Shown here: positions 1-64,000 of the stretch, in pieces | How positions within the stretch are numbered: position 1 is the first letter of the stretch | How the letters are laid out: every line of letters starts with the position of its first letter | Assembly (NCBI GenBank): GCA_034226945.1 | Contig: CP120455.1 | Coordinates: 1,178,001-1,242,000 of the forward strand | Length of the DNA stretch: 64,000 nucleotides | Direction of reading: 5' to 3' | Origin: Picochlorum sp. SENEW3 | Lineage: Eukaryota | Program-made: the position numbers and the translations under genes | Notes under the pieces: generated by a model | What the model saw: only the letters and a program-made list of their open reading frames with translations | The model's database searches: none | Told to the model about the DNA's origin: nothing

Positions 1-558
1 CCCTCCCGGGTTTCTGCAACGTCGATGCTCTAGCATCCACATCTGTAGATGGAATTCAGTGTGACGCTGATCCAAAAGATCAAATATATTTGGATGTTGG
101 TACGTTGTATCTTGAGAATGAAGTGACATTGCATCAGAAGGTTTCTCATCATCATGCTGTGTTTGTTTGCTTTTTTTGCAGAGCCAATGTCGGGCATTAC
201 CGTAAATGCAAAGAAGTCTTTAATGTTGAGTGTATGGTTTGGGGACTCGTATAATGCTGTGGAGCCAAAGATTGTCAATGATACCTTCCTCCCTGTCTTG
301 GAAGTGACTGAGCACTCCCAGGCATCAGATACAGATTTAAAGAGGCTCTCATCGTTGCAAACTGGAATAGCATTGTGCATCACAATGATTCGATACTCGC
401 AGATGTGGAGTGTTGTCTGTGTCTTGCTGGGAGTAAGCATGATGATTGCTGCCATGATGTACCCAAAGGCCAAGGATAACCAAAGATCGTGGCAGGAAGA
501 GGATGCGATCGAACAAGGTGATACAGATGCACTCCTCGCCGACGATAATGATACCTAG
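1..558 (+). CDS. CD36/LIMP-II (scavenger receptor class B) family protein, 3' part only
   Basis: Splicing a GTACG...GCAG intron (~100-181) gives LPGFCNVD...IYLDVEPMSGITVNAKKSLML...FLPVL followed by a C-terminal TM helix, matching the CD36 C-terminal pattern. Confidence 0.7.
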
Positions 559-791
559 AGTACTTTTGGTTTGGTATACACATTTTTTTGTTGACTCTTT
601 AATATGACAATTTTTGAACAATGTAGCACTGCATGCCAAATCCCCTTCTCCAAGGATCTCCGATGCACTACCCCAGGGCAGCATTAATAATTAGCATATT
701 TACCTCTCAGTGACTTTGGTAGCATTGTGCGCGGGGCGGAATAGGGGGAGAGGTGAACACTGTGTTGATTTCCCACATTTCTCTCGCTGCG

Positions 792-3021
792 ATGAGTACT
801 CTTATCGATCAACTGCGCCAGCAGGTTGCTGAAAACCCATATGAGTATCAAAATTGGGAGAACTTGTTAAGAGAGGTCGGCAAAGGGCCAAGGAGCGAAG
901 AGCAGATTGTGGCCCTCCGAGAGGTCTATGAAAATATTGTGGCCATTTTCCCAACAACGGTGCGTCGCCTATTAGCAATAATATACACATGTCCCATCTC
1001 TTTGAGCCATATACCATGCCTGATCGCCCATGCAGTGTGCATATTGGAAGGATTACTGTGAGTTTGAGATTGAAAACGGAGACGAGGCAATTGTGAAGAG
1101 TCTCTTTGGCAAATGCCTTTTGCTATGCTTGGATATAGACTTGTGGAAGATGTATGTGGGTTACATTCGGTCATTGAATGCCGATCGAGAGGATAGTCCT
1201 GAAGGAATCATGGAGGTGAAGACGTGTCTTGAATTTGCTCTTGAGCAAGTAGGACAGGATGTGAGGGCAGGAGAGCTGTGGCAAGAATATTTTGACCTCC
1301 TACAATCTGTTCAAGAAGATTCTCCTGCCTATGAAAAGGTCTTTGGCGAGGCTGTAGAGGGTCAGGCCGATGCAGCAAAGACAGCAGCTCTGCGAAGAGG
1401 AATGCACAAAGCATTGAACATCCCGACCACCTCCCTTGACGCGATATGGAGCATGTATGAACAGTTTGAGAATAGCTTAGGTAATAAAACTCTATCAAAG
1501 AGATCTTTAGATGAATGGAGGCCGAAGTATCACGCTTCCAAAGCCGTGAGCAATGAAAGATGGTCCCTAGTGGAAAGCTTGGACACCAAAATGTTGCCAT
1601 TACCTCCTGGAAAGGGCGGCCACCATCAGCTGGAAGAAGCCCAGAAGTGGAGAAAATACTGCCATTGGGAATTCGATAATCCAGGAGAAGCAGATAGACC
1701 AACGCATCAAGCTCGTATCGTTTTGGCGTATGAACAGAGCCTCAGTTATCTCATACAATTCCCTGATGTGTGGCTAGACTATGCCTCGTGGCACATGAGT
1801 GAGACTGGAATGGGTGCAGAATCTGCGATAGCAGTATTAAATAGAGGGCGTGAAGCACTGCCCGCAGCCTTGGTATTGCACTTCGAGGTTGCAGACTTGC
1901 ACGAACAAATGGGAAACATTGACAAGGCTCGTTCCATATATGAAGAGGTTGTGGCCGAAGACTCTGAAGAAGAGGCCGAGGAGAAGGCGCGAACTAACGA
2001 TTTGAAAACTCTAGGCTGGATTCAATATATGAGATTTGTTCGCCGGGTTGACGGCGTCATGGCAGCACGAAAGCTGTTTCTACGAGCTCGGAAATGGTCT
2101 GGCTTGCAGTGGCAGGCATTTGTCGCTTCAGCCAGATTTGAATGGCTGAATGATGGAAAGGACCATATTCCGCGCAATATTTTTGAACTGGGATTGAAAA
2201 CATACCTAAAATGTCCCGGGTATGTCGTGGAGTATGCAAAGTTTCTGATGGGCATTGGAGACTTGGCCAACACCAGATCACTGTTTGAGAGAGCCATTAC
2301 TGCCACACCGCCAGAAGAAACAGGGCCCTTGTGGGACGCATACATTGAATTTGAGGCCGAGTCTGGATCTCTGTCGACGGTCAGCTCACTTGAATCTAGG
2401 AGAAAAGAAGCATTGAAGGAAGAAGTAAAGGATCCGCTTGATGCCTTGCATGTGTCCCTCTTAAAACACAAATTCTTGGACATCGTGCCAGGGACATCGG
2501 ATATGTTTGAAGTATCCCCAGACATGTACGCCTACGAAGAATATGATGAGTACTACTATGGCCAAGGGGAGCAGGAAGGATATCCACCAGGGCAGCCTCC
2601 CCCACCTCCACCACCAGGAGGACGTCCACCACCACCAAGGCCCATGGGTGGAGCCCGTGTGCCTCGAGACCTACATCAACTCATGAAGCAGCTCCATGGA
2701 CCTGCTGAAGGCCCTGTTCCAGATGTAGAGCACATTCTGACACCCATCATGAATTTTGACTTTACAGCTGCCGGCATTGAATCACACGAGGCTGCCATGG
2801 GAAGACCAATACAATCCCTGGACGGTGGTAAAAAATTGTCGAGATCAGGCAAGCGGCGGGGATCGAAGAGAAAAGGAACTCAGCAGCCAAACGTACCTGA
2901 ACCTCCCCCACACCCAGATGACCACAATGTTGATGATGGAGACAATGACGATGAGATTGGTGATGACATGCCAAGTGCAGGCAGCGATGTCTACAGACGA
3001 CGAATGCGCAAGCGCACCTAA
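792..3021 (+). CDS. CSTF77: Cleavage stimulation factor 77 kDa subunit / Rna14 (HAT repeats)
   Basis: ENPYEYQNWENLL start, HAT repeats, IFELGLK motif, Pro-rich region and C-terminal DVYRRR; intron ~960-1035. Confidence 0.85.
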
Positions 3022-3220
3022 GGTGCTTCTATTGTAAAGAAAAAAGAGTTACACAATTATTACGGTTGTAAGTCACAGCGCAATTTGTTATATTCGGTAT
3101 GGTATGACATTGCTTGTGCAGCACGTTTAATTTGAAAACACAAACATACTCGTCAGTGATGTGTCATTGTCGGATCCCTTGCCGTCAAAGAAGCAAGAAC
3201 TCTATGTCAACAAATAAAAT

Positions 3221-3952
3221 TTACGCTGATTTCGCCGATCGTGTGCTCCTACGAGATGGAGTCGTCGACCTGCTGCCTGACTTTTTTGCCGTAGTGCCCG
3301 TCTTGGACGCCGTCTTCTTTGGCTTCACGGTGCTCGCTTCCTTCTTACGACTGCTCGACGTAGATCTCTTGGTCGTAGCAGCCTTTGATGTTGGCGTCTT
3401 TTTGGTGGCGCTCTTGCGAGTCGCCGAGGTAGATCGCCCCTTGGACGCAGACCTGCTCTTTGTCCCAGTAGAAGCAGCACTGGCAGTCTTCTTCTTGGCA
3501 GCAGCACTGGTCGATCTGGAGCGAGCCTTGCTCTTTGTGGCAGAAGATGTCTCTGCAGCAGCCGCAGTACCCCCCTTCTTCGTGCGAGTCACGCTTCTAC
3601 TGCGACGTTCCGTCTTCTTCTCCGGTGTTGGAGTAGACTTCTTCGCCTCCGCAGAAGGCTTCTTCCTGTCAGAAGATCTGTACAACCACATAAAGGTACA
3701 CGATGAACCAGTAGATCACGCAACGTCGACCACACCCAGTGGTCGTTACAACCACCTCGCGCACCTGGTACTCCGCCTGAGGTCCCCGACCTCCCCAGTC
3801 TCATCCCCCTTGCCCGCAGCCTTCTTCTTCAAAGATTCACTAATATTGTAAAACAATAAAATTGTCAGAAAGACTGTGACAACCCCCACTGCCACTGGCA
3901 AAGCCATTGGGTGCTGCATTAATTCTTCGACAGAAGAGATGGATGCGGCCAT
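3221..3952 (-). CDS. Hypothetical protein with one N-terminal TM helix and a Lys/Ser/Thr/Arg-rich, histone H1-like tail
   Basis: Two ORFs (3746-3991, 3221-3691) joined by a GTGCG...TACAG intron; hydrophobic VAVGVVTVFLTILLF followed by a basic low-complexity tail. Confidence 0.6.
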
Positions 3953-4692
3953 GAACTGACCAACAGCTGGATGCAACGTGAGTGGAATCATTTTGATTAT
4001 TTAACAATCAAATGTATAGGGGGAATGGTGAAGATACTGGTGGATCAGTACCTGGTTGTCATTGTGATCATGCAACCGCTCGTGAAAACGGTTGGTCGGT
4101 TGGTAGCCACGATGGCCACCCTTGGGTGGTGGGTGGGGGCGGGTGGCATCCATGCGCAGCATTTGGCTGCGTTGCGCAATCATACGAACATGAGAGTGGT
4201 GTTTGGAGGTGTGAAAGAGCGTTAGTACCATGGTATGTGGAGCGAGTGATATAGAACTGGGGAATAGAGCAGGCGTGGCAGAGATTTGACCCTGGTACAA
4301 GACATGGTTGTCCTGCTATCGACTAGACCACAGCGAGAATGGCACAGCCGTATGCATGGATGTAGAACTATATCTTATATATAGCCATTGGTGGCGTTGG
4401 TGAGGGGCGAACGAGGGGAGAGGGATCTGAGATGGGGAGCACTCCCGAATAGTGTGTCCCATGGTCTGGCCTCGAGAGATGGATAGAATCTGTACGCATC
4501 AGCAATGGAATGAATGCAGGTGGTCGTGTCTACTGACTCCAAGGCCCAAAAAAATAGATATTAATAGTGAATGTGTCTCTCAGGGAGGGAATCTGGCAAT
4601 CGTTAACGGGGTATTCAGAACATCTCCCACGGTTTCTACAACACGAATTTGCGTCATTTACTTGTTTGTTTGCTCGAGTGACACGGATACGA

Positions 4693-5505
4693 ATGGGACC
4701 AACGATTCAGGGGAGAATTATCTCTAGCAATCGGCCCACAAGGCGGGCTGGTGGTCCAATATACTGTGAGATCAAAAGGAAAGGGATCCCAGGGTATGGT
4801 ATTCCCAATCCAGGAGACTGTGCAGAATATAGAAATCGTCTCTCTAAGAATGAGCCAGGGAAGTGGCATACTGTCGAGATAGGGGAACGTAGAAAGCCTT
4901 GGTGGTGCGTACTACTGACACATACAATGTGTCAGATTGATTTTTGACTTGAGACAAAGGGGCAAGGGGCTTTCATCATGTGAATGAATGGTTAACAAGG
5001 GAGGATTTTTTCATGCAGGAGATATCAAATTCCAGTGGCGTCTTCTTTCTCTGGATATCTGGGGAAAGTACATTCTAAGATCAATTCCCTATCCTTGATG
5101 CCAGAGTACGGATCCCCTCCCCCTGGTGGACGGGGAGGTGGTGGATGGGGAGGTGGTGGATGGGGTGGACAAGGAGGAGGAGGAAGCGGAGGCGACCCCA
5201 TGAAGGGTTTCACCTATCTTTTTGCCTTTGCGATTTTTGGTTCTGGCTTGAGTGCCTATCTGAGAAAGTCGAGCACCACGAGCCTTTTGGTTGCAACAGG
5301 TGTGGCTGTTCTATTGTTGATTTCTGCCTCGCTCATGGGCCATCCGACATACAAGGTGGGTACGTTGCTCTCTTTGGCGACCTGCCTCGCCCTTGCTGGA
5401 GCGATGGGTCTGAGGGCAAAGAATAGTGGTAAAATAATCCCAAGCGGGCTTATAGCAATGATTTCTGGAATAATGAGCGTAGGATACATCATGACACTGC
5501 TTTGA
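4693..5505 (+). CDS. TMEM14/FAX (fatty acid export)-like membrane protein, probably plastid-targeted
   Basis: Gly-rich linker then four short TM helices (AYLRKSSTTSL, GKIIPSGL); probable intron 4794-5018. Confidence 0.7.
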
Positions 5506-5589
5506 CAAGAACTTGTACGACATCTGTAACGTGACTGAACTCAAATATAAATAAATAAATACATATATACATACACGAAAAGGACCCAC

Positions 5590-6332
5590 TCAGTCAAGAT
5601 GCTGGTGGTTGCCGACACCAGCAATGGGGGCAGTGTTGGATTGAAACAACTGCTTGAACAGCTGTGGTGTTTTGAGCAACCTCCTTCCCCTTCCCTGCTG
5701 TGTATGCGGATACACATCCTCCAAATAATAGTACGTATGCCCTGCTATCATCCCAAGGATATCCAAGATCGGGCTGCCCCCGATGAGCACAGAAAACGCC
5801 ATCAACACCCACGGCAAGTACGCTGCTCCAAAGGTGAAAATCCCCAGGAACGACAATGGAACGCTAGGATGCCGCCGAGCCCACACATACACAAGCATAA
5901 AGTTAAGGGATGTTCCTAAGAATTGTACCTTGGCAACGGGGGCCATTGCCGTGAGCATGATTCCCCCAAAGACGAGCATCCATAAGAAGTCTGCACTCTT
6001 GTTCCTAAAGGACCCCTCCTCCAAGGACTTGGAGTATCGTATCAGGAAGAATAGGTGGAATATGAAATCTATGCCAATATTTCCAAAGTATAGAAAGTTT
6101 GTTAGCAATCGCCAGTACTCGTGCTTGTATAAGATCAGTTTTGAGTTGAAATACAAGTAAAATGGAGAGATCACCTGCGGCATTGTCCATGTCAGAGTGC
6201 CATTCTTTCATGCCAGGTCACATATAAGTAGACACGTACATCTAAAGCACACAGAGCAGAGGTTATGACCACGAGTGTCACATATACTCGAGTCACGACT
6301 GGTAAGGAATTGTATCCGTCTACCACATCCAT
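5590..6332 (-). CDS. DER2: Derlin-2 (ERAD)
   Basis: YNSLPVVTRVY exon 1; EYWRLLTNFLYFG, SLEEGSF, YLPWVL and GHTYYYLEDVYP motifs. Confidence 0.9.
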
Positions 6333-6398
6333 TTGTCCTCTCCTGTGTTTCACATACAACTATATTTTCTAGGATTATTGTTATTTTATTTAGTCTCG

Positions 6399-7348
6399 TC
6401 ACATCGGTGACGCTAATCGCTCATAAAGAATCAGGCAGAGATTGGACACAATCACTAGGGTGGACCCACAGATGGAGAGCAGGTTTGGGGCCATACCGAA
6501 CACAATATAATCTATGAGTATTGACCACACAATGCCGAGGTAGCTAATTGACATGACAGAGGCAGTATTGCTGCGTTTTAATGCCAGCGTGGCAGTGAAT
6601 TGGACGAGGCATGCACAGACTCCAACCCCAAGGAGGAACAGAAACTCAAGTGGGTCATGTGGGAGTTTCCAATTCAAGAGCGACCCAAAGGAACTTCCCA
6701 TGCACGAAACCAAAGCCATACTCATGATGATATGAGCAGTAGGCTCGCTCTTGCCCAAGAAAGAGACAGAAAGCTTGGCGACGCTTGCAGTGATTGCCTG
6801 GCTGCTGCCAATCAAGAAGTTCTTCAGAGACATGCCTCCTTCCTGGCCACCGAATATCGCAGGAGGCTGTGCGACAAGAACAACTCCTGTGAATGCAACT
6901 GGTATGGAGAAGAAGACTGCTTTGTTCACTGGTTGCCCGAGAATGAAGGGACTTGCCAGAGCCACAAGGCATGGTGACAGAAACATCAACACTGTTGCGT
7001 CCTGCAGCGGCATGACATGCACTGACCAGTAGACAGATGTCACTGTCAGGAATCCAAATATCCCTCGAACGAGCAAGAGAAGCTTTCTGCACGCACTGAA
7101 TACGTTATTAAAACCAGTTGGTCAGAAGACAAGACAAGAAGGGAAAAAATGGCGAACCTTTCGGATCTGAATGGGTTCTTTGCATTCACCCATGTCAAAT
7201 ACATGGCAAAGTTTAATAAGATGATACTCCGACAGAATACAGTCTGGAGAACGCTGAACCCTCTGGCACTGAGCAATTTGGCCTGAGTTTGCATTATTGC
7301 TTGGAACAGCGTGCTCATTGACTGCAATAGCAGTCCATTCAATCTCAT
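6399..7348 (-). CDS. EamA/DMT (SLC35G-like) transporter
   Basis: Multiple TM helices, 'LLVRGIFG', 'MPLQDATVLMFLSP'; one intron near 7090-7160. Confidence 0.75.
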
Positions 7349-7392
7349 TCTACATTTTTTAATTATAATTTATGTTTAAGAATAGCACATTG

Positions 7393-8472
7393 TCAGTGCT
7401 CTGATTTCTGTGGGTGGAATGCATCCACTAGGACTACTTTCGGTTTCAGCATGGATTGGTCTTGATACGAATACGAAAAGTTCCAGTTACCAACGCTTGT
7501 CGCCCCTATTTCCCTCGTCCTGGCGTCAAATGCGACGACAGCGCCCTGGAACCCGGTATCATGGCCAATGACGCTGACGATTCTGGCCATGGCATCGTCT
7601 GTTGCCTGTTGGACATGCATACCATTCCTCATGTTCATGTACACGTGGAAGCACGGAAGGAATCTCAGATGCGTATCACCATCACCCGTGGCAGCGCAAG
7701 CTCCGATTTTTGAATCGGCATATGCAGATCCCCCTGGAACAGCAGCGTCCCCGACTCGTCCAGGAATTTTGTACTTGAGTCCATTTGTGGATGAGCCGGC
7801 CACAATGGAATTCTTTCCATCCACAGCAATCATCGAAATGGTGTCATGACCTCCAGGTTGCGATTGGTATTGATTGCTATGTGATTTTGACACGGACACC
7901 TTGTGATTGTGATACGGCCCGCAATGCGTTGCAGGATCTGGAACAAGGCCTGCATCCTTCTTCCAAAAATTTGGCTGGCAGTTGTTTGCTTTCCACTCCT
8001 GGGATTCCCTTTTCGATTCATCAGTCGCCAATGTATCATACACCTTGATTCCAAACTGAGAGGCAAAGGCCGTGGCTTCCTCTCCCGCGAGAATGGAATG
8101 ACGTGTCTTCTCTAAAACTGCCCTGGCAGTTTTAATCGCATCCCTCACTCGTCTCAAATTTGCTACTGCACCAACATTCAATGTATCCCCATCCACCAAT
8201 AAAGCATCCAAACTCGTCTCACCACTCTCATCTGGGCTACCCCCAAAACCCACCGTGTGATCGCATTGGTCCTTTTCGCAACGAGTGCATCCCTCAACCA
8301 CCGCATCCATGGCTGACCCGCCCTTCTTGGAGAGAGTCTCGAACGCCGTTGCCGTCGCCACCGTGAAGGGCCAAGTGTTTATGACAATACGCCCAGCATC
8401 AGTCGATTTTCCAATCACCAGAGAGATGATGGCAATGCCAATGATGATGCTGTAGTAGTGCAGGCCATACAT
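7393..8472 (-). CDS. AGA: N(4)-(beta-N-acetylglucosaminyl)-L-asparaginase (glycosylasparaginase)
   Basis: Signal peptide, VINTWPF, VGFGGSPDESGET, HDTISM autocleavage site, GRVGD, ATGDGD. Confidence 0.92.
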   Translation of the reverse strand: MYGLHYYSIIIGIAIISLVIGKSTDAGRIVINTWPFTVATATAFETLSKKGGSAMDAVVEGCTRCEKDQCDHTVGFGGSPDESGETSLDALLVDGDTLNVGAVANLRRVRDAIKTARAVLEKTRHSILAGEEATAFASQFGIKVYDTLATDESKRESQEWKANNCQPNFWKKDAGLVPDPATHCGPYHNHKVSVSKSHSNQYQSQPGGHDTISMIAVDGKNSIVAGSSTNGLKYKIPGRVGDAAVPGGSAYADSKIGACAATGDGDTHLRFLPCFHVYMNMRNGMHVQQATDDAMARIVSVIGHDTGFQGAVVAFDARTREIGATSVGNWNFSYSYQDQSMLKPKVVLVDAFHPQKSEH

Positions 8473-8557
8473 TCTACAATTCGACGAAACTACACTACTG
8501 ATACGATATCACTCAAGACGCCAACGTTGCATTCTAGGTCTTTATCTATATTATAGA

Positions 8558-10204
8558 TTATGAATAGGTATCAGGGCGTGAGAAAGTTGATTGCTTCGGG
8601 TTCATGCGGAGCATTGATCTGGTCACCACATGTCGTTTTGACGACATGGCACCCAATTCGGGACCCATGTCCACGGGAGGGCGACGACCATTCTTTCCAT
8701 GCGATGCTACATACCTTGGCATTGACTGTGCATCGTCAGTGTCATCTACCATCCCCTGCGCATGGTGTGGACGAAATACTTGCTCTGAGAAGGCCCTTCT
8801 TCCATCAGGGCACAAGGGACGCCTTGTAGGAATGAGTAGATGGTGGAGGTGGTCTCTTGTTTGCCCCATTCGCTCGTGTGACGGGGATCTCCCCCATCTG
8901 AAGGAAAGATTTGATTGCCTCAACCACACGTAAAATACGATGGCTCCTGCTAGTTTTCGGATTATTGTCTTGACAAATTGCTGAGAGCAGGCCCACTGGG
9001 GAAGGATGATACCTTGAAGCCAATCTGAAATGATACCATACTTGGTGTAGAATCCCAAATTATATTTGAATATATCCGAGAGATTCATTATTGATCGTTC
9101 CAGGATGAGCGATATGCCGAGCCATAGACAGACATAGGCCCTTGTCTCCAAGGATATTCCAACAGACCCCATGGCAACGACCATAAGAATTCCAAACCCA
9201 AAAAAAAAACCGTCCTGAAGACTGTACGATGAACCCAAAATTTTGGATAATGCTCTATCTGTTCTTCTTTGATATTCATGCATCGATTGAAAGAGTGATC
9301 CTATGGTGGTTGTGGACTCTTGAATGACTTTCAAATCATGCTTGATGGCCTCCTGCGCCAATGCCGCTTCGCTCGCTTCTTCTCTGATGGCTTGAAAGGT
9401 CCCATGAATTTTATTCGATGAACTTTCCATCATATGCTCTAATCGTTCCGTGGATTCTTGCACCAGTCTCATGGAATGGGAATATATTGAGGACATTGCT
9501 TGCATGACAACCTTTTGCCTCTGGAAATACTGTTCCATCATCTCGATCCCTGTCGACATATTTCGATACATATTTTTATGCATATCTCGTTGATGACGAA
9601 TGGTATCCCGAATGATGCCAAGATCCTTTTCAATATCTGTCATCCGCTGGGCAACTGCATGAGAGCCCCGGACAATTTTGTTGAGCATGTGCTCGGCAAA
9701 CTTTTCAAAATCCTGGTTCTGAATGTACAGACACATCGTATCAATATGAGTCAGCATCTCTACATACATTGAATGTTCCCGATCGCTGAGCCGATTGACG
9801 CAAACCTTGAGCAGGTCACCCTGCCTGCATGTGAGCCTCTCTGCAGCTTCATGATGCTCCTGAACATGAACTAGCTGGCAGAACAAGAGCATGAGTGCCA
9901 GTCTCGACTTCTCCGTAGGTCGTAAGTCTCTACATTCTTTTTTAAGCGCGGACAGCGCTTTACTATGACAATTTGTACCCCACATATAATCCAGCATGGT
10001 CTCCTGGTTTGAGGCTCTCTGGATACCATCCAAAAACCCTCTTCCTCTCCTTTGTATATCCATGTCCGTCGATTTACAACTACTATACTTACCACAAGAT
10101 CCAGAGGAAAATGTGGGCAAGTACTCCACGGGTGTGTGAGAGTCAAAGGCATTGTGAGAGGCCAGACACCCCAAGATTAACAGTATGACTGCCAACACAC
10201 CCAT
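8558..10204 (-). CDS. GEX1: GEX1/Kar5/Brambleberry nuclear membrane fusion protein
   Basis: Signal peptide, Cys-rich domain (NCHSKAL..EC..L...KSRLALMLLFCQ...C...C...THIDTMC), coiled coil, three C-terminal TM segments. Confidence 0.8.
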   Translation of the reverse strand: MGVLAVILLILGCLASHNAFDSHTPVEYLPTFSSGSCGKYSSCKSTDMDIQRRGRGFLDGIQRASNQETMLDYMWGTNCHSKALSALKKECRDLRPTEKSRLALMLLFCQLVHVQEHHEAAERLTCRQGDLLKVCVNRLSDREHSMYVEMLTHIDTMCLYIQNQDFEKFAEHMLNKIVRGSHAVAQRMTDIEKDLGIIRDTIRHQRDMHKNMYRNMSTGIEMMEQYFQRQKVVMQAMSSIYSHSMRLVQESTERLEHMMESSSNKIHGTFQAIREEASEAALAQEAIKHDLKVIQESTTTIGSLFQSMHEYQRRTDRALSKILGSSYSLQDGFFFGFGILMVVAMGSVGISLETRAYVCLWLGISLILERSIMNLSDIFKYNLGFYTKYGIISDWLQGIILPQWACSQQFVKTIIRKLAGAIVFYVWLRQSNLSFRWGRSPSHERMGQTRDHLHHLLIPTRRPLCPDGRRAFSEQVFRPHHAQGMVDDTDDAQSMPRYVASHGKNGRRPPVDMGPELGAMSSKRHVVTRSMLRMNPKQSTFSRPDTYS

Positions 10205-10622
10205 GACTTGACATTCTATACATATTCTATAAACTCTGTATGAACTCAAATACCACCCATAAGGCATCCCTCGTACATCAGGCGACTGTCTCCCAGTGGT
10301 CATAATGCAAGAATCTTCTGCTGCTTCCTGAATTTGTAAAGGTCATGCCCCAAGTTGACCGAGGATTTCAGTGACGCGTATACCAACTACAGATTCCAAA
10401 ATATTTTGTTATATGTTTTTATCATTCATCTGCAAATAGATGTATCCATAGTGCGTTCTTGTCATTGATTTTCTCAACCCCCCAAGAAGCAACCACGGTG
10501 GTTGGTTCTGTTCAGCGGTTGAAACGGACACTTTCACCATTTCCACAGAATCTTTGCAGGTATACGCATTTATAATTTAAAAACTAGTATCTTTGAAAAG
10601 GAAGAACCCCTCAAGAGTCGCG

Positions 10623-10986
10623 ATGCAACAGCCAGCTTCAAACAGTCACTCCTCCGGAGCGAAATACGCCGTCAAAGCTAGTGATATGAGTGATGAAATG
10701 CAAAAAGATGCCATTGATATGGCTATAGAGGTACGTTTGTTGGTATCGATGCGGTCAAGAAGCTCAGCCGGTCCCAACTGGTGGTTGGTGTCTGCAGAGT
10801 ACAAGCAAGTGGGACACAGAACGGGATATTGCCGCGAGTCTGAAGAAGGACTTTGACGGAAAATATGGCCCAACATGGCACTGCATCGTAGGATCCAACT
10901 TTGGGTCGTATGTGACGCATGAAAGTAGGCATTTCATTTACTTTTATTTGAACAAACTGGCTATACTGCTGTACAAGAGTGGATGA
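10623..10986 (+). CDS. Dynein light chain LC8 family
   Basis: Spliced (intron 10731-10797): [15 protein letters not shown]...[27 protein letters not shown]...FIYFYL. Confidence 0.9.
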
Positions 10987-11029
10987 ATGCATGAAGTAGA
11001 TTGTAACATGAAAAAAACGTGCGCGACTT

Positions 11030-13240
11030 TTATTGTTTCAATGATTTCAAATGCTTTTTGTACAATGAGACCTTTTGCTGGAGAGATGCAATTGCTGCGG
11101 CTCTTTCAATCAGAACATTTCCCAGTTCTTCCACGTACTCGTCCATGCCGATTGTGCTGTTGGTTGTCGGATCCGTCTTGGCCAACAAATCCATTTCCTG
11201 CCTGAGTCCAGCCATCATATTTTCAATATGCTGTCTATGGGCACATGCCAAATCGTCCTCGTACAAGAGTTCACTGTCAACGTTTGAGTCCAAGGGAGAG
11301 CAGTTCTCCGGTGTGCTATCAGAATACGTTGGCTCAACAGGGTATGTTGCCAACATGGACGGCCTTCCCCTGGAACTCTTGGGTATGACATCATCTCTTC
11401 CGTGCGTGATCGCAATGCTCTTTCGTGTCGATTTGCTGCGACTTCTTGACGTCTTTGGAGCCGTATCATCTGGGGGGACAATGCTTGATCTTCTGCTACT
11501 TCGAGCAGTTCGAGATCCATCACTGTTGGCATTTCCCCTGGTCGCTGTCGTGTTCACCGCAGGCACATCTGGCGCAGGGAGTTTAACCAATAATTTGGAA
11601 ACTGCATCCGGCGAGGTGGGCTTACTCCTGGCAGAAGGCTTTGCTTCCTTCTTCATCTCCTTCACCCGATCAGCGTACCGAAGAGTGTTCAAAGTGTGCT
11701 CACAAGAGCTCGAACTGGGGGAGATGTTTGCAATCATGACAGTTCGTGCATTCTTTCCGATGAATGAATCTCTCAGCACAGAAGTTAATTTTGATCCTCT
11801 GAAAGGAACATGACCAGCATCCATATCCAGTGCCCGAATGCATTCTTTCAGAGCCAGCAAGCTCTTGTTGATTTCTGCCCCCTCAATCCGCGTCTGCTTG
11901 TCGTTCTCGTATGTATCGGCCCCTCGCTCACTTCCAGCAAGATCAATAAATGAGAGCTTCCCTACAGTCTTCATTGGCACATTGTCGCTCTCCCCACCAT
12001 ACCTGGCACTAATTTTCCTATTATTCTTGGCAGCAATGGTCTCTTCTTTGGGTACGCGTATGGAAAAGGTCATGATTGAATGCGATCTTGAGGATTCATC
12101 ATTCGCTCCAGTGGATCCAGTGGATCTAGAGCAAGCAGCATGATCACAAAGCTTGGACAGATCCTCCAGAGTATCAACATGTATCTCCTTCAAGCCCACA
12201 ACCTGCACCCGTCGCTTGGCATCTTCCCGCACTTCCAGTCGTTGCCTATCATTCAGCAAATCGAAGACTTTTCCACCATAAATCTCGTAGCACGCAATAT
12301 GTAAAGATGCATCCTGAAACTCTGGAACAGTGCGAGAGATTTGGAAGATATCAACAGCTGCCCTCAAGGGCAGAGGCTGCATCGTATACGTCTTCCCAGA
12401 CCCAGTCTGTCCATATGCAAAGCAAGTACCCCTACCATACTTGAATACGGTCGCGATCAACGGCCTCACCGTCTGAGCATAGAGTGAGTCGTTATCCACA
12501 TCAGTATCAAACACATCATCAAACCGAAACTGATGCGTCTCAATATACTTTGTCATATCTACCTTGGTCTTTGGCTCATACACAGTCAGCACGGCACCAT
12601 CCGAGTCACATTGAATCACATCAATATCTCCCTTTTCGGCCTCTTTGTCATTCAGAGGTCTCTTCCTCACAATCACGCGAATCCGCGGAGGGTCAGTGAT
12701 ATGAGAGAGATTCAACAATGGCGCACCCACAACATCGTGCTCGTACTCACGACCCATCCTGTCTGGAGACGACGACAACAGTTCATCCCCTCGAACATCA
12801 TCCATCAACGCCCCAGCTTCATTCACAATGGTATTCAAACCTCCGTTATCATCATCCAGCAGGAACGAAGGATCCACGCTCAGATCAACCAAATCCACTC
12901 CATCCAAATCCTCCTCCTCCTCCGACACCACCTCCCCACCATCCACAGCGCGAGTAGCCACGACCTCGTCGTCCTTCTCCTCCTGTACAGCATCGCCGTC
13001 ACCATGTCGTGCCTGCTTCACGTGCAGGTCCACATACGTGTCCAGGTCCTTGACCACTTTGAACAACGCCTGTTTATCCTCGATATCATACACCCCATAC
13101 TTTTCATAGTCCTGAATCATCAATCCTCGAAATCGTTCCACATCCACCCCTCGAAATCCCTCCTTCAGGTGCTCCAACCCAGCTTCCGCCAAGACCCCTT
13201 GCACAACGCCACAGGTGCTTGACCTCTCTCCCATCGTCAT
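11030..13240 (-). CDS. Kinesin-13 (central motor, N-terminal SAM-like region)
   Basis: RIRVIVRKRPLN, KTKVDMTKY loop, YGQTGSGKT, SSRSH, FIDLAGSERGADT, HVPFRGSKLT. Confidence 0.92.
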   Translation of the reverse strand: MTMGERSSTCGVVQGVLAEAGLEHLKEGFRGVDVERFRGLMIQDYEKYGVYDIEDKQALFKVVKDLDTYVDLHVKQARHGDGDAVQEEKDDEVVATRAVDGGEVVSEEEEDLDGVDLVDLSVDPSFLLDDDNGGLNTIVNEAGALMDDVRGDELLSSSPDRMGREYEHDVVGAPLLNLSHITDPPRIRVIVRKRPLNDKEAEKGDIDVIQCDSDGAVLTVYEPKTKVDMTKYIETHQFRFDDVFDTDVDNDSLYAQTVRPLIATVFKYGRGTCFAYGQTGSGKTYTMQPLPLRAAVDIFQISRTVPEFQDASLHIACYEIYGGKVFDLLNDRQRLEVREDAKRRVQVVGLKEIHVDTLEDLSKLCDHAACSRSTGSTGANDESSRSHSIMTFSIRVPKEETIAAKNNRKISARYGGESDNVPMKTVGKLSFIDLAGSERGADTYENDKQTRIEGAEINKSLLALKECIRALDMDAGHVPFRGSKLTSVLRDSFIGKNARTVMIANISPSSSSCEHTLNTLRYADRVKEMKKEAKPSARSKPTSPDAVSKLLVKLPAPDVPAVNTTATRGNANSDGSRTARSSRRSSIVPPDDTAPKTSRSRSKSTRKSIAITHGRDDVIPKSSRGRPSMLATYPVEPTYSDSTPENCSPLDSNVDSELLYEDDLACAHRQHIENMMAGLRQEMDLLAKTDPTTNSTIGMDEYVEELGNVLIERAAAIASLQQKVSLYKKHLKSLKQ

Positions 13241-13622
13241 TTTTAGGCTATTGGATAGGATACATGAACTAATATATACACTATGAATCAACAAATCGAC
13301 GCCTGCGTCCTCTGCCACAGGTATACCGATGAATCTCCAACCGTCAACCTAAATCACGACCTTTGCCAACACAGCTGTTCACGTGGATTTTTAATGCTCG
13401 TTGGTATCTAAAATATATTTATAGTACACGGAATGTACTACTGGGCCTGGCTACTTGTCTCTCATGGCATGAGAAGGATTCTTCAAGAATTGAACAAGCT
13501 TCAATCTCTCATGAGATTGCCATGGGACCGTGTCTTCGGCTCGACACATACAATAGGTGACTGATGAGCGTGTTACATGGACTATGCAAAGCATTGATCT
13601 TTGCGAAACACATCTATAATGA

Positions 13623-14196
13623 TTAGATGGCAACAGCAACCATGGCTCCAACAACAGCAACCAAGGCTCCCTTCAACAACTGAGCAGAAGATGCAGCAGC
13701 CTCGGACTCAGGCACTGGCTCTGGACTGGTGGTTGTCGTTGAAGAAGAGGTGGATGATGAGGACTCGCTGGTCTCTTCAGAAGAAGAGGAAGAAGAAGAA
13801 GAAGACTCTTCTGAAATGACAGAGGCCGTATCTTCTGGCGTAGATACTTGAGTGGTCTTGATATAATCAGCATAGGTGGCCTCCTTTCCATCAATCTGCA
13901 TGTCATACATATTCATTCATTAGTATGATCAAGCCTCACACCACAGGTGTCGTCATCCTTCTCAATCTCATAACATCAATGTGACGTACCGTAACGAGAC
14001 ACTCCTTTCCTCCAGGGCATGAGCATGATATTCCATCGCCAAAGTTCTCGGTCACTCCTGATCCATCAGCGCAGTAGATGCACACTGGCTTTCCGTCTGA
14101 GGTGGTGGCCGTGTTGCTCCCCCTTGGGCACGCGGCAAGGGCAGATCCGAGACATGCAGCAGTTGCCAGGAGGAAGAGTAGTGCGTATTTGGCCAT
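13623..14196 (-). CDS. Small secreted Cys-rich protein with Ser/Thr-rich stalk and putative GPI-anchor signal
   Basis: Signal peptide, six Cys, intron ~13990-13897, S/T/E-rich stalk, hydrophobic C-terminus. Confidence 0.65.
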
Positions 14197-14352
14197 GATA
14201 TTCTTGAAGAATAATATTTCAATTGAGTTTTAGGAATATACTATAAAAAAGATGTGCTCCACCGAGCGTGTTGGAATGGATTGTCAAGGATTATGGCCAT
14301 GGCCATGATGAATCATCTGTTAATTAAACATTCGAATCGGCTTTGATTTTAC

Positions 14353-16960
14353 TTACTTGGTCAACAAATGAGACAAGAATTCGGTACATAATGTTGTCAT
14401 TGGAGGAAGTGCGTGTGATGGAGCATCAAAAAGTTTGGTGTGGGCAGGGAGAGTGGCACCCTTGAGCACAGGGCTGCTGTCGGTGGTGTGATGGCGTGCC
14501 TGTGAACCAAAAATCTGCTCATACCCACTATGCCTGGCAGCTCCCGCCTCTGCTGAGGGAGCTGCTGCGATCCCGTGATCTGCCAGAGATTGTACAATTT
14601 CTTCTATATCAGTGGTCTCTGGGGATATGGCCAAGCTGAACTCTCTGTCCTGAGAGAAGACAAGGAGGGGACTGCACCCTGGAATGGTGAGTGGCCTTGC
14701 ATGCTCGTATGGCCGCGTCTTTGGTGGGACGAAGGCTATTTCTGTTCTGCATCTAGATACATTTGACTGATCACACGCTGATCGAATGGACCGGTGGTCC
14801 TTTGGTGCGGAGGCTGGATTCAAGACTGCTGGCTTTTCCAGTGAGCTGTGCTGCCTGCGAATCATCCATGCTGCCCTTGGGTGGTCATCCTCTCCATGGA
14901 ACAGTAGCACTGCGCCAGAAGCATACTGTTCCTTCGCCATGGGCCCTTTACATACGTCATTTCCCATGACGATGGCCCAGTGTTGTGAATATGGGTCGGG
15001 GGCGACCGTGCAGATGTTGCTGATGTCTGCCGACCACACAATGCTCATGGACAGGACATTGTACACTGCAATGCCATGCTGGCAGACAAACACGAGTGTC
15101 GGTGAGTCTGGCAGGAAGAATAATGAGTCCCGCTGTAAGGAGTTGGATTTTTCTGGCGCATCGTGACAAGCAAAGGCAGGAGGAAGTTCCCCAATGAAGG
15201 CGCATGTTGCCGTGTCCCAGAGAGACACGCCTCCTGATGCGTGTTGTGCACCAGACACTGCGACCACGGTGCCGTCCATGGAGAATGCAATACTCGTCAG
15301 GGGATCTCCTCTATGTCCTGGAATCATTGCTATTTTTCTCCATGCACGAATGCGCCCCTGTCCGGAAGACTCTGTCTCATGAGTGCCCCATAGTGCAAAC
15401 TCCCCAGAGCTGCTCGAGGTGCCAACAATATCCAGGCTTGGGTTGATCGCGACGCCAGTGATGGCATGCGTGCCTGAGGATGATCTATGTGGATTTTCTG
15501 ATATGGTATTCAACGTATATGGGGCACCATACTGCCTGGACTCGTCGGGCACCCTGTCCCAGAATTTCATGATATTAGCAGTACTCGATGCTCCAGATGC
15601 ATCGGGCTTGCTTTCTACTGTCACAAGAAGACTGGCATCCTGGCTAAATGCAAGGCACTGTACATCCGCGTCCATAGATGTCAAACTCAACTCTTTCTCA
15701 TGGCTTTCCGACATGGAGACAATATTTCTCCTTGATAGCTGCAATCTATCAACATGGACATCTTTGTACACATCATAAAACTGCAACACAGCATGAGGGC
15801 CCACAACCACAGCATTCCCGGTATGGGATTCGAAAACAGCTGCAGGGTGCCCAGGTACATCTGGCAAGGGGCGCACACCGTGAATCGACGAGTCGATGAC
15901 CATGGAAGCAGTATTGACAATGCGGATGGTGTTATCCAACTGGCGAAGGCAGTACTTTGCTGGATCCATCCTGCAGGAAGAGATGCCAGTCAGTGGACCT
16001 CCAAGCCTTGGCAAATATGCCCTCGACCCCGAACGCACGTCCCACAGCACCAGGACTGCCTCTTGCCCGCCAGAAAGGATGTATTTTCCATCCATACTAA
16101 AGGACACACAACCCACCGGATGGGCATGCCAATGCACCGTGGCTGCAGGAGGCTCCACATATGCCCATGGCCTCTCGTCATTTTCCTCCTCTTCACCTTG
16201 CATACTTCGGAGCGTCAAAGCCTCTTGCACATCATGCCAAATCAGAATCCTTCCGCTCACATCCCCCGCAGCAACCTTGGTCCCATCAGGGCTCACAGCA
16301 ACACATGTGAATGCCTTGGTATGATGCAGAGCCAGGGGCGACTTGCTCCCAAATGACTTTGTATCCCATACAAGAATAGTATGTCTATCATGTGTCGCTA
16401 TGATTGGATTCTGTGCAGAACTATGAGAAGACACCACTTGCCTTGGTGTCGACAGTTTTACCCTCACCTCTTTGGCCTCCCCCTCCACAAAATCAAACGC
16501 AAGAGCCCTACCAGCCTCCTCTCCCCTCCAAAAACAACTCATATACGCCATATCCCCCACCACAGTCATACTCTCTATCGGAAGGTGTTGAGGAATTTCC
16601 CAAGTGGATGAGCATGTCCCGTCGTCTAGATTCCACAGCTTGACCGTCCCATCCCTCGAGCAGGAATATACCTACATATAATATTACGTGTTCATCATTA
16701 AGAACGGGACAGATCAGCCATCGATGCAATGATACACCCCCGAATGCATGTTTGTTCCGCACCTTGTCATCTACATATGGATGCATGCACACCCCAGTCA
16801 CCTCATCTGCATGCCCTTTCATCTCAAAAACAAATTCTCCAGACAATGCACTGTATACTCGTATTCGTTCGGCATTACAGACGACCACCAACTCTCCACT
16901 GTGGGTCAGAGTGTTTGGTCGCCTGGTAAGCTGTCCACCACCTATCCGAGGCAATACCAT
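14353..16960 (-). CDS. UTP17: WD40 protein WDR75/UTP17/NAN1 (t-UTP complex)
   Basis: HWHAHPV, SGGQEAVLVLW, YLPRLG motifs, C-terminal FDAPSHALPP; intron(s) in the 5' part. Confidence 0.85.
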
Positions 16961-17184
16961 GTTATTTCTACTTTATTATGAAATATAGAGTCTTCATGGG
17001 ACAGTTTCTTGTCAACATCACCCACTGAATGGGCCGCAGCATGCAACTTGTTTCTTATTTCGAATGCAAAAATTGTAGAATGCCGTTTCTTGCTCAAATA
17101 CTCCATGCCTTGTTCCATTATTGCATAGAATTTTTTCTTAAAATTTCAGAACAATTGTATTGGCATTCATTCGTGCGCTGCGTC

Positions 17185-19331
17185 ATGGTTGCCAGAGGAA
17201 GAAGACGTAAATCTGCAAATACGGCAAGGTACGGAGTGTTTCAGTGCTTGCATGCTTCTACATTCGAATGGTATCATTTAATATGTTTGACACATGGTGC
17301 AGCTCCCTGTTTCGGTGGGGTCCAATTCCGGAGGCCGGGCAGCAGGTGAAGGCCGAGTCTGTCGTGAACGCGGAAGACCGGGGCCGGAAGCGTAAGAAGA
17401 AGCGCAAATCTCGATGGGAGCCTATTGAAGAAAGTAATGATGCAGCGAGTACTGGTGGACAGGCGAATGGGAAGGAAATTATGCTGTTTCCTGGTGAGAT
17501 TGTGCTCTCAAATGGGATCAAGGTTGTTCTTCCGCCTGCTCTGACGGGGCGACATGTATCTGGGGATCCAGAAATAGTGCGTATGCACCAAGAGTTGGCA
17601 GAGATTGATAGGAAAATTAGGCAAGGGGTGGAGGATACGAGGCCAGAGCATGAGCGATCGCCAAGTCCTCCTCCAATTTATGACTCTCAGGGTGTGCGGT
17701 TAAATACGAGGGAGGTGCGGATGAAGGAGAAGCTTACGAGAAAGCGTAATGAGATGATTGAAGAGCTTTTGAAACGGGATGAGACATTTAAACCGCCAGC
17801 AGACTACAGGCCAGAGAAGAAATCTCGGAAAATATTCATTCCATACAAAGAATACCCTGATGCGAATTTTATTGGATTGATCATCGGTCCTCGAGGTAAC
17901 ACGCAAAAGAGGATGCAAGAGGAGACGAATACCAGAATCGCCATTCGCGGAAAGGGAAGTGTGAAGGATGGAGCATCTAGGGCTCAAAAGTACTCGAGTC
18001 AGGATGATGAAGAGTTGCATGTTCTCATCACAGGAGATCGACAGGAGGATGTCGACAAGGCTGCAGAAATGATTGAGAAATTGTTAGTTCCTGTAGATGA
18101 AGAGCTCAACGAGCATAAAAAGGCTCAGTTGAGAGAACTGGCACTGATCAATGGAACTCTGAAAGAAGACACGGGCTGTCATTTATGTGGAGATCCTGGA
18201 CACAGGCAGATAGACTGCCCACAGAAGCAACTGGACGTTTATAGATTACCTGATGCTATTCAAGAAAAGGTTGAAGAGCAATATGCTCGAGATTTGGCTC
18301 GAATGAATCCTGGGGAGGCTCTGAAGAATGACGAAGAGTATAAGAGCTTTATGGAGTCTCTAGGAGGCACCGACCCTCGAGCCCAAACGACAGGAGCGAA
18401 TCGCGTTGGATTAGGATATAATAATAAAAATCATGGGCCCGATACTTTGAAAGTTTGGATTGGCAATCTATCTCCCAGTGTTGACGATGCCACCTTGAAA
18501 GCCATGTTTGAACCATTTGGCACTGTGACTCTTGCTCAAGTGAAGCAGGACTCGTCAGGCGGGGATAGATGTTTTGGCTTTGTTCACTTCACTGAAGAGA
18601 GTATGGCTGCCAAGGCTGTCGAGGCGATGAATGGCAAAATGGTCCATGATAGACAGATTGCTGTTAGACAAAAGGGAGTTTTCGAGAAGAGGAGAAGGCA
18701 GCCAGAAGATGACCATCCTCCTGATTGCAAGTTGTTTGTTTCTGGTATTCCACCTCATATTGATGGTGTTACACTACAGAGAGAATTTGAACGATGCGGG
18801 CAGGTCTTATCGGCAAAAGTTGTGTATGATAGGGAGACTCATGCCTCCAAGGGATTTGGATTTGTAGTCATGGGGGATCCAAGGCAGGCAATGGCTGCCA
18901 TTGCTAATATGAACGGTTTTCTTGGATTTGATCCCATGGGACGTCCACTCGTAGTCAGGCTAGCAGACAATAGAGACCGTTCGTCCTCTGGACGTGCAGC
19001 CTTTGGCAGAGAGCCTCAAGGTGGATACCATGCAGTGCCCCCACAACAACCAGTATATGGAGGGTATGGGCAGCCAGGATACCCTGTGTCTGGCTATGCT
19101 CCTCAGCAAACGTACATGGTGGATCAGTACCAATATGGCCAGTACTACGAGCAGCCTCCACCCCTGCCTGAGGAAGAATTGCCCCCACCACCACCGATGC
19201 CAGAGGAGGAACCTCCGCCATTGCCAGAGGAGGAGCCACCTCCTCCGCCTCCTCCAGAGGAAGGGGGCCCAAATGAAAGTAACGTTCAAAGTGAGTACGA
19301 AAAGTTCATGGCAGAAATGGGAGGAAATTAA
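17185..19331 (+). CDS. SF1: Splicing factor 1 / branchpoint-binding protein (KH-QUA2, Zn knuckle, two RRMs)
   Basis: RKSRW ULM, RSPSPPPIYD, NFIGLIIGPRGNT, CHLCGDPGH; probable intron 17229-17302. Confidence 0.92.
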
Positions 19332-19347
19332 TTGCATTGTTGTTGTT

Positions 19348-21376
19348 TTAAATATGTTCTACCCCTCTTGCAAAAACTTGAATCACGCCGCGGTGCGTTT
19401 CCGCCACAATACCATTTGATTTCATCAATTCTCCATCAATATTCCATGTGCTGTTCTCCTCTGTATTTCGTGAATGCGTGATCTTCACTGCAACAGCATG
19501 CACAACATCAACAAACTCACTGCTTGTTCCAGCCTCCAGCCCGTTGGAGGATAAGCTCATCAAAAACCTCAAATATTGCCATCGCGAGCACCTCTTCACC
19601 ATCACAAGGTGAATATTACCGTCGCTCAAGTGGCCATACTTGGCAACTCCCTTGGACGACTTTTCAGATCGGCATGGCATGATGACCAGCATGATTCCAG
19701 CATAATCTCCTTCAACTACCTTCCACTCCTCGGGAAGTCGGGTCAGACTTTCTTTTGCGTGATATGAAAAACTCTTATTTGCCGAGTTTAATCTACTATG
19801 TGAGGATTGAGAGCAAATCAAGCAGTTGCTTGTGCACACACGAGATGATAGGCTTGGGTGGTCCTGCATTGAGCAACGACACAAAAGTTTGATAACATAC
19901 CTCTCCTAATATTAAGCTACATCTCACAACGTACCTCTGGGGCTGGTAGATATTCTATTCGCGCATGGTATGACCTATTAGCCGCCAACATTCTGGCACC
20001 AACAATTTCATACCGCACAGGACCCATCCACCTCACCTTCTCACTGGCTTCCATCAGATCACCCATGAAACCGTAACTAGCCATACTAACCGCAAATTCT
20101 GTCTTTCCTTCCTCTGAGTCTATTCGAAGAACATCCAACGGCACACCGTCACCAAGGGCAACATGCATGGCTGCAGTGAATGCAGATCGTGTCCCATTGA
20201 GCGTGCATGCAACTGCATCCGTTGACCCCGCTGGAATATGGCCGACTCGTATCTTGCTTGCAACATGAGACGATTCCCCTTGTCTCGATCGAATTTCTAA
20301 CAATGCATTCACTATTTCATGAAATAAACCATCCCCGCCCACAGCAACAATGCCATCCAATTGCTCCAACTCTGGTATTGACAAATTTGCAATCGTTTCC
20401 CGAGCATCTCCACTGCATTTCGTGACCAACGGAGATGCCTTTATCCCAGATCTAGTAAACACCGGGGCCACTACCTCATCATACACGGAGGAGGCCTTCT
20501 TCTTCCCACCAAAGGGATTTATCAATACCAACAACACCTTTGGGCGGCGATCAGAAACTTTGGCGAGAGACTCGTCGATTCCCTGCTTCCACGATTCAAT
20601 CAATTTCTCGGCTGGACTACAAAACACTATTGTTCTAGGCAGCCACACAGATGGCTTGCTTGCTGCCCGTGCAAATGAATACACATGCAGTTCATAGACA
20701 TTCTCTGCAAATGGAGATCCCAACCATCTCGACTTTCGCTGCCCCTTCAACTCTGTAGAGACAATCTCACTAAATGGAATATCCTCGTTCCCAACCCCCA
20801 AACAGCACGACACCAATGAACCATTGCCATTATACTTGATAAACACAGACTCGCTCGTCAGACTCACACTTGCAGCTCTCCCATCCACACACATCTTCAC
20901 ACCCCCTCTGAAAGAAGTACCAGAAGATTTCTGTACAGAAAGTGTCCCAATTGGAGACCCCAAGGTGCATGCATCGTCATGTGACTGGGAAGTGGGAGAC
21001 AGGCCATCCAATCTTCCTCCAGGACCATGCTCGGAACCGGGCTCAGGCAAGCTCTTCGCCTCTGACCTACATGTATGAAGTAAACCCATTCCAATTAAGA
21101 ACGACTACGGAACGCAACACCCACCCACGTGCGACACAATAAAACACTGTAGACAAAATAGACGTACAAATGTGTCTGTATCCTCTGAGATCGTCTTGTC
21201 AACAGTTTTGGGGGTGAGACAAAATATGAATTCGTATCCGAGTCCCCAGGAAGCAATAAGGACGGACTTGATGCGCTATTCACGCTCTTCATCGGAGACC
21301 CGACAACCTGCTGGTCATCGCTCGGCAGATCTTCTTCGTTAATCAAAGGAACTAACGAAGCCTTTTTCTTATGCAT
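19348..21376 (-). CDS. CERK: Ceramide kinase (DAGK catalytic domain)
   Basis: LVLINPFGGK, VGGDGLFHE, IPAGSTDA, GPVRY, CxxxCxxC (CTSNCLIC), WNIDGE; introns. Confidence 0.85.
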
Positions 21377-21404
21377 TATTCATTTCTTAAACCAATAAAT
21401 ATTT

Positions 21405-22616
21405 TTAGAATGCGAGTGACCACGCCTTCGAGGCTCCTGAATCCCCCTCTTCTCGGAGGGCGTCCTCTGATGCTCTCAAAAAGCAAGGGCCATAGACATT
21501 GGCCACTTCCAGTCTCGCTTTGGTCGTTGCCCCGATGATGGGGTCGGATTGAGTTCTCTTCATAGTTTGGATCTGAGGGGCTTTGCTACATGCCGGAGAC
21601 CACCCCAAGGCATTGCAAGATTCTCGTTGCAAGAGCAGTGTTTGCTTCACAGTATCATATGTGTTCACGGCAGTGGAATGAAATCCTTGTTCTAATCTCG
21701 CCATGAGAGCCCGTCTCGTAGATTCATATGGCACACGAGACTTGAATATATCAGGAGGCCGATCTATCATCGAATTTCGTATCGCAGCCCTCTCCTCCAT
21801 TGCCTTGGCAATGCCAGGAGCCTTCTCATAACTCTCTGGGCAGACATCTAAAATGTGCGCTCCTGGCCCGTCCACCCCCCTCACCGCCAACTCCCTCATC
21901 TCCTGATGACTGGAGCAATAAAAGCAGAAGAAATGTACGAGGAAATCGTCAATGCCCGGGGGTAAGCAAAACGCTGATGGCAGTTGATACCTCCTCCTGA
22001 GCTTTTCCCTCGAGTGACACGAATACCAAGCGCCAAAATTGCAGCCTAAATTTCCGCACAGGCTGAACACCTGACCTATCCCACAGGAAAGCACGCAGGA
22101 CATGCCGCAGTACAGCCCAAACAGAGCCCTGATATCAGATAGATACCCATGGCGACCAACCTCATACACTGGCATGACATACTCCTTCCCTAGTGCCCCA
22201 GAGTACGTCGCTCTAGCCCAGCGCATCTGCCTAAAACCCGTAAACAAGCACTCATTCCACGTCCTCCCGAACCACACACCTCGCCATGCGAACGGATTGA
22301 GCCTGAACGAGTCCCAACAAGGAACATGCACAGCATGTTTCACATACTTTGCCTTCGGATTCCACATTTCCAACAACCCAAACGTCCACCTCTTCTCTTT
22401 AACGTGCGATTTGTATGCTTCCACAACATCATCAATCGATGGAGGCGTTGAATCCCTGAAATCACTGTGCCTCTTTGGAAATTTCTTCCTCAACTCTGGT
22501 TCAGGACTCCAATAGCTGATCCATGACGACGTCACCACCCCCAGAATAGAATCCCATATCCATTCACAAATAGTAGGTGCTGTCGTAGCAGCAGTATCCC
22601 CATCCGTTTCGGACAT
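21405..22616 (-). CDS. PLAC8-domain Cys-rich membrane protein
   Basis: WTFGL, 'REKLRRRYQLP', 'DDFLVHFFCFYCSSHQEMREL'. Confidence 0.75.
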   Translation of the reverse strand: MSETDGDTAATTAPTICEWIWDSILGVVTSSWISYWSPEPELRKKFPKRHSDFRDSTPPSIDDVVEAYKSHVKEKRWTFGLLEMWNPKAKYVKHAVHVPCWDSFRLNPFAWRGVWFGRTWNECLFTGFRQMRWARATYSGALGKEYVMPVYEVGRHGYLSDIRALFGLYCGMSCVLSCGIGQVFSLCGNLGCNFGAWYSCHSREKLRRRYQLPSAFCLPPGIDDFLVHFFCFYCSSHQEMRELAVRGVDGPGAHILDVCPESYEKAPGIAKAMEERAAIRNSMIDRPPDIFKSRVPYESTRRALMARLEQGFHSTAVNTYDTVKQTLLLQRESCNALGWSPACSKAPQIQTMKRTQSDPIIGATTKARLEVANVYGPCFLRASEDALREEGDSGASKAWSLAF

Positions 22617-22894
22617 GGCGTAACTGACTCTCGTCTAGTCTCAAACGCACTTTATTCTGCACATGGGCATCCATCCATCTCTTTGTCCCAATATATCTAA
22701 AATTTCGAATGAAATGTACGGGTCTATGCTTGAGCAATGTTAGCTCAGATCTGGGCAGAGCCAATCTCTGGGGCTTTCCATCGCAAGCAAGGCCTGCTGA
22801 CGGCATTTCTTTTGTTTTATTTATTCTTGAAACATGGCATGTCAGCATTGGCAGGGTTCTGTTCACGTATATATAGTGATATAATAATATTGCC

Positions 22895-23437
22895 ATGGGA
22901 GGGATAGCTGCCCTATGGTTGTTGGGTACTCTGTTGCCCTTTGGTTGGAGGAACAAGGGAGGGCTGGTGACGGAGTGTTTGGCACAGGGTGTCGATATAA
23001 AAGTGCCGCTTCCAGTCATTGATGATATTTTTGGGGATGATGAAACGGATCTAGAGCATCGATGGTGGTTTTGGGTTGTGATTGGTATCATTGCGAGCTT
23101 TTTTATTGTGGCAGTGTTTTTCACTTGGAGAGGGTTTCGTCGGTATAGACTGCACCAGAAGAGCGAGATGGAGCATCAACAGACACAGAGTCACGAGGGG
23201 ATGCTGGGCTCACGGTTTAGTGCGTCGTTTCTAAAACGGGCGTCGCAGGGTATTGTAGGGGCGAGTGCGAGGCCGATCGTTGTGGTTGATCTAGAAGAGG
23301 ATTCTTGTACAGACAAGCAAGACTTGGCTCGCCGCTCTGCCATGGTGGGCCCCAAAGGGTCCGACATCGGTGTTTCTGCGAACGTGACGAAATCGTTGAA
23401 GAAAATTAATCCTAGATATGCTGTTACTGATAATTAA
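22895..23437 (+). CDS. Hypothetical single-pass membrane protein
   Basis: Signal-like N-terminus, TM WWFWVVIGIIASFFIVAVFF followed by basic residues. Confidence 0.55.
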   Translation: MGGIAALWLLGTLLPFGWRNKGGLVTECLAQGVDIKVPLPVIDDIFGDDETDLEHRWWFWVVIGIIASFFIVAVFFTWRGFRRYRLHQKSEMEHQQTQSHEGMLGSRFSASFLKRASQGIVGASARPIVVVDLEEDSCTDKQDLARRSAMVGPKGSDIGVSANVTKSLKKINPRYAVTDN

Positions 23438-23465
23438 TTACATTTAGTTAAGAAGAGGAATGATT

Positions 23466-25121
23466 CTACTCGCGGAATGGAGCGAATGCGACTACAGAGT
23501 TGTGTCCTCCGAATCCAAAGGAGTTGGAGATGCCCACATTGATCTCGTGCTGGGCCTTGGCATTTGGTACAACGTCCATGTCATGCACTTCTTCGATTGG
23601 AGACTCGTGGTTGATGGTTGGATGGACGTATCCTGTTCGGATTGCCTGGATGGTGGCAATGGCTTCCATGCCTCCTGCAGCTCCAAGGCAGTGTCCAATC
23701 ATACTCTTCGTGGCATTCAGTTTGGTGTTCTTGAGCTGGTCTGGAGAGAATACCTTCTTAATTGCCTTAATTTCGGCTTTATCTCCTACAAGAGTCGATG
23801 TCGCATGAGCGTTAATGTAGTTGACAGCATCCTTGTCAATGTTGCCATCCTTGAGAGCCAACTCGATGCAGGTTGACACTCCCAGACCATCTGGGTGGGG
23901 GTCTGTCATGTGATGTGCATCGCAGGTCAAGGCCCCTCCGAGGTATTCTGCCAAGATTGTAGCTCCACGGGCCTGTGCGTGCTCCAAGCTCTCCAAGACC
24001 AACACTCCAGCTCCCTCACCCATGACAAATCCATCACGGTCATTGTCCCATGGTCTGGAAGCACGCTGTGGCTCGTCGCAGCGCTGGGAGAGAGCACGGC
24101 ATGCCACGAATCCTCCCAATCCAATTGGGATGACTGGAGCCTCGGAACCACCAGCGACAATGACATCTGCATCCCCGTTACGGATGTGGTTTGCTGCTGC
24201 CACAAAGGCATAGTTGGCAGTGGCACAGGCAGTGGAGATGGAGTAATTTGGACCCATCAGCCCTTGATCGATGGCCAGCAATCCTCCACCCATGTTGGTG
24301 ATGGCATATGGGATAAAGAAAGGACTCATCTTCTTATATCCTTTCTGCACCAGGTTGGTCACTCCGTCCTGGAGAACTTGGAGTCCTCCCATACCGGAAC
24401 CGATGAGCACGCCGACTCTCGACTTGTTAAGCTTCTCGTACCCTTCTGGATTTCCTTCCTTCTCAATACCAGCGTCACGGAGAGCCTTCTTACCGGCCAC
24501 CATGGTGTATGAGAGGCAGTCATCATATCGACGAGCATTCTTCTTGTCAATCAGACCCTCATTGTCAAAATCCTTGATCTGGGCGGCGAAGTTGGTTGGA
24601 AATTCGGATGCATCAAAGCGAGTAATGTGATCCACACCAGATACACCTTCAAGCAACTGATTGTAATAGGTGTCATAGTCATTTCCAAACACTGAGGCAA
24701 TGCCCATTCCTGTCACCACCACCCTCTTCTTTGGATCAGCCTGTGCGGCAGCGCGAACAACACACACTTTTCTTCCTGAAGTATATAAAACCATTTATCT
24801 TGTTAGTCGTGAGTTTGATAAGCCGCAAGGCCTCGCACGGGGAGGCAAAATCAAAACAACAGATTCCAGGATGTGTCGACGACCGCTCCGAGACAAATTT
24901 CCACATATTGTGGCACATTTGGTATCGAAAGCGAATTTATGCAATTTAAAATCATCTGACATGCACAGCAGCAGCAATATTCACCGCGTCGCCAGAGGAC
25001 AGCCAGAGTGGAAGTTCGCTGAGCATGTGACTGCACACGTACCTTTTGCCGCATTGACTCTTTGACCTCTTGAAGAGGCAAATGAAGCTTTGTTTGTCAC
25101 TTTACTGGTTGTCAATTGCAT
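23466..25121 (-). CDS. KASI: Plastid 3-ketoacyl-ACP synthase I
   Basis: Transit peptide exon (MQLTTSKVTNKASF...), intron 25042-24776, RVVVTGMG, GPNYSISTACAT, NAHATST, SNSFGFGGHN. Confidence 0.92.
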
Positions 25122-25714
25122 TTTGAATGATGAAATTGCCTAAATGCTACCAGATAACTATGTTTCTTCCGTCAAGGTGACTGTTTCAATCGCCAGGGAC
25201 CTATCTAACAGACAATGCCAGAAGTGCGTATCAAAAATTTTTATAAGTGCATTCAGAATCACGGAGAATGCAATCGAACAGCATCCAGCAGGCGCAACGA
25301 GTTTTCTGTTTATTATCGCGTCACAATTCACCCCTCCCATCAATGAAATGAAGAGTGGGAAGATCTGATCAGAATGCCGATAGAATAACGGTTCTCCCAC
25401 ACAGTCACCCATGTGATGGGACATGACTATCGATTTCGATTATTCGATCAGACAGCATCATCCGGATAGCGTTGGTGGATAAGATGGTCTATATTTGCTG
25501 CTGTGCCCGCATTCTCCAATGATTTGATAGTAAATTTTCTCTTTAGGCTTCACATCAAGGTATGGGGTATCGGCTGTGCGCAATGCGGCTGTCTGAGGTG
25601 TAGACAAGCAATGTTTTATCTGAGCGGCTGGGTTCTTTGTTGGGGTGTGTTCCCCAAAGCTGTATGTTGAGGCAGTACCTAAGTGTGCTATTACTTTTAT
25701 TGCAGAATATTGAA

Positions 25715-26467
25715 ATGCAGCGATCCATTGCGTTGAAGGGGGCACCAAGCCACCAGAGAGTTGTCCGTGTGACTGGTTCCAGAGTGAACCGCGTGATTGT
25801 GCGCGCTGATGCGGATGACAATGGCAATACCGCCGTGAAAGAGCGCAAACCTTCTCCACTGGAGCGTGGAGGAACCCTTTCTGGAGCTGCCGCTGCAGGT
25901 AAGGATGCCTCTGACAAGTTCAAGGCCATGGCTGAGGGTGTAGAGATCTCTGGACCAGTCATGCAGATCACTGAAGATGGAAAATTCAGAGACTACAGAT
26001 GGTCTGACGGAAGATGGGACATGAAGAGTGCCGCATTCAAAGGATCTGACGGTGAAATTGATTGGGACCTTGTGATTGATGCCGAGATGGCTCGTAGGAA
26101 GCTCTTAGAAGACACCCCAATTCCTTCCACCAACGAGGAGCCAGTTCTGTTCGATACATCTGAGATTCCATGGTGGGCATGGGTGAGACGTTTCCATCTC
26201 CCAGAGGCTGAAAAGCTCAACGGAAGGGCTGCCATGTTGGGATATGTGTTGGCTATCTTTGTCGACAAATTGACAGGTGCTGGGTTGATTGATCAGCAGG
26301 AGAGTTTCTTGGGCAAGATTGCCCTTCACATTTGCGTCTTTGGAGTGCTGTTTGTCAGAAATGTTGCTGATATTGATTCGATCAAGAATTTGATCGACGA
26401 GGCAACGTTCTACGATAAACAGTGGACCGCTACCTGGGAGAACCAGGAAAGGCCAGATGAAGAGTAA
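25715..26467 (+). CDS. LIL3: Light-harvesting-like protein 3
   Basis: WDLVIDAE, PWWAWVRRFHLPEAEKLNGRAAMLG LHC motif, EATFYDKQW. Confidence 0.9.
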   Translation: MQRSIALKGAPSHQRVVRVTGSRVNRVIVRADADDNGNTAVKERKPSPLERGGTLSGAAAAGKDASDKFKAMAEGVEISGPVMQITEDGKFRDYRWSDGRWDMKSAAFKGSDGEIDWDLVIDAEMARRKLLEDTPIPSTNEEPVLFDTSEIPWWAWVRRFHLPEAEKLNGRAAMLGYVLAIFVDKLTGAGLIDQQESFLGKIALHICVFGVLFVRNVADIDSIKNLIDEATFYDKQWTATWENQERPDEE

Positions 26468-26488
26468 TGTATGTTATACCTGTAAATT

Positions 26489-28570
26489 CTAAAATTCTAT
26501 TTGCGTCCTGTCATGTGCGGCCTTGGCGACTTTTTCCCTGACAGCATCAACTGGCATGGTTCCTATCTCACCATTGGCATACGTTCTCACAGACAATGTG
26601 TTTCCTTCTGCTTCCCTCTCTCCTATCACACACATGACGGGTATTTTTGCCTTCTCTGCATTTCTAATTGCTTTACCTATGGACATTCCTCCAACTGTCT
26701 CCACTCGAATTCCATCTTCCCTCATTTTTTTCGCTACATCTTCTACATATGGCATGACTGCATCCGTGACAGCAAGCAAGGACACTTGGACTGGGGCAAG
26801 CCATGCAGGGAAAGCACCTGCATAGTTCTCGATCAAAATTCCCATAAATCTCTCTAAAGACCCAAGGATTGCCCTGTGAATCATTATGGGTCTTTCTTTC
26901 GTATTCTCTGGTGTAATATATGACATGTCAAAGCGCTCTGGGAGATTGAAATCCAGCTGCACGGTTGAGCATTGCCATTGCCTGCCAAGCGCGTCTCGTA
27001 TCTTGATATCAATCTTCGGGCCATAGAATGCACCTCCCCCGTTATCGATGGTATATCCCCAGCCTTTAGTATCCAGAGCCTGGATGAGGGCAGCCTCTGC
27101 CTTGTCCCAAATTTCATCAGATCCTACACTCTTTTCTGGCCTTGTTGATAAATTCACCTCATACTCGGAGAAACCAAACGTGGACAACAGCTCCTCAATT
27201 AAATCCAATACACCAACAATTTCCGGAGCAATTTGATCCGGAAGACAGAAAATATGCGCATCATCCTGCGTAAAACCTCGGACCCTGAACAAGCCATGCA
27301 TCGTGCCACTTCGCTCATACCTGTACACCGTCCCCAGTTCTGCCCATCGAAGAGGAAGGTCTCTGTACGAATAATAACCATCTTTATAAATTGCAACATG
27401 GAATGGGCAATTCATAGGTTTAAGCTGGTATTCTTCGTCCTCAACATCCATTTGATCAAACATTGATTCGCTGTAAAAATCAAAGTGACCAGATGTCTTC
27501 CAAAGATCCACCTTGGCAATATGAGGCGTATATAACAATTGATAGCCCTGCTTCAAATGAATTTCTTTCCAAAACTGCTCCAGAGTGTGACGAATCATGG
27601 CTCCTTTGGGATGCCAAAATACCAAACCACCCCCTACGTCATCTGTGATGGAGAACAGGTCCAACTCCTTTCCTAGTTGCCTGTGATCCCTCTTCGCAGC
27701 CTCTTCCCTAATCTTATGATACGCTTCCAACTCTGTAGCATTTGAAAATGCACAACCGTATATTCTCTGCAGCTGGGCGTTGTCCTCATCCCCCCTCCAA
27801 TAAGCACCTGCTACATCATCCAGACTAATTGCATTGGGGTCAATGTCGCCCGTGTTCTCCACATGAGGACCCGCACAAAGATCCCACCATGATCCCTTTT
27901 CTCCAGGCTCTCCAATGTGGTAAATCGTAATCGGCGCATTTGGATCCCTGGCCACAATCGAGTCTAAAATCTCCAACTTGTACGTCTCTCCAATTTCTTC
28001 AATCCTTGAACGAGCCTCTTCAACAGACACCTCCTCCTTAACGAATGGGAGTTTCTTCTTAATAATCTTTTGCATCTCTTTCTTAATTCTCGGCAGAGAT
28101 TTTCTGGTCAGTGGCTCTTCCATGGCAAAGTCATAGTAGAACCCATGATCGATCCATGGACCAATGGTGCACTGTGCTCCCCTGAACAATTTCTGCACAG
28201 CCATGGCCATGATATGGGCACAACTGTGACGTACTCTAAGCATCGTATCGCTTTCGTCACTCGTTGGCAGATCTTGCAGGGTCAACATAGGCGCTTCTTC
28301 CTCTGCCACAACTTCAGCCTCAGCTGTGGGGGTCTGAGCTGCACAACCTCGCACGGAGCAGAAACGCCCCATATGCCCCTTATTTTTTAGCATTAACCCA
28401 ATCAAATTGTTATGTGATCCTTTGCAATGCAAGAAAGTTCTCTCACAGACTCTCGCGGTCCCTTTGCTGCTGGTCCTGTTGCAGGCACCGGAGCCCACCA
28501 GGCTGCACAGGCTTCTATGGTGGCGATACAGGCTCATTGTGCTCCTTACTTGTAATGTTGATTTCATCAT
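26489..28570 (-). CDS. thrS: Threonyl-tRNA synthetase, organellar
   Basis: Transit peptide, RHSCAH, DLCAGPH, KPMNCP, RVRGFTQDDAH, IHRAILGSLER. Confidence 0.95.
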   Translation of the reverse strand: MMKSTLQVRSTMSLYRHHRSLCSLVGSGACNRTSSKGTARVCERTFLHCKGSHNNLIGLMLKNKGHMGRFCSVRGCAAQTPTAEAEVVAEEEAPMLTLQDLPTSDESDTMLRVRHSCAHIMAMAVQKLFRGAQCTIGPWIDHGFYYDFAMEEPLTRKSLPRIKKEMQKIIKKKLPFVKEEVSVEEARSRIEEIGETYKLEILDSIVARDPNAPITIYHIGEPGEKGSWWDLCAGPHVENTGDIDPNAISLDDVAGAYWRGDEDNAQLQRIYGCAFSNATELEAYHKIREEAAKRDHRQLGKELDLFSITDDVGGGLVFWHPKGAMIRHTLEQFWKEIHLKQGYQLLYTPHIAKVDLWKTSGHFDFYSESMFDQMDVEDEEYQLKPMNCPFHVAIYKDGYYSYRDLPLRWAELGTVYRYERSGTMHGLFRVRGFTQDDAHIFCLPDQIAPEIVGVLDLIEELLSTFGFSEYEVNLSTRPEKSVGSDEIWDKAEAALIQALDTKGWGYTIDNGGGAFYGPKIDIKIRDALGRQWQCSTVQLDFNLPERFDMSYITPENTKERPIMIHRAILGSLERFMGILIENYAGAFPAWLAPVQVSLLAVTDAVMPYVEDVAKKMREDGIRVETVGGMSIGKAIRNAEKAKIPVMCVIGEREAEGNTLSVRTYANGEIGTMPVDAVREKVAKAAHDRTQIEF

Positions 28571-28909
28571 TCTTATCAGTAAGGAAACAGTCCTTGTGCT
28601 TCGTTCTTGGCGAGAATCCTATCGCAAATTCTCGCGTCCTCCCACAGAAGTTCTTCTCTGCTCAAAACGGACAATGTGGCCTCAAATTCTGGGAAAATAT
28701 TTGTTAAATTAGTACTTGGAAATGGAATTGCCGTACATAAGGGCCTATAATCACCGTCTCCCAAAAGAGGGAGGAATCCTCGCATGCGAGGCCAGGCTGG
28801 CCACTGGAACGATGGAGATTTTTTCTCCACATGGAGACTGGCAGCTCCAGAGTGTGGTGCGATAGGCGAGTAGAAAATCATTACAGTACATATATATATT
28901 CAGAAAAGG

Positions 28910-30371
28910 TTACTCGCTGCTGTCCTTCTTCTTCTTCTTCTTCTTTTCCTTCTTCTCCGAGCCAGGAGTATCGGCATCTTTCCTCTTCTTTTCCTTCTTC
29001 TCGGATTTCTTCTCCTTCTTCTTCTTTTTGTCACTTGCGGGAGTCACAGGCTCATCACTATCTTCACTAGAGACTTTTGCAGGCGTCGCCTGCTCTGGCT
29101 CAGCCATGGAACGCAAATATTCTTTGGGCGTCTTTTCATTTGGCTTGCCATGCTTGCTCAACAGCCCCTCGGCAATGAGCTGCTTCTTCTTCAAAGCCTG
29201 AGGGCCCAAGCCCCACCTTCTAGGATATGTGTCTCTCTCCATGATGACTCTCTTGATTTTTGCAACGACGCCGTGATCGCAAGAGGCCATGGTTGCTGTT
29301 GTCATCTGCGCAATACCAATGGCAACAGCCTCTCCCTTTGTGGTCATGATCACAATCTCCTCGTCGACTTCTATACCGTCCTCGAAACGGAGCAAACCAG
29401 GAATCATCAGTTTTGCTCCATAACATACAGCATTGATGGCAGAATCCTTCAGAACCAAGCGCTTGTAGTTGGTCAACAACGTCTCCAGAGGCATAATCAC
29501 ACGTCGAAGGTATTCTTCATCCTTGTGATTATCATGCACCCACTGAGCATCCAATATATCATGCATTGTCACCATATTATCCTTCTCTCCCAGGATTCCA
29601 GAACGGACACGGCGAAGCTCTTGCATGTGTCCTCCCACTCCAAGCAACAAACCCAAATGGACACACAACGTCCTCACATATGTTCCAGCCTCACACGAAA
29701 TCCAAAAGACTGCCAGGTGGCGCTCGTCATCGTATTCGTGCAACTTTGCCTTGTAAATAGTTCGGATACGGAGCTGCCTCTTCACAGCTGAGATGAGAGG
29801 TGGTCGCTGAAAGAGGGCCCCAGTCAGTTGCTCAAGTGCTCTTGATACACGCTGGGCACCCCCCTCAACGGCGGAATGGAACCTGGCGATGCACACGTAC
29901 TCTTTTCCTGCTCCTTGCTGACTTTTCACCAAACGAGTAGCGCGATCTACGCACACAATCAGGTTTCCTGTAACCTTTGGATCCAGAGTTCCCGAATGCC
30001 CAGTCTTCTCAACCCTCAAAATTCTCTTGATCCAAGCCACCACCTCGTGTGAACTCGGATTGCTAGGCTTATCAAGATTGATCACCCCATACCTAACATA
30101 CTCCTGGATTGGCCGCCTCAAAGGCGTGTTTCCCGATGGAATCGGGGTATAGTGCCCCGTGCGAATATGCAGGGACGAATAGTTCTTCAACAAGAGCGGC
30201 CATTTAGAGGTATCCAAAGGAGGAGTCGTTGATTGTGGCTTGATAACTAAATCTGCATCCAAAAATACCACACGTGTCATCTGTAGTCCGCACACCCAAC
30301 CAGAACCTGCAACGTATGCGCTCGCATGCACAATGGCCACGACCGAAATCTTCACGCACCCTCCCCACCAT
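28910..30371 (-). CDS. CBF5: H/ACA snoRNP pseudouridine synthase Cbf5/dyskerin
   Basis: [30 protein letters not shown] domain, KKE tail; short first exon MVGE. Confidence 0.95.
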
Positions 30372-30809
30372 CTTTCTGTTTATCACTCTTTTTAGAAGAG
30401 GAACCCATTTGACAATAGCACCCACGATCGAGAACGAAACCAATTCGTAGCACTGGCGGAGGCCGATGGCTGAATACAAGAAAACCGCCTCACAGGTTTC
30501 GATAGGAATTCGCTATCGCAAAATACACTAGCGATAGTCAGATTAATCACGTGTAGCAATATTTAAATGATTGTATGTGTGATATGCTGACATGTTCTCC
30601 TTCAATGCATGCAGCCTGTGCCGCATTGATGTGGTTCCTGTCAAAGGCGACATGTGACCGAACCTGAGGCAATTGCGTTGCGCTGGCTTGCAAGCCAAGA
30701 TTGGCTAAATCCAATCGATAGGACAAAACGTGCTCTTTATCAATAATTATTACATGTTTAGGTACCTGTCTTCGTGAACAAAGTATAGATTGATTCTACA
30801 CATCAGCGT

Positions 30810-31414
30810 TTACTCTGATTTGGAAGCCTTGCAGTTCTTCTGAGCAAACTTTTGGTTTCTCAGAAACTTTGGGTCCATACCCTTCCTGGAAGAGTATCTC
30901 TGCTTCTTTGGCTTCTTGATCCCATTTCTGTGGGCCTTCCTAGTCTGATTATGAGCTGTATGGTTCTGCAGTATACATATACGAACGGGTGAGCAGACCA
31001 GATACCACCAGTGGCAACCATGACGTTGCTCTCTCCACCTCCACCACCGCCGGCAGACCGAGCCAAACCACGCTGGGAGGATCGCTTCGCACCCACATCG
31101 CCCATACATCTCAATCTCATGTATTTTAACACATATTAGATGGTCGATACGAGGGCCTATGCGGCCACATACGCGACTCTGAGTCAAACAAAAGCAGACG
31201 GCGGCACTCGACCGCACTCTCCCAAGAGCAGGGTATCACGCCGATACATGGGCAGTTGTGTGCTTTTATATTGACCTAAAGTAATATATTTTCCTGTATC
31301 ACGGCCCCATCGACCTGATAGGCCGTGCAACGTGTGTCCTCGGTCCGCTTCGTGGTACGTGGAGGTTCTTTCCCTGCGACATTGAGATTGCAACCGCACC
31401 TTTGACTTTGCCAT
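30810..31414 (-). CDS. RPL29: 60S ribosomal protein L29 (eL29)
   Basis: Exon 1 MAKSK (31414-31400), intron 31399-30966, exon 2 [20 protein letters not shown]...[10 protein letters not shown]. Confidence 0.95.
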
Positions 31415-31651
31415 AGTGAATGTATATATCTAAAAATGTATGGAAAGGTACCTGGAATGGACGAGACAAAGTAGTGCGCCTCTCGAATGGAGGGCCGATC
31501 CGGCCTCATCCTTCTCCCATCAAATCCGCTGTTGAAAGGCCATCTGTAAAATTGCACTGGCCTGTGCGAAGAATGGTCCTCAGGGGACCGCTTGTGCATG
31601 GATCAAAGCATTTTCACGCAATAAAACTAATTATTGGGGATCAACGTAACC

Positions 31652-32653
31652 ATGGGTGATGTATCGAACGTAGAAGAGCTCACTGCTGCTGACTATTACG
31701 CAGATTCCTATGGGCATTTCGGAATTCACGAGGAGATGCTCAAAGATGAAGTTAGAACGAAGACATACATGAACTCCATTCTCAACAATAGTCACATATT
31801 TAAAGATAAAGTTGTTTTGGATGTTGGGTGCGGGACAGGGATCCTGAGCCTGTTTGCATCCAAAGCAGGGGCCAGGCACGTCTATGGCATAGATATGTCT
31901 GCCATCGCGGACTCTGCCAAAGAAATTGTGAAGAACAACGGGTATGAAGATAGAGTGACAATCATCAAGGGGAAAATGGAGGACGTCAGTCTCCCGGAGA
32001 AGGTTGATATTATCATATCAGAGTGGATGGGATACTTTCTGCTGTACGAAAGCATGTTGGACACGGTAATTTACGCCAGAGACAAGTGGCTCAAGCCAGA
32101 TGGACTCGTATTTCCTGATACAGCAGTTTTGTACATGGTCGCCATCGAAGATGGGGAGTACAAGAATGAGAAGATTGATTGGTGGAGCAATGTATATGGT
32201 TTTAATATGGACTGCATCGGAAAAGTTGCCATGATGGAGCCCCTCGTGGACATTGTGGAGCCGAATCAAATTTGCTCACAACCAGCGGTCATGGCCAGAT
32301 TCGATATCAAGACAATGAAGAAGGAGGATGCAGCATTCACGTCGTCTTTCAGGATTCCAGTAACAAGGAAGGACTACGTTCATGCGTTCGTAGCATACTT
32401 TGATGTGATATTCAATGACTGTCACAAGCCTATTGGATTTTCAACGTCGCCGAGAGCAACATCCACGCACTGGAAGCAGACTGTTTTCTACTTGAAGGAC
32501 ACCCTGATCGTCAACCCAGGGGATTCCATCATGGTCACTCTGTCTTCAGGCCCAAATCAGAAGAACCCAAGGGACCTAGACATCAATATCGAATACCAGC
32601 TATCGAATGGAGAGGGATCGTGGCATGGTAAGCAGGAGTACAAGCTTCGATGA
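31652..32653 (+). CDS. PRMT1: Protein arginine N-methyltransferase 1
   Basis: DYYADSY.HFGIHEEMLKD, VLDVGCGTG, ISEWMGY, THWKQT. Confidence 0.95.
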   Translation: MGDVSNVEELTAADYYADSYGHFGIHEEMLKDEVRTKTYMNSILNNSHIFKDKVVLDVGCGTGILSLFASKAGARHVYGIDMSAIADSAKEIVKNNGYEDRVTIIKGKMEDVSLPEKVDIIISEWMGYFLLYESMLDTVIYARDKWLKPDGLVFPDTAVLYMVAIEDGEYKNEKIDWWSNVYGFNMDCIGKVAMMEPLVDIVEPNQICSQPAVMARFDIKTMKKEDAAFTSSFRIPVTRKDYVHAFVAYFDVIFNDCHKPIGFSTSPRATSTHWKQTVFYLKDTLIVNPGDSIMVTLSSGPNQKNPRDLDINIEYQLSNGEGSWHGKQEYKLR

Positions 32654-32659
32654 GGAGCA

Positions 32660-32830
32660 AGCTCTATAATAGTACTTATTCGTACATCATATGCATATAG
32701 CTATGTGACTGTAGTGTTTTCCGTTGTATCACACGTCGGGGATGTCCTCCTCTGCTCGTGTCCGAGGCCTTTGGAAGACTGTTGGTTTCTCCTCGCCGTT
32801 GAGTTCCCACAGGAAAAACTTGGCGAGATT
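32660..32830 (-). ncRNA. Predicted Fanzor omegaRNA (scaffold overlapping the ORF 3' end, guide from flanking DNA)
   Basis: Positional inference from known TnpB/Fanzor loci; the structure was not demonstrated. Confidence 0.35.
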
Positions 32831-35803
32831 GATGGCTGCATTCACGTCTCGTTGCCAGAAAGCACGCTCACATCCATTGTTCATACAACGGCGTACTTTC
32901 CAGCGCTTGTGAAGCCCCACCGCGGGGGGGTCCTCCAATTTGGCATGGCAGGCACAGCAGTACTGGCTACTTCGGAACTCGCCAATCTCGATGAAACAGC
33001 ACCTCTGCCGCAGCAGGTCCTTGAGGGCCCGAAAGCAGACCCTCTGTTTTCCGTGCTTCCCCGAGTTGATCGAGGCGTCCCCAAATACAACGACGGTCTT
33101 GCTCTGAGCCTCCCTGTCCTTCGTCCCGCAGATCCGTTCAACCATGGAGTCCAGCATTCGTTGCGTCCTCGTGTACACAGAGAACCTTTGCCTCCGGAAA
33201 CAGTTCTGGGAATAAAATCCATACACCGTGTTCAGGTGGCTATTGGTCGTTCTGCAGAACGCCAGCATATCCCTTGCTGTTCCGACCTTTCTGGTGGGTG
33301 CCTCCTGTTTCCATGCCCCGATGCCTGGCCTGGCCTGCGACCACGCCCGTTCCAGCGCCTTTCGTTTGAGGATGCCCGCACGCGACTGCATCTCGTGGTT
33401 GGTCAGGCTCATCGTCTCGAACGGGTCGTAGTCCCCGTGTCGCTTGTTCTCCTGGCAGAGCTCCCTCATCTTGCCCTGCTCCAGCCTGATGCCCACGTGG
33501 CCATCGGGCCCTGGATCGAAGACCCATGCGTTGTCGGGCGATGCGGCCAGCAGGTCTTTTGCTCTGTCCAGATTCCCTCGACTGGAGACATTCGAGGACT
33601 GCGGGGTGCCTGGCCCCGTCCTACTCGTTCGTTTTCGCTTCCTCGGCTTTCCTGTCGAAGACCCCGTCGCCTTCTCCGCCGCCCTGGCCTTTATCCTTTC
33701 CTTTTCCTCCTCGTCGGCACGAATTTCGTCGTCCGTCTTCAGACGATAATACTGCATCGACACGTCGACACCGTCCGTGGACAGCTGCCCTCCAAACAGC
33801 CACTGGTGTCCGTTTTGGCACCTTCTGACTTTGATATTGAACAGGGCCGTCCAACAGCACTCTTGATACCGCAACGCAGCCTTTTCCACTTCTTCTCGAG
33901 CATCCAAGTACTCTTGACTGCCATTCAATAACGCGTTCTTCCTGTCTGTCACTTCCTTGCACAGCTTCTTTTCCTTGTCAGACTTCTTGTACCGGTGCCG
34001 CTTTCCAGTCGGGGTCTGCTCAAATTCGAGCTTGCTTTTTTTCTTATTCTCGTCAAGTTCCTGTTTAACCTTCTGTTGCTCGTCGGTCAACCAGTTTTCT
34101 TTGTCCATGTCCACGATTCTCGACTCGATTGACTTCACCCTTTGTCGTGCCTCGCGCAGTGTCTCCTGGGGGCCGTGTATCGCTTCAGCAATGTCACTAC
34201 ACTCCAGTGCCAGGCCCTCTGCGAGGCCGGTGATAGCCACAGTCGGAATGCTGATATGACAGGCCCTCTTCTTTGCCAGGGGGAGGACGGACGGCACCTG
34301 GATTCGCTTTCCCCATGGGGCCTTTGCATCGTTGCCTCTCCTCGGAGTAACGAACAAGAACGACGAGCGGAGCTTGGGCAGAATGACCCTCTCCATATAG
34401 TCGGCAAAATCATTCTTGGTCATGTCGTAGTCGGCCAAGGACGAAGGGAGGCGCAGTTCAGACGAGATGCCATCGATCCAACCCACTTGGTCTTGGCTCA
34501 GGAATTCGGCACCACCCTTCTGACTCTGGTACAGAATCCTCTCCGACAGAAGGCACAAAATTTGTCCCCGATACCTGTCGTTTCGGTCCACGACACGTTG
34601 TCCGTTGTCCCCACTCCGGAATCCCTGGTCCGTGCGGGTGGTGAACAAGTCTGGACCAGAACACTGTCGGAATATGTCCAGCGCATGCTTCACGTGGTGG
34701 ACAAACTCCTTCTTAGTGAGCGATCCTTTCCTCAAATCTCGCTCAATGGCCACCGCCAGTTTTTCTCCTACACACATATTCACTAACTCGATGGCCTGCG
34801 GTGGGCTCCCCGGGCCGGACTGCTCAGAACGGTGGCGGTTGTATTCCATCACCTCACCCGCAACGAAGTGCACGAATTCCATCATCTTGGCATTTTCCTT
34901 TCGGCCTTCCTGATCCGGGAATTTCTCCCGAATAGGGTTGACGATTGTCTCCTGGATGTCTCGGACCTCTTCCTCGGTTAGATTCTTCAATCTGTCGTAC
35001 CCTTCCTTCAGACCACGGAAATCCACGTCCTCCCACACAGCGGCGGCAACGGCAGACACCAAAGAACGAAAGTCATCCGCGTACCGTGCCCCAAAGGTGC
35101 GTGCAAGCCGAACCTTGACAATCTTGCAAAGGTTGTGATACGCATTGTGGTGCAGAATAATGTGCAAATTCTGAGCCTTTGCATCCGCCGCAGCTTTGAG
35201 GCAATGCCGACGCCAGGCCTTGTGACCGTCGACGTCCCATCTCAGAGACTCGCCTGCCTGAGGTAGTGGAGCCTCTTCTGCATACTGTCGGAGCGAGTCG
35301 TACAGGGGTGTCCTGATGTCCTGTTTGAGGCCGTCCCCATACCTGAGGTCTTTGATGGCATCAAAGATGTAGTTCCAAAAATTGTTGTAATCCATCTTCC
35401 CCAGATCAATACCTTCCTCGAAGCATCGGTACACGTGGTAGTGAGCAGCTTGGGTGGCTTCGACGGATATGTGGCCCACCATCGTGGCCGTGTCATACAG
35501 AAGCTCTTTGATTCTGGATGTGCGAGCAATACCCTTCCACTGTCCCTTGTTCTTTCGGTTGTGGTCTTGATACCCGCCCAGAGATCCAGGTTTTATCACC
35601 TTCCTCACTTCTTGCGCGTATTTACTCTGTTTACCCCGTGTTTTTCTATAGAGACCTAACTTTTCAGTCCTGAATTTTGCCTCTTTCCTGTGGTCTCCTG
35701 TAGGTCTGGACCCTGATGGGTCATCACACACCATGTGGGGAGCCTCCCCTCCAGGCGTCGTTGTTGCGACGGTAGGACCTTGATTAACGAACCCTTTTTC
35801 CAT
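32729..35803 (-). CDS. Fz1: Fanzor1 (eukaryotic TnpB/OMEGA-type RNA-guided DNA endonuclease), 1024 aa
   Basis: FGGQLSTDGVDVS (WED), FDPG (RuvC-I D763), VVFGDAS, IGEFRSSQYCCAC (RuvC-II E942 + CxxC), CMNNGC, WQRDVNAAINL (RuvC-III D986); intronless. Confidence 0.9.
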   Translation of the reverse strand: MEKGFVNQGPTVATTTPGGEAPHMVCDDPSGSRPTGDHRKEAKFRTEKLGLYRKTRGKQSKYAQEVRKVIKPGSLGGYQDHNRKNKGQWKGIARTSRIKELLYDTATMVGHISVEATQAAHYHVYRCFEEGIDLGKMDYNNFWNYIFDAIKDLRYGDGLKQDIRTPLYDSLRQYAEEAPLPQAGESLRWDVDGHKAWRRHCLKAAADAKAQNLHIILHHNAYHNLCKIVKVRLARTFGARYADDFRSLVSAVAAAVWEDVDFRGLKEGYDRLKNLTEEEVRDIQETIVNPIREKFPDQEGRKENAKMMEFVHFVAGEVMEYNRHRSEQSGPGSPPQAIELVNMCVGEKLAVAIERDLRKGSLTKKEFVHHVKHALDIFRQCSGPDLFTTRTDQGFRSGDNGQRVVDRNDRYRGQILCLLSERILYQSQKGGAEFLSQDQVGWIDGISSELRLPSSLADYDMTKNDFADYMERVILPKLRSSFLFVTPRRGNDAKAPWGKRIQVPSVLPLAKKRACHISIPTVAITGLAEGLALECSDIAEAIHGPQETLREARQRVKSIESRIVDMDKENWLTDEQQKVKQELDENKKKSKLEFEQTPTGKRHRYKKSDKEKKLCKEVTDRKNALLNGSQEYLDAREEVEKAALRYQECCWTALFNIKVRRCQNGHQWLFGGQLSTDGVDVSMQYYRLKTDDEIRADEEEKERIKARAAEKATGSSTGKPRKRKRTSRTGPGTPQSSNVSSRGNLDRAKDLLAASPDNAWVFDPGPDGHVGIRLEQGKMRELCQENKRHGDYDPFETMSLTNHEMQSRAGILKRKALERAWSQARPGIGAWKQEAPTRKVGTARDMLAFCRTTNSHLNTVYGFYSQNCFRRQRFSVYTRTQRMLDSMVERICGTKDREAQSKTVVVFGDASINSGKHGKQRVCFRALKDLLRQRCCFIEIGEFRSSQYCCACHAKLEDPPAVGLHKRWKVRRCMNNGCERAFWQRDVNAAINLAKFFLWELNGEEKPTVFQRPRTRAEEDIPDV

Positions 35804-36679
35804 CGGTACTACCGTATCTTTATCTCTTCCTCCTCACACACGCGCCACGGTCCTTTTGTCACCTACACAAGGAAACTGGTCGTAACTCCCCTGCTATCAA
35901 ACGTGGTCCTTCATGTCTGTATGGGATTCGTACCTTGTGTGTGCAATAGTTGTCTCTGTAACCGTCCGAACAGGCTCGGCTGATCAGTGCGCGGCCTCCA
36001 CGGGCGTTGATCAGAGCTGCTGGGTCAACGCCCGTGCAAAAAAACTAACAACAACAACAACTGGTATTCAACTCAACAACCAACCGCACGCCCAGCAACA
36101 ACAGCACCGGCGGTCCTTTTATGGAACTGTAATTCGTATATAAACTCTACTACTTTGATAATACGAGACGACGAGACCAAGGGTCGGAAACGCACGACCA
36201 CGCCAGTCGTCGTCCGAGTCTATACTATCGTTACTGTAGTAGCCTACCACAGCGCAGCTATGTTTCTTCGCGAGATGCCGTTGACAAACGTCAGTTTGGG
36301 ACGAGATAATTCTCACAAAAAAAAAAAAACCGAGCCTGACAGGAATTGTCACAGCATATCAACTCCATGCATCGCCATGAGGCCTCATGGCACGAGTCGG
36401 ATGTCATCACTAGGCTTGGGGCAGTGCTATCCGCAACAATTCCACCCTCCCCAATCGAAGTTTTTCGTGTTTCAAGGAAGAACCCTTGCCTAGTTTGAGG
36501 GAGTTCCGCCTCTTTTCCTCTGAGATGAGACTCAAAAGCTGCAATTCTTTCTGCCTCTAGTTCATTGGTGTGTTCTTTGGCACGAAGACCTCCTTTTCCC
36601 TGGATAAAAGTTTTCTTTTAAACTGTTGGTTACACGTGCATGGTAAGAACAAAAAGAAAATCAAACAAGAAAATGAAAT

Positions 36680-37924
36680 CTACTTTGACACTTTTATTGG
36701 CACTCGGGCAGCCATGAGTGCCAGAGGTAAACTTGCCAACTTTCTCCACTTTGGAACATAGGCTCTCTTTGTGAAATTATTGTATTCGTTGGCTTCTATA
36801 CCATCCAGAATTTGGCGATACAATATCAGGGCTGACCATACTGGCCACCGAGCATCAGCATCGAGCAGGTTCACTCCTGCCTCAGCCTCCGCAAAGTAAT
36901 CTCGAGCTCTCTGGATCTGGAACTGCATGAATGCACGCCATCTATCGTCTATCTTCCCAGTTGTTGGTGCAAACATGCCACGCAATACTTCGTCCCCTGA
37001 GATGCCAAACTTGTCCAGTTCATCCAGAGGGAGATACACTCTAGACCTGGTCATGGCATCCTCTCCAACATCTCGAAGAATATTTGTCAGCTGGTTTGCT
37101 GTCCCTAACGCTAATGCCGCCTTATAAACTGGCTCTAATGGTCCCTTGTACGTAGGATCGACTCCCATGACTGGTGTGCTCATCAAGGCCACAGTTCCTG
37201 CCACGCGATAGCAATATTCGTATAATTCATCATAGTTTTCGTATCTGTTCTTGTATAGATCCATTCTCATTCCTCCGATCATATCACGGAAAGGCTGGAT
37301 ATCCACGGGGAACTTGGTCAATGTGTCCGTAAGTGTGGCATCTAGCGAGTCATATGGGCGCCCATCGAACAGGGCTTCCAGCCTCTCCTCCCACCTGTCC
37401 AGTGCTGCGGGGGTGATTCTCGCGGAATTTGGCCCATCGACCAATTCGTCTGTTCTTCTGCACCAGACGTAGATCGCCCAAATAGCACGCGCTTTCTCTG
37501 GTGTCATGAGTTGTGTTCCTAGGTAAAATGTCTTTGCATATTCAGAGGTTACCTCTCCTGACCTCAAGTAGGCATCCTCCAACATCTGCCCCGACCATTT
37601 ATGTGAAACTGGCAATCCATTTGGAAAAGCTTTGTGCAGCTCGATCTGAGACCTCGTGGCTGCAGCCTCAATTTCATGCCCAGACATTGGTTGTGTCACT
37701 GGAACTTTCCCACTGCTTGCAGGTGACGAAGGTGTGCTCGACGATACTTTGGCTGCTGCTGCTGATGTCTTGCGACTTTGGGAATCTTTCGAGCCACTCC
37801 CACCCACCGATGCAGATGCGCATTGGACTCTCCTTCCCACAAGGGCACACGACCTGCTGGTAAAGCCGGGTCTACAGTCTAGAGCCCCGTGCATAGACAT
37901 CGATATCGGCAATGCATGTGCCAT
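36680..37924 (-). CDS. PSY: Phytoene synthase
   Basis: [45 protein letters not shown]; transit peptide. Confidence 0.95.
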
Positions 37925-38334
37925 CCTCCTATTAAATAGTCTCTAGACGCAGATGGATTGTGCCAAATCCCGTTTCAGGACAGAAATCCAGAACCTGTTA
38001 TCCTGTTCTGACGGACTCACTCCTTGAGGCTTCGACGCGTATCTTCTGCAAAACGACATGAGACTGGTGAGTTGACGCACATTGTATTTCACATAGATGA
38101 AATGATATTTCTAAGAGGGTGCATCGGACAATGGGCAAAGACGAGCCAGGTACGTCACCGTTGGGGGCGGTGCTTTTTTTGCAAACGTTACTCGAGTGCA
38201 CGAGGCAGGCCTCTTTTACATACCTAATGATACCTCTCAAATATGAAATGAAAATAAAACCTCGATAATTGGTTCTAAGCCAACGCCATCGATCAATCAA
38301 TTCTCAAGTCACTGGATTGGTCAATCAAGCAAGT

Positions 38335-38625
38335 AGACTGGTTTGCATCCACCACCTCTGGGAATGAGGCATTTTCATCCCTTCAAAGGGTCCCTTTGAT
38401 TTTTCTTGTTTTGCTTCTGTCATTGCATTTTGACCATGCACTTGTAATATAAAGAAGTAGCAGTATTTTTCGACTGAGCGAGGCCTCTCTTTCTTCTCAA
38501 GAAGCCTCTGCCGCCACAATAGAGGTGTCTCTCTATGGTAGTAGAGCCACCTCCAATGCAGACTGGTTTGCATCCACCACCTCTGGGAATGAGGCATTAT
38601 TATCCCTTCAAAGGGTCCCTTTGAT
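38335..38625. repeat. 66-bp direct repeat (38335-38400 and 38560-38625) around a 159-bp spacer
   Basis: AGACTGGTTTGCATCCACCACCTCTGGGAATGAGGCATT..ATCCCTTCAAAGGGTCCCTTTGAT occurs twice with 2 mismatches. Confidence 0.9.
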
Positions 38626-38764
38626 AGGAGGCAGTCGTAGAATTTTCGACAGCATGCCCTGGATGCGAGGACAAAGGCGTCGATGCCAGCCATGAGAGCC
38701 CTCTGATAAATCAGTAAAATCGCACAGACTCATCAATTTGTATAAGTTCTTCAAGATAACAAAA

Positions 38765-40150
38765 ATGGCCCAGCAAATGACCATGTTCTCTAAGGCTGCC
38801 ACTGCCAACTTCACCGCTGTCCGCCCATCTAAGGCTCAGCGCAACTCCGCTGTCGTCGTGCGCGCTGGAGCATACGATGAGGAGCTTGTTCAGACTGCTG
38901 TACGTACATTTTGCATGTTGTTTACTCTGGTCATTGTTGTGGGGACTGCACTGGTGATGCCGATGCCGTGGTAGGAACCTCGTTTGTGGGCGTCTTATCC
39001 AGATGACCGAGGATAAGGTCCACAAACGAATGCTGCACCGCTCCATGCATGATCAATCCAAAAAACTGGAATGTACCGGTTATATGCGATTATTTTGACC
39101 AACAAATGATGACAATGTGCGTTGTAGAACAAGATTGCCTCCGCCGGCAAGGGTATTCTCGCCATGGACGAGTCCAACGCCACCTGCGGAAAGCGTTTGG
39201 AATCTATTGGCCTGGAGAACACCGAGTTGAACCGTCAGAGATACCGTGAGCTCCTTGTGACCACCCCAGGACTCGGAGAGTACATCTCTGGAGCTATCCT
39301 CTTCGAGGAGACCCTCTACCAGGAGACCCGTACCCCAGGAAAGACCATGGTGGACTGCTTGAACGAGCAGGGAATTGTCCCAGGAATCAAGGTTGACAAG
39401 GGTCTTCACCCACTTGCCAACTCCAACGGAGAGTCTTGGTGCTCTGGACTCGATGGACTCGCCCAGAGATGCGCTGACTACTACAAGGCTGGAGCTCGTT
39501 TCGCCAAGTGGAGATCTGTTGTTTCCATCCCAGCTGGACCATCCACCATCGCTGTGCGTGACTGCGCTTATGGACTTGCTCGCTATGCTGCCATTGCCCA
39601 GAACGCTGGACTTGTGCCAATTGTTGAGCCAGAGATTCTCCTCGATGGAGACCATGACATTGACCGCACCCTCGAGGTTGCTGAGATGACCTGGGCTGAG
39701 ACCTTCAAGTACATGGCCGACAACGGAGTCATGTTCGAGGGTATTCTCCTCAAGCCATCTATGGTTACCCCAGGAGCTGAGTGCAGCCGCAGGTCTGGAG
39801 CTGAGGAGGTTGCTGAGTACACTCTCAAGATGCTCAACCGCCGTGTGCCACCAGCTGTTCCAGGAATCATGTTCTTGTCTGGAGGACAGTCTGAGCTCGA
39901 GGCTACCATGAACCTCAACGCCATGAACCAGTCACCAAACCCATGGCACGTGTCCTTCTCCTATGCCCGTGCTCTCCAGAACTCTGTTCTCAAGACCTGG
40001 AAGGGAGAGGATGCCAACGCAGCTGCTGCCCAGGAGGCTCTCATCAAGCGTGCCCAGGCCAACTCTGCTGCCCAGCTCGGAAAGTACACCGCTGATGGAG
40101 AGTCCGCAGAGGCCTCCAAGGGTATGTTCGAGAAGGGTTACACCTACTAA
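38765..40150 (+). CDS. FBA: Plastid fructose-bisphosphate aldolase class I
   Basis: Transit peptide exon, intron 38900-39127, GILAMDESNATCGKRL, VPIVEPE, FLSGGQSE, C-terminal Y. Confidence 0.95.
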
Positions 40151-40289
40151 ATTCTCTCCTCTTTCCAAGTCAGACCTGTGTGCTGACTGGAAATTTATAG
40201 GTTTTTGTGTGGACAGGCTTGGCCTAACGCCAATTTATTCCATTGAGATTTTTATGTGTAACTTTTAAAAAACAAGAAAACTAGAAATA

Positions 40290-41438
40290 TTAATCGACGA
40301 CCTCGCCAGTGTGGCAGTGGTCAGAAACAAGTTTGCTCACAAATCTGCTTGATGACATTGAGCATCGCCCCGTACCAAATTCCCACTGCCAACTTCGACA
40401 AGCTGACTCGTCGCGGCAATAGGACGCGCATGCTCCGACTGAATCTGTGATCGCCCTAGATAACAGATTTTCTGCTCCATTCATGTCCCAACATGTTTTG
40501 AAATCTGGTTGGATCAGTCTCGAAGGCTTGGATTCCCCTTCCATATTGTACAAAACCATTGTGTCATTTATCCATGGATACCAGTATTCAACACTCGTAT
40601 ATACTCCAGTTGAGTTCACCCGGCCACATTTGGAATCAAATGACCCATAGCTCGTCAGGCCAACGAGATGAATGTCTCCTTCCAGCAGTGGACCACCTGA
40701 ATCCCCACGACACGTGTCTGCTCCTGTTGACATATCACCAGCGCAGAAATGATCCACAGGCCGCTGGCCTAGATTTTTTGTCGTGTGAAACTGGTCGCAT
40801 ACCTCATCGGATAGCTTTATCAGCAGGGTATGCTGCAACCAAGTTGTCAAGACCCCATTCTCTGATGTGTAACCCCATCCCACTGCGGTCAGAATGCTCT
40901 TGTCGATGGGCTCTTTGGAAATGATTGCTTCCGTCTTGTTCACACTTTTTGATAACTCTAACAGAGCAATATCTCCGAGGAATCCGTTTTGTTCAAGATT
41001 GAAAATTTCTGGCACCACAACCTGGTCAACCAAATACTCACTCCCCTCTCCTCGCTCCGTGTTGCCTACATACACGGCCATGGTCCTTGGCCTTCTCAGA
41101 GTGTTGTCTTGGAAATTAGTCACACAATGTGCGGCTGTCAACACAACTTTGAAGTCCACCAAAACAGCCCCACATGCATGAACACCATTTATGTACAATG
41201 ACGCAGCAAAAGGAAACTGATCAGCGACAGCCGGACTTCCTTGAGCAAGTTTCATCTGTTTAATAGCATCTTCTATCTCGCCATGAGGCTTTAAACGTGG
41301 TGGCCTGGCATTGTAATACGCCATTGTCATTTGGTCAAGCTCTCTGTTTGTACCTCCTGCCATGAGCTCTGCACCTGCCGTGCACAAGCCGAGGAACAGC
41401 CAAATGATGGCGATTTCGTAATACAATTTGTACAGCAT
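40290..41438 (-). CDS. Secreted trypsin-like (S1) serine protease with a C-terminal PAN/apple-like domain
   Basis: Signal peptide, LTAAHC, DIALL, CRGDSGGPL; C-terminal CASYC...C.SWQW...C pattern. Confidence 0.85.
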   Translation of the reverse strand: MLYKLYYEIAIIWLFLGLCTAGAELMAGGTNRELDQMTMAYYNARPPRLKPHGEIEDAIKQMKLAQGSPAVADQFPFAASLYINGVHACGAVLVDFKVVLTAAHCVTNFQDNTLRRPRTMAVYVGNTERGEGSEYLVDQVVVPEIFNLEQNGFLGDIALLELSKSVNKTEAIISKEPIDKSILTAVGWGYTSENGVLTTWLQHTLLIKLSDEVCDQFHTTKNLGQRPVDHFCAGDMSTGADTCRGDSGGPLLEGDIHLVGLTSYGSFDSKCGRVNSTGVYTSVEYWYPWINDTMVLYNMEGESKPSRLIQPDFKTCWDMNGAENLLSRAITDSVGACASYCRDESACRSWQWEFGTGRCSMSSSRFVSKLVSDHCHTGEVVD

Positions 41439-41596
41439 TGCGTGCGATTACATGCGCTAATTCATATCGTCACGTGACAACGTCAAGTTGCCGTTGAGAT
41501 TGCTCCTGTGGATCTACGCAGGACAGACCACCAGATCTCGGATATGTATCCAATGCGTTCCTCTGAAAATCTTATTATTTGATTTTATTGGATTTT

Positions 41597-43377
41597 TCAA
41601 AGACGTTTGGGATGAGATTGCTGCGGCTTTTGTGCCAAGTGCCAAGTGGGTGGCCACCGGTGGCGCCTTGACAGCAGCAAGCCCCAAAAGAACGAGATGA
41701 GCCCCACGGCTATGACTGAGCCCACATAGCCTGCTGTAAACAACGCAAACAGGCACCCAAAAGGAGTTTTAACACATAGTGACGTGATCTGCTTGTGCAT
41801 CACATACTGATTCCAGTAGAAGATAACTGGATGGATGAGGTAAACACCATACGAACACTGCATCCAAGAGAAGAAGTTGGTACAGATGAAATACATGGAA
41901 CACTTCATGTGACGGACCTTGCTCAAATACTGCACCCAGAACGCTATCTTGGAACGCCAGGAGACTTCCTTTACCCGCCTGTCCGCAGTGACAGTGAGAA
42001 AGGTGACAAGTGCAAAAACAACTGAAAGCATAGGAGAGCCATGCAGCACCCATGCTGCCCAGGCGTTCGAAAAGTTCCATTCACTCATCTCCATCCCGTC
42101 ATATTTAATCGAAACAATCAAAGCCCTATATGCGGCGAGCGCTGCTGCAAGTATTGCTGTCACCAATACATGCACGGTTTGTCTCACTTTCCTGGATGCT
42201 GTCATCTCCCGATAGGTGGAAGACTGCAAAAAGGAGGCGAGCAGTACTCCTGCGAAAAAGTTGCACAAACGAGATGGAGTAGCAAAGTACAGGGTGTGAT
42301 AGAAGTAAAATGCTCTATCTTTCAGACGTGATGAAAGATTTGAATGGTCAAATGCAGGCAAGGGCACAGCCGTCCCGATGAAGGATGACAAACAAACCCT
42401 TATCGCGGCACCCAGAAGACATACGCAAGAAGAAGAGGCAATCATTCTAGAAGAGCTGCGTGTCAGACATACTGGTCAGCAATGCTTGCGGAACAAATGC
42501 GGTGCAAGTACATACGCACCTTGGGGCAAACAGTTTGACCAGCACACCAAAGATCACAAACAGGTGCATTTGCACAGCGACACTCCATAGATGCTGCAGT
42601 ACATAGAACGTTGGTAGATACGTCGATAACACCAGATATAAATAAAAACGCACGACTCCACAGCCCCCAAAGCCCACAAAATTATTCAGCAGGACAAAGG
42701 ACAAAGGCATGGTTTGCTGGCAGTGTGAAAACATGACATCATATGATGCTTTCATTCTCTCTGGAATTTCCTGCATCGGATGTGAAGCTGTCATGACATG
42801 AAATCGATGTACGTGTTATGATATCATTTCAGACCTGTTGTTCTGGGAGCATGAAATGGATCGCCACAAGGGTAGCAAAGTATGGTACCAGCAATCTTTT
42901 GCACCGACCCCTGCGAGACAAGTAAACGTTGAGTTGGCACACAAGATCTCTAGTATGGATCAAACAAACTCACCATAGATACGATATTACTGAAAACCGG
43001 GCAGAATTATTTGATGGTGATTTGAATAAAGGCTGGACGTGCCACGCTGCTAAGAACCCAGATATGGTTATAAACAGGTCGACAGCGAAATTTCCATGAG
43101 CAATCAATTTGAGGATGCTGTGACGGTTCATTTCCTGTGCAAAGACAAAGGTATGTTGATCTAGCTATTACATATCAAATTTTAATCGTAAAATTACCTC
43201 GATGGCGTCTTCCAAAGGAAATAAAACGGCCCAATAGAGGAGACTATGGAACAGGACAACACACAAACTTCCGAAGACCCTCAGGACATCAATCTTCTCC
43301 AAACTGACGGAATATGCTTCTTCCTCTTTCTTCATGACGCTTCTACCGTTATCACAGGGATGGATCACCTGTGCCAT
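41597..43377 (-). CDS. Acyltransferase-3 family membrane protein (multi-exon)
   Basis: IDVLR..GSLCVVLFH, AVDLF..ISGFL, HLWSVAVQMH, SYGVYLIH motifs spread across exons. Confidence 0.75.
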
Positions 43378-43490
43378 GATTTTTCAGATTAAATGGAACA
43401 GTCATCCACAAGAGACTGTCCCCTCGGTCAATGCCCAAACACTTGTGACCAGTCGCTCCAGGCCTTTCGTCCGTTTTTCTTCCCGAGAGT

Positions 43491-44171
43491 CTACAAAAGA
43501 GGCTCCACCTTATGTGAGATGAAATCTGATGCGTCTTTCACGCTATCCGCAAGCACTAAGAATCCGTGTCCACGCCTGATGAAGCACTGATTTGCAGGAT
43601 ATGGATGGTGGGAAAACAAGTTTTCCAACTCCACAAGATCATCGGGAGTCGAAAACAACGTCTCTCGATCGGATATTGGAAACCCACTCCGTTTCGCTGC
43701 ACCAAGACCCTCACCATCTGCCAAAGCGTGCCCGTGAACAACAACATTGGGGAGCCTTGGCCAACAAGAGGTGGACTCGCTCCCTTGGCCAAGGAGGGCT
43801 GCCACATGGAGAGGCAAATCTGAGGTGGGTTGTCGAGTCTCGCAAAATGATCTGAATTCACAACACCACCCTGTGCGATCAAAATATTCAATCTCTACAA
43901 AATCTCTGCCCTGGAGCTCCATGAGAGGTTCTTTCCCAGAAGGTGAAACAAAAACACCTGTTTGAGATTTGAGCGAACAATTTCCCCCCACTAGACCATC
44001 ATCCAGAATAGGAACAACACCTATCTCTTCCAAGTGATGCTGCAAAGCTCCCAACTCTTGTAATTGGGATATCAGCGATGGATCGTTCAACCGAGGCTTT
44101 CCAACTCGCGTCGCTCCAAACTTCACTCGAGGCAGGTCCTTCGAGATAACTTCACCCTTGCCGATGGACAT
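43491..44171 (-). CDS. Class II aldolase/adducin-like protein
   Basis: GGNCS, VSPSGK, PTSDLPLH, VVHGH, IRRGHGFLV. Confidence 0.6.
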   Translation of the reverse strand: MSIGKGEVISKDLPRVKFGATRVGKPRLNDPSLISQLQELGALQHHLEEIGVVPILDDGLVGGNCSLKSQTGVFVSPSGKEPLMELQGRDFVEIEYFDRTGWCCEFRSFCETRQPTSDLPLHVAALLGQGSESTSCWPRLPNVVVHGHALADGEGLGAAKRSGFPISDRETLFSTPDDLVELENLFSHHPYPANQCFIRRGHGFLVLADSVKDASDFISHKVEPLL

Positions 44172-44329
44172 TGATCACGACATCTAGTACTATGAATTGT
44201 TATCGAATATTTGTGAAAAAGACCTCCACAAATACATGTGATTACGCGTGCGACTATCAAGTCAATAGTATTGTCTGATACATTACATGGAAAGAATAAA
44301 AATCCAATGAAAATAATAAAATGTACATG

Positions 44330-45076
44330 TCAATCAGTGATAACTTCGCTTGCATACTCGTCAGATGCCAAGAGGCGCTCATCTTCATCAGGCCTCTTGC
44401 CAAACAACAGATTTCGTAAACCAATTCGGCCTCCTGCATTGCCTGGAGTCGCCAATGTCTGAAGGGTTTCCATCAATGCCGCCTCACCTTTATTAGCCTT
44501 GTGATTGAATAAAGATCTCGATAGGAGTATTCCTCCGCCGCATGCCGTACATTTATGCAGGCGCCTGCCCAGGCACATGGGACAAGGCTCTCTGTGAGCC
44601 ATCTTGCCCTCCCAATCTATAGTACCTTTGCCTGAACAAAGCCGGCATCTTTGAACCCCGTATCCTTGGCACACGGTACATTCTCGGACAGATTTTATTT
44701 TACTTCTAATAGCGGCGATCACGGCCGTCCCAACTGTGATGCTGATGACCACGGCAGAGGATATTGCCGGAGCCAATGGGCGGGTGCCTCCTCCACCTGG
44801 GGCTGCAGAACTTCCTAGACCCATAGATCCACGCGACACTCGCATAGACTGCGATCCTATTACTGCCCCAGATTGATACATTGCTCTGGATAGCGATGCC
44901 ATGGGCGCTCCTTCAACCGAGTCGAGTGTCTCGCTCTCCACTACAGGCAGCTCTTCTGGGTAAGACACGGCTCTCATTGGACTCGCAGAGGGCCTCCGTC
45001 GCTTTCCATATACAACTAAAACCCCTTTCCGGCTAGCCCCAGCACCGGGTAACACAGATCCATACACACAAGCCAT
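44330..45076 (-). CDS. Plastid DnaJ-like zinc-finger protein (CxxCxGxG repeats, one TM)
   Basis: CTVCQGYG, CRLCSGKG, CPMCLGRR, CTACGGG following a TM helix. Confidence 0.8.
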   Translation of the reverse strand: MACVYGSVLPGAGASRKGVLVVYGKRRRPSASPMRAVSYPEELPVVESETLDSVEGAPMASLSRAMYQSGAVIGSQSMRVSRGSMGLGSSAAPGGGGTRPLAPAISSAVVISITVGTAVIAAIRSKIKSVRECTVCQGYGVQRCRLCSGKGTIDWEGKMAHREPCPMCLGRRLHKCTACGGGILLSRSLFNHKANKGEAALMETLQTLATPGNAGGRIGLRNLLFGKRPDEDERLLASDEYASEVITD

Positions 45077-45706
45077 GCAGACCTTGTCAATGTTGACCTC
45101 ACAGCTCGTCGAGGTCTCTCAGAAAAATAGCGTTCCTAGTGAAGGAGTTTACTCATCCAATCAAAAATGATCCCCCAGAATAAATGAATTTGAATCCTGG
45201 GTTGTGTGAAAGTAAAGCCGCTCGCCTGCCAGAAACCGCCCCCTTTGTTTCCTTCAGGTGGTATTGTACTGCAATTCTCGATAAATCAATCCCCAACCAA
45301 AACAAATATGAAATAAGAGTGGTATTAGAATAGGTAGGTTCGCGTCCAATCGCCCCTGTACTCGCCACTACACAGAAAATTTTGCATTCACGAGTGAAAT
45401 TGTGAGTGTACAAAACAGTGAGCGACTGACGAAAGTGCTGAGTCGAATATCCTACCGAGGTCGGCGGTTTCAATGGTTTGCCCGAATTAGAAGTGCGACC
45501 TGAGCAGTCTGAGGAGAACAGGTGGTCGAGCAATAGGTCACGCATCCTCTTGCAAGAGCCTCGATTGGCCCCCATCGCAGAGCCTTGGCCATGGGAACAA
45601 AAGTCAGCGCCACAGAACCAAGCCTCTACCACGGCATCCAAAGCACCACAGATAAACTTCACCATGCTCTCGGCTAAATCCAGATTATTGAATCTACAGT
45701 AGGAAA

Positions 45707-46299
45707 ATGCAGTTAATCCAGACCAAGAGTAGCTTTATCGCACCCCTGGGTGGTGCTAGAAGAGTGGCGGTGGTGTCTAACGCTACTGAGCGTAGGTTGT
45801 CCATGAAAGGAAAGCAGAGCTACCAAGTGGACGTACGTGATACATTTCGAATATATAGATGGATCCGCGAATGAGTCTCTCATCTGCTTCCGAGGATGCT
45901 GGGAGCGGACCCTCGTGGGACACTGCGAGGCTGCCGGTTGGGAACTCCCTGATTTCCGGCTCAATCCTCCGAGCATTGTCTTACGGTGATATTGTTTGTG
46001 ATCTGCAGATTGTGGTTGGTCCAGATGAACCTCAGGATAGTGCTATGAAGAGATTTAGAAGAGAGGTCATGTCTGCTGGACTTGTGCAGGAAGTTCGCCG
46101 TCGCCGCTACTTTGAAAACTCTGTGGATGCCAGGAAGAGAAAAGAAAAAGACTGCAGAATCAAGACCCGTCGTGATAGGAAGTTCCCTCCACGCACGTAT
46201 AGCCAGACCATGGCACCAGAGCCTTCTCCCTTCAACGACATGTTCGGAACTCCAGATGACCTGTTTGCAGATGTTCTTGGCGACGAAGGACAGCAATAA
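45707..46299 (+). CDS. RPS21: Nucleus-encoded plastid ribosomal protein bS21
   Basis: Transit peptide exon, intron ~45833-46008, IVVGPDEPQDSAMKRFRREV..AG...EVRRRRYFE. Confidence 0.8.
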
Positions 46300-46532
46300 G
46301 CATTGTGCGAGTGGCTACTTTTCAAATTTATTCTGTAGACGATTTGCTTGTAACGTACCCCTATACATCCTGTGTGTATGATCAACAATCAACTTGCATT
46401 GCAATGCCAATTGGCAACCTGCACAGGCCAGCAGCCCACCGGTGGGTTCGGCACCCACAGATTGATAGCACGTCGGCTGACCCAGCGATAGTGCTCAGTA
46501 AATTTGTAAATAGAGTATTTAGAGGTATTAAA

Positions 46533-48566
46533 ATGGGAGAGACTCGGAGCAATGCGCTGAGCTCCGTCATCGAACGGCTCGAGTCCATGGCAGAAGCGGT
46601 TCGTCGTGGCGATTTTCAAAAGGCAGAGGACATTGGAGGCGTCCATGAGACAAAAGGTCCTGGTGGAGAACTTCTTCTGCCTTTGGCTGTACGAAAGCAA
46701 GATATTGAATACGATGGCGTCGTGTCGGAAGGTTCACAGGCCTCTGTTTCAAGAGGGGCGTGGTCTGGCAAGTCGATTGCCATCAAGCGGGGGATTATTC
46801 GGGAATCTGAAGATCTGATTCGGTTTCGGAGGGAAGTAAGCCTGATTGCAGGACTTGACCATGAAAACATTGTGGGTTTTGTGGGTGCCAGGATGCTCCC
46901 GCCTAACTACATGCTGCTGATGGAGTACTACCCCACCAGTGCAGGTTCTGCACTGTACCAGGGTGGATGGATACCTTCTTTGAGTGATATCCTCCAAATT
47001 GGCGCCCAAATAGCTTTAGGATTGGACTATTTACACTCTCATGGAATTGTTCACCGAGATGTGAAACCTGGAAACATCCTGATGGCAGACGGCCCCGATC
47101 AATCCATCAAAGCATGCATTGCAGATTTTGGATTGGCTGCTTCGAGGGAAGAGATCGATTCCGATTTTTACGGCAACAAATCAGGGAAAAGTCCGAGTGG
47201 GGGCTTTCATAAGGCCAAAATGCTCGGCACATTGGAGTATATGGCGCCGGAAATTTTGATGAAGAGTGCACCAGCCTCTCCTGCCTCTGATGTCTTTGCA
47301 TTAAGTGTTGCTATAAACGAGATGCTGACAAAGACCGTGCCATACTCAGATTGCACCAGAGATAATCCTCTAGCCCATACGATTCTTGAAATGGGATACG
47401 GTCGCCATGAGCTGGCGGTGGCCGTGGCTGCAGAGGGACTGCGGCCGTCCATACCTGCTCTGACACCCCCAGAGATCTGTGTGCTTCTCAGATCTGGCTG
47501 GCATGTTGACCCAGCGCAGAGGCCTTCTGCAGCAAGCATGGCGAGAGAATTTTGTCTCTTGGCCGCTACATTCGCCACGCCATCGACTGAGGAAGATGCG
47601 CGAGGTGTGGAAAGAGTGATTCAGCGCATCCTTGCTCGGGCAGAGTCCAAAGTTGTAAACCAAGAGACATCAGGGTCATGGAGCATTCCTGATCCACCCC
47701 CGTGGGCTTTGATGGGGCTTCCAACCACTGGCATTCCCATAGGAGTTTTTGCGACCGCTGGTCGACGAGGGGAGGACAGTATGGAGGACAGAAGCTTCAT
47801 CTTACGGCAGCCATTTGGTGCCCAGAATGTCTTGGTGTCCGCCGTTTTCGATGGCCACAGAGGGCCTGAGGCGTCCACATACCTGGCATCTAATTTAGAA
47901 CGCTTATTAAAAAAGTTTTGGACGAAAAGCGAGAGTCCTTCCCATCTTCTGCTAGCAGCACTGAGAGAGGCTGAGAAGGAATTTGAGACTGTGTGCAACA
48001 ACCAGAACATATCTGCACCAAAAGCAAGGTTTCCGGGCAGCACAGCACTGTGTATGATTCTCTGCAATAATAACCTTACTATTGCCAATATTGGAGATAG
48101 CCGAGCCATTCTTTGTCGCGATGGGAAACCACATGCCCTCACATCAGACCAGGTGGCAGACAGGATGGACGAGAGGGCAAGGATTCAGGCATCTGGTCAC
48201 ACCCTGAAGCAACATGAGGGAGAGTGGAGAGTTGGATCGGTTGGACTCGCGGTCACCCGCAGCATTGGAGACATAGATATGAAGCAGCAGGGTGTTATTG
48301 CTGAACCAGAGATGAGTGACACTCAGATATGCCCCCAGTCTGACTCCTTTGCAGTCATTGCCACTGATGGAGTCTGGGACACCTTGACTGGTGCGGATGT
48401 CATACAGATAGTACAACAAACTGTGAAACAGCCGGCAATGTGCGCCCAAAGGATTGTAACCGAGGCTCTGACACGAGGAAGCGATGATAATGCCTCTGCC
48501 ATCGTTGTCTTCCTGGCAAAGGTCACCACAGCAGAGCGGGTCTTTGGTTCTTCGTCGACAGAGTAA
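46533..48566 (+). CDS. Protein kinase-PP2C phosphatase fusion protein
   Basis: HRDVKPGN, DFG, GTLEYMAPE, then MEDR, FDGHRG, ANIGDSRA, ATDGVWD, GSDDNAS. Confidence 0.9.
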   Translation: MGETRSNALSSVIERLESMAEAVRRGDFQKAEDIGGVHETKGPGGELLLPLAVRKQDIEYDGVVSEGSQASVSRGAWSGKSIAIKRGIIRESEDLIRFRREVSLIAGLDHENIVGFVGARMLPPNYMLLMEYYPTSAGSALYQGGWIPSLSDILQIGAQIALGLDYLHSHGIVHRDVKPGNILMADGPDQSIKACIADFGLAASREEIDSDFYGNKSGKSPSGGFHKAKMLGTLEYMAPEILMKSAPASPASDVFALSVAINEMLTKTVPYSDCTRDNPLAHTILEMGYGRHELAVAVAAEGLRPSIPALTPPEICVLLRSGWHVDPAQRPSAASMAREFCLLAATFATPSTEEDARGVERVIQRILARAESKVVNQETSGSWSIPDPPPWALMGLPTTGIPIGVFATAGRRGEDSMEDRSFILRQPFGAQNVLVSAVFDGHRGPEASTYLASNLERLLKKFWTKSESPSHLLLAALREAEKEFETVCNNQNISAPKARFPGSTALCMILCNNNLTIANIGDSRAILCRDGKPHALTSDQVADRMDERARIQASGHTLKQHEGEWRVGSVGLAVTRSIGDIDMKQQGVIAEPEMSDTQICPQSDSFAVIATDGVWDTLTGADVIQIVQQTVKQPAMCAQRIVTEALTRGSDDNASAIVVFLAKVTTAERVFGSSSTE

Positions 48567-48647
48567 TACTACTATTTATTCATTTCTTTATTCGCTTATT
48601 TATTTATAGGAAGCAAATGCATTGTTTATAGATACGAAACCAGAAGA

Positions 48648-49424
48648 ATGCCCAAGGTGAAAACAGGGGGAGTTGCCTCCTCTCGAGCGCACTTTTCAGT
48701 ATCCCCTTGGATGTGCAAGGAAGATTTTCAGACCAAGTCGGATGGGACTCCCTCGCCGCACATGGTCGTGGAAGAACCGCTGGTCCTGACCAGACAGCCC
48801 CAGGTGGAGGAAGACTTGGTGAACCCTCCTTGTAGCAGATTGGAGAGCCAAGACCAGGAGACGATGCGCGCATGTGCAGATACCACATCTTCTGATGCAT
48901 TGTACCATGTCCAGAGCGGTTGCATCATCTCGGTGCAAGAGGATGGCTCTCTGTCAGGGAGGCTGATCAAGGACGGACTCACGGGAGCCAAGGAGCCAGA
49001 ATGTTTCACAGGCACCCTGCTTGAAACGTATCGCGACTGCACCAGGGATGCTTCTTGGAATGTCGCTTTGCTCTGCTTCCGGTCTGCAGGATCCAAGCAT
49101 TTGTTTGTGCTTTGTGAGGTTTCCGGGGGAGATGAACTCAATTTGAAATCTCCTGTGGCATTAACAGATGACGAGGTCAAGAGCATCTCTTCCTGTCTGC
49201 GAGAAGTGTCCGGACTCGACCTTGAGCTCCCCATGAGTTTTAGATGTGAACTTTTGATAGACATGGAGGGTTGCAGCACGTTGGAATGCCAAAAGAAACT
49301 TTCCAATGCACCTGTGAATCCGGAATTTTCACGCGCTCTACAGTCTCTCGTACTGAATACAGACAAGATAGCCCATATTAATATTGGCGAGATGCATTTG
49401 GCGAGATGCAGCGATCGCAGATGA
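48648..49424 (+). CDS. Hypothetical protein
   Basis: 258-aa ORF filling the gap between two genes; no motif recognised. Confidence 0.5.
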   Translation: MPKVKTGGVASSRAHFSVSPWMCKEDFQTKSDGTPSPHMVVEEPLVLTRQPQVEEDLVNPPCSRLESQDQETMRACADTTSSDALYHVQSGCIISVQEDGSLSGRLIKDGLTGAKEPECFTGTLLETYRDCTRDASWNVALLCFRSAGSKHLFVLCEVSGGDELNLKSPVALTDDEVKSISSCLREVSGLDLELPMSFRCELLIDMEGCSTLECQKKLSNAPVNPEFSRALQSLVLNTDKIAHINIGEMHLARCSDRR

Positions 49425-49651
49425 GGCTCATCTGAGATGAGTAATCTGCAAGGTACAGTAGCAATGATGATATTTCGAGCTCATGCAGTCTGTTTCCCTC
49501 ATACTGAATTTTGAAACTTTAATTATTTCTTGTGAATACCCTTCACAAAGATACACATATCGTATCCGACACCGCGTTGGACGTACCACTGTGATCACAA
49601 GTCTACGCGTGTGAGACAAGCGGCGTCTTCTTGTCTTCGTTCCCCTGTACA

Positions 49652-52623
49652 ATGACAGCACCAAGAGATGGATGGCTCAGAGGAGTTGTGAAAGAGGTCA
49701 TCAGTGGCGATACACTCGTCGTCATGGCTGCGGTGAAGGCTGGGATCCCTCCCGAGAAACGGCTGACTCTGTCTTCTCTGATGGCGCCGAAACTGGTACG
49801 CTTGTGTCGATGGCTTTGTAAACATGTGAATTGATTCCTGGCGAGGTCGGATGAGGCTGATGAGTCGCAACATTGGTTGATCTTGATCGCTTCAACGAAA
49901 ACCGGCCCAGGTTGCTCTGTCCATGTTCGACCCCTCGTCTCCTTTTGCGTGCTGACTGAATTTTTTCTTTTCTAATACTTTTGTAGGGAAGAAGGGATGG
50001 CACCACTCGGGACGAGCCTTTCGCCTGGCAGTCGAAAGAGTTTTTGAGAAAGCTTGCTGTTGGCAAGCCTTGCGTTTTCCGAGTGGATTACAAGCTGGAC
50101 ATTGCGGGCGGGAAAGAATTTGGAACCGTATTTGTGAACGACAAGGAAAATGTCTCGATGGCTGTCGTTACCGCCGGGTGGGCGGCCGTGAGAGAGAGTG
50201 GGGCTCAACAAAGCCCATTCTATGACCAACTGCTGCAGGCACAGCAACAGGCCAAAGCGAAAGGTCTTGGAGTTCATAATGACGACCCAAAGGCTCTTCA
50301 GGAAGCTGTTCGAGAAGATACTGTGGAGGAGGATGCCACGAGTCTCCTCTCGGCTCATGGCAAGGGGACAATGATTGGCGCTATTGTTGACGGTTTCATT
50401 TCTGGCTCTCTACTGAGGGTGACCCTGACACCCTCCAAGAGACCCCAGACCGTGATGGTCGCGGGAATTCAATGCCCAAGCATGGGAAAGAAAGCCCAAG
50501 CAGACGGGGTCGAAGTAAATGAAGGCCCAGAGCCCTTTGCAAGGGAGGGTCGCCATCTTGCAGAGTCGCTCTGTCTGAATAGGGATGCCAAGCTCGTTAT
50601 CGAGGGGGTGAACCAATACGGAGGACTTATTGCAAGTTTAAAATATCCTTTGCAAGGCGAGAACGGAGTGGATGGAGAAGTTGGAGATTTGGGACTGGCT
50701 TTAGTCACTGCTGGGATGGCCAGGTGTGCTGAATGGAGCCTGAATATGATGACAACTGGTTCATTCAAATTGAGAGAGGCAGAGAGAGCAGCTAGAGCAG
50801 CTCGTCGGGGCATTTGGCACAACCATGTTCCTCAGACGGGCAATTCGGCAAAGTTACAGGACACATTCTCGGGCAAGGTGATGGAAATTGTGTCTGGAGA
50901 CTGCCTGATCATCATGGATCGCGCCAATGGCACGGAGAGACGTGTAATGCTTTCTTCCATACGGACTCCCCGACCTGCTACGAGAGACAAGCCGGCCGAG
51001 CCTTGGGGTACAGAGGCAAAGGAATTCCTTCGCCAGCGGCTGATCGGCAAAGTTGTTGCAGTCAACATGGACTACTCTAGGAAGATCCCTGCAGCACCGA
51101 CATCAACTCAATCCAATACTGAAGAGAGAATAATGAATTTTGGTACGGTTCAAATAACTGAGAAGAGCAAAGATGGAGAAAAGGTGAATAATGTTGCAGA
51201 GCTGCTCCTAGTCAGAGGCCTTGCCACAACTGTGAGGCATAGAGGAGACGAGGAACGGAGCGCGTTCTTTGAAAATTTAGTCAACGCGGAGGAGGTTGGT
51301 AAGAAAGGAAAGAAGGGTTTACATAGCGCCAAGGAAGCACCGGTAACCAGAGTCAATGACTTGAGTGTACCAGGTTCCTCTGCCAAGGCTCGGCAGCACT
51401 TGCCATTCTTGCAGCGTGCTGGCAACGTATCTGGAGTGTGTGAGTTTGTCATGAGTGGCAGCAGGTTGAAGATTTATGTACCAAAACAGAGTGTTTCAAT
51501 CGCATTCTCCCCAAGTGGAGTCAAATGTCCCGGGAAAGACGAGGAATTTTCAGCTGACGCCATTGCATTCACGAGATCCAAGGCTCTTCAAAGGAATGTT
51601 GAGATCACTGTCGAAAACGTGGATAAAATCGGAACGTTTTTAGGAAGCATCACCATTGAAAGTGGTGGCACCAAGATTGATTTAGGGGAGTCGTTGCTTG
51701 AATCTGGTTTGGCAAAACTGCACCAGATGACGGAACTGCCGAATGGACAAGCTCTCGCAGCAGCCCAGGAGAAAGCGCAGGCTAGGAAGATTGGAATTTG
51801 GAGCAAGGAGCAAGAGACACGCCCTGAGCCCAAAGCGAGCAAAGCAAGTCCTGTTGCTCGTGAGGAGGTGTCAGTGGTCATCACAGAGATGGTGGATGCC
51901 AACACATTTTATGTCCAGTACACGAATGAGCCTAGAGCACAATGGATTGCAGATCAATTGAAATCGTTGGATCTGGATGCTTCTCCATCACCACAGGGCA
52001 ATTTGAAGCCTGGAGCATTGTGTCTTGCCAAATTTGATGTTGACAATCAGTGGTACAGAGCCAAAATACGCCACGTTGACCTTGCAGATCCTACCACTCC
52101 AAAGTATGATGTCTTTTTCGTGGATTTCGGAAATAAAGGTAGAGCGACAAATGACACACTACGGGTAATGCCGCAGGCACTGTCTGCTGTTCCTCCTCAG
52201 GCCCATGCCGCAACTCTGGCCTTCACACATGTACCAGTGGAGCTGCGGGACGATGTCGGTTTCGCAGCCATGAATAAAATCGCTATGCTCACGAATAATG
52301 GTTCTAAAGAGCTGAGTGGATTCAAGGAAGCGGAATCAAGATCAATGGAGACCGAGACTGCAGCCTGGGGATCCAAGGCTGCCCAGAGTGCAACAACAGT
52401 GCTCCAGCTGACCCTGTTTCCCGGTGAGATCAAGGAAGACATATCAGTCTCGATAAACGGCCAAATTGTGGCCGACGGGTTGGGAAAAGTAAAAAGTACA
52501 AAAGAGCCGCTGTCCAGTGAATCTAAAAGGGCGCTTGAGGATCTTGAAAAGGTGGAAAAGCTTGCCCGACAAGACCACGTGGGTATTTGGGAATACGGAG
52601 ACATTGACGATGATGAAGATTAA
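49652..52623 (+). CDS. TSN: Tudor staphylococcal nuclease (Tudor-SN)
   Basis: GVVKEVISGD, repeated SN domains (EPFA..), Tudor CLAKF.VDNQWYRA..FVDFGN, GIWEYGD; intron 49796-49986. Confidence 0.93.
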
Positions 52624-52670
52624 ATACCTTTTTATAATACCCTTTGTTCATTATTGTATCAATCAATCAA

Positions 52671-53753
52671 TCAGTTGTCTTCGTCCTCTGACTCATGCAT
52701 AGGTTCAGCGCTGGGCTTGTTCAGTGCTGCATCCAAGTCAACCTCATACAGGGAAGCAATCCTCAATCTGGCCACGTCATCCTCAGTCGCCCCAAAAATA
52801 TCCCTTAAATCTACATTCTTTCTATGGTCCACATCCAATACATCGTCACATTCTACAAGATACAGCATCTTTGAAAACAGAGCCCTAGAAGTTGCCTTCC
52901 TCTCCACCCCAGCTGGACTCATGCCCGAGGTGTCCAGCATGACCGTTCCGTACTTTTCAAAGATTCTCGACGCCCTTTCCTTGAGAGCCTCGGCAACTTC
53001 TTCATCAGAAAGTTTAAGGCACGCTTTGAGCTCGATCACATCAGCTAGGGCATCATTGTCAAACTTCCTTTCCCTGAGCAGGTACCACAAATACTTTCTG
53101 AATATTTCCGTCGGTGTAAAGCCTGTGCGCAGACGAATCCCTGTGATGGAATTTCCCTTTAAGTTTTCGCGGTCCTCGGGGAGAAATTTGTTCAATTCCT
53201 GAATCACAAGCTTGTTCTTGTTGACTGTCTTTGTTCTCCTCCCCTTCTTGCCAAACCCTTTGGCTGCAGTCTTTACCACGGCTATGACAAATGTAATTCC
53301 CAGAAACCCAGCTATTCCCATAATCGAATACCCTGCAATGGGATTCGAATGAACAAACTCCCGAGCCTTCATGACAGGCCCAGAAGCCTCTGGCACCGTC
53401 TCCACTTCTGGGTCCTCGACCAGCACCTCCTCCTGCTGCCCCTCCACTGTCGACTCTTCCACTTCTGCCACAGCCTCAGGATTACTCTTGTCATCTATCC
53501 TGTCCTCTGAGGCAGGGGATTCGCCCCCATCCCCAGCAGCATTGCTGCCATCTGCCGAGATATCGTCACCGGCTCTGACGATGGTCCGAATCGACAGAAC
53601 TGGCCTCCGATGGTGAAATCCTGCGACATCAAATACAACATGGTGATACATACCGCGTGCAGAAAATGGGCGTGCACATTGTGACATACCGACGAGGGGA
53701 CCGTGGGCCCTGACTCCAGCACTCGGTATGCGTGTCAACTGAATCTGATGCAT
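52671..53753 (-). CDS. Conserved plastid-targeted single-TM protein with helical C-terminal domain, function unknown
   Basis: Transit peptide, acidic linker, TM helix, 'EIFRKYLWYLLRERKF' helical domain. Confidence 0.65.
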   Translation of the reverse strand: MHQIQLTRIPSAGVRAHGPLVGMSQCARPFSARGMYHHVVFDVAGFHHRRPVLSIRTIVRAGDDISADGSNAAGDGGESPASEDRIDDKSNPEAVAEVEESTVEGQQEEVLVEDPEVETVPEASGPVMKAREFVHSNPIAGYSIMGIAGFLGITFVIAVVKTAAKGFGKKGRRTKTVNKNKLVIQELNKFLPEDRENLKGNSITGIRLRTGFTPTEIFRKYLWYLLRERKFDNDALADVIELKACLKLSDEEVAEALKERASRIFEKYGTVMLDTSGMSPAGVERKATSRALFSKMLYLVECDDVLDVDHRKNVDLRDIFGATEDDVARLRIASLYEVDLDAALNKPSAEPMHESEDEDN

Positions 53754-54081
53754 CCTATCTCCTGCTATTCCAATGAATTCATATACGAGTGAATCGAGAT
53801 CGGGCGTGCATTCCTTTAAAAATCACAATGGAGCATGATCCAGATGGTCATGTTGCTGCTTGCAGGCCTTCGAAGGCTGAGATCTCAGTAGGGAATTCTG
53901 CAAGGAGATCCCACTGGTGCCATCGATCCCATGTTAAAAAAATCCAAGCATGCCATATCAAAAATAATTAATAGTATATATTGGTGCCTTGCACTGTTCG
54001 TATCGAGATTCCATTGCTGACTGCATTGCTGCCTCCAGCGAGTTGGGCAACTCTTGCAAGCAACACCGCCAAGAGCCCTCG

Positions 54082-56088
54082 ATGACCATGACAAGTGCAG
54101 TCAATATAGAATCCATTCAACCCTGTTTTGATTGCTCTGCATCAAAATTGGCATGGGTAACAGCTGATGGAAAAGTGCGAATATTTTACATTGACTCTGG
54201 TTCGACTCGAGTGAAGGATATCACGAGTCAATTAGCCGAGGGAAGCATACAAGAAGGACAGATATCACATTCTATATATTCATGCGTCAATTGGTGTCCA
54301 AAGGTGCGTGAGACGGGGTTGCCTTCCCATGCATGACATGTATGTTTGATATTTGACAGGAGCTCTGGGGCGATGGGAGACAGATTTGTGATACATGAAG
54401 TTCAATTTCCTATTTTATTACTGCAGGGGCCATATGAGAATGTAATGGTTGCCGGTGCGGTTGATGGGTCGGTGATTGCCTACGATGCGACTAGAATGGC
54501 TGTCGTATGGAGGGCATCGAGGCGAGAGGGGGCGATTACAGGCATGGTGAACATCCACGGTTCGAAGAGTGTTTTGGTCATGACAAAGTCCAGCAAAGCG
54601 TTTGTGTTGGACATGAAGTCTGGTAATGAGCTGGCCAGTTGGTCTGCCCCCACAAAGTTTGATGTGACAAAGATGGCGTCCTTGCCCGATGGGCGCATAT
54701 TACTGGCTGGAAGCGCCATTACTATGGTGGATAGCACGACAGGAGCTCGCCTTGGTAAGTGGACAGGGCATGCAACGCCCGTGATTGACTTGACAGCAGC
54801 AGAGCAGTACTTTTGTTCAGCGGCTACTGGCGATAGAACTATTGCTGTGTGGAGCGCGAGGACGACTCCTGCCGGTAAGCTGTGTACAAAGGCGGCGATT
54901 GCCCAAACAAGTCTAAACCACCCAGTTGCACAGGTGCACATGGCAAGAGTGTCGCCTTCATTATTCCATGTGGTGGCTGTCACACTGTCAGGGGATATTC
55001 GTGTTTGCCGGTGCAGAGCTTCGGAAAATAAGACGACATCGTCAGCGATTGATGTAGTAGAAATTCAGGAATGGGCGGCGTCGGAGAGTGGAGGCCCCTC
55101 AGTAGCACAGGTTGCGATTGATAATGCAGATGAGGATAGTCTGCAGTTGACAATTGCCTTTGGCACTGTGGTCAAACCTCGTGTCACGAGAATGAAAATC
55201 ACAGCACCACAAGATGGTTCTATTTTAGAGATAGTAAAGGCAGATGAGACGGATGATGATATATTGATGAAAGGAACCTCAACGGCAGGCAATCAGACTA
55301 GCAACAAGTCTGCCCACGTTCCCTTGGCGGTTGCCGAGGAGAATGAAACTGTGGTCCTCCACCCACCGTCTGAAAATGTTGAAGAAGAGGAGGACTTTGA
55401 CCACGTAGATGAAATGAGTGATGACGAGGACCCTGAGAGAAACTTGACCTTTGCGGAAAGAATAGGAGCCCTGAAGCAGAAGGACCAACATGCTCCAGCA
55501 CCCCAGGAGCCTGAGGAGGACTTCACGCAACCAAAAGCGGATTCACTCGCTGTCTTGCTGGGCCAAGCGATAGCCAACGAAGATAAGGGACTCTTTGAGA
55601 AATGTTTGAGTGTCAGGAATGCAAAGACAATTGGCAAAACTGCCAGGAATTTGCAGCCTGGTGATGCCACGGTCCTCGTGAAGATGCTGGTTCAAAAGCT
55701 GCAAGCAGCTCCTCGGCGAGGAACACAACTGGCCTCGTGGATTAGAGCCATCTTGATCCATCATGCGGGTTATTTTGCTGGTACAGGTGCATGCAAAGAG
55801 CATTTGGGAAATTTACACCAAATTATCGAATCACGGCTTGCATCATATCAATCCTTGGTGGCATTGAGTGGTAGACTGGATGTTGTGCTGTCTAGCGCCA
55901 AATTCGCTGGTCAGTATTCTAGCAGCGGGGTCGATGCTCCATTAGTGACAGTGGATATGGATGATTCGGGCGCCCTTGAAGTCCAGGACGCAGCTGCGGC
56001 GATTGGTTTTGAGTCAGATAGCGAGGAAGACGAAGAAGAAAGTGAGGAAGAGAGTGATGAGGATGACCTCATGGAGGAAGATGATTGA
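54082..56088 (+). CDS. UTP5: WDR43/UTP5 (WD40 + Utp12 domain)
   Basis: WD repeats (WTGHATPV), SLAVLLGQAI...WIRAIL.HH...LSGRLD Utp12 domain, acidic tail; intron ~54304-54425. Confidence 0.8.
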
Positions 56089-56140
56089 TAAATTACCTAA
56101 CATTATCATTATTATTATTATCATTATTGGAATATCGCTA

Positions 56141-56872
56141 TCAACCCCTTCCTCTTCCCCCTCTAAAACCTCCACGACCAAAACCTCGACCTCCACCCCC
56201 ACGGCCCCCAAAACCACCACGACCTCCCCCTCCACGACCTCCAAAGCCTCCACGGCCTCCTCCTCGACTTCCAAATCCGCCACGACCGCCGCCGCGGCCT
56301 CCTCCACGACCTCCTCCACGACCTTTGGGTGCCCCTTTCGGTTTGGGTAAGAACCTCTCTAGTGGCAACAGCTTGTTGGGATCAATGAAGAACTTGTCCC
56401 CTGAGGAATACGATGTGGCAACCACCCCTTCAGACATCTTTATTGTAAAATACACTGAATTAATCGGGCCAAAAACCTCCTCCACTTTGCCAATCTGTGT
56501 TTTATTCTCCAAAAATATGGGGGCATTGAAATACGGGATCATTGTGTTGGTCAGCTTGCACACCGCTTCACCTTCACAGGGGTGTTCAAACATGCCTGCC
56601 TCTACTACCTGGGCTGGTGGTCCCTGCGGCTCGAATCCCCCTCTTCCACGCCCACCACGAAATCCACCGCGATCTCCTGCACAAAAGATGACGAAAGCCC
56701 TCGTCAGATACGACATGCTTCTCCGACAACCAACATGCATGCCCAACCCACACCATCGACACCACCCTATACCCCCAGCGATGGGAACAAATCGCGTTCA
56801 TGAATCATTTATATACTTTTTAAACCCCTCCGTACCGCGACCAAAGCCGCCCCTTCCTCTCGGGGGCCTCAT
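56141..56872 (-). CDS. GAR1: H/ACA snoRNP protein Gar1
   Basis: RGG boxes flanking HPCEGE...[25 protein letters not shown]...[10 protein letters not shown]. Confidence 0.93.
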
Positions 56873-57175
56873 GAGTACGCAGGCTGGACCTCTATCAGTC
56901 GCACGTAGAAACAATTGAACGGTCGAGCTCACTCGTGCAAATACTGCTGATGCTCGTTTATCTTTTTTACTCTCTGAATGCCATTTGATCGCTCAGATGG
57001 GACAAAGTCCGCAGAGGCATTGATGGGAACTCGATCAATCAGCGATACCCAATCAAAGGCTCGCTTGGAACGGTGATCACTCCTGAGAGAGCATTGCGTT
57101 GCACTCCCACAGGAAACAAGCACCCAGGCACTGCCTCACACCGCTGTGCACTTTTATCCAATAAGTACAATAAAA

Positions 57176-58140
57176 ATGGGAAGACGTACGTTCATATTGA
57201 ATTGGAGTGGTGGTTATGCAATGCGTTCCGCCAGAGGTGTCCTTGGTCTCCGCCGGCGCGTTCGAGGAGCCAGGGCCGAGGCGTTTCAAAGTGTGGTAGA
57301 CTAACAAGCATTCGTATCCTTATTGCAGGTCCATTCAAATGTTATAGGCAGATTAAGGATAAGCCTTATCCAAAGTCTCGCTACTGCCGTGGTGTGCCAG
57401 ACCCAAAAATTCGTATCTATGATGCCGGCGCCAAGAAGACTGGCGTCGATGTGTTCCCACACTGCGTCCATCTTGTGAGGTATGTTTACATGTTTTAATT
57501 TTCTGCCGAGGGCCTCGCGGAGGCTTTTCCGTGTCCACCCGCGACCGGGTTGTGTGCGGCGGTCCTTCTTTCTGCCTCTCCAGGTGACTCACCATATCAG
57601 TATGTGATGTGCTGCAGTTGGGAGAAGGAGAATATTTCCTCAGAATCTCTTGAGGCTGCTCGTATTGCTGCTAACAAGTACATGGTGACCAAGGCTGGAA
57701 AGGAATCTTTCCATCTCCGTGTGCGTGTGCATCCATATCACGTGCTTCGTATCAACAAGATGCTTTCATGTGCTGGAGCTGATAGACTCCAGACTGGAAT
57801 GCGTGGTGCTTTCGGAAAGCCATACGGACTCTGCGCTCGTGTGTCCATCGGAAAGATCCTCATGTCCATCAGATGCCGTGATGCACATGCCCATTTAGCC
57901 GAGGAAGCTCTTCGCCGTGCCAAGTTCAAGTTCCCAGGACGCCAAAAGGTGGTTGCCTCAAGAAACTGGGGCTTCACTCCATTCACTCGTGAGGAGTACC
58001 TCCACCTGAAGAAGTCTGGGCGCCTCCTGAACGAGGGAATCCATGTGCAGCTCTTGAATGCCCATGGATCCCTGGAGAAGCGCAAGCCAGAGCACGTTTT
58101 CGAGGGAAAGAGCCGTCATTATCACACCGTTGCCGTTTGA
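57176..58140 (+). CDS. RPL10: 60S ribosomal protein L10 (uL16)
   Basis: [51 protein letters not shown]; introns 57186-57328 and 57480-57617. Confidence 0.96.
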
Positions 58141-58226
58141 TTGAATAGACTCTAACATTTAGTAGTAGCCCAGTCACAAGGGCAATGTTATTACATTAGT
58201 ATGTGTGAAATGAAATAGAAAGCCTT

Positions 58227-58912
58227 CTAATCGAGCAAAAAGAGCCTGCTGCCAGCATCCCTAATCAGCCAGTCAAAGGCATTGTCCAGCCCTTGCCCTG
58301 TGACGGCACTGCTCCCGTAAATCGCCCAGTGCCTGTTGGCATCCAGTGTATCTAATTTCAGTTCTCCTTTTTCTATGTCTCTCACACTCAAGCTCCCCTT
58401 CATGTCCTGCTTATTCGCCAACACAAGGAGCGTGGCCCCAGACAGCCTCTCCTCCTTCAGCAACTTGTGCAGTTCCTCCTCGCAATCCCTCATCCGCACC
58501 ACATCAGCACTGTCTACCACCCAAATCAGCGCGTCTGTCTTTTCGAAATAATTCCTCCAATACGAACGCAACGACTTCTGACCGCCAATATCCCAAATAT
58601 TAAGGGCATACCCACCCCTGTGGACTGTTTTGATCTGAAAGCCCAGCGTCGGGCTGACGGTCGAAATATCTTCTCCACATAATTTCTTCACTATTGTCGT
58701 CTTACCAGCATTATCTAAACCCCTGCAGCCCATGAGAAAACACCCCTCACATAATACATTCAAAGCAACCAAACAAAACAAAGAGGTTTGGACAAAAATA
58801 AACCAGGTGCCATTCTGAGAACAACGACAGGCAGACAAAGAACGCACACCAACAATATGCGTATTTCTCTCTCATTCCTCTTCACCTTGCGTATGATTGT
58901 CAGCAGCCCCAT
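58227..58912 (-). CDS. ARL2: ARF-like GTPase 2
   Basis: [40 protein letters not shown]. Confidence 0.92.
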
Positions 58913-59321
58913 CCCACTCTGTCCAACAGAGTCAGTCGGTAGACTTTGTTGCTGCCTTGTCTCGCAGTACAGACAGCTCTGCTAACCTCGCAGTACCCCA
59001 AGCAACCATATGACTAGTATTATGAATGATCTGAGACCCGTTGGGTCATCCATTTGTCAGCCAGACCGCTCTGGATCATTCGAGCCATGCATCGCCAATG
59101 GCACCACCCTGGTCAAATTCGGGCACTTGTTCCTGAGTGGCGTCAGTGCGCGCCATAAATTAATAATTAAGAGATATTGATACCAGATTTGGGTGGTGCT
59201 GATTGCGATTTCGACATTGGGTGGGTTTGAATGGCCTGCCAGGCCACGGAACGATATCTGCTGAGAGATAGATAGAGAGATACCGCTGATCATGCGCATG
59301 AGTATTGTGAATACGTAAGAT

Positions 59322-60425
59322 ATGGAGAATCTGGGAGAGGGGGTGACGGGAGTGTGCTTCCCTGTGTCCGTCTGCATGTTGCTTACAGTCTTCCTAGTCA
59401 AGACGCTCAACCCCGTTGGAAGGAGCAACGCTGATGCGGTGTACATTGCATCGATTTACTACCATGAGGATGCCTCGGATTCAATTTGGACGAAATTTGA
59501 AGGGTCCATGATCAATGCCATGGCATTTGTGGTGATTGTTGCTGCCATGACCTATGGGCTTGTCCTGCTGCTCAAGCATGGGTATACCAAGTGGATTTTT
59601 TACTACTTGGGATTCTCGGGGTTTACGACATTTTTTGTAATTTCTGGTGCAATCATTTTAGAATTGTTACAAAGGGCTGAGATTGGTGTGGACTGGGTTT
59701 CTTTCGTCATCCTCCTCACAAACTTTGCACTTGTAGGCGGCGTCACTCTCTTTGCCATGCCAGCACCCTTGCTGCTCAAACAGACATATTTGATCGTCCT
59801 TTCATGCTCTGTGGCCTACATTTTCACCTTTATACCAGAATGGACGGCATGGGTTCTATTGCTGGGTATGTCTGCGTATGACTTGTTTGCTGTTCTGGTG
59901 GATGTGGGCCCACTGAAAAAGTTGGTGGAGCTTGCGGAGGAGAGGGACGAGGACATTCCAGCGCTTGTGTATCAATCAAGGCCGTCCACATCGAAGAATG
60001 TGTCTCGAGAACGAACAGAAACTGACTATGCTGTTGTGCCAGAGCGGGAAGGCGCGGGAATGTCGAGCCCTCGGCCACAGGAGGGCGGAGAAGAAGAAGC
60101 AGACAACGAGCCTCTTGTTCAGGTGGAAGAAGAGGCCGATGGCCATCGACATTCGCTGAGTGGCATCAAATTAGGCCTGGGAGATTTCATTTTCTATTCA
60201 GTTTTGGTTGGTCGAGCAGCAATGTTCGATACGCTCACGACGGCTGCATGTTTTGTCGCCATCTTGGCAGGCCTGGGATGCACCCTCTTGTGGCTCTCAA
60301 TCTCGAGAAGGGCCCTCCCAGCGTTGCCAATCAGTGTGGCTCTTGCCACGCTGTTCTACTTCTTGTCTAGATTTGCATTGGAACCTGTAATTATGCCTAT
60401 GGTGTGTAACATGGTATATTTTTAA
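59322..60425 (+). CDS. PSEN: Presenilin (gamma-secretase catalytic subunit)
   Basis: PEWTAW, AYDL (YD), KLGLGDFIFYS (GxGD), ALPALP. Confidence 0.92.
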   Translation: MENLGEGVTGVCFPVSVCMLLTVFLVKTLNPVGRSNADAVYIASIYYHEDASDSIWTKFEGSMINAMAFVVIVAAMTYGLVLLLKHGYTKWIFYYLGFSGFTTFFVISGAIILELLQRAEIGVDWVSFVILLTNFALVGGVTLFAMPAPLLLKQTYLIVLSCSVAYIFTFIPEWTAWVLLLGMSAYDLFAVLVDVGPLKKLVELAEERDEDIPALVYQSRPSTSKNVSRERTETDYAVVPEREGAGMSSPRPQEGGEEEADNEPLVQVEEEADGHRHSLSGIKLGLGDFIFYSVLVGRAAMFDTLTTAACFVAILAGLGCTLLWLSISRRALPALPISVALATLFYFLSRFALEPVIMPMVCNMVYF

Positions 60426-60444
60426 AAAAAAAATCTGTATGAAT

Positions 60445-61938
60445 TCATTCATTGAGAGACTCCATCTCCAAGACGTGTGGGGCATCCTGCTCCGACAAGC
60501 CTCGCTGCAGCCGGTGTTGCATTGCTCTTTCGTCATCTTCTAAGAATCGAAATATGACAATCAGCATAAGACCACATGGGATCCATCCAGCTGTGGCCCA
60601 GAAAAAAGCGCTCTCTCTCCCAAGGCCTGAAATCATGAATGCGACAATGGCTGGTCCAAGCCCTTTTCCAAGGTCATCCAGTGTGGTTTGCAAGGCCAAT
60701 GCAACACCTCTCGTTTCGGGCTCATTCACATTCATGATCATCGCCCTTACGTTTGGTCCGACGGTACTGCTCAACATGCCACTCAGCAGGGCGAAGAAAA
60801 AGGACATGCTATAGTGCTGCTTCACATCCCCTTTGACAAGATACCACATGGGAAAGGTTCCCATCACAGTGGATGACCCGATGAATACTGGCATCAATCG
60901 CGGGCTTTTATTGTACAGAAACTGTCCCATTGCACCGCCTCCAATAACGCCGAACGCACCCCCAATCCCAATGGCCAAAACGAGGGAGGTGGCTGAGGAC
61001 ACTGACAGCCCCTTCTCTTGGGCAAGATAGTCATTCAGAAAGGTCAGAAGCATTCCCCAGGGAAGGCACCCAAAGAGCCCTTGCCCTATAGAATAGATAT
61101 TCGTTCGTATCGACATTAAAATCCCAATCTTTTTCATACTGAGCTCGGCATCGTACGAGTAGTGGTGCTTCTTGTCCCGATTCTCCCTCTGAAATGCCTC
61201 CTCTGTGGCCCCTCGCTCTGGTTCCTGGGTCGTCGCGTACATCAACAGCGCTGACACGATAGCCGGCACAGCCACAATAACAAAGGGCCACCTCCAACCC
61301 AACGCCGGGCCAACATATCCCGCCACGCCCTGCCCAGCAGCGATTCCCGCCCCCACAGCAACCTGCACGACAGCAGACACCAGAGACCTATGCCTGTGCA
61401 CATACATGTCACTCAGCAGGCTGAATATGAGAGGCAAGCAGCCTCCAATTGAGATACCCGTCAAAAGCCGTAGGATGAATAATTGCCAGTACTGTGACAC
61501 AAATATCGTCAACAGACAGGGGCCTTCCCCAAGCAGCACAGCAACCAGAAAGAGCAAGCGCCTGCTCATAAAGTGGGACAAATACCCAAACACCAGGGCA
61601 GCTGGAGCACCAAAAATATAAAATGCAGCGCCAATATAGCCCCCTAGATATTTGTCCCTCTCGTGATCATCGAATCCAAACGATTTGGCAATCTCAGTCA
61701 GATTGGGAGCCATCAAATTCTGGTCCGCAAACAGCAGGGCCGACGTGATGCAGAATATCGCCACCGGATAGATTGAAGAGAATTCCCAGGAAAATGACAC
61801 GCATCTCTCCTCCTGCAGCGCAGCGTCAGACGCCTGCACCTGGCCAAGAGAAGAAGACCCAATCAGCGGAGCGCTTTCGCCCGAGCTCTTCCTAGTGCCC
61901 ATTCTCATGGCGCCCGCACCATAGTATCTCGATGACAA
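60445..61938 (-). CDS. MFS transporter, spinster-like
   Basis: LLFADQNLMAPNL, about 12 TM helices, LRLLTG, GWRWPF; start codon uncertain. Confidence 0.8.
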   Translation of the reverse strand: MSSRYYGAGAMRMGTRKSSGESAPLIGSSSLGQVQASDAALQEERCVSFSWEFSSIYPVAIFCITSALLFADQNLMAPNLTEIAKSFGFDDHERDKYLGGYIGAAFYIFGAPAALVFGYLSHFMSRRLLFLVAVLLGEGPCLLTIFVSQYWQLFILRLLTGISIGGCLPLIFSLLSDMYVHRHRSLVSAVVQVAVGAGIAAGQGVAGYVGPALGWRWPFVIVAVPAIVSALLMYATTQEPERGATEEAFQRENRDKKHHYSYDAELSMKKIGILMSIRTNIYSIGQGLFGCLPWGMLLTFLNDYLAQEKGLSVSSATSLVLAIGIGGAFGVIGGGAMGQFLYNKSPRLMPVFIGSSTVMGTFPMWYLVKGDVKQHYSMSFFFALLSGMLSSTVGPNVRAMIMNVNEPETRGVALALQTTLDDLGKGLGPAIVAFMISGLGRESAFFWATAGWIPCGLMLIVIFRFLEDDERAMQHRLQRGLSEQDAPHVLEMESLNE

Positions 61939-62167
61939 AATTCCGATGCGTCGTTCGTATCTCTACTACTGCTGCTGCTACCCTTACGAGAACAGACGAG
62001 CTTCCGAGGAAATTATTAGTTATTGTCCCATATCGTTCGTTACTATGTTTCTTTCACTATGTTTGATTTTAGTTGTTACACAAGAGTCCATATTGTCAAG
62101 AAAGAAAACCAACTAGATGCCATTCGAGGAGATGTCAGCACAGCAGTGAAAAGAAAAAAGAACCGAC

Positions 62168-62678
62168 TCATTCCAGGCCATCCAGAAAGTCAAATCTCGT
62201 CCGTATCAGCCCCTTCATCTTGTCTGCCTCCTGCTCAGCTTTCCTTGCTTGCTTGATCTCCGCCTCGGAGACTCGTTGCAGGCTTGGCGGGGGGTCTCTC
62301 TCCTGGTCTACCTCTCCGAGCAGCACCACATTCTCCCCTCGAATCAAATGCACCCCGAGTTCTATTTCACCAAACTGGTTGCCTACTATTATTCTTTCTT
62401 TTGCACCTACACGTATATGTGAACATATATGCGTCAGAAAATCAGGTCTGAGATGAAAACAGCGCGTTTCTCTTTAGTAGGATTGCGTATTGCGAATGTG
62501 AAATTCGTGGCTCACCTTCCAGCACTATGTTGGCAAACTGATCGAAAGATCTCATTACCCCAATGACTTTTCTACCATCTCGAAGCTGGACCATGAGAAG
62601 CTTGTCGAGTTCCTCTACGAGCCCCATGCCTGGGGGAGGAACGTCGTCAATGGACGGTGGCAGCACTATTTGATCCAT
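62168..62678 (-). CDS. LSM1: Sm-like protein Lsm1
   Basis: [31 protein letters not shown] / [11 protein letters not shown]; one intron. Confidence 0.9.
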
Positions 62679-62769
62679 TGTTCATCCTCTGATACGTATA
62701 TATGTGCGAGATGGAAATACATAATAACTCCAATGAGTATGATCTTGTTGTCTATCACGTGCAATTTCC

Positions 62770-64000
62770 TTGCTGGCACACATGTCCATCGGCTTCCTTG
62801 ATTTTGGTTGTTGTTTTTTTATGTCGTCTTCTTGACTTGATTCAACAGTAGTTTATTGGAATGACACGCAACAATTACTACAGAAACCCACCAGGAGAAA
62901 GAGAGGTCCTGGACGTCGGGGCATGTTGCTAAGGCACTGCCGTGGAACGGTCAAGGACACCACTCTCTCGCTCTCGCTCTCACTCTCTCTCTGGAAGTGG
63001 CCATACATGGGTGGTATAATTGGTTTAGGATGAATCATATGAATGGCCCTTCCTGCCCATGGGTGACAGCTCTGCAGGCCCCTCCTCCTCATCCCAACCA
63101 ATGTGACGCGAACGGAATTGACGACGACCATCCATGTTTTTAATGGGGACCCTTTCATTCCTCGTGGTGTCAGCAGGACGTTGTTCCAAGTATAATAATG
63201 GCATATTCAATGCAATTGAACACCAAACTGATCAATAGACATTCCCAAGTGTTTTTTTTTCTGCTTAATTGAACACAATAAAAATCATGACCCATGGCCG
63301 GTGTGCCGGTGTGCCGGTGTGCCGGTGTGGTCGCCTGTTTTTATTGTGTCTGTTTACGGACGGAGAGAGAGAGAGAGAGAGAGAGACGACGAGAGAAAAG
63401 TACTATGCGTGGTGTCTCCGGTCGAGTGGATGCCAGGAGCGGACACTGTCAGAGAGACCAACACAGACTCTCTACTCCGCTCCCATCAAGTACTCCTCCT
63501 CCTCTTGAGAGTAATAAACACCAGGATTAACCTGTTACATGGTTCATGTGTCCACAATTTTGCAAGCCAACCACAGATACTCCTCTCAACAAGCAAGCTT
63601 GGCATTAGTTGTTGGCATTCGTGCCAACACACACACAACCATTCGCTTCCTTGAGCTTTGGAGTAGTCTGGCGTCTCCTTGATTTGATTCAGAGGAGTTG
63701 GAATGAAAATCAATGAGCGATTCGTACAGAAACCCACCATAAGAAGGTCCTGGACGTCGGGGCATGTTGCGAAGGTAATGCCGTGGAACGGTCAAGGACA
63801 CCACTCTCTCGCTCTCGCTCGCTCTCTGGAAGTAGCCATACATGGGTGGTATAATTGGTTTAGTATGAATCATATTAATGGCCCTTCCTGCCCATGGGTG
63901 ACAGCTCTGCAGGCCCCTCCTCCTCTTCCCAACCAATGTGAACGGAATTGACGACGACCACCCACACAGGCTGTGTTTTTAATAGGGACTTTCATTCGTC
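62770..64000. repeat. Diverged direct repeat (core 62879-63160 vs 63725-64000, offset ~846 bp) with internal microsatellites
   Basis: TACAGAAACCCACCA...GGTCCTGGACGTCGGGGCATGTTGC...CCCTTCCTGCCCATGGGTGACAGCTCTGCAGGCCCC...GGAATTGACGACGACCA occurs twice; (GCCGGTGT)4 at ~63297-63329 and (GA)n at ~63363-63385. Confidence 0.9.

Follow-up and report, generated by a model that had tools for sequence, protein, structure and literature searches.

An intact Fanzor1-type gene facing PRMT1 in a compact green-algal genome, and a tentative omegaRNA candidate in the spacer between them

Results

Gene layout around the PRMT1–Fanzor junction

The 64-kb stretch of DNA analysed here (the window) is a compact, intron-poor nuclear region of a green alga (Picochlorum-like). 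Around the interval of interest, 32654–32830, the genes lie in the order threonyl-tRNA synthetase (ThrRS), dyskerin, PRMT1, Fanzor ORF, phytoene synthase (PSY) and aldolase. The PRMT1 coding sequence (31652–32653, plus strand; Pfam PRMT_C, 1.3e-59) runs from the ATG of MGDVSN... to a TGA stop codon at 32651–32653, and the protein ends in ...WHGKQEYKLR*. Facing it on the minus strand is an intact ORF of 1024 aa (P0001, 32729–35803), which we call the Fanzor ORF and whose stop codon occupies 32729–32731 (tca on the plus strand). Between the two stop codons lies an AT-rich spacer of 75 bp (32654–32728, 36% GC, not assigned to either strand), which must hold the 3' ends of both the PRMT1 and the Fanzor transcripts. 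A preliminary description of this DNA had given the distance between the stop codons as 75 bp, and this figure is correct.

On the other side of the Fanzor ORF, 876 bp separate its ATG from the PSY stop codon (35804–36679, again not assigned to a strand). This segment presumably comprises the Fanzor promoter and leader, any left end of the element, and the PSY 3' UTR; it gave no protein-family match, and a Pfam search of its four ORFs was empty. The PSY gene itself (36680–37924, minus strand; PF00494) has phytoene synthases as its best named matches. Upstream of it is a leader region (37943–38233, minus strand) consisting of two segments with GT-AG bounds, 38233–38224 and 38045–37943.

We compared the C-terminus of PRMT1 among eight related sequences. 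The six that are full-length and come from close green algae (P0155–P0159 and the window) share the ...KQEYKLR end; in P0160 and P0166 it is -YRMR/-YKMR. PRMT1 thus keeps its native C-terminus here, so any right end of a Fanzor element would be confined to 32654–32728.

The ORF resembles Fanzor1 proteins and retains the catalytic residues

A profile built from 149 relatives of the ORF was searched against the PDB. The best matches were SpuFz1 (9.5e-66), GtFz1 (8.4e-54) and PpFz1 (1.7e-48), with values of 3.4e-12 for Fanzor2 and 5.8e-05 for TnpB, and the solved Fanzor1 proteins were matched across their length. We also modelled the ORF with AlphaFold (AF2; pLDDT 80.2, pTM 0.77) and compared the model to the PDB using Foldseek. 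Ranks 1–7 were all Fanzor1 chains (E 3.1e-12 to 2.1e-09), with SpuFz1, GtFz1 and PpFz1 aligned over ~990 columns (E 3e-12 to 6.5e-10), and ApmFz2 appeared only at rank 50. A single-sequence phmmer search of the ORF against the PDB returned nothing relevant, and an NCBIfam scan gave no match.

The RuvC triad of the ORF, D763/E942/D986, is intact. Among rows of the 149-sequence alignment without a gap at the position in question, D763 is conserved in 102/106, E942 in 144/146 and D986 in 129/142; R985 is R in all but one of 142 such rows (141/142). The RuvC-III motif, RDVNAAIN (residues 985–992), is encoded at 32828–32851 on the minus strand. A zinc ribbon sits between RuvC-II and RuvC-III, and its cysteines (C949, C952, C973 and C978) are nearly invariant. 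As the Pfam family Cas12f1-like_TNB, which covers residues 934–993, scored 23.1 bits and hence below its 26.3-bit cut-off, we base the assignment of this domain on the alignment and the structure. Within a low-confidence loop of the AF2 model lies a basic stretch, KPRKRKR (residues 719–725), which is NLS-like by consensus. The reading frame is uninterrupted over 3075 bp, with all catalytic and zinc-binding residues present. Judged from its sequence and its modelled structure, the 1024-aa ORF is a Fanzor1-type relative of TnpB with an intact catalytic triad. The Fanzor identity put forward in the preliminary description is therefore upheld by the profile search, the AF2 structure and the triad, and can be narrowed to Fanzor1.

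Conservation does not end at RuvC-III. A C-terminal motif, P1007..F1010..R1012 (32768–32785, minus strand), is conserved in most non-gap rows (125/140 for P1007, 111/142 for F1010 and 123/136 for R1012), and all three residues are invariant across nine diverse relatives. Residues 1013–1024 (32732–32767), on the other side of R1012, are variable, acidic and of low pLDDT. These patterns show that constraint at the protein level reaches R1012 and that only the last 12 codons are free. They speak against the earlier idea that an RNA scaffold overlaps the tail after RDVNAAIN, since protein conservation in this tail continues as far as R1012.

Relatives of the ORF lie mostly in giant viruses

An exhaustive phmmer search identified 624 relatives at E ≤ 1e-3, 12 of which reached ≤ 1e-30. 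In the nearest language-model clusters, 22 of 30 matches carry PF07282 together with DUF8286, and the members are mostly Nucleocytoviricota. The best structural matches in BFVD came from Gaeavirus (E 4.2e-17), followed by Homavirus, Klosneuvirus and Tetraselmis virus 1. Both lines of comparison place the ORF closest to the Fanzor-like 'transposases' of giant viruses. Unlike these, however, the ORF here stands alone among ThrRS, dyskerin, PRMT1, PSY and aldolase, with no viral block around it. Its GC3 of 0.66 is the highest among the 31 ORFs of the window, which, together with the giant-virus relatives, fits a lateral origin. The view that algal Fanzors come by lateral transfer is found in PMC12633428.

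Further, older members of the family exist. A paralogue with 53% identity, P0002, occurs in Picochlorum sp. BPE23 and is truncated before RuvC; fragments P0008, P0018, P0019, P0020 and P0026 show 66–81% identity to the Fanzor ORF, and P0018 contains a reading-frame switch relative to the window sequence. The existence of such copies suggests that the family has been mobile. Table S2 of PMC10711439 gives four Fanzor hits in Picochlorum sp. BPE23, and in the portions of these entries that are visible their N-terminal sequences differ from those of P0001 and P0002. The word 'Picochlorum' is absent from the readable supplements of PMC10432273 and from those of PMC10530073, and PMC12633428, in its accessible text, names both Picochlorum and Fanzor without assigning the one to the other.

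Within the 64-kb window, we searched for a second copy by tblastn with the protein and by blastn with 32500–36800, and recovered only the locus itself; nor did the window contain a ghost-like copy of the Fanzor 3' region. A pattern search of genome contigs for the DNA of the relatives gave 603 matches, none of which was confirmed. In a search of genome contigs for an empty site in mis-binned algal sequence, a degenerate PRMT1 motif found two loci. Each is a PRMT1 gene whose C-terminus is unrelated, and this result is uninformative.

The spacer is typical of convergent gaps in this genome

Attention had been drawn to an inverted pair and two short palindromes near the Fanzor stop codon. All of them are there: TGTGA lies at 32704–32708 and TCACA at 32729–32733, and the palindromes ATATGCATAT and ATAGCTAT lie at 32689–32698 and 32697–32704, respectively. 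Neither the palindromes nor the TGTGA/TCACA pair exceed what is expected by chance. In the window as a whole, perfect palindromes of 10 bp occur 73 times (1.14 per kb) and palindromic stretches of 8 bp at 261 positions (4.08 per kb). When the 75-bp gap was shuffled 5000 times with dinucleotide content preserved, at least one 8-bp palindrome was seen in 43.6% of shuffles and at least one 10-bp palindrome in 14.8%. For 5-bp inverted pairs with loops of 10–30 nt, there are two in the real sequence (32654–32740) compared to a mean of 1.78 over 2000 shuffles, 49.2% of which had at least two.

We then considered the size of the gap, which the preliminary description had called squeezed. The distance itself stands, but there is nothing unusual about it, the gap size being normal for the genome. 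Stop-to-stop gaps for the eight convergent pairs of the window are 2547, 585, 21, 75, 139, 47, 1308 and 19 bp, and hence three of the seven other pairs have a gap shorter than 75 bp. Of the 40 ORFs that reach 200 aa, 31 entered this count, with nine shadow ORFs that overlap longer ORFs left out and with small genes and introns ignored. In this genome, convergent genes generally overlap at their 3' ends, which argues against the claim of a particular antisense relationship to PRMT1.

Base composition changes sharply at the end of the Fanzor gene. The ORF is 55–63% GC, and GC falls to the host level precisely at the Fanzor stop codon, the 36% of the spacer being like that of host 3' regions, which speaks for a spacer made of host rather than element DNA. 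We looked for target-site duplications and for inverted or terminal repeats bracketing the Fanzor ORF and found none. Two candidates were set aside as chance-level on a rough hand estimate, namely the 10-mer GCATGGTAAG (at 32623 and 36638, family D3) as a bracketing repeat, and a 20-nt, 85% inverted pair flanking PSY (pairs I3/I7). The pentamer TGTAA is enriched in 3' flanks (9/31 genes, versus 7.8% of random 150-nt windows), and this candidate polyadenylation signal is missing downstream of both PRMT1 and the Fanzor ORF. A scan for bacterial-type promoters and terminators, which is in any case unsuited to a eukaryote, found none, and no tRNA or tmRNA was found.

A candidate omegaRNA across the Fanzor stop codon

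The omegaRNA of a characterised Fanzor is found at the 3' end of the ORF or beyond it, stops where the element has its right end, and draws its guide from the flank (PMC10432273, PMC10530073). By this family logic, the preliminary description chose the right interval in which to look. Known Fanzor1 omegaRNAs have lengths of 150, 90 and 75 nt, and their first stem-loop (SL1) always consists of seven base pairs (PMC11423790).

To describe what the minus strand could form here, we folded the 96 nt from 32740 to 32645 in silico and obtained two hairpins followed by a free tail. Candidate stem-loop 1 (32703–32734, minus strand) pairs 32734–32728 with 32709–32703, giving seven base pairs (five Watson-Crick and two G-U) around an 18-nt loop, with pair probabilities of 0.82–0.92. 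It is an extension of the TGTGA/TCACA pair and has the Fanzor stop codon inside its 5' arm. Candidate stem-loop 2 (32665–32691, minus strand) has 10 base pairs, mostly A-U, with one bulge, a 6-nt loop and probabilities of 0.88–0.95. The mostly unpaired 3' stretch that follows (32645–32664, minus strand) would be the guide, by analogy with the structures in PMC11423790. This hypothetical guide spans 11 nt of the spacer together with the stop codon and final two codons of PRMT1, and two outer pairs at 32661/32662 have a probability of 0.53. By comparison with the known RNAs, the predicted fold matches the layout of a minimal Fanzor1 omegaRNA.

The stability of this fold is unremarkable. For the 96 nt from 32740 to 32645, z was -0.59, and 55 of 200 shuffles folded as well; for 102 nt counted from the stop codon, z was +0.21 (114/200); and for the whole 177-nt interval, z was -1.74 (8/200). 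Ranked among equivalent 3' stretches of the window genes, the 96-nt stretch comes 14th of 31. Across 44 sliding windows, the lowest z (-2.84) was inside the Fanzor ORF, and values of -2.52 and -2.36, uncorrected for the 44 windows, were obtained for 32930–32781 and 32810–32661, respectively. RNA structure in the spacer is thus without statistical support, and folds like it are common in shuffles. Rfam 15, which may or may not contain a model for Fanzor omegaRNA, gave no matches for the whole window at the gathering score and none for 32450–33050 at E up to 10.

These data bear directly on three earlier claims. The existence of an omegaRNA in the interval gained no support from the folds (z -1.74, +0.21 and -0.59), from Rfam, or from the search for terminal inverted repeats. 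The claim that its guide is PRMT1 3' flank sequence agrees with the predicted tail, which covers the end of the spacer and the PRMT1 stop codon, but the fold that defines this tail is not above chance. As for RNA-driven homing, nothing measured here supports it.

The junction is arranged differently in the closest genome

The closest named genome is that of Picochlorum sp. BPE23, whose M9434_006648 is identical to PRMT1 of the window at 323 of 326 positions. The BPE23 PRMT1 model P0154 (362 aa) agrees with the window as far as ...WHG, after which come 36 residues of a different sequence. The PSY leader, on the other strand of the window, codes for these 36 residues at 100% identity. Joining 31652–32627 (plus strand), 38233–38224 (minus strand) and 38045–37943 (minus strand) rebuilds P0154 except for three substitutions, and the joined segments each have canonical GT...AG bounds. 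Since a gene model cannot join strands, it follows that in the BPE23 assembly the PSY leader must lie downstream of PRMT1 and in the same orientation. This implies a relative inversion at the PRMT1–Fanzor junction as compared to BPE23. Its first boundary would fall somewhere from 32628 to the PSY stop codon, its second from 38235 to the aldolase gene.

In the simplest version, the whole Fanzor–PSY block is inverted, and a breakpoint would then fall within the 32654–32830 interval. It is also possible that PSY alone is inverted, with a predicted intron of >4 kb, or that one arrangement reflects misassembly. For BPE23, the published assembly is diploid and phased, and its genes were annotated with BRAKER once repeats had been masked (PMC9615354, which also describes RNA-seq of BPE23). 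No inverted match of ≥ 9 nt exists between 32600–32760 and 38200–39200, and an 11-nt direct match in aldolase exon 1, considered as a mediator of the inversion, was taken as coincidence. On this comparison of gene models, the adjacency of PRMT1 and the Fanzor ORF appears not to be fixed, the closest public genome being arranged differently. Given the different junction in BPE23, the element may first have inserted at some flank other than PRMT1. If the PRMT1 flank is secondary, a guide directed against PRMT1 could be a by-product of rearrangement.

Discussion

At the level of what is observed, positions 32729–32830 form the final 34 codons of an RNA-guided nuclease gene that is intact, of Fanzor1 type and related to giant-virus genes, and positions 32654–32728 are an ordinary AT-rich spacer of two convergent genes in a compact nuclear genome. 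An omegaRNA in this interval is, in our view, the best single explanation, to which we assign a probability of roughly 40%, based on family logic and on a fold that is compatible though not significant. By analogy with characterised Fanzor and TnpB systems, minus-strand transcription through the Fanzor stop codon most likely also yields the omegaRNA. The layout that would fit best is a small RNA like those of SpuFz1 and PpFz1, with a 7-bp stem-loop starting from the stop codon (32734–32703), a second hairpin (32691–32665), and a single-stranded 3' end of ~15–20 nt (approximately 32664–32645) serving as the guide. Such a guide would be complementary to the last bases of the spacer together with the stop codon and final 2–3 codons of PRMT1. 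The RNA–protein complex would then cut an element-free chromosome that carries this flank beside a proper motif, which is the homing or retention logic of TnpB. We infer the existence of this RNA, its ends and its guide from these analogies.

It is almost as probable that the interval contains no omegaRNA and consists simply of the end of the Fanzor ORF and a host-type spacer with two polyadenylation regions. The ORF would then be a solitary, immobilised Fanzor whose right end has been lost or was absent from the start, for instance through rearrangement of the junction, and this copy would be decaying or kept for another reason. The neutral structure statistics (z +0.21 and -0.59, rank 14/31, 44 windows) are what one would expect on this account, as are the palindromes and inverted pair at chance level, a spacer whose GC (36%) and length are typical of host convergent gaps (19–139 bp), and an ORF without terminal repeats around it. 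The rearranged junction relative to the closest genome and the decay of relatives, with P0002 truncated before RuvC and P0018 frameshifted, point the same way. Harder to reconcile with it are the 3075 bp of open reading frame and the full set of key residues, which would be unexpected in a long-dead copy. Furthermore, the published Fanzors were unstable without their RNA (PMC10530073), and this, given the intact gene, argues for a partner RNA somewhere.

That partner RNA need not be encoded in the spacer. It could lie almost entirely within the final 100–200 nt of the ORF, with a right end close to the stop codon, in which case the guide would be spacer sequence rather than PRMT1, or it could be supplied in trans from 'ghost' loci. 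ISDra2 and GtFz1 have omegaRNAs that overlap the ORF, and 134 ghost loci lacking an ORF are reported for Spizellomyces (PMC10432273); here, folds over the end of the ORF are mildly negative (z -2.52 and -2.36) and GC falls to the host level right at the stop codon. However, these z-scores are weak and uncorrected over 44 windows, the end of the ORF is under protein constraint to R1012, and a ghost-like 3' copy was not found in the 64-kb window, so we consider both variants unlikely. A regulatory role, in which Fanzor read-through exists to down-regulate PRMT1 via overlap of the 3' ends, strikes us as very unlikely. Any Fanzor transcript extending >75 nt past its stop codon would indeed be antisense to the PRMT1 coding sequence, but at least four of the seven other convergent pairs have a like geometry (19–139 bp), and hence the arrangement is not specific to this pair. 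There is no further sign of regulation, PRMT1 appears to have another downstream neighbour in the closest public genome, and antisense regulation of PRMT1 explains nothing that needs explaining here.

Among known systems, SpuFz1 of Spizellomyces punctatus (PDB 8GKH, 9CEU–9CEZ; 90-nt omegaRNA) is the best match to the ORF by both profile and structure (Foldseek E 3.1e-12, TM 0.53–0.55 on target). The two share the D-E-D RuvC site and the zinc ribbon, and the 7-bp SL1 and one further hairpin of the SpuFz1 RNA resemble the fold predicted here, where the omegaRNA is a candidate only; we also count the gap size as a likeness. On the other hand, the ORF is 1024 aa long compared to ~600 aa of Fanzor in the solved chains, sequence identity is 10–12%, and SpuFz1 exists in dozens of copies whose loci carry conserved 30-nt inverted repeats, while the 64-kb window showed neither inverted repeats around the ORF nor a second copy. 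GtFz1 of Guillardia theta, the fifth structural match (E 3.1e-10), and ISDra2 TnpB provide the precedent for a scaffold that overlaps the last codons. The GtFz1 omegaRNA overlaps 17 C-terminal codons and that of ISDra2 TnpB overlaps more (PMC10432273), whereas the ORF here has only ~12 codons, those after R1012, without protein-level constraint. CrFNuc-1, a nuclear Fanzor1 of the green alga Chlamydomonas reinhardtii, has an ncRNA that maps to the 3' UTR of its mRNA, and its cleavage activity was not detected in that study (PMC10530073). CrFNuc-1 has six copies and a 3' UTR under strong conservation, and a further 20 copies consist of the RNA only.

Fanzors are eukaryotic RNA-guided nucleases whose natural role in host genomes is poorly documented. 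Here, an intact and unusually large (1024 aa) Fanzor1 occurs as a single gene among housekeeping genes, with its right end boxed into 75 bp, in a very compact alga that can be cultured and transformed. The locus is thus a convenient natural system in which to ask whether a guide RNA is still made, what it targets, and whether there is homing or rearrangement between haplotypes. The gain at present is one more algal Fanzor and an unverified omegaRNA candidate.

A bolder combination of these results would make the 75-bp spacer both the right end, with the omegaRNA, of a live, giant-virus-derived Fanzor1 and one breakpoint of a recent inversion of the Fanzor–PSY block between near-identical Picochlorum genomes or haplotypes. 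We regard this as very unlikely to hold. If true, a nuclease with a guide reading the PRMT1 stop region would have produced, or would still be producing, a structural polymorphism in a diploid alga right at the flank it targets. This would amount to a chromosome rearrangement associated with a Fanzor in nature. The most concrete new lead is the orientation difference at the junction between two near-identical genomes. As a minor observation on that difference, the contig bearing P0154 and the contig bearing the PSY of the window have sizes 408 bp apart, a difference that fits an inversion better than the presence or absence of 4 kb.

Orientation of the PRMT1–PSY junction relative to BPE23

In the window, PRMT1 (31652–32653, + strand) is followed by a convergent, intact Fanzor1-type RNA-guided nuclease gene (32729–35803, − strand) and then by the phytoene synthase gene PSY (36680–37924, − strand). 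In Picochlorum sp. BPE23, the closest public genome, PRMT1 is represented by the gene model P0154, which can be reproduced exactly, save for three substitutions, only by splicing the window PRMT1 to segments of the PSY leader that lie on the opposite strand. The parts needed are PRMT1 up to 32627 and two GT–AG-bounded segments within 37943–38233, read on the minus strand. This requirement for opposite-strand segments implies that the Fanzor–PSY block, or PSY alone, is inverted in one of these two near-identical genomes relative to the other. The alternative explanation is misassembly.

The divergent intergenic region between PSY and the aldolase-like gene contains a 66-nt direct repeat (38335–38400 and 38560–38625), the copies of which are 97% identical and lie 225 bp apart, with no further copies elsewhere in the window. 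The repeat falls in the interval in which the second boundary of such an inversion would be expected.

Origin and relatives of the Fanzor gene

At 0.66, the GC3 of the Fanzor ORF is the highest among 31 ORFs, the rest of which range from 0.417 to 0.623, and its nearest relatives are giant-virus proteins. Each of these properties suggests that the gene was laterally acquired. Five short predicted proteins among public sequences (P0008, P0018, P0019, P0020 and P0026) share 66–81% identity with portions of Fanzor. In P0018, the N-terminal half matches the product of a window ORF (32881–33222, minus strand) that is read in a different frame from Fanzor, after which the protein shifts to the Fanzor frame. 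All five look like frameshifted, decaying copies of Fanzor in related genomes.

The upstream flank of the Fanzor gene contains a perfect 12-bp inverted repeat, CACGGGCGTTGA / TCAACGCCCGTG (35999–36010 and 36025–36036), with a 14-nt spacer, roughly 200 bp from the ATG. A (CAA)n run lies next to the repeat, as does an A13 tract (36317–36329).

Other features of gene structure

Three convergent gene pairs in the window have stop-to-stop gaps of only 21 bp (26467/26489), 47 bp (52623/52671) and 19 bp (60425/60445); therefore, antisense overlap of 3′ ends must be widespread across the genome. On the plus strand, two long ORFs (54346–56088 and 56085–56918) overlap by 4 bp. They could be separate genes in very close packing, or they could belong to a single gene that is interrupted by a frameshift or by a short intron. 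The aldolase-like gene (38765–40150, + strand), read by eye, appears to have a transit-peptide-like first exon (38765–38900) ending in ...YDEELVQTA, and an intron of ∼228 bp (GTACGT...TTGTAG) appears to precede its main ORF.

Follow-up and report, generated by a model that had tools for sequence, protein, structure and literature searches.

The whole stretch of DNA analyzed here, 64 kb from Picochlorum sp. SENEW3 (hereafter, the window), contains an open reading frame, P0001, that is best explained as a full-length Fanzor1 protein carried on a repeated element and that would be RNA-guided by analogy with its studied relatives; we consider this explanation highly probable. P0001 is a new member of an already known family, and Fanzor1 genes have been reported from several green algae (PMC3627910; Auxenochlorella preprint).

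Genomic Context

The element carrying P0001 is wedged between two convergent housekeeping genes, which otherwise would be separated by a gap of roughly 60–100 nt. The gene of a PRMT-type arginine methyltransferase (31652–32653, plus strand) converges on the element, its stop codon being 10–30 nt from the element end, and the stop codon of the phytoene synthase gene (36680–37924, minus strand) lies about 50–70 nt from the element 5′ end. Among the matches listed for the phytoene synthase, every relative with a name is a green alga. The window contains 34 ATG-initiated ORFs of at least 200 aa in 64 kb, and 19 of its 26 other ORFs of at least 200 aa have eukaryotic housekeeping Pfam domains. The flanking genes, the green-algal relatives of the phytoene synthase, and the ORF density agree with an earlier description of this DNA, made from the sequence alone (hereafter, the sequence-only reading), as part of a compact green algal genome.

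Open Reading Frame and Catalytic Motifs

P0001 (32729–35803, minus strand; 1024 codons plus stop) is intronless, has neither stops nor frameshifts in its reading frame under translation tables 11 and 1, and is the longest ATG ORF of the 64-kb window. The sequence-only reading had described such an intact frame, and every motif it quoted was found at the residue given there. All coordinates below refer to the minus strand unless another strand is given.

The W..LF.I … TDGV.VS block (residues 651–682; 33758–33853) comprises W651, LFNI at residues 654–657, and FGGQLSTDGVDVS at residues 670–682; it corresponds to WED beta strands, with W651, F655, T676, and G678 conserved, and is also aligned in SpuFz1 and GtFz1. 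The RuvC-I motif FDPG (residues 762–765; 33509–33520) includes the catalytic D763 (codon 33515–33517). The VVFGDAS strand (residues 905–911; 33071–33091) occupies the canonical RuvC-II position, with Gly908 (33080–33082) instead of the usual Glu. The relocated catalytic Glu942 (codon 32978–32980), which belongs to residues 941–952, GEFRSSQYCCAC, stands immediately before the C4 zinc finger C949/C952/C973/C978, one half of which, CMNNGC, spans residues 973–978 (32870–32983 for Glu942 and the finger together). Finally, the RuvC-III motif RDVNAAIN (residues 985–992; 32828–32851) contains D986 (codon 32846–32848). Between the WED block and RuvC-I, the basic stretch KPRKRKR (residues 719–725; 33629–33649) in a disordered loop is a possible nuclear localization signal; such signals have been predicted in about 60% of Fanzors (Jiang 2023).

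Across the 67 aligned sequences, D763 shows no variation; E942, D986, and the zinc-binding cysteines C949/C952/C973/C978 are either invariant as well or conserved to at least 90%. This conservation, together with the fact that no other ATG ORF of the window is as long as P0001, places the motifs beyond chance. G908 and E942, 34 residues apart, are each at least 90% conserved in the same alignment. Fanzors are known to have Pro or Gly at the canonical RuvC-II Glu site (Jiang 2023), and “G500 and E536” have been described as conserved in Fanzor1 (Bao & Jurka 2013, PMC3627910). The sequence-only reading regarded the relocated glutamate as typical of Fanzor1; it is indeed present as E942, but it is not specific, being reported for all Fanzors and a “TnpB2” subset (Jiang 2023). 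Thus, the rearranged G908/E942 site is not diagnostic of Fanzor1, since it also occurs in Fanzor2 and TnpB2. The published TnpB/Fanzor signature, D-X(125,275)-[TS][TS]-X-X-C4-X(5,50)-RD (Bao & Jurka 2013, PMC3627910), is present as D763, 181 residues, S945-S946-Q-Y-C949..C952...C973..C978, six residues, and R985-D986.

Assignment to the Fanzor1 Family

We are nearly certain that P0001 belongs to the Fanzor1 family, the eukaryotic descendants of the transposon nuclease TnpB. The library profile search yielded 1269 proteins at E ≤ 1e-3, 291 at E ≤ 1e-10, and 21 at E ≤ 1e-30. PF07282 (Cas12f1-like TNB/OrfB zinc ribbon) matched residues 934–993 of P0001 with 23.1 bits and E 8.5e-5, the gathering score being 26.3; all 38 of the 38 scanned relatives matched it at E ≤ 0.01, and 23 of them scored above the gathering score. 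The NCBIfam scan of P0001 returned nothing relevant.

The profile built from P0001 and 66 relatives (A2) matched SpuFz1 with E 2.7e-67 over profile positions 14–630 of 660, GtFz1 with E 3.8e-56, and PpFz1 with E 2.2e-54. The next match after the Fanzor1 proteins was the mimivirus Fanzor2 (E 1.6e-9, the C-terminal ~70 positions), with ISDra2 TnpB at 3e-3 in the zinc-ribbon/RuvC-III part only. The profile of 31 typical relatives, with the P0001 clade left out (A4), by itself matched SpuFz1, GtFz1, and PpFz1 (9.5e-56, 5.2e-45, and 2e-43, respectively), and hhalign of the P0001 clade (A1, four sequences) against A4 gave probability 100 and E 4.9e-63 over 600 aligned columns. Searches of PDB with the single P0001 sequence (GtFz1 at E 5.9) and with the 4-sequence profile (E 5.1) gave no significant match.

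In the A2 alignment, the SpuFz1 catalytic residues D383, E541, and D606 (Saito 2023), which are residues 777, 935, and 1000 of chain 8gkh_P (offset 394), fall in the DPG, DE.xTS, and wnRD columns holding D763, E942, and D986, respectively. The earlier claim of a Fanzor1 protein with a complete catalytic triad is therefore borne out by this alignment and by whole-length profile and fold matches. Similarly, the region of residues ~740–1000, where the sequence-only reading had expected matches to TnpB/Fanzor RuvC domains, has them in both profile and structural searches.

Predicted Structure and the Long-Form Clade

The AlphaFold model of P0001 (pLDDT 80.6, pTM 0.77) has the Fanzor1 architecture: beta structure at the N terminus, a REC lobe made of helices, strands of the WED part (some at residues 667–688), and a RuvC domain that is split and bears a C4 zinc finger. 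The top seven Foldseek matches of the model are all Fanzor1 (E 2.1e-12 to 8.3e-10), followed by Cas12h1 at 5.9e-4. VIA-align against seven Fanzor1 entries gave Z 19.5–22.4 with 516–546 residues aligned. The comparison with SpuFz proposed in the sequence-only reading produced Z 22.4 and rmsd 3.8 over 535 residues (model 64–1013 vs. chain 18–633); PpFz scored Z 21.5 and GtFz, Z 19.9. Outside Fanzor1 the scores were 11.4 for Cas12p, 10.6 for ISDra2 TnpB (8H1J), 9.5–10.2 for AsCas12f, and 9.6 for Fanzor2.

SpuFz1, GtFz1, and PpFz1 (PDB 8GKH, 9CER, 9CF0) thus match P0001 over the whole length in both fold and family profile, and share with it the D/E/D triad, the Glu just before the C4 finger, and the W..F/TDGV.S block; however, only about 15% of the structurally aligned residues are identical, and P0001 is about 300–400 aa longer than SpuFz1 and GtFz1 due to REC insertions and an N-terminal extension. 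Fanzor2 (mimivirus ApmFz2, PDB 9B0L) shares the relocated Glu and the RuvC/zinc-ribbon core, but the structural match covers model residues 753–1003, with none beyond the RuvC core, whereas the match to Fanzor1 structures extends over residues 64–1013. ISDra2 TnpB and Cas12f also share the RuvC and zinc-ribbon core; in contrast to them, P0001 has Gly908 at the canonical RuvC-II Glu, a relocated active Glu, a far larger REC lobe, and a eukaryotic host and flanking genes.

In the model, the REC lobe (residues 96–654; 33842–35518) is all-helical. Two of its regions are unmatched by hhalign against typical relatives of 600–790 aa: the clade-specific insertions at about residues 330–490 (34334–34816) and a helical-hairpin insertion at about residues 545–640 (33884–34171). 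The fold search assigned no known fold to the REC insertions (best Z 8.0). The extra length of P0001 is mostly explained by clade-specific helical insertions in the REC lobe, and these are common to a seven-member clade of 948–1024 aa. In the tree, P0001 and P0159 belong to this seven-row clade, all members of which have at least 948 aa (SH-like support 100). The sequence-only reading called the protein unusually large. Compared with the typical Fanzor length of about 600 aa (Jiang 2023) this is correct, but it is relative: six of the best 150 library matches have at least 900 aa (948, 957, 963, 1003, 1235, and 1341).

Within the genus, a full-length relative of 989 aa is 57% identical to P0001. 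Two separate annotated loci of Picochlorum sp. BPE23 are related to P0001, and both annotated proteins end shortly past RuvC-I. Further relatives are a fragment in P. renovo and an MMETSP transcript of 772 aa.

The Repeated Element

It is highly likely that P0001 is carried on a repeated mobile element, as suggested by contigs from four public runs, including X1, X2, X12, and X17. In these contigs the element approximately spans 32663–36631 (about 3.9–4.0 kb). The boundary at the gene 3′ side lies between 32663 and 32684, the former limit coming from a by-eye comparison of 30-letter loose contig ends, and that at the gene 5′ side at about 36612–36631, while some other copies stop near 36393–36414. 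Long single-copy contigs end at 32712 and at 36583 or 36601, one k-mer within the repeat. For example, flank-matching contigs without differences in run X1, one of them 34,473 nt long, stop at 32712 and 36583. The element interior is represented by many short variant contigs, with 36 of 87 records at least 99% alike, 34 at 95–99%, and 17 at 90–95%. Contigs also leave the element into other flanks, at 32680–32684 in X2, X12, and X17 and at 36631 in X2. Copies of the element are about 1–4% apart and have differing flanks.

Deletion joints in element contigs connect 32881 to 33171, 36188 to 36345, and 35860 to 35932. The summed contig depth of the element, which is not a copy number, exceeds that of the flanks 2 to 10 times and peaks at the gene 3′ end, the part most often repeated in contigs. 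The 5′ non-coding part (35804–36631; about 800 nt), possibly a promoter or leader, varies in other copies by deletions and by the length of a T/A run. The GC content of the element is 0.531 vs. 0.485 in the remaining window, and the GC3 of P0001 is 0.66 vs. 0.49 and 0.57 in the neighboring genes.

Neither terminal inverted repeats nor a target-site duplication was found at the element ends, and local alignment of the two ends yielded no inverted repeat (the best score, 18, was inside the ORF). Among the 26 other ORFs of at least 200 aa in the window there is no transposase, RepHel, or reverse transcriptase, and the 64-kb window has no second copy of the element.

Two known carriers provide useful comparisons. 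Spu-1 elements are similar in having a single ORF, being repeated, and lacking their own transposase (Saito 2023), but have 30-nt inverted repeats, which were not found here. CRe-1/2/3 of Chlamydomonas reinhardtii (CrFNuc, Fanzor1c on Helitron2) likewise represent Fanzor1 genes on non-autonomous elements in a green-algal host, and their copies are often 5′-truncated, internally deleted, and over-represented at the 3′ end (Bao & Jurka 2013), similarly to the contigs described above. On the other hand, CRe genes have 5–10 exons (Bao & Jurka 2013) whereas P0001 is intronless, and the asymmetric terminal inverted repeats of CRe/Helitron2 were not found at the element ends. In their 3′ bias and variable 5′ ends, the copies resemble the one-ended rolling-circle pattern known from the Chlamydomonas Fanzor1-bearing Helitron2; movement of the element by such a route is possible, though less likely than not. 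A non-autonomous Helitron2 would be expected to have terminal inverted repeats that are short and asymmetric, a hairpin at each end, and a master element that encodes RepHel. A hairpin is predicted at the 3′ terminus of the element, but we did not file the carrier as Helitron2.

Candidate Guide RNA and Proposed Mechanism

By analogy, the candidate omegaRNA region is 32663–32900, comprising the last ~57 codons and a 3′ tail of ~45–65 nt. A terminal hairpin is predicted at about 32662–32690. The fold z-score of the 3′ region, −3.18, is comparable to the extremes of the scan (−3.28 at 35080–35239 and −2.66 at 32740–32899; 70 windows, both strands), and the Rfam search of the candidate region gave no match. 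Since only about 45–65 nt follow the stop codon, the guide scaffold could fit only by extending into the final codons of the ORF; such an overlap of guide RNA and 3′ coding sequence would resemble that of TnpB and GtFz1. In SpuFz1, a ~75-nt scaffold lies downstream of the ORF (Saito 2023), and thus, given the short 3′ tail, a P0001 guide RNA would reach much further into the coding sequence.

If it works like SpuFz1, GtFz1, and TnpB, the P0001 protein would bind a guide RNA whose template is the 3′ end of the element that carries it, with the guide portion read from the flank directly past the right end of the element. With Mg2+ at the RuvC site, guide-matched DNA would be cut beside a short adjacent motif, and this cutting would favor persistence or spread of the element. 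Neither a guide RNA nor terminal repeats, a transposase, or signs of cleavage were found, and activity is thus an inference; we consider it an even question whether the nuclease encoded by this copy is active and RNA-guided at present. CrFNuc, a green-algal Fanzor1 with intact motifs, bound RNA but showed no in vitro cleavage (Jiang 2023). The suggestion in the sequence-only reading that the gene is active or recently inserted is consistent with a repeated element whose copies, 1–4% apart, have different flanks; as to activity, it stands by analogy.

A broader proposal, which we consider rather unlikely, is that P0001 is the first recognized member of a Cas12-sized Fanzor1 lineage (948–1024 aa) of halotolerant or marine picoalgae and uncultured eukaryotes, in which the extra ~250 aa of REC helices would alter the holding of the guide–target duplex, the guide RNA would lie largely inside the 3′ coding sequence, and the carrier would now be spreading, one-ended and in a rolling-circle-like manner, through a genome of ~13 Mb that is poor in repeats. 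If so, this would be a natural system to watch a eukaryotic RNA-guided nuclease in transposon spread, and the lineage would provide a distinct genome-editing scaffold.

Alternative Explanations

P0001 could also be an intact-looking but dead copy, that is, a young ORF without stops that has no cleavage activity or no guide RNA, on a decaying non-autonomous passenger; we regard this as a real possibility, though short of an even one. Among the 40 listed of 175 between-copy differences, 27 fall inside the ORF, 8 being synonymous and 19 non-synonymous; the fraction 8/27 is near the neutral expectation of about 0.28, and hence these differences reveal no purifying selection among recent copies. 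Some copies have 3-nt insertions within RuvC-III codons. The lack of a guide-RNA signal above background in the fold scan and Rfam, the absence of a transposase among the window ORFs, the truncated BPE23 relatives, and the CrFNuc result (Jiang 2023) fit a dead copy as well. However, every catalytic and zinc-binding residue of P0001 is intact, copies of the element are just a few per cent apart, and a transcriptome collection contains a complete-ORF transcript of a relative. Moreover, the family retains these residues across subfamilies at only 31–57% identity, and thus the protein has been under long-term selection. Domestication, with an ex-transposon nuclease fixed at this locus for a cellular function and no longer mobile, would account for the sole copy in the window, for the long intact ORF flanked by housekeeping genes, and for the PRMT-side junction in contigs of three runs (X1, X2, X12). 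It is nevertheless highly improbable, as the same sequence enters different flanks within the same runs and assemblies break exactly at the borders, deletion derivatives are present, the composition is unlike that of the neighbors, and BPE23 has two separate annotated loci.

An alternative concerning the origin of the element, and compatible with a Fanzor1 protein on a repeated element as the best explanation, is recent arrival with an integrated or infecting nucleocytovirus and subsequent genomic spread, which we consider quite unlikely. GC and GC3 are above those of the host neighbors, Fanzor1 elements common to giant endogenous viruses and green-algal hosts have been reported (10.1101/2024.09.03.611062), viral spread was proposed by Bao & Jurka, and the Auxenochlorella preprint presumes lateral transfer of green-algal Fanzors. 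Against this, no viral genes are found among the window ORFs; a scan of IMG/VR with just two N-terminal clade motifs, a weak test, gave 19 pattern matches, none of them confirmed; and the closest named relatives of P0001 are algal.

Motifs and catalytic residues of the ORF

The Fanzor ORF, P0001, is the longest ATG ORF of the 64-kb window; it occupies positions 32729–35803 of the minus strand (1024 codons plus stop) and is open under both translation table 11 and table 1. The claim of an uninterrupted 1024-aa ORF was confirmed, and every motif quoted in the sequence-only reading was found in its place, namely, W651 and LFNI (residues 654–657), FGGQLSTDGVDVS (670–682), FDPG (762–765, holding D763), VVFGDAS (905–911), GEFRSSQYCCAC (941–952), CMNNGC (973–978), and RDVNAAIN of RuvC-III (985–992, holding D986). 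The published TnpB/Fanzor signature, D-X(125,275)-[TS][TS]-X-X-C4-X(5,50)-RD (Bao and Jurka, 2013, PMC3627910), is present in P0001 with spacings of 181 and 6. In alignment A2, comprising the query and 66 relatives, positions D763, G678, G765, S946, C973, and R985 are invariant, while W651, F655, T676, G908, E942, C949, C952, C978, D986, and N988 are conserved in at least 90% of the 67 sequences.

According to Saito et al. (2023, PMC10432273), metal ions in SpuFz1, a Fanzor1 nuclease with a solved structure, are coordinated by D383, E541, and D606, together with N385. Counted from the profile alignment, the first three are residues 777, 935, and 1000 of chain 8gkh_P (an offset of 394), and the columns DPG, DE.xTS, and wnRD containing them in the A2 profile alignment hold, respectively, D763, E942, and D986 of P0001. 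It has been reported that the canonical RuvC-II glutamate is replaced in Fanzors by Pro or Gly, and that an alternative glutamate ~45 residues away is essential for cleavage (Jiang et al., 2023, PMC10530073); similarly, the pair “G500 and E536” has been described as extremely conserved in Fanzor1 (Bao and Jurka, 2013, PMC3627910), its counterpart in P0001 being G908 and E942. Since both the triad columns and this pair match published Fanzor features, the motif order was rightly read as typical of Fanzor1; the relocated glutamate, on the other hand, is not specific to Fanzor1, being common to all Fanzors and a subset of TnpB proteins (Jiang et al., 2023, PMC10530073).

A 408-aa GTG-start ORF lies antisense to the Fanzor ORF (32705–33931, plus strand); it is taken as a by-product of the composition of the sense frame.

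Family assignment

Taken alone, P0001 yields little: the Pfam family PF07282 (Cas12f1-like TNB) at E 8.5e-5 and 23.1 bits, below the gathering score of 26.3, nothing relevant in NCBIfam, and, among PDB sequences, the Fanzor1 nuclease GtFz1 at just E 5.9. A word-indexed search produced three relatives, that is, a 759-aa hypothetical protein of Picochlorum sp. BPE23 (53% identity) and two metagenomic proteins of 948 and 949 aa (31–32% identity). The profile of the query with these three sequences (A1) reached GtFz1 at E 5.1, with colinear alignment through the W.F..TDGV.S block and the zinc finger/RuvC-III. An exhaustive profile search retrieved 1269 proteins at E ≤ 1e-3 (291 at ≤ 1e-10 and 21 at ≤ 1e-30), mostly of 600–800 aa and matching over profile positions ~610–970; PF07282 was found at E ≤ 0.01 in all 38 relatives scanned, and above the gathering cut-off in 23 of them. 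The closest organism-named relatives are Picochlorum proteins. Among 20 proteins whose names were looked up, organism names were attached to the Picochlorum entries only; one Trebouxia protein was named in addition.

The A2 profile matches SpuFz1 over nearly its whole length (E 2.7e-67, positions 14–630 of 660), and GtFz1 and PpFz1, the other two Fanzor1 nucleases with solved structures, at E 3.8e-56 and 2.2e-54, respectively. Its matches to mimivirus Fanzor2 (E 1.6e-9), ISDra2 TnpB (E 3e-3), TranC, and Cas12f cover the zinc-ribbon/RuvC-III end only. As A2 includes the query, we also ran an independent chain from A1 to Fanzor1 via A4, an alignment of 31 typical relatives excluding the query clade. 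A1 aligned with A4 in hhalign with probability 100 and E 4.9e-63 over 600 columns (query positions 53–969, template positions 38–647 of 671), and A4 alone matched SpuFz1, GtFz1, and PpFz1 at E 9.5e-56, 5.2e-45, and 2e-43, respectively.

Thus, sequence profiles and the predicted structure described below support the assignment of P0001 to Fanzor1. Alternatively, the ORF could be a bacterial contaminant, or a Cas12 or TnpB gene; these readings were rejected given the eukaryotic flanks and the far better match to Fanzor1.

Predicted structure and large size

The AlphaFold2 model of P0001, built with A2 as the alignment, has a mean pLDDT of 80.6 and a pTM of 0.77, with residues 1–53, 331–344, 386–409, 483–498, and 717–739 disordered. 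In the Foldseek comparison with the PDB, the top seven entries are Fanzor1 proteins (SpuFz, PpFz, GtFz; E 2.1e-12 to 8.3e-10), followed by Cas12h1 at E 5.9e-4. VIA-align superposed 535 residues of the model (64–1013) on residues 18–633 of the SpuFz chain (Z 22.4, rmsd 3.8) and scored Z 21.5 with PpFz and 19.9 with GtFz; Cas12p (11.4), ISDra2 TnpB (10.6), and mimivirus Fanzor2 (9.6) form a lower tier, separated by a clear gap. The predicted fold thus favours Fanzor1 over Fanzor2, TnpB, and Cas12, and the RuvC/TnpB structural match on which the sequence-only reading had staked residues ~740–1000 was obtained for the predicted model with both methods.

The domain order according to the hhalign map and the model is the usual one, with the beta part, helical REC, WED strands, and RuvC with the zinc ribbon, to which P0001 adds an N-terminal extension and unmatched helical stretches at ~330–490 and ~545–640. 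Folded alone, the region of the REC insertions (residues 240–660) gave a weaker model (pLDDT 69, pTM 0.36), and a wide structural search with it returned a best Z of 8.0, all matches being generic helical hairpins or coiled coils; we attribute neither a known nor a new fold to the insertions. The disordered loop also contains a basic stretch, KPRKRKR (residues 719–725), which may serve as a nuclear localisation signal; such signals have been predicted for ~60% of Fanzors (Jiang et al., 2023, PMC10530073).

Typical Fanzors are reported to be ~600 aa long (Jiang et al., 2023, PMC10530073). In the FastTree of 74 rows, which is unrooted and built without named reference sequences, P0001 pairs with P0159 (989 aa, 57% identity) within a seven-member clade whose proteins are each at least 948 aa long (SH-like support of 100, stem length of 1.01); the neighbouring rows are 808–851 aa long, and a second, unrelated long pair (1235 and 1341 aa) is placed elsewhere. 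The large size is therefore a lineage trait, and P0001 belongs to a separate long-form clade with lineage-specific REC insertions, which is new here.

The repeated carrier element

The Fanzor ORF lies between two host genes, a PRMT-type arginine methyltransferase (31652–32653, plus strand), with which it converges, and a phytoene synthase (36680–37924, minus strand), downstream of which it is situated. Although the window contains one copy of the element carrying P0001, contigs of four public sequencing runs (X1, X2, X12, X17) placed on 31600–37950 indicate repetition; such contigs inform on presence and joins, and not on RNA ends or true copy number. In X1 (13.3 million letters of contigs in total), contigs that match the flanks perfectly end at 32712 and 36583, one of them being 34,473 nt long, while between these positions there are many short variant contigs, the longer ones with 0–19 differences. 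Among 87 X1 records placed, 36 are at least 99% alike, 34 are at 95–99%, and 17 at 90–95%. Contigs exit the element into unrelated sequence at 32680–32684 in X2, X12, and X17, and at 36631 in X2, with more break points at 36393–36414. Deletion joints were observed at 32881>33171 and 36188>36345 (two runs each), and at 35860>35932. The summed depth on the element is ~2–10 times that of the flanks and peaks at 32660–33295; as depth is not a copy number, we take from it no more than an indication that repetition is greatest at the gene-3′ end (lower coordinates).

By-eye comparison of the 30-letter loose ends shows that, with indels, they can be aligned with the window ~20 nt past 32684, so that the right end of the element is probably near 32663–32665, that is, 10–12 nt from the PRMT stop codon by this estimate. 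The element would then be about 3.9–4.0 kb long, with ~800 nt of non-coding sequence 5′ of the ORF and a 3′ tail of 45–65 nt; in its absence, a gap of roughly 60–100 nt would separate the two convergent host genes. Its composition is distinct: GC is 0.531 compared to 0.485 in the surroundings, GC3 of the ORF is 0.66 compared to 0.49 and 0.57 in the neighbouring genes, and in the two 2-kb bins over it (32000–36000) GC reaches the maximum of the window (0.526, 0.531), while AT skew is more negative (-0.113, -0.172) than anywhere else in it. P0001 is carried by a repeated, apparently young element wedged between two host genes, which is new here. Among the joints listed in the four runs, none is an empty-site joint across the whole element, and such a joint may exist elsewhere. 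The T/A homopolymer run at 36316–36330, in the 5′ non-coding part, varies in length between the runs.

As for the type of the element, the Fanzor1 elements CRe-1, CRe-2, and CRe-3 of Chlamydomonas have been described as non-autonomous Helitron2 transposons, often 5′-truncated and with internal deletions, the 3′ end being nearly always intact, a pattern interpreted by the authors as one-ended, rolling-circle-type transposition (Bao and Jurka, 2013, PMC3627910); the association of Fanzor with Helitron2 has since been confirmed (Jiang et al., 2023, PMC10530073). The contigs of the P0001 element give a comparable picture, and its 3′ terminus is predicted to form a hairpin. At its ends, however, we found none of the asymmetric terminal repeats by which Helitron2 is defined, no terminal inverted repeats, and no target-site duplication. 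By analogy, a Helitron2-like element is the leading idea, still rather doubtful in our estimate, and we do not class the element as such. Arrangements consisting of “Fanzor gene plus right-end guide only” have been described in a Chlamydomonas endogenous giant virus (preprint 10.1101/2024.09.03.611062). A 10-nt direct match between 32777–32786 and 36621–36630 lies partly inside the ORF and was taken as chance.

Scans with A1-derived patterns, restricted to two short N-terminal or RuvC-I motifs, gave no confirmed match among 195 in the metagenome collection and among 19 in the viral collection. The sole metagenome match to an exact 21-nt pattern from the RuvC-III region, locus L001, was dismissed as chance, as blastn and tblastn revealed no further similarity.

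Candidate guide RNA

The omegaRNA of SpuFz1 consists of a ~75-nt scaffold downstream of the ORF and a 14–15-nt guide from the flank, while that of GtFz1 begins within the coding sequence and shares its final 17 codons (Saito et al., 2023, PMC10432273). The P0001 element has an unusually short 3′ tail, which is new here; because so little sequence follows the stop codon, any scaffold would need to reach well into the coding sequence, as it does in TnpB. The last 237 nt of the element have a fold z of -3.18. In the scan of RNA folding (70 windows per strand), the value was -2.66 at 32740–32899, yet -3.28 at 35080–35239, and hence the 3′ end of the element is not distinct in it. Rfam gave no match at E ≤ 1 within 32300–37000.

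Activity and transcription

We consider it about equally likely that the product of this copy is an active RNA-guided nuclease and that it is not. On the one hand, P0001 is intact, with the catalytic triad and zinc ligands complete, the copies of the element are just a few per cent apart, the motifs are all conserved across subfamilies at 31–57% identity, and one relative is represented in a transcriptome collection by a 772-aa transcript labelled “complete”. On the other hand, the selection estimate, made among the 40 of 175 inter-copy differences that were listed, gave 8 synonymous and 19 non-synonymous changes for the 27 differences falling in the ORF, the neutral expectation being ~0.28; this near-neutral split suggests that recent copies drift, as copies of transposons do. 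Moreover, some other copies have 3-nt insertions at 32850–32851 (1 nt plus 2 nt in one run), which fall among the RDVNAAIN codons of RuvC-III. Two annotated relatives from Picochlorum sp. BPE23, P0002 (759 aa) and P0154 (740 aa), located on two different contigs of ~1.1 Mb, end just past RuvC-I and are either broken or wrongly modelled; in the same 90% cluster, a 989-aa metagenomic member and the 772-aa transcript reach the C-terminus. The green-algal Fanzor1 CrFNuc is reported to bind RNA, with no cleavage in vitro (Jiang et al., 2023, PMC10530073).

X17, an oligo-dT metatranscriptome and the sole run recorded as RNA, has contigs at 32684–32846 and 32998–33195. Being ~90–95% alike and exiting into another flank, these contigs derive from another, related copy; carry-over of DNA is also possible. 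The RNA nature of X2 and X12 is only guessed, and the uncovered parts in X12 and X17 carry no meaning.

Novelty and genomic setting

The exact P0001 protein is absent from a collection of 15 billion proteins, and the closest protein found is 57% identical, while an exact counterpart of the phytoene synthase from the same contig is present in that collection; in the source annotation, the ORF may never have been called, or repeat-masking may have removed it. The main texts of Jiang et al. (2023, PMC10530073) and of the Replitron paper (PMC10288648) make no mention of “Picochlorum”, and the Fanzor passages of the Auxenochlorella preprint (PMC12633428) concern Auxenochlorella, C. reinhardtii, and Chloropicon; the supplementary Fanzor catalogues of Saito et al. 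(2023) and Jiang et al. (2023) may already list Picochlorum sequences.

P0001 leaves the knowledge of the Fanzor family unchanged. Its interest lies in a young repeated Fanzor element residing in a very small, gene-dense genome, as such genomes usually hold few transposons. To our knowledge, no RNA-guided DNA nucleases other than Fanzors have been described in eukaryotes; Fanzors attract study as tools for genome editing and also because the part they play in transposon biology is unclear. A small genome is tractable in this respect: if it were examined as a whole, all copies, flanks, and empty sites could be listed, and a full list of copies would allow for comparison of the guide with the insertion sites of the element itself.

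The description of the genome as that of a compact green alga is fair, given 34 ATG ORFs of at least 200 aa in the 64-kb window, phytoene synthase relatives that, among the organism-named matches listed, all come from green algae, and housekeeping Pfam domains. The latter are domains of ordinary eukaryotic genes, carried by 19 of the 26 other scanned ORFs of at least 200 aa and including kinesin, SF1, threonyl-tRNA synthetase, dyskerin, aldolase, and presenilin; none of these 26 ORFs matched a transposase, reverse transcriptase, or viral protein in Pfam. An imperfect inverted repeat of ~36 nt lies on either side of the phytoene synthase gene (36630–36665 and 38395–38447; the two repeat pairs detected are 85% and 78% complementary); it may be a shared UTR/terminator motif or mark the termini of a small repeat.
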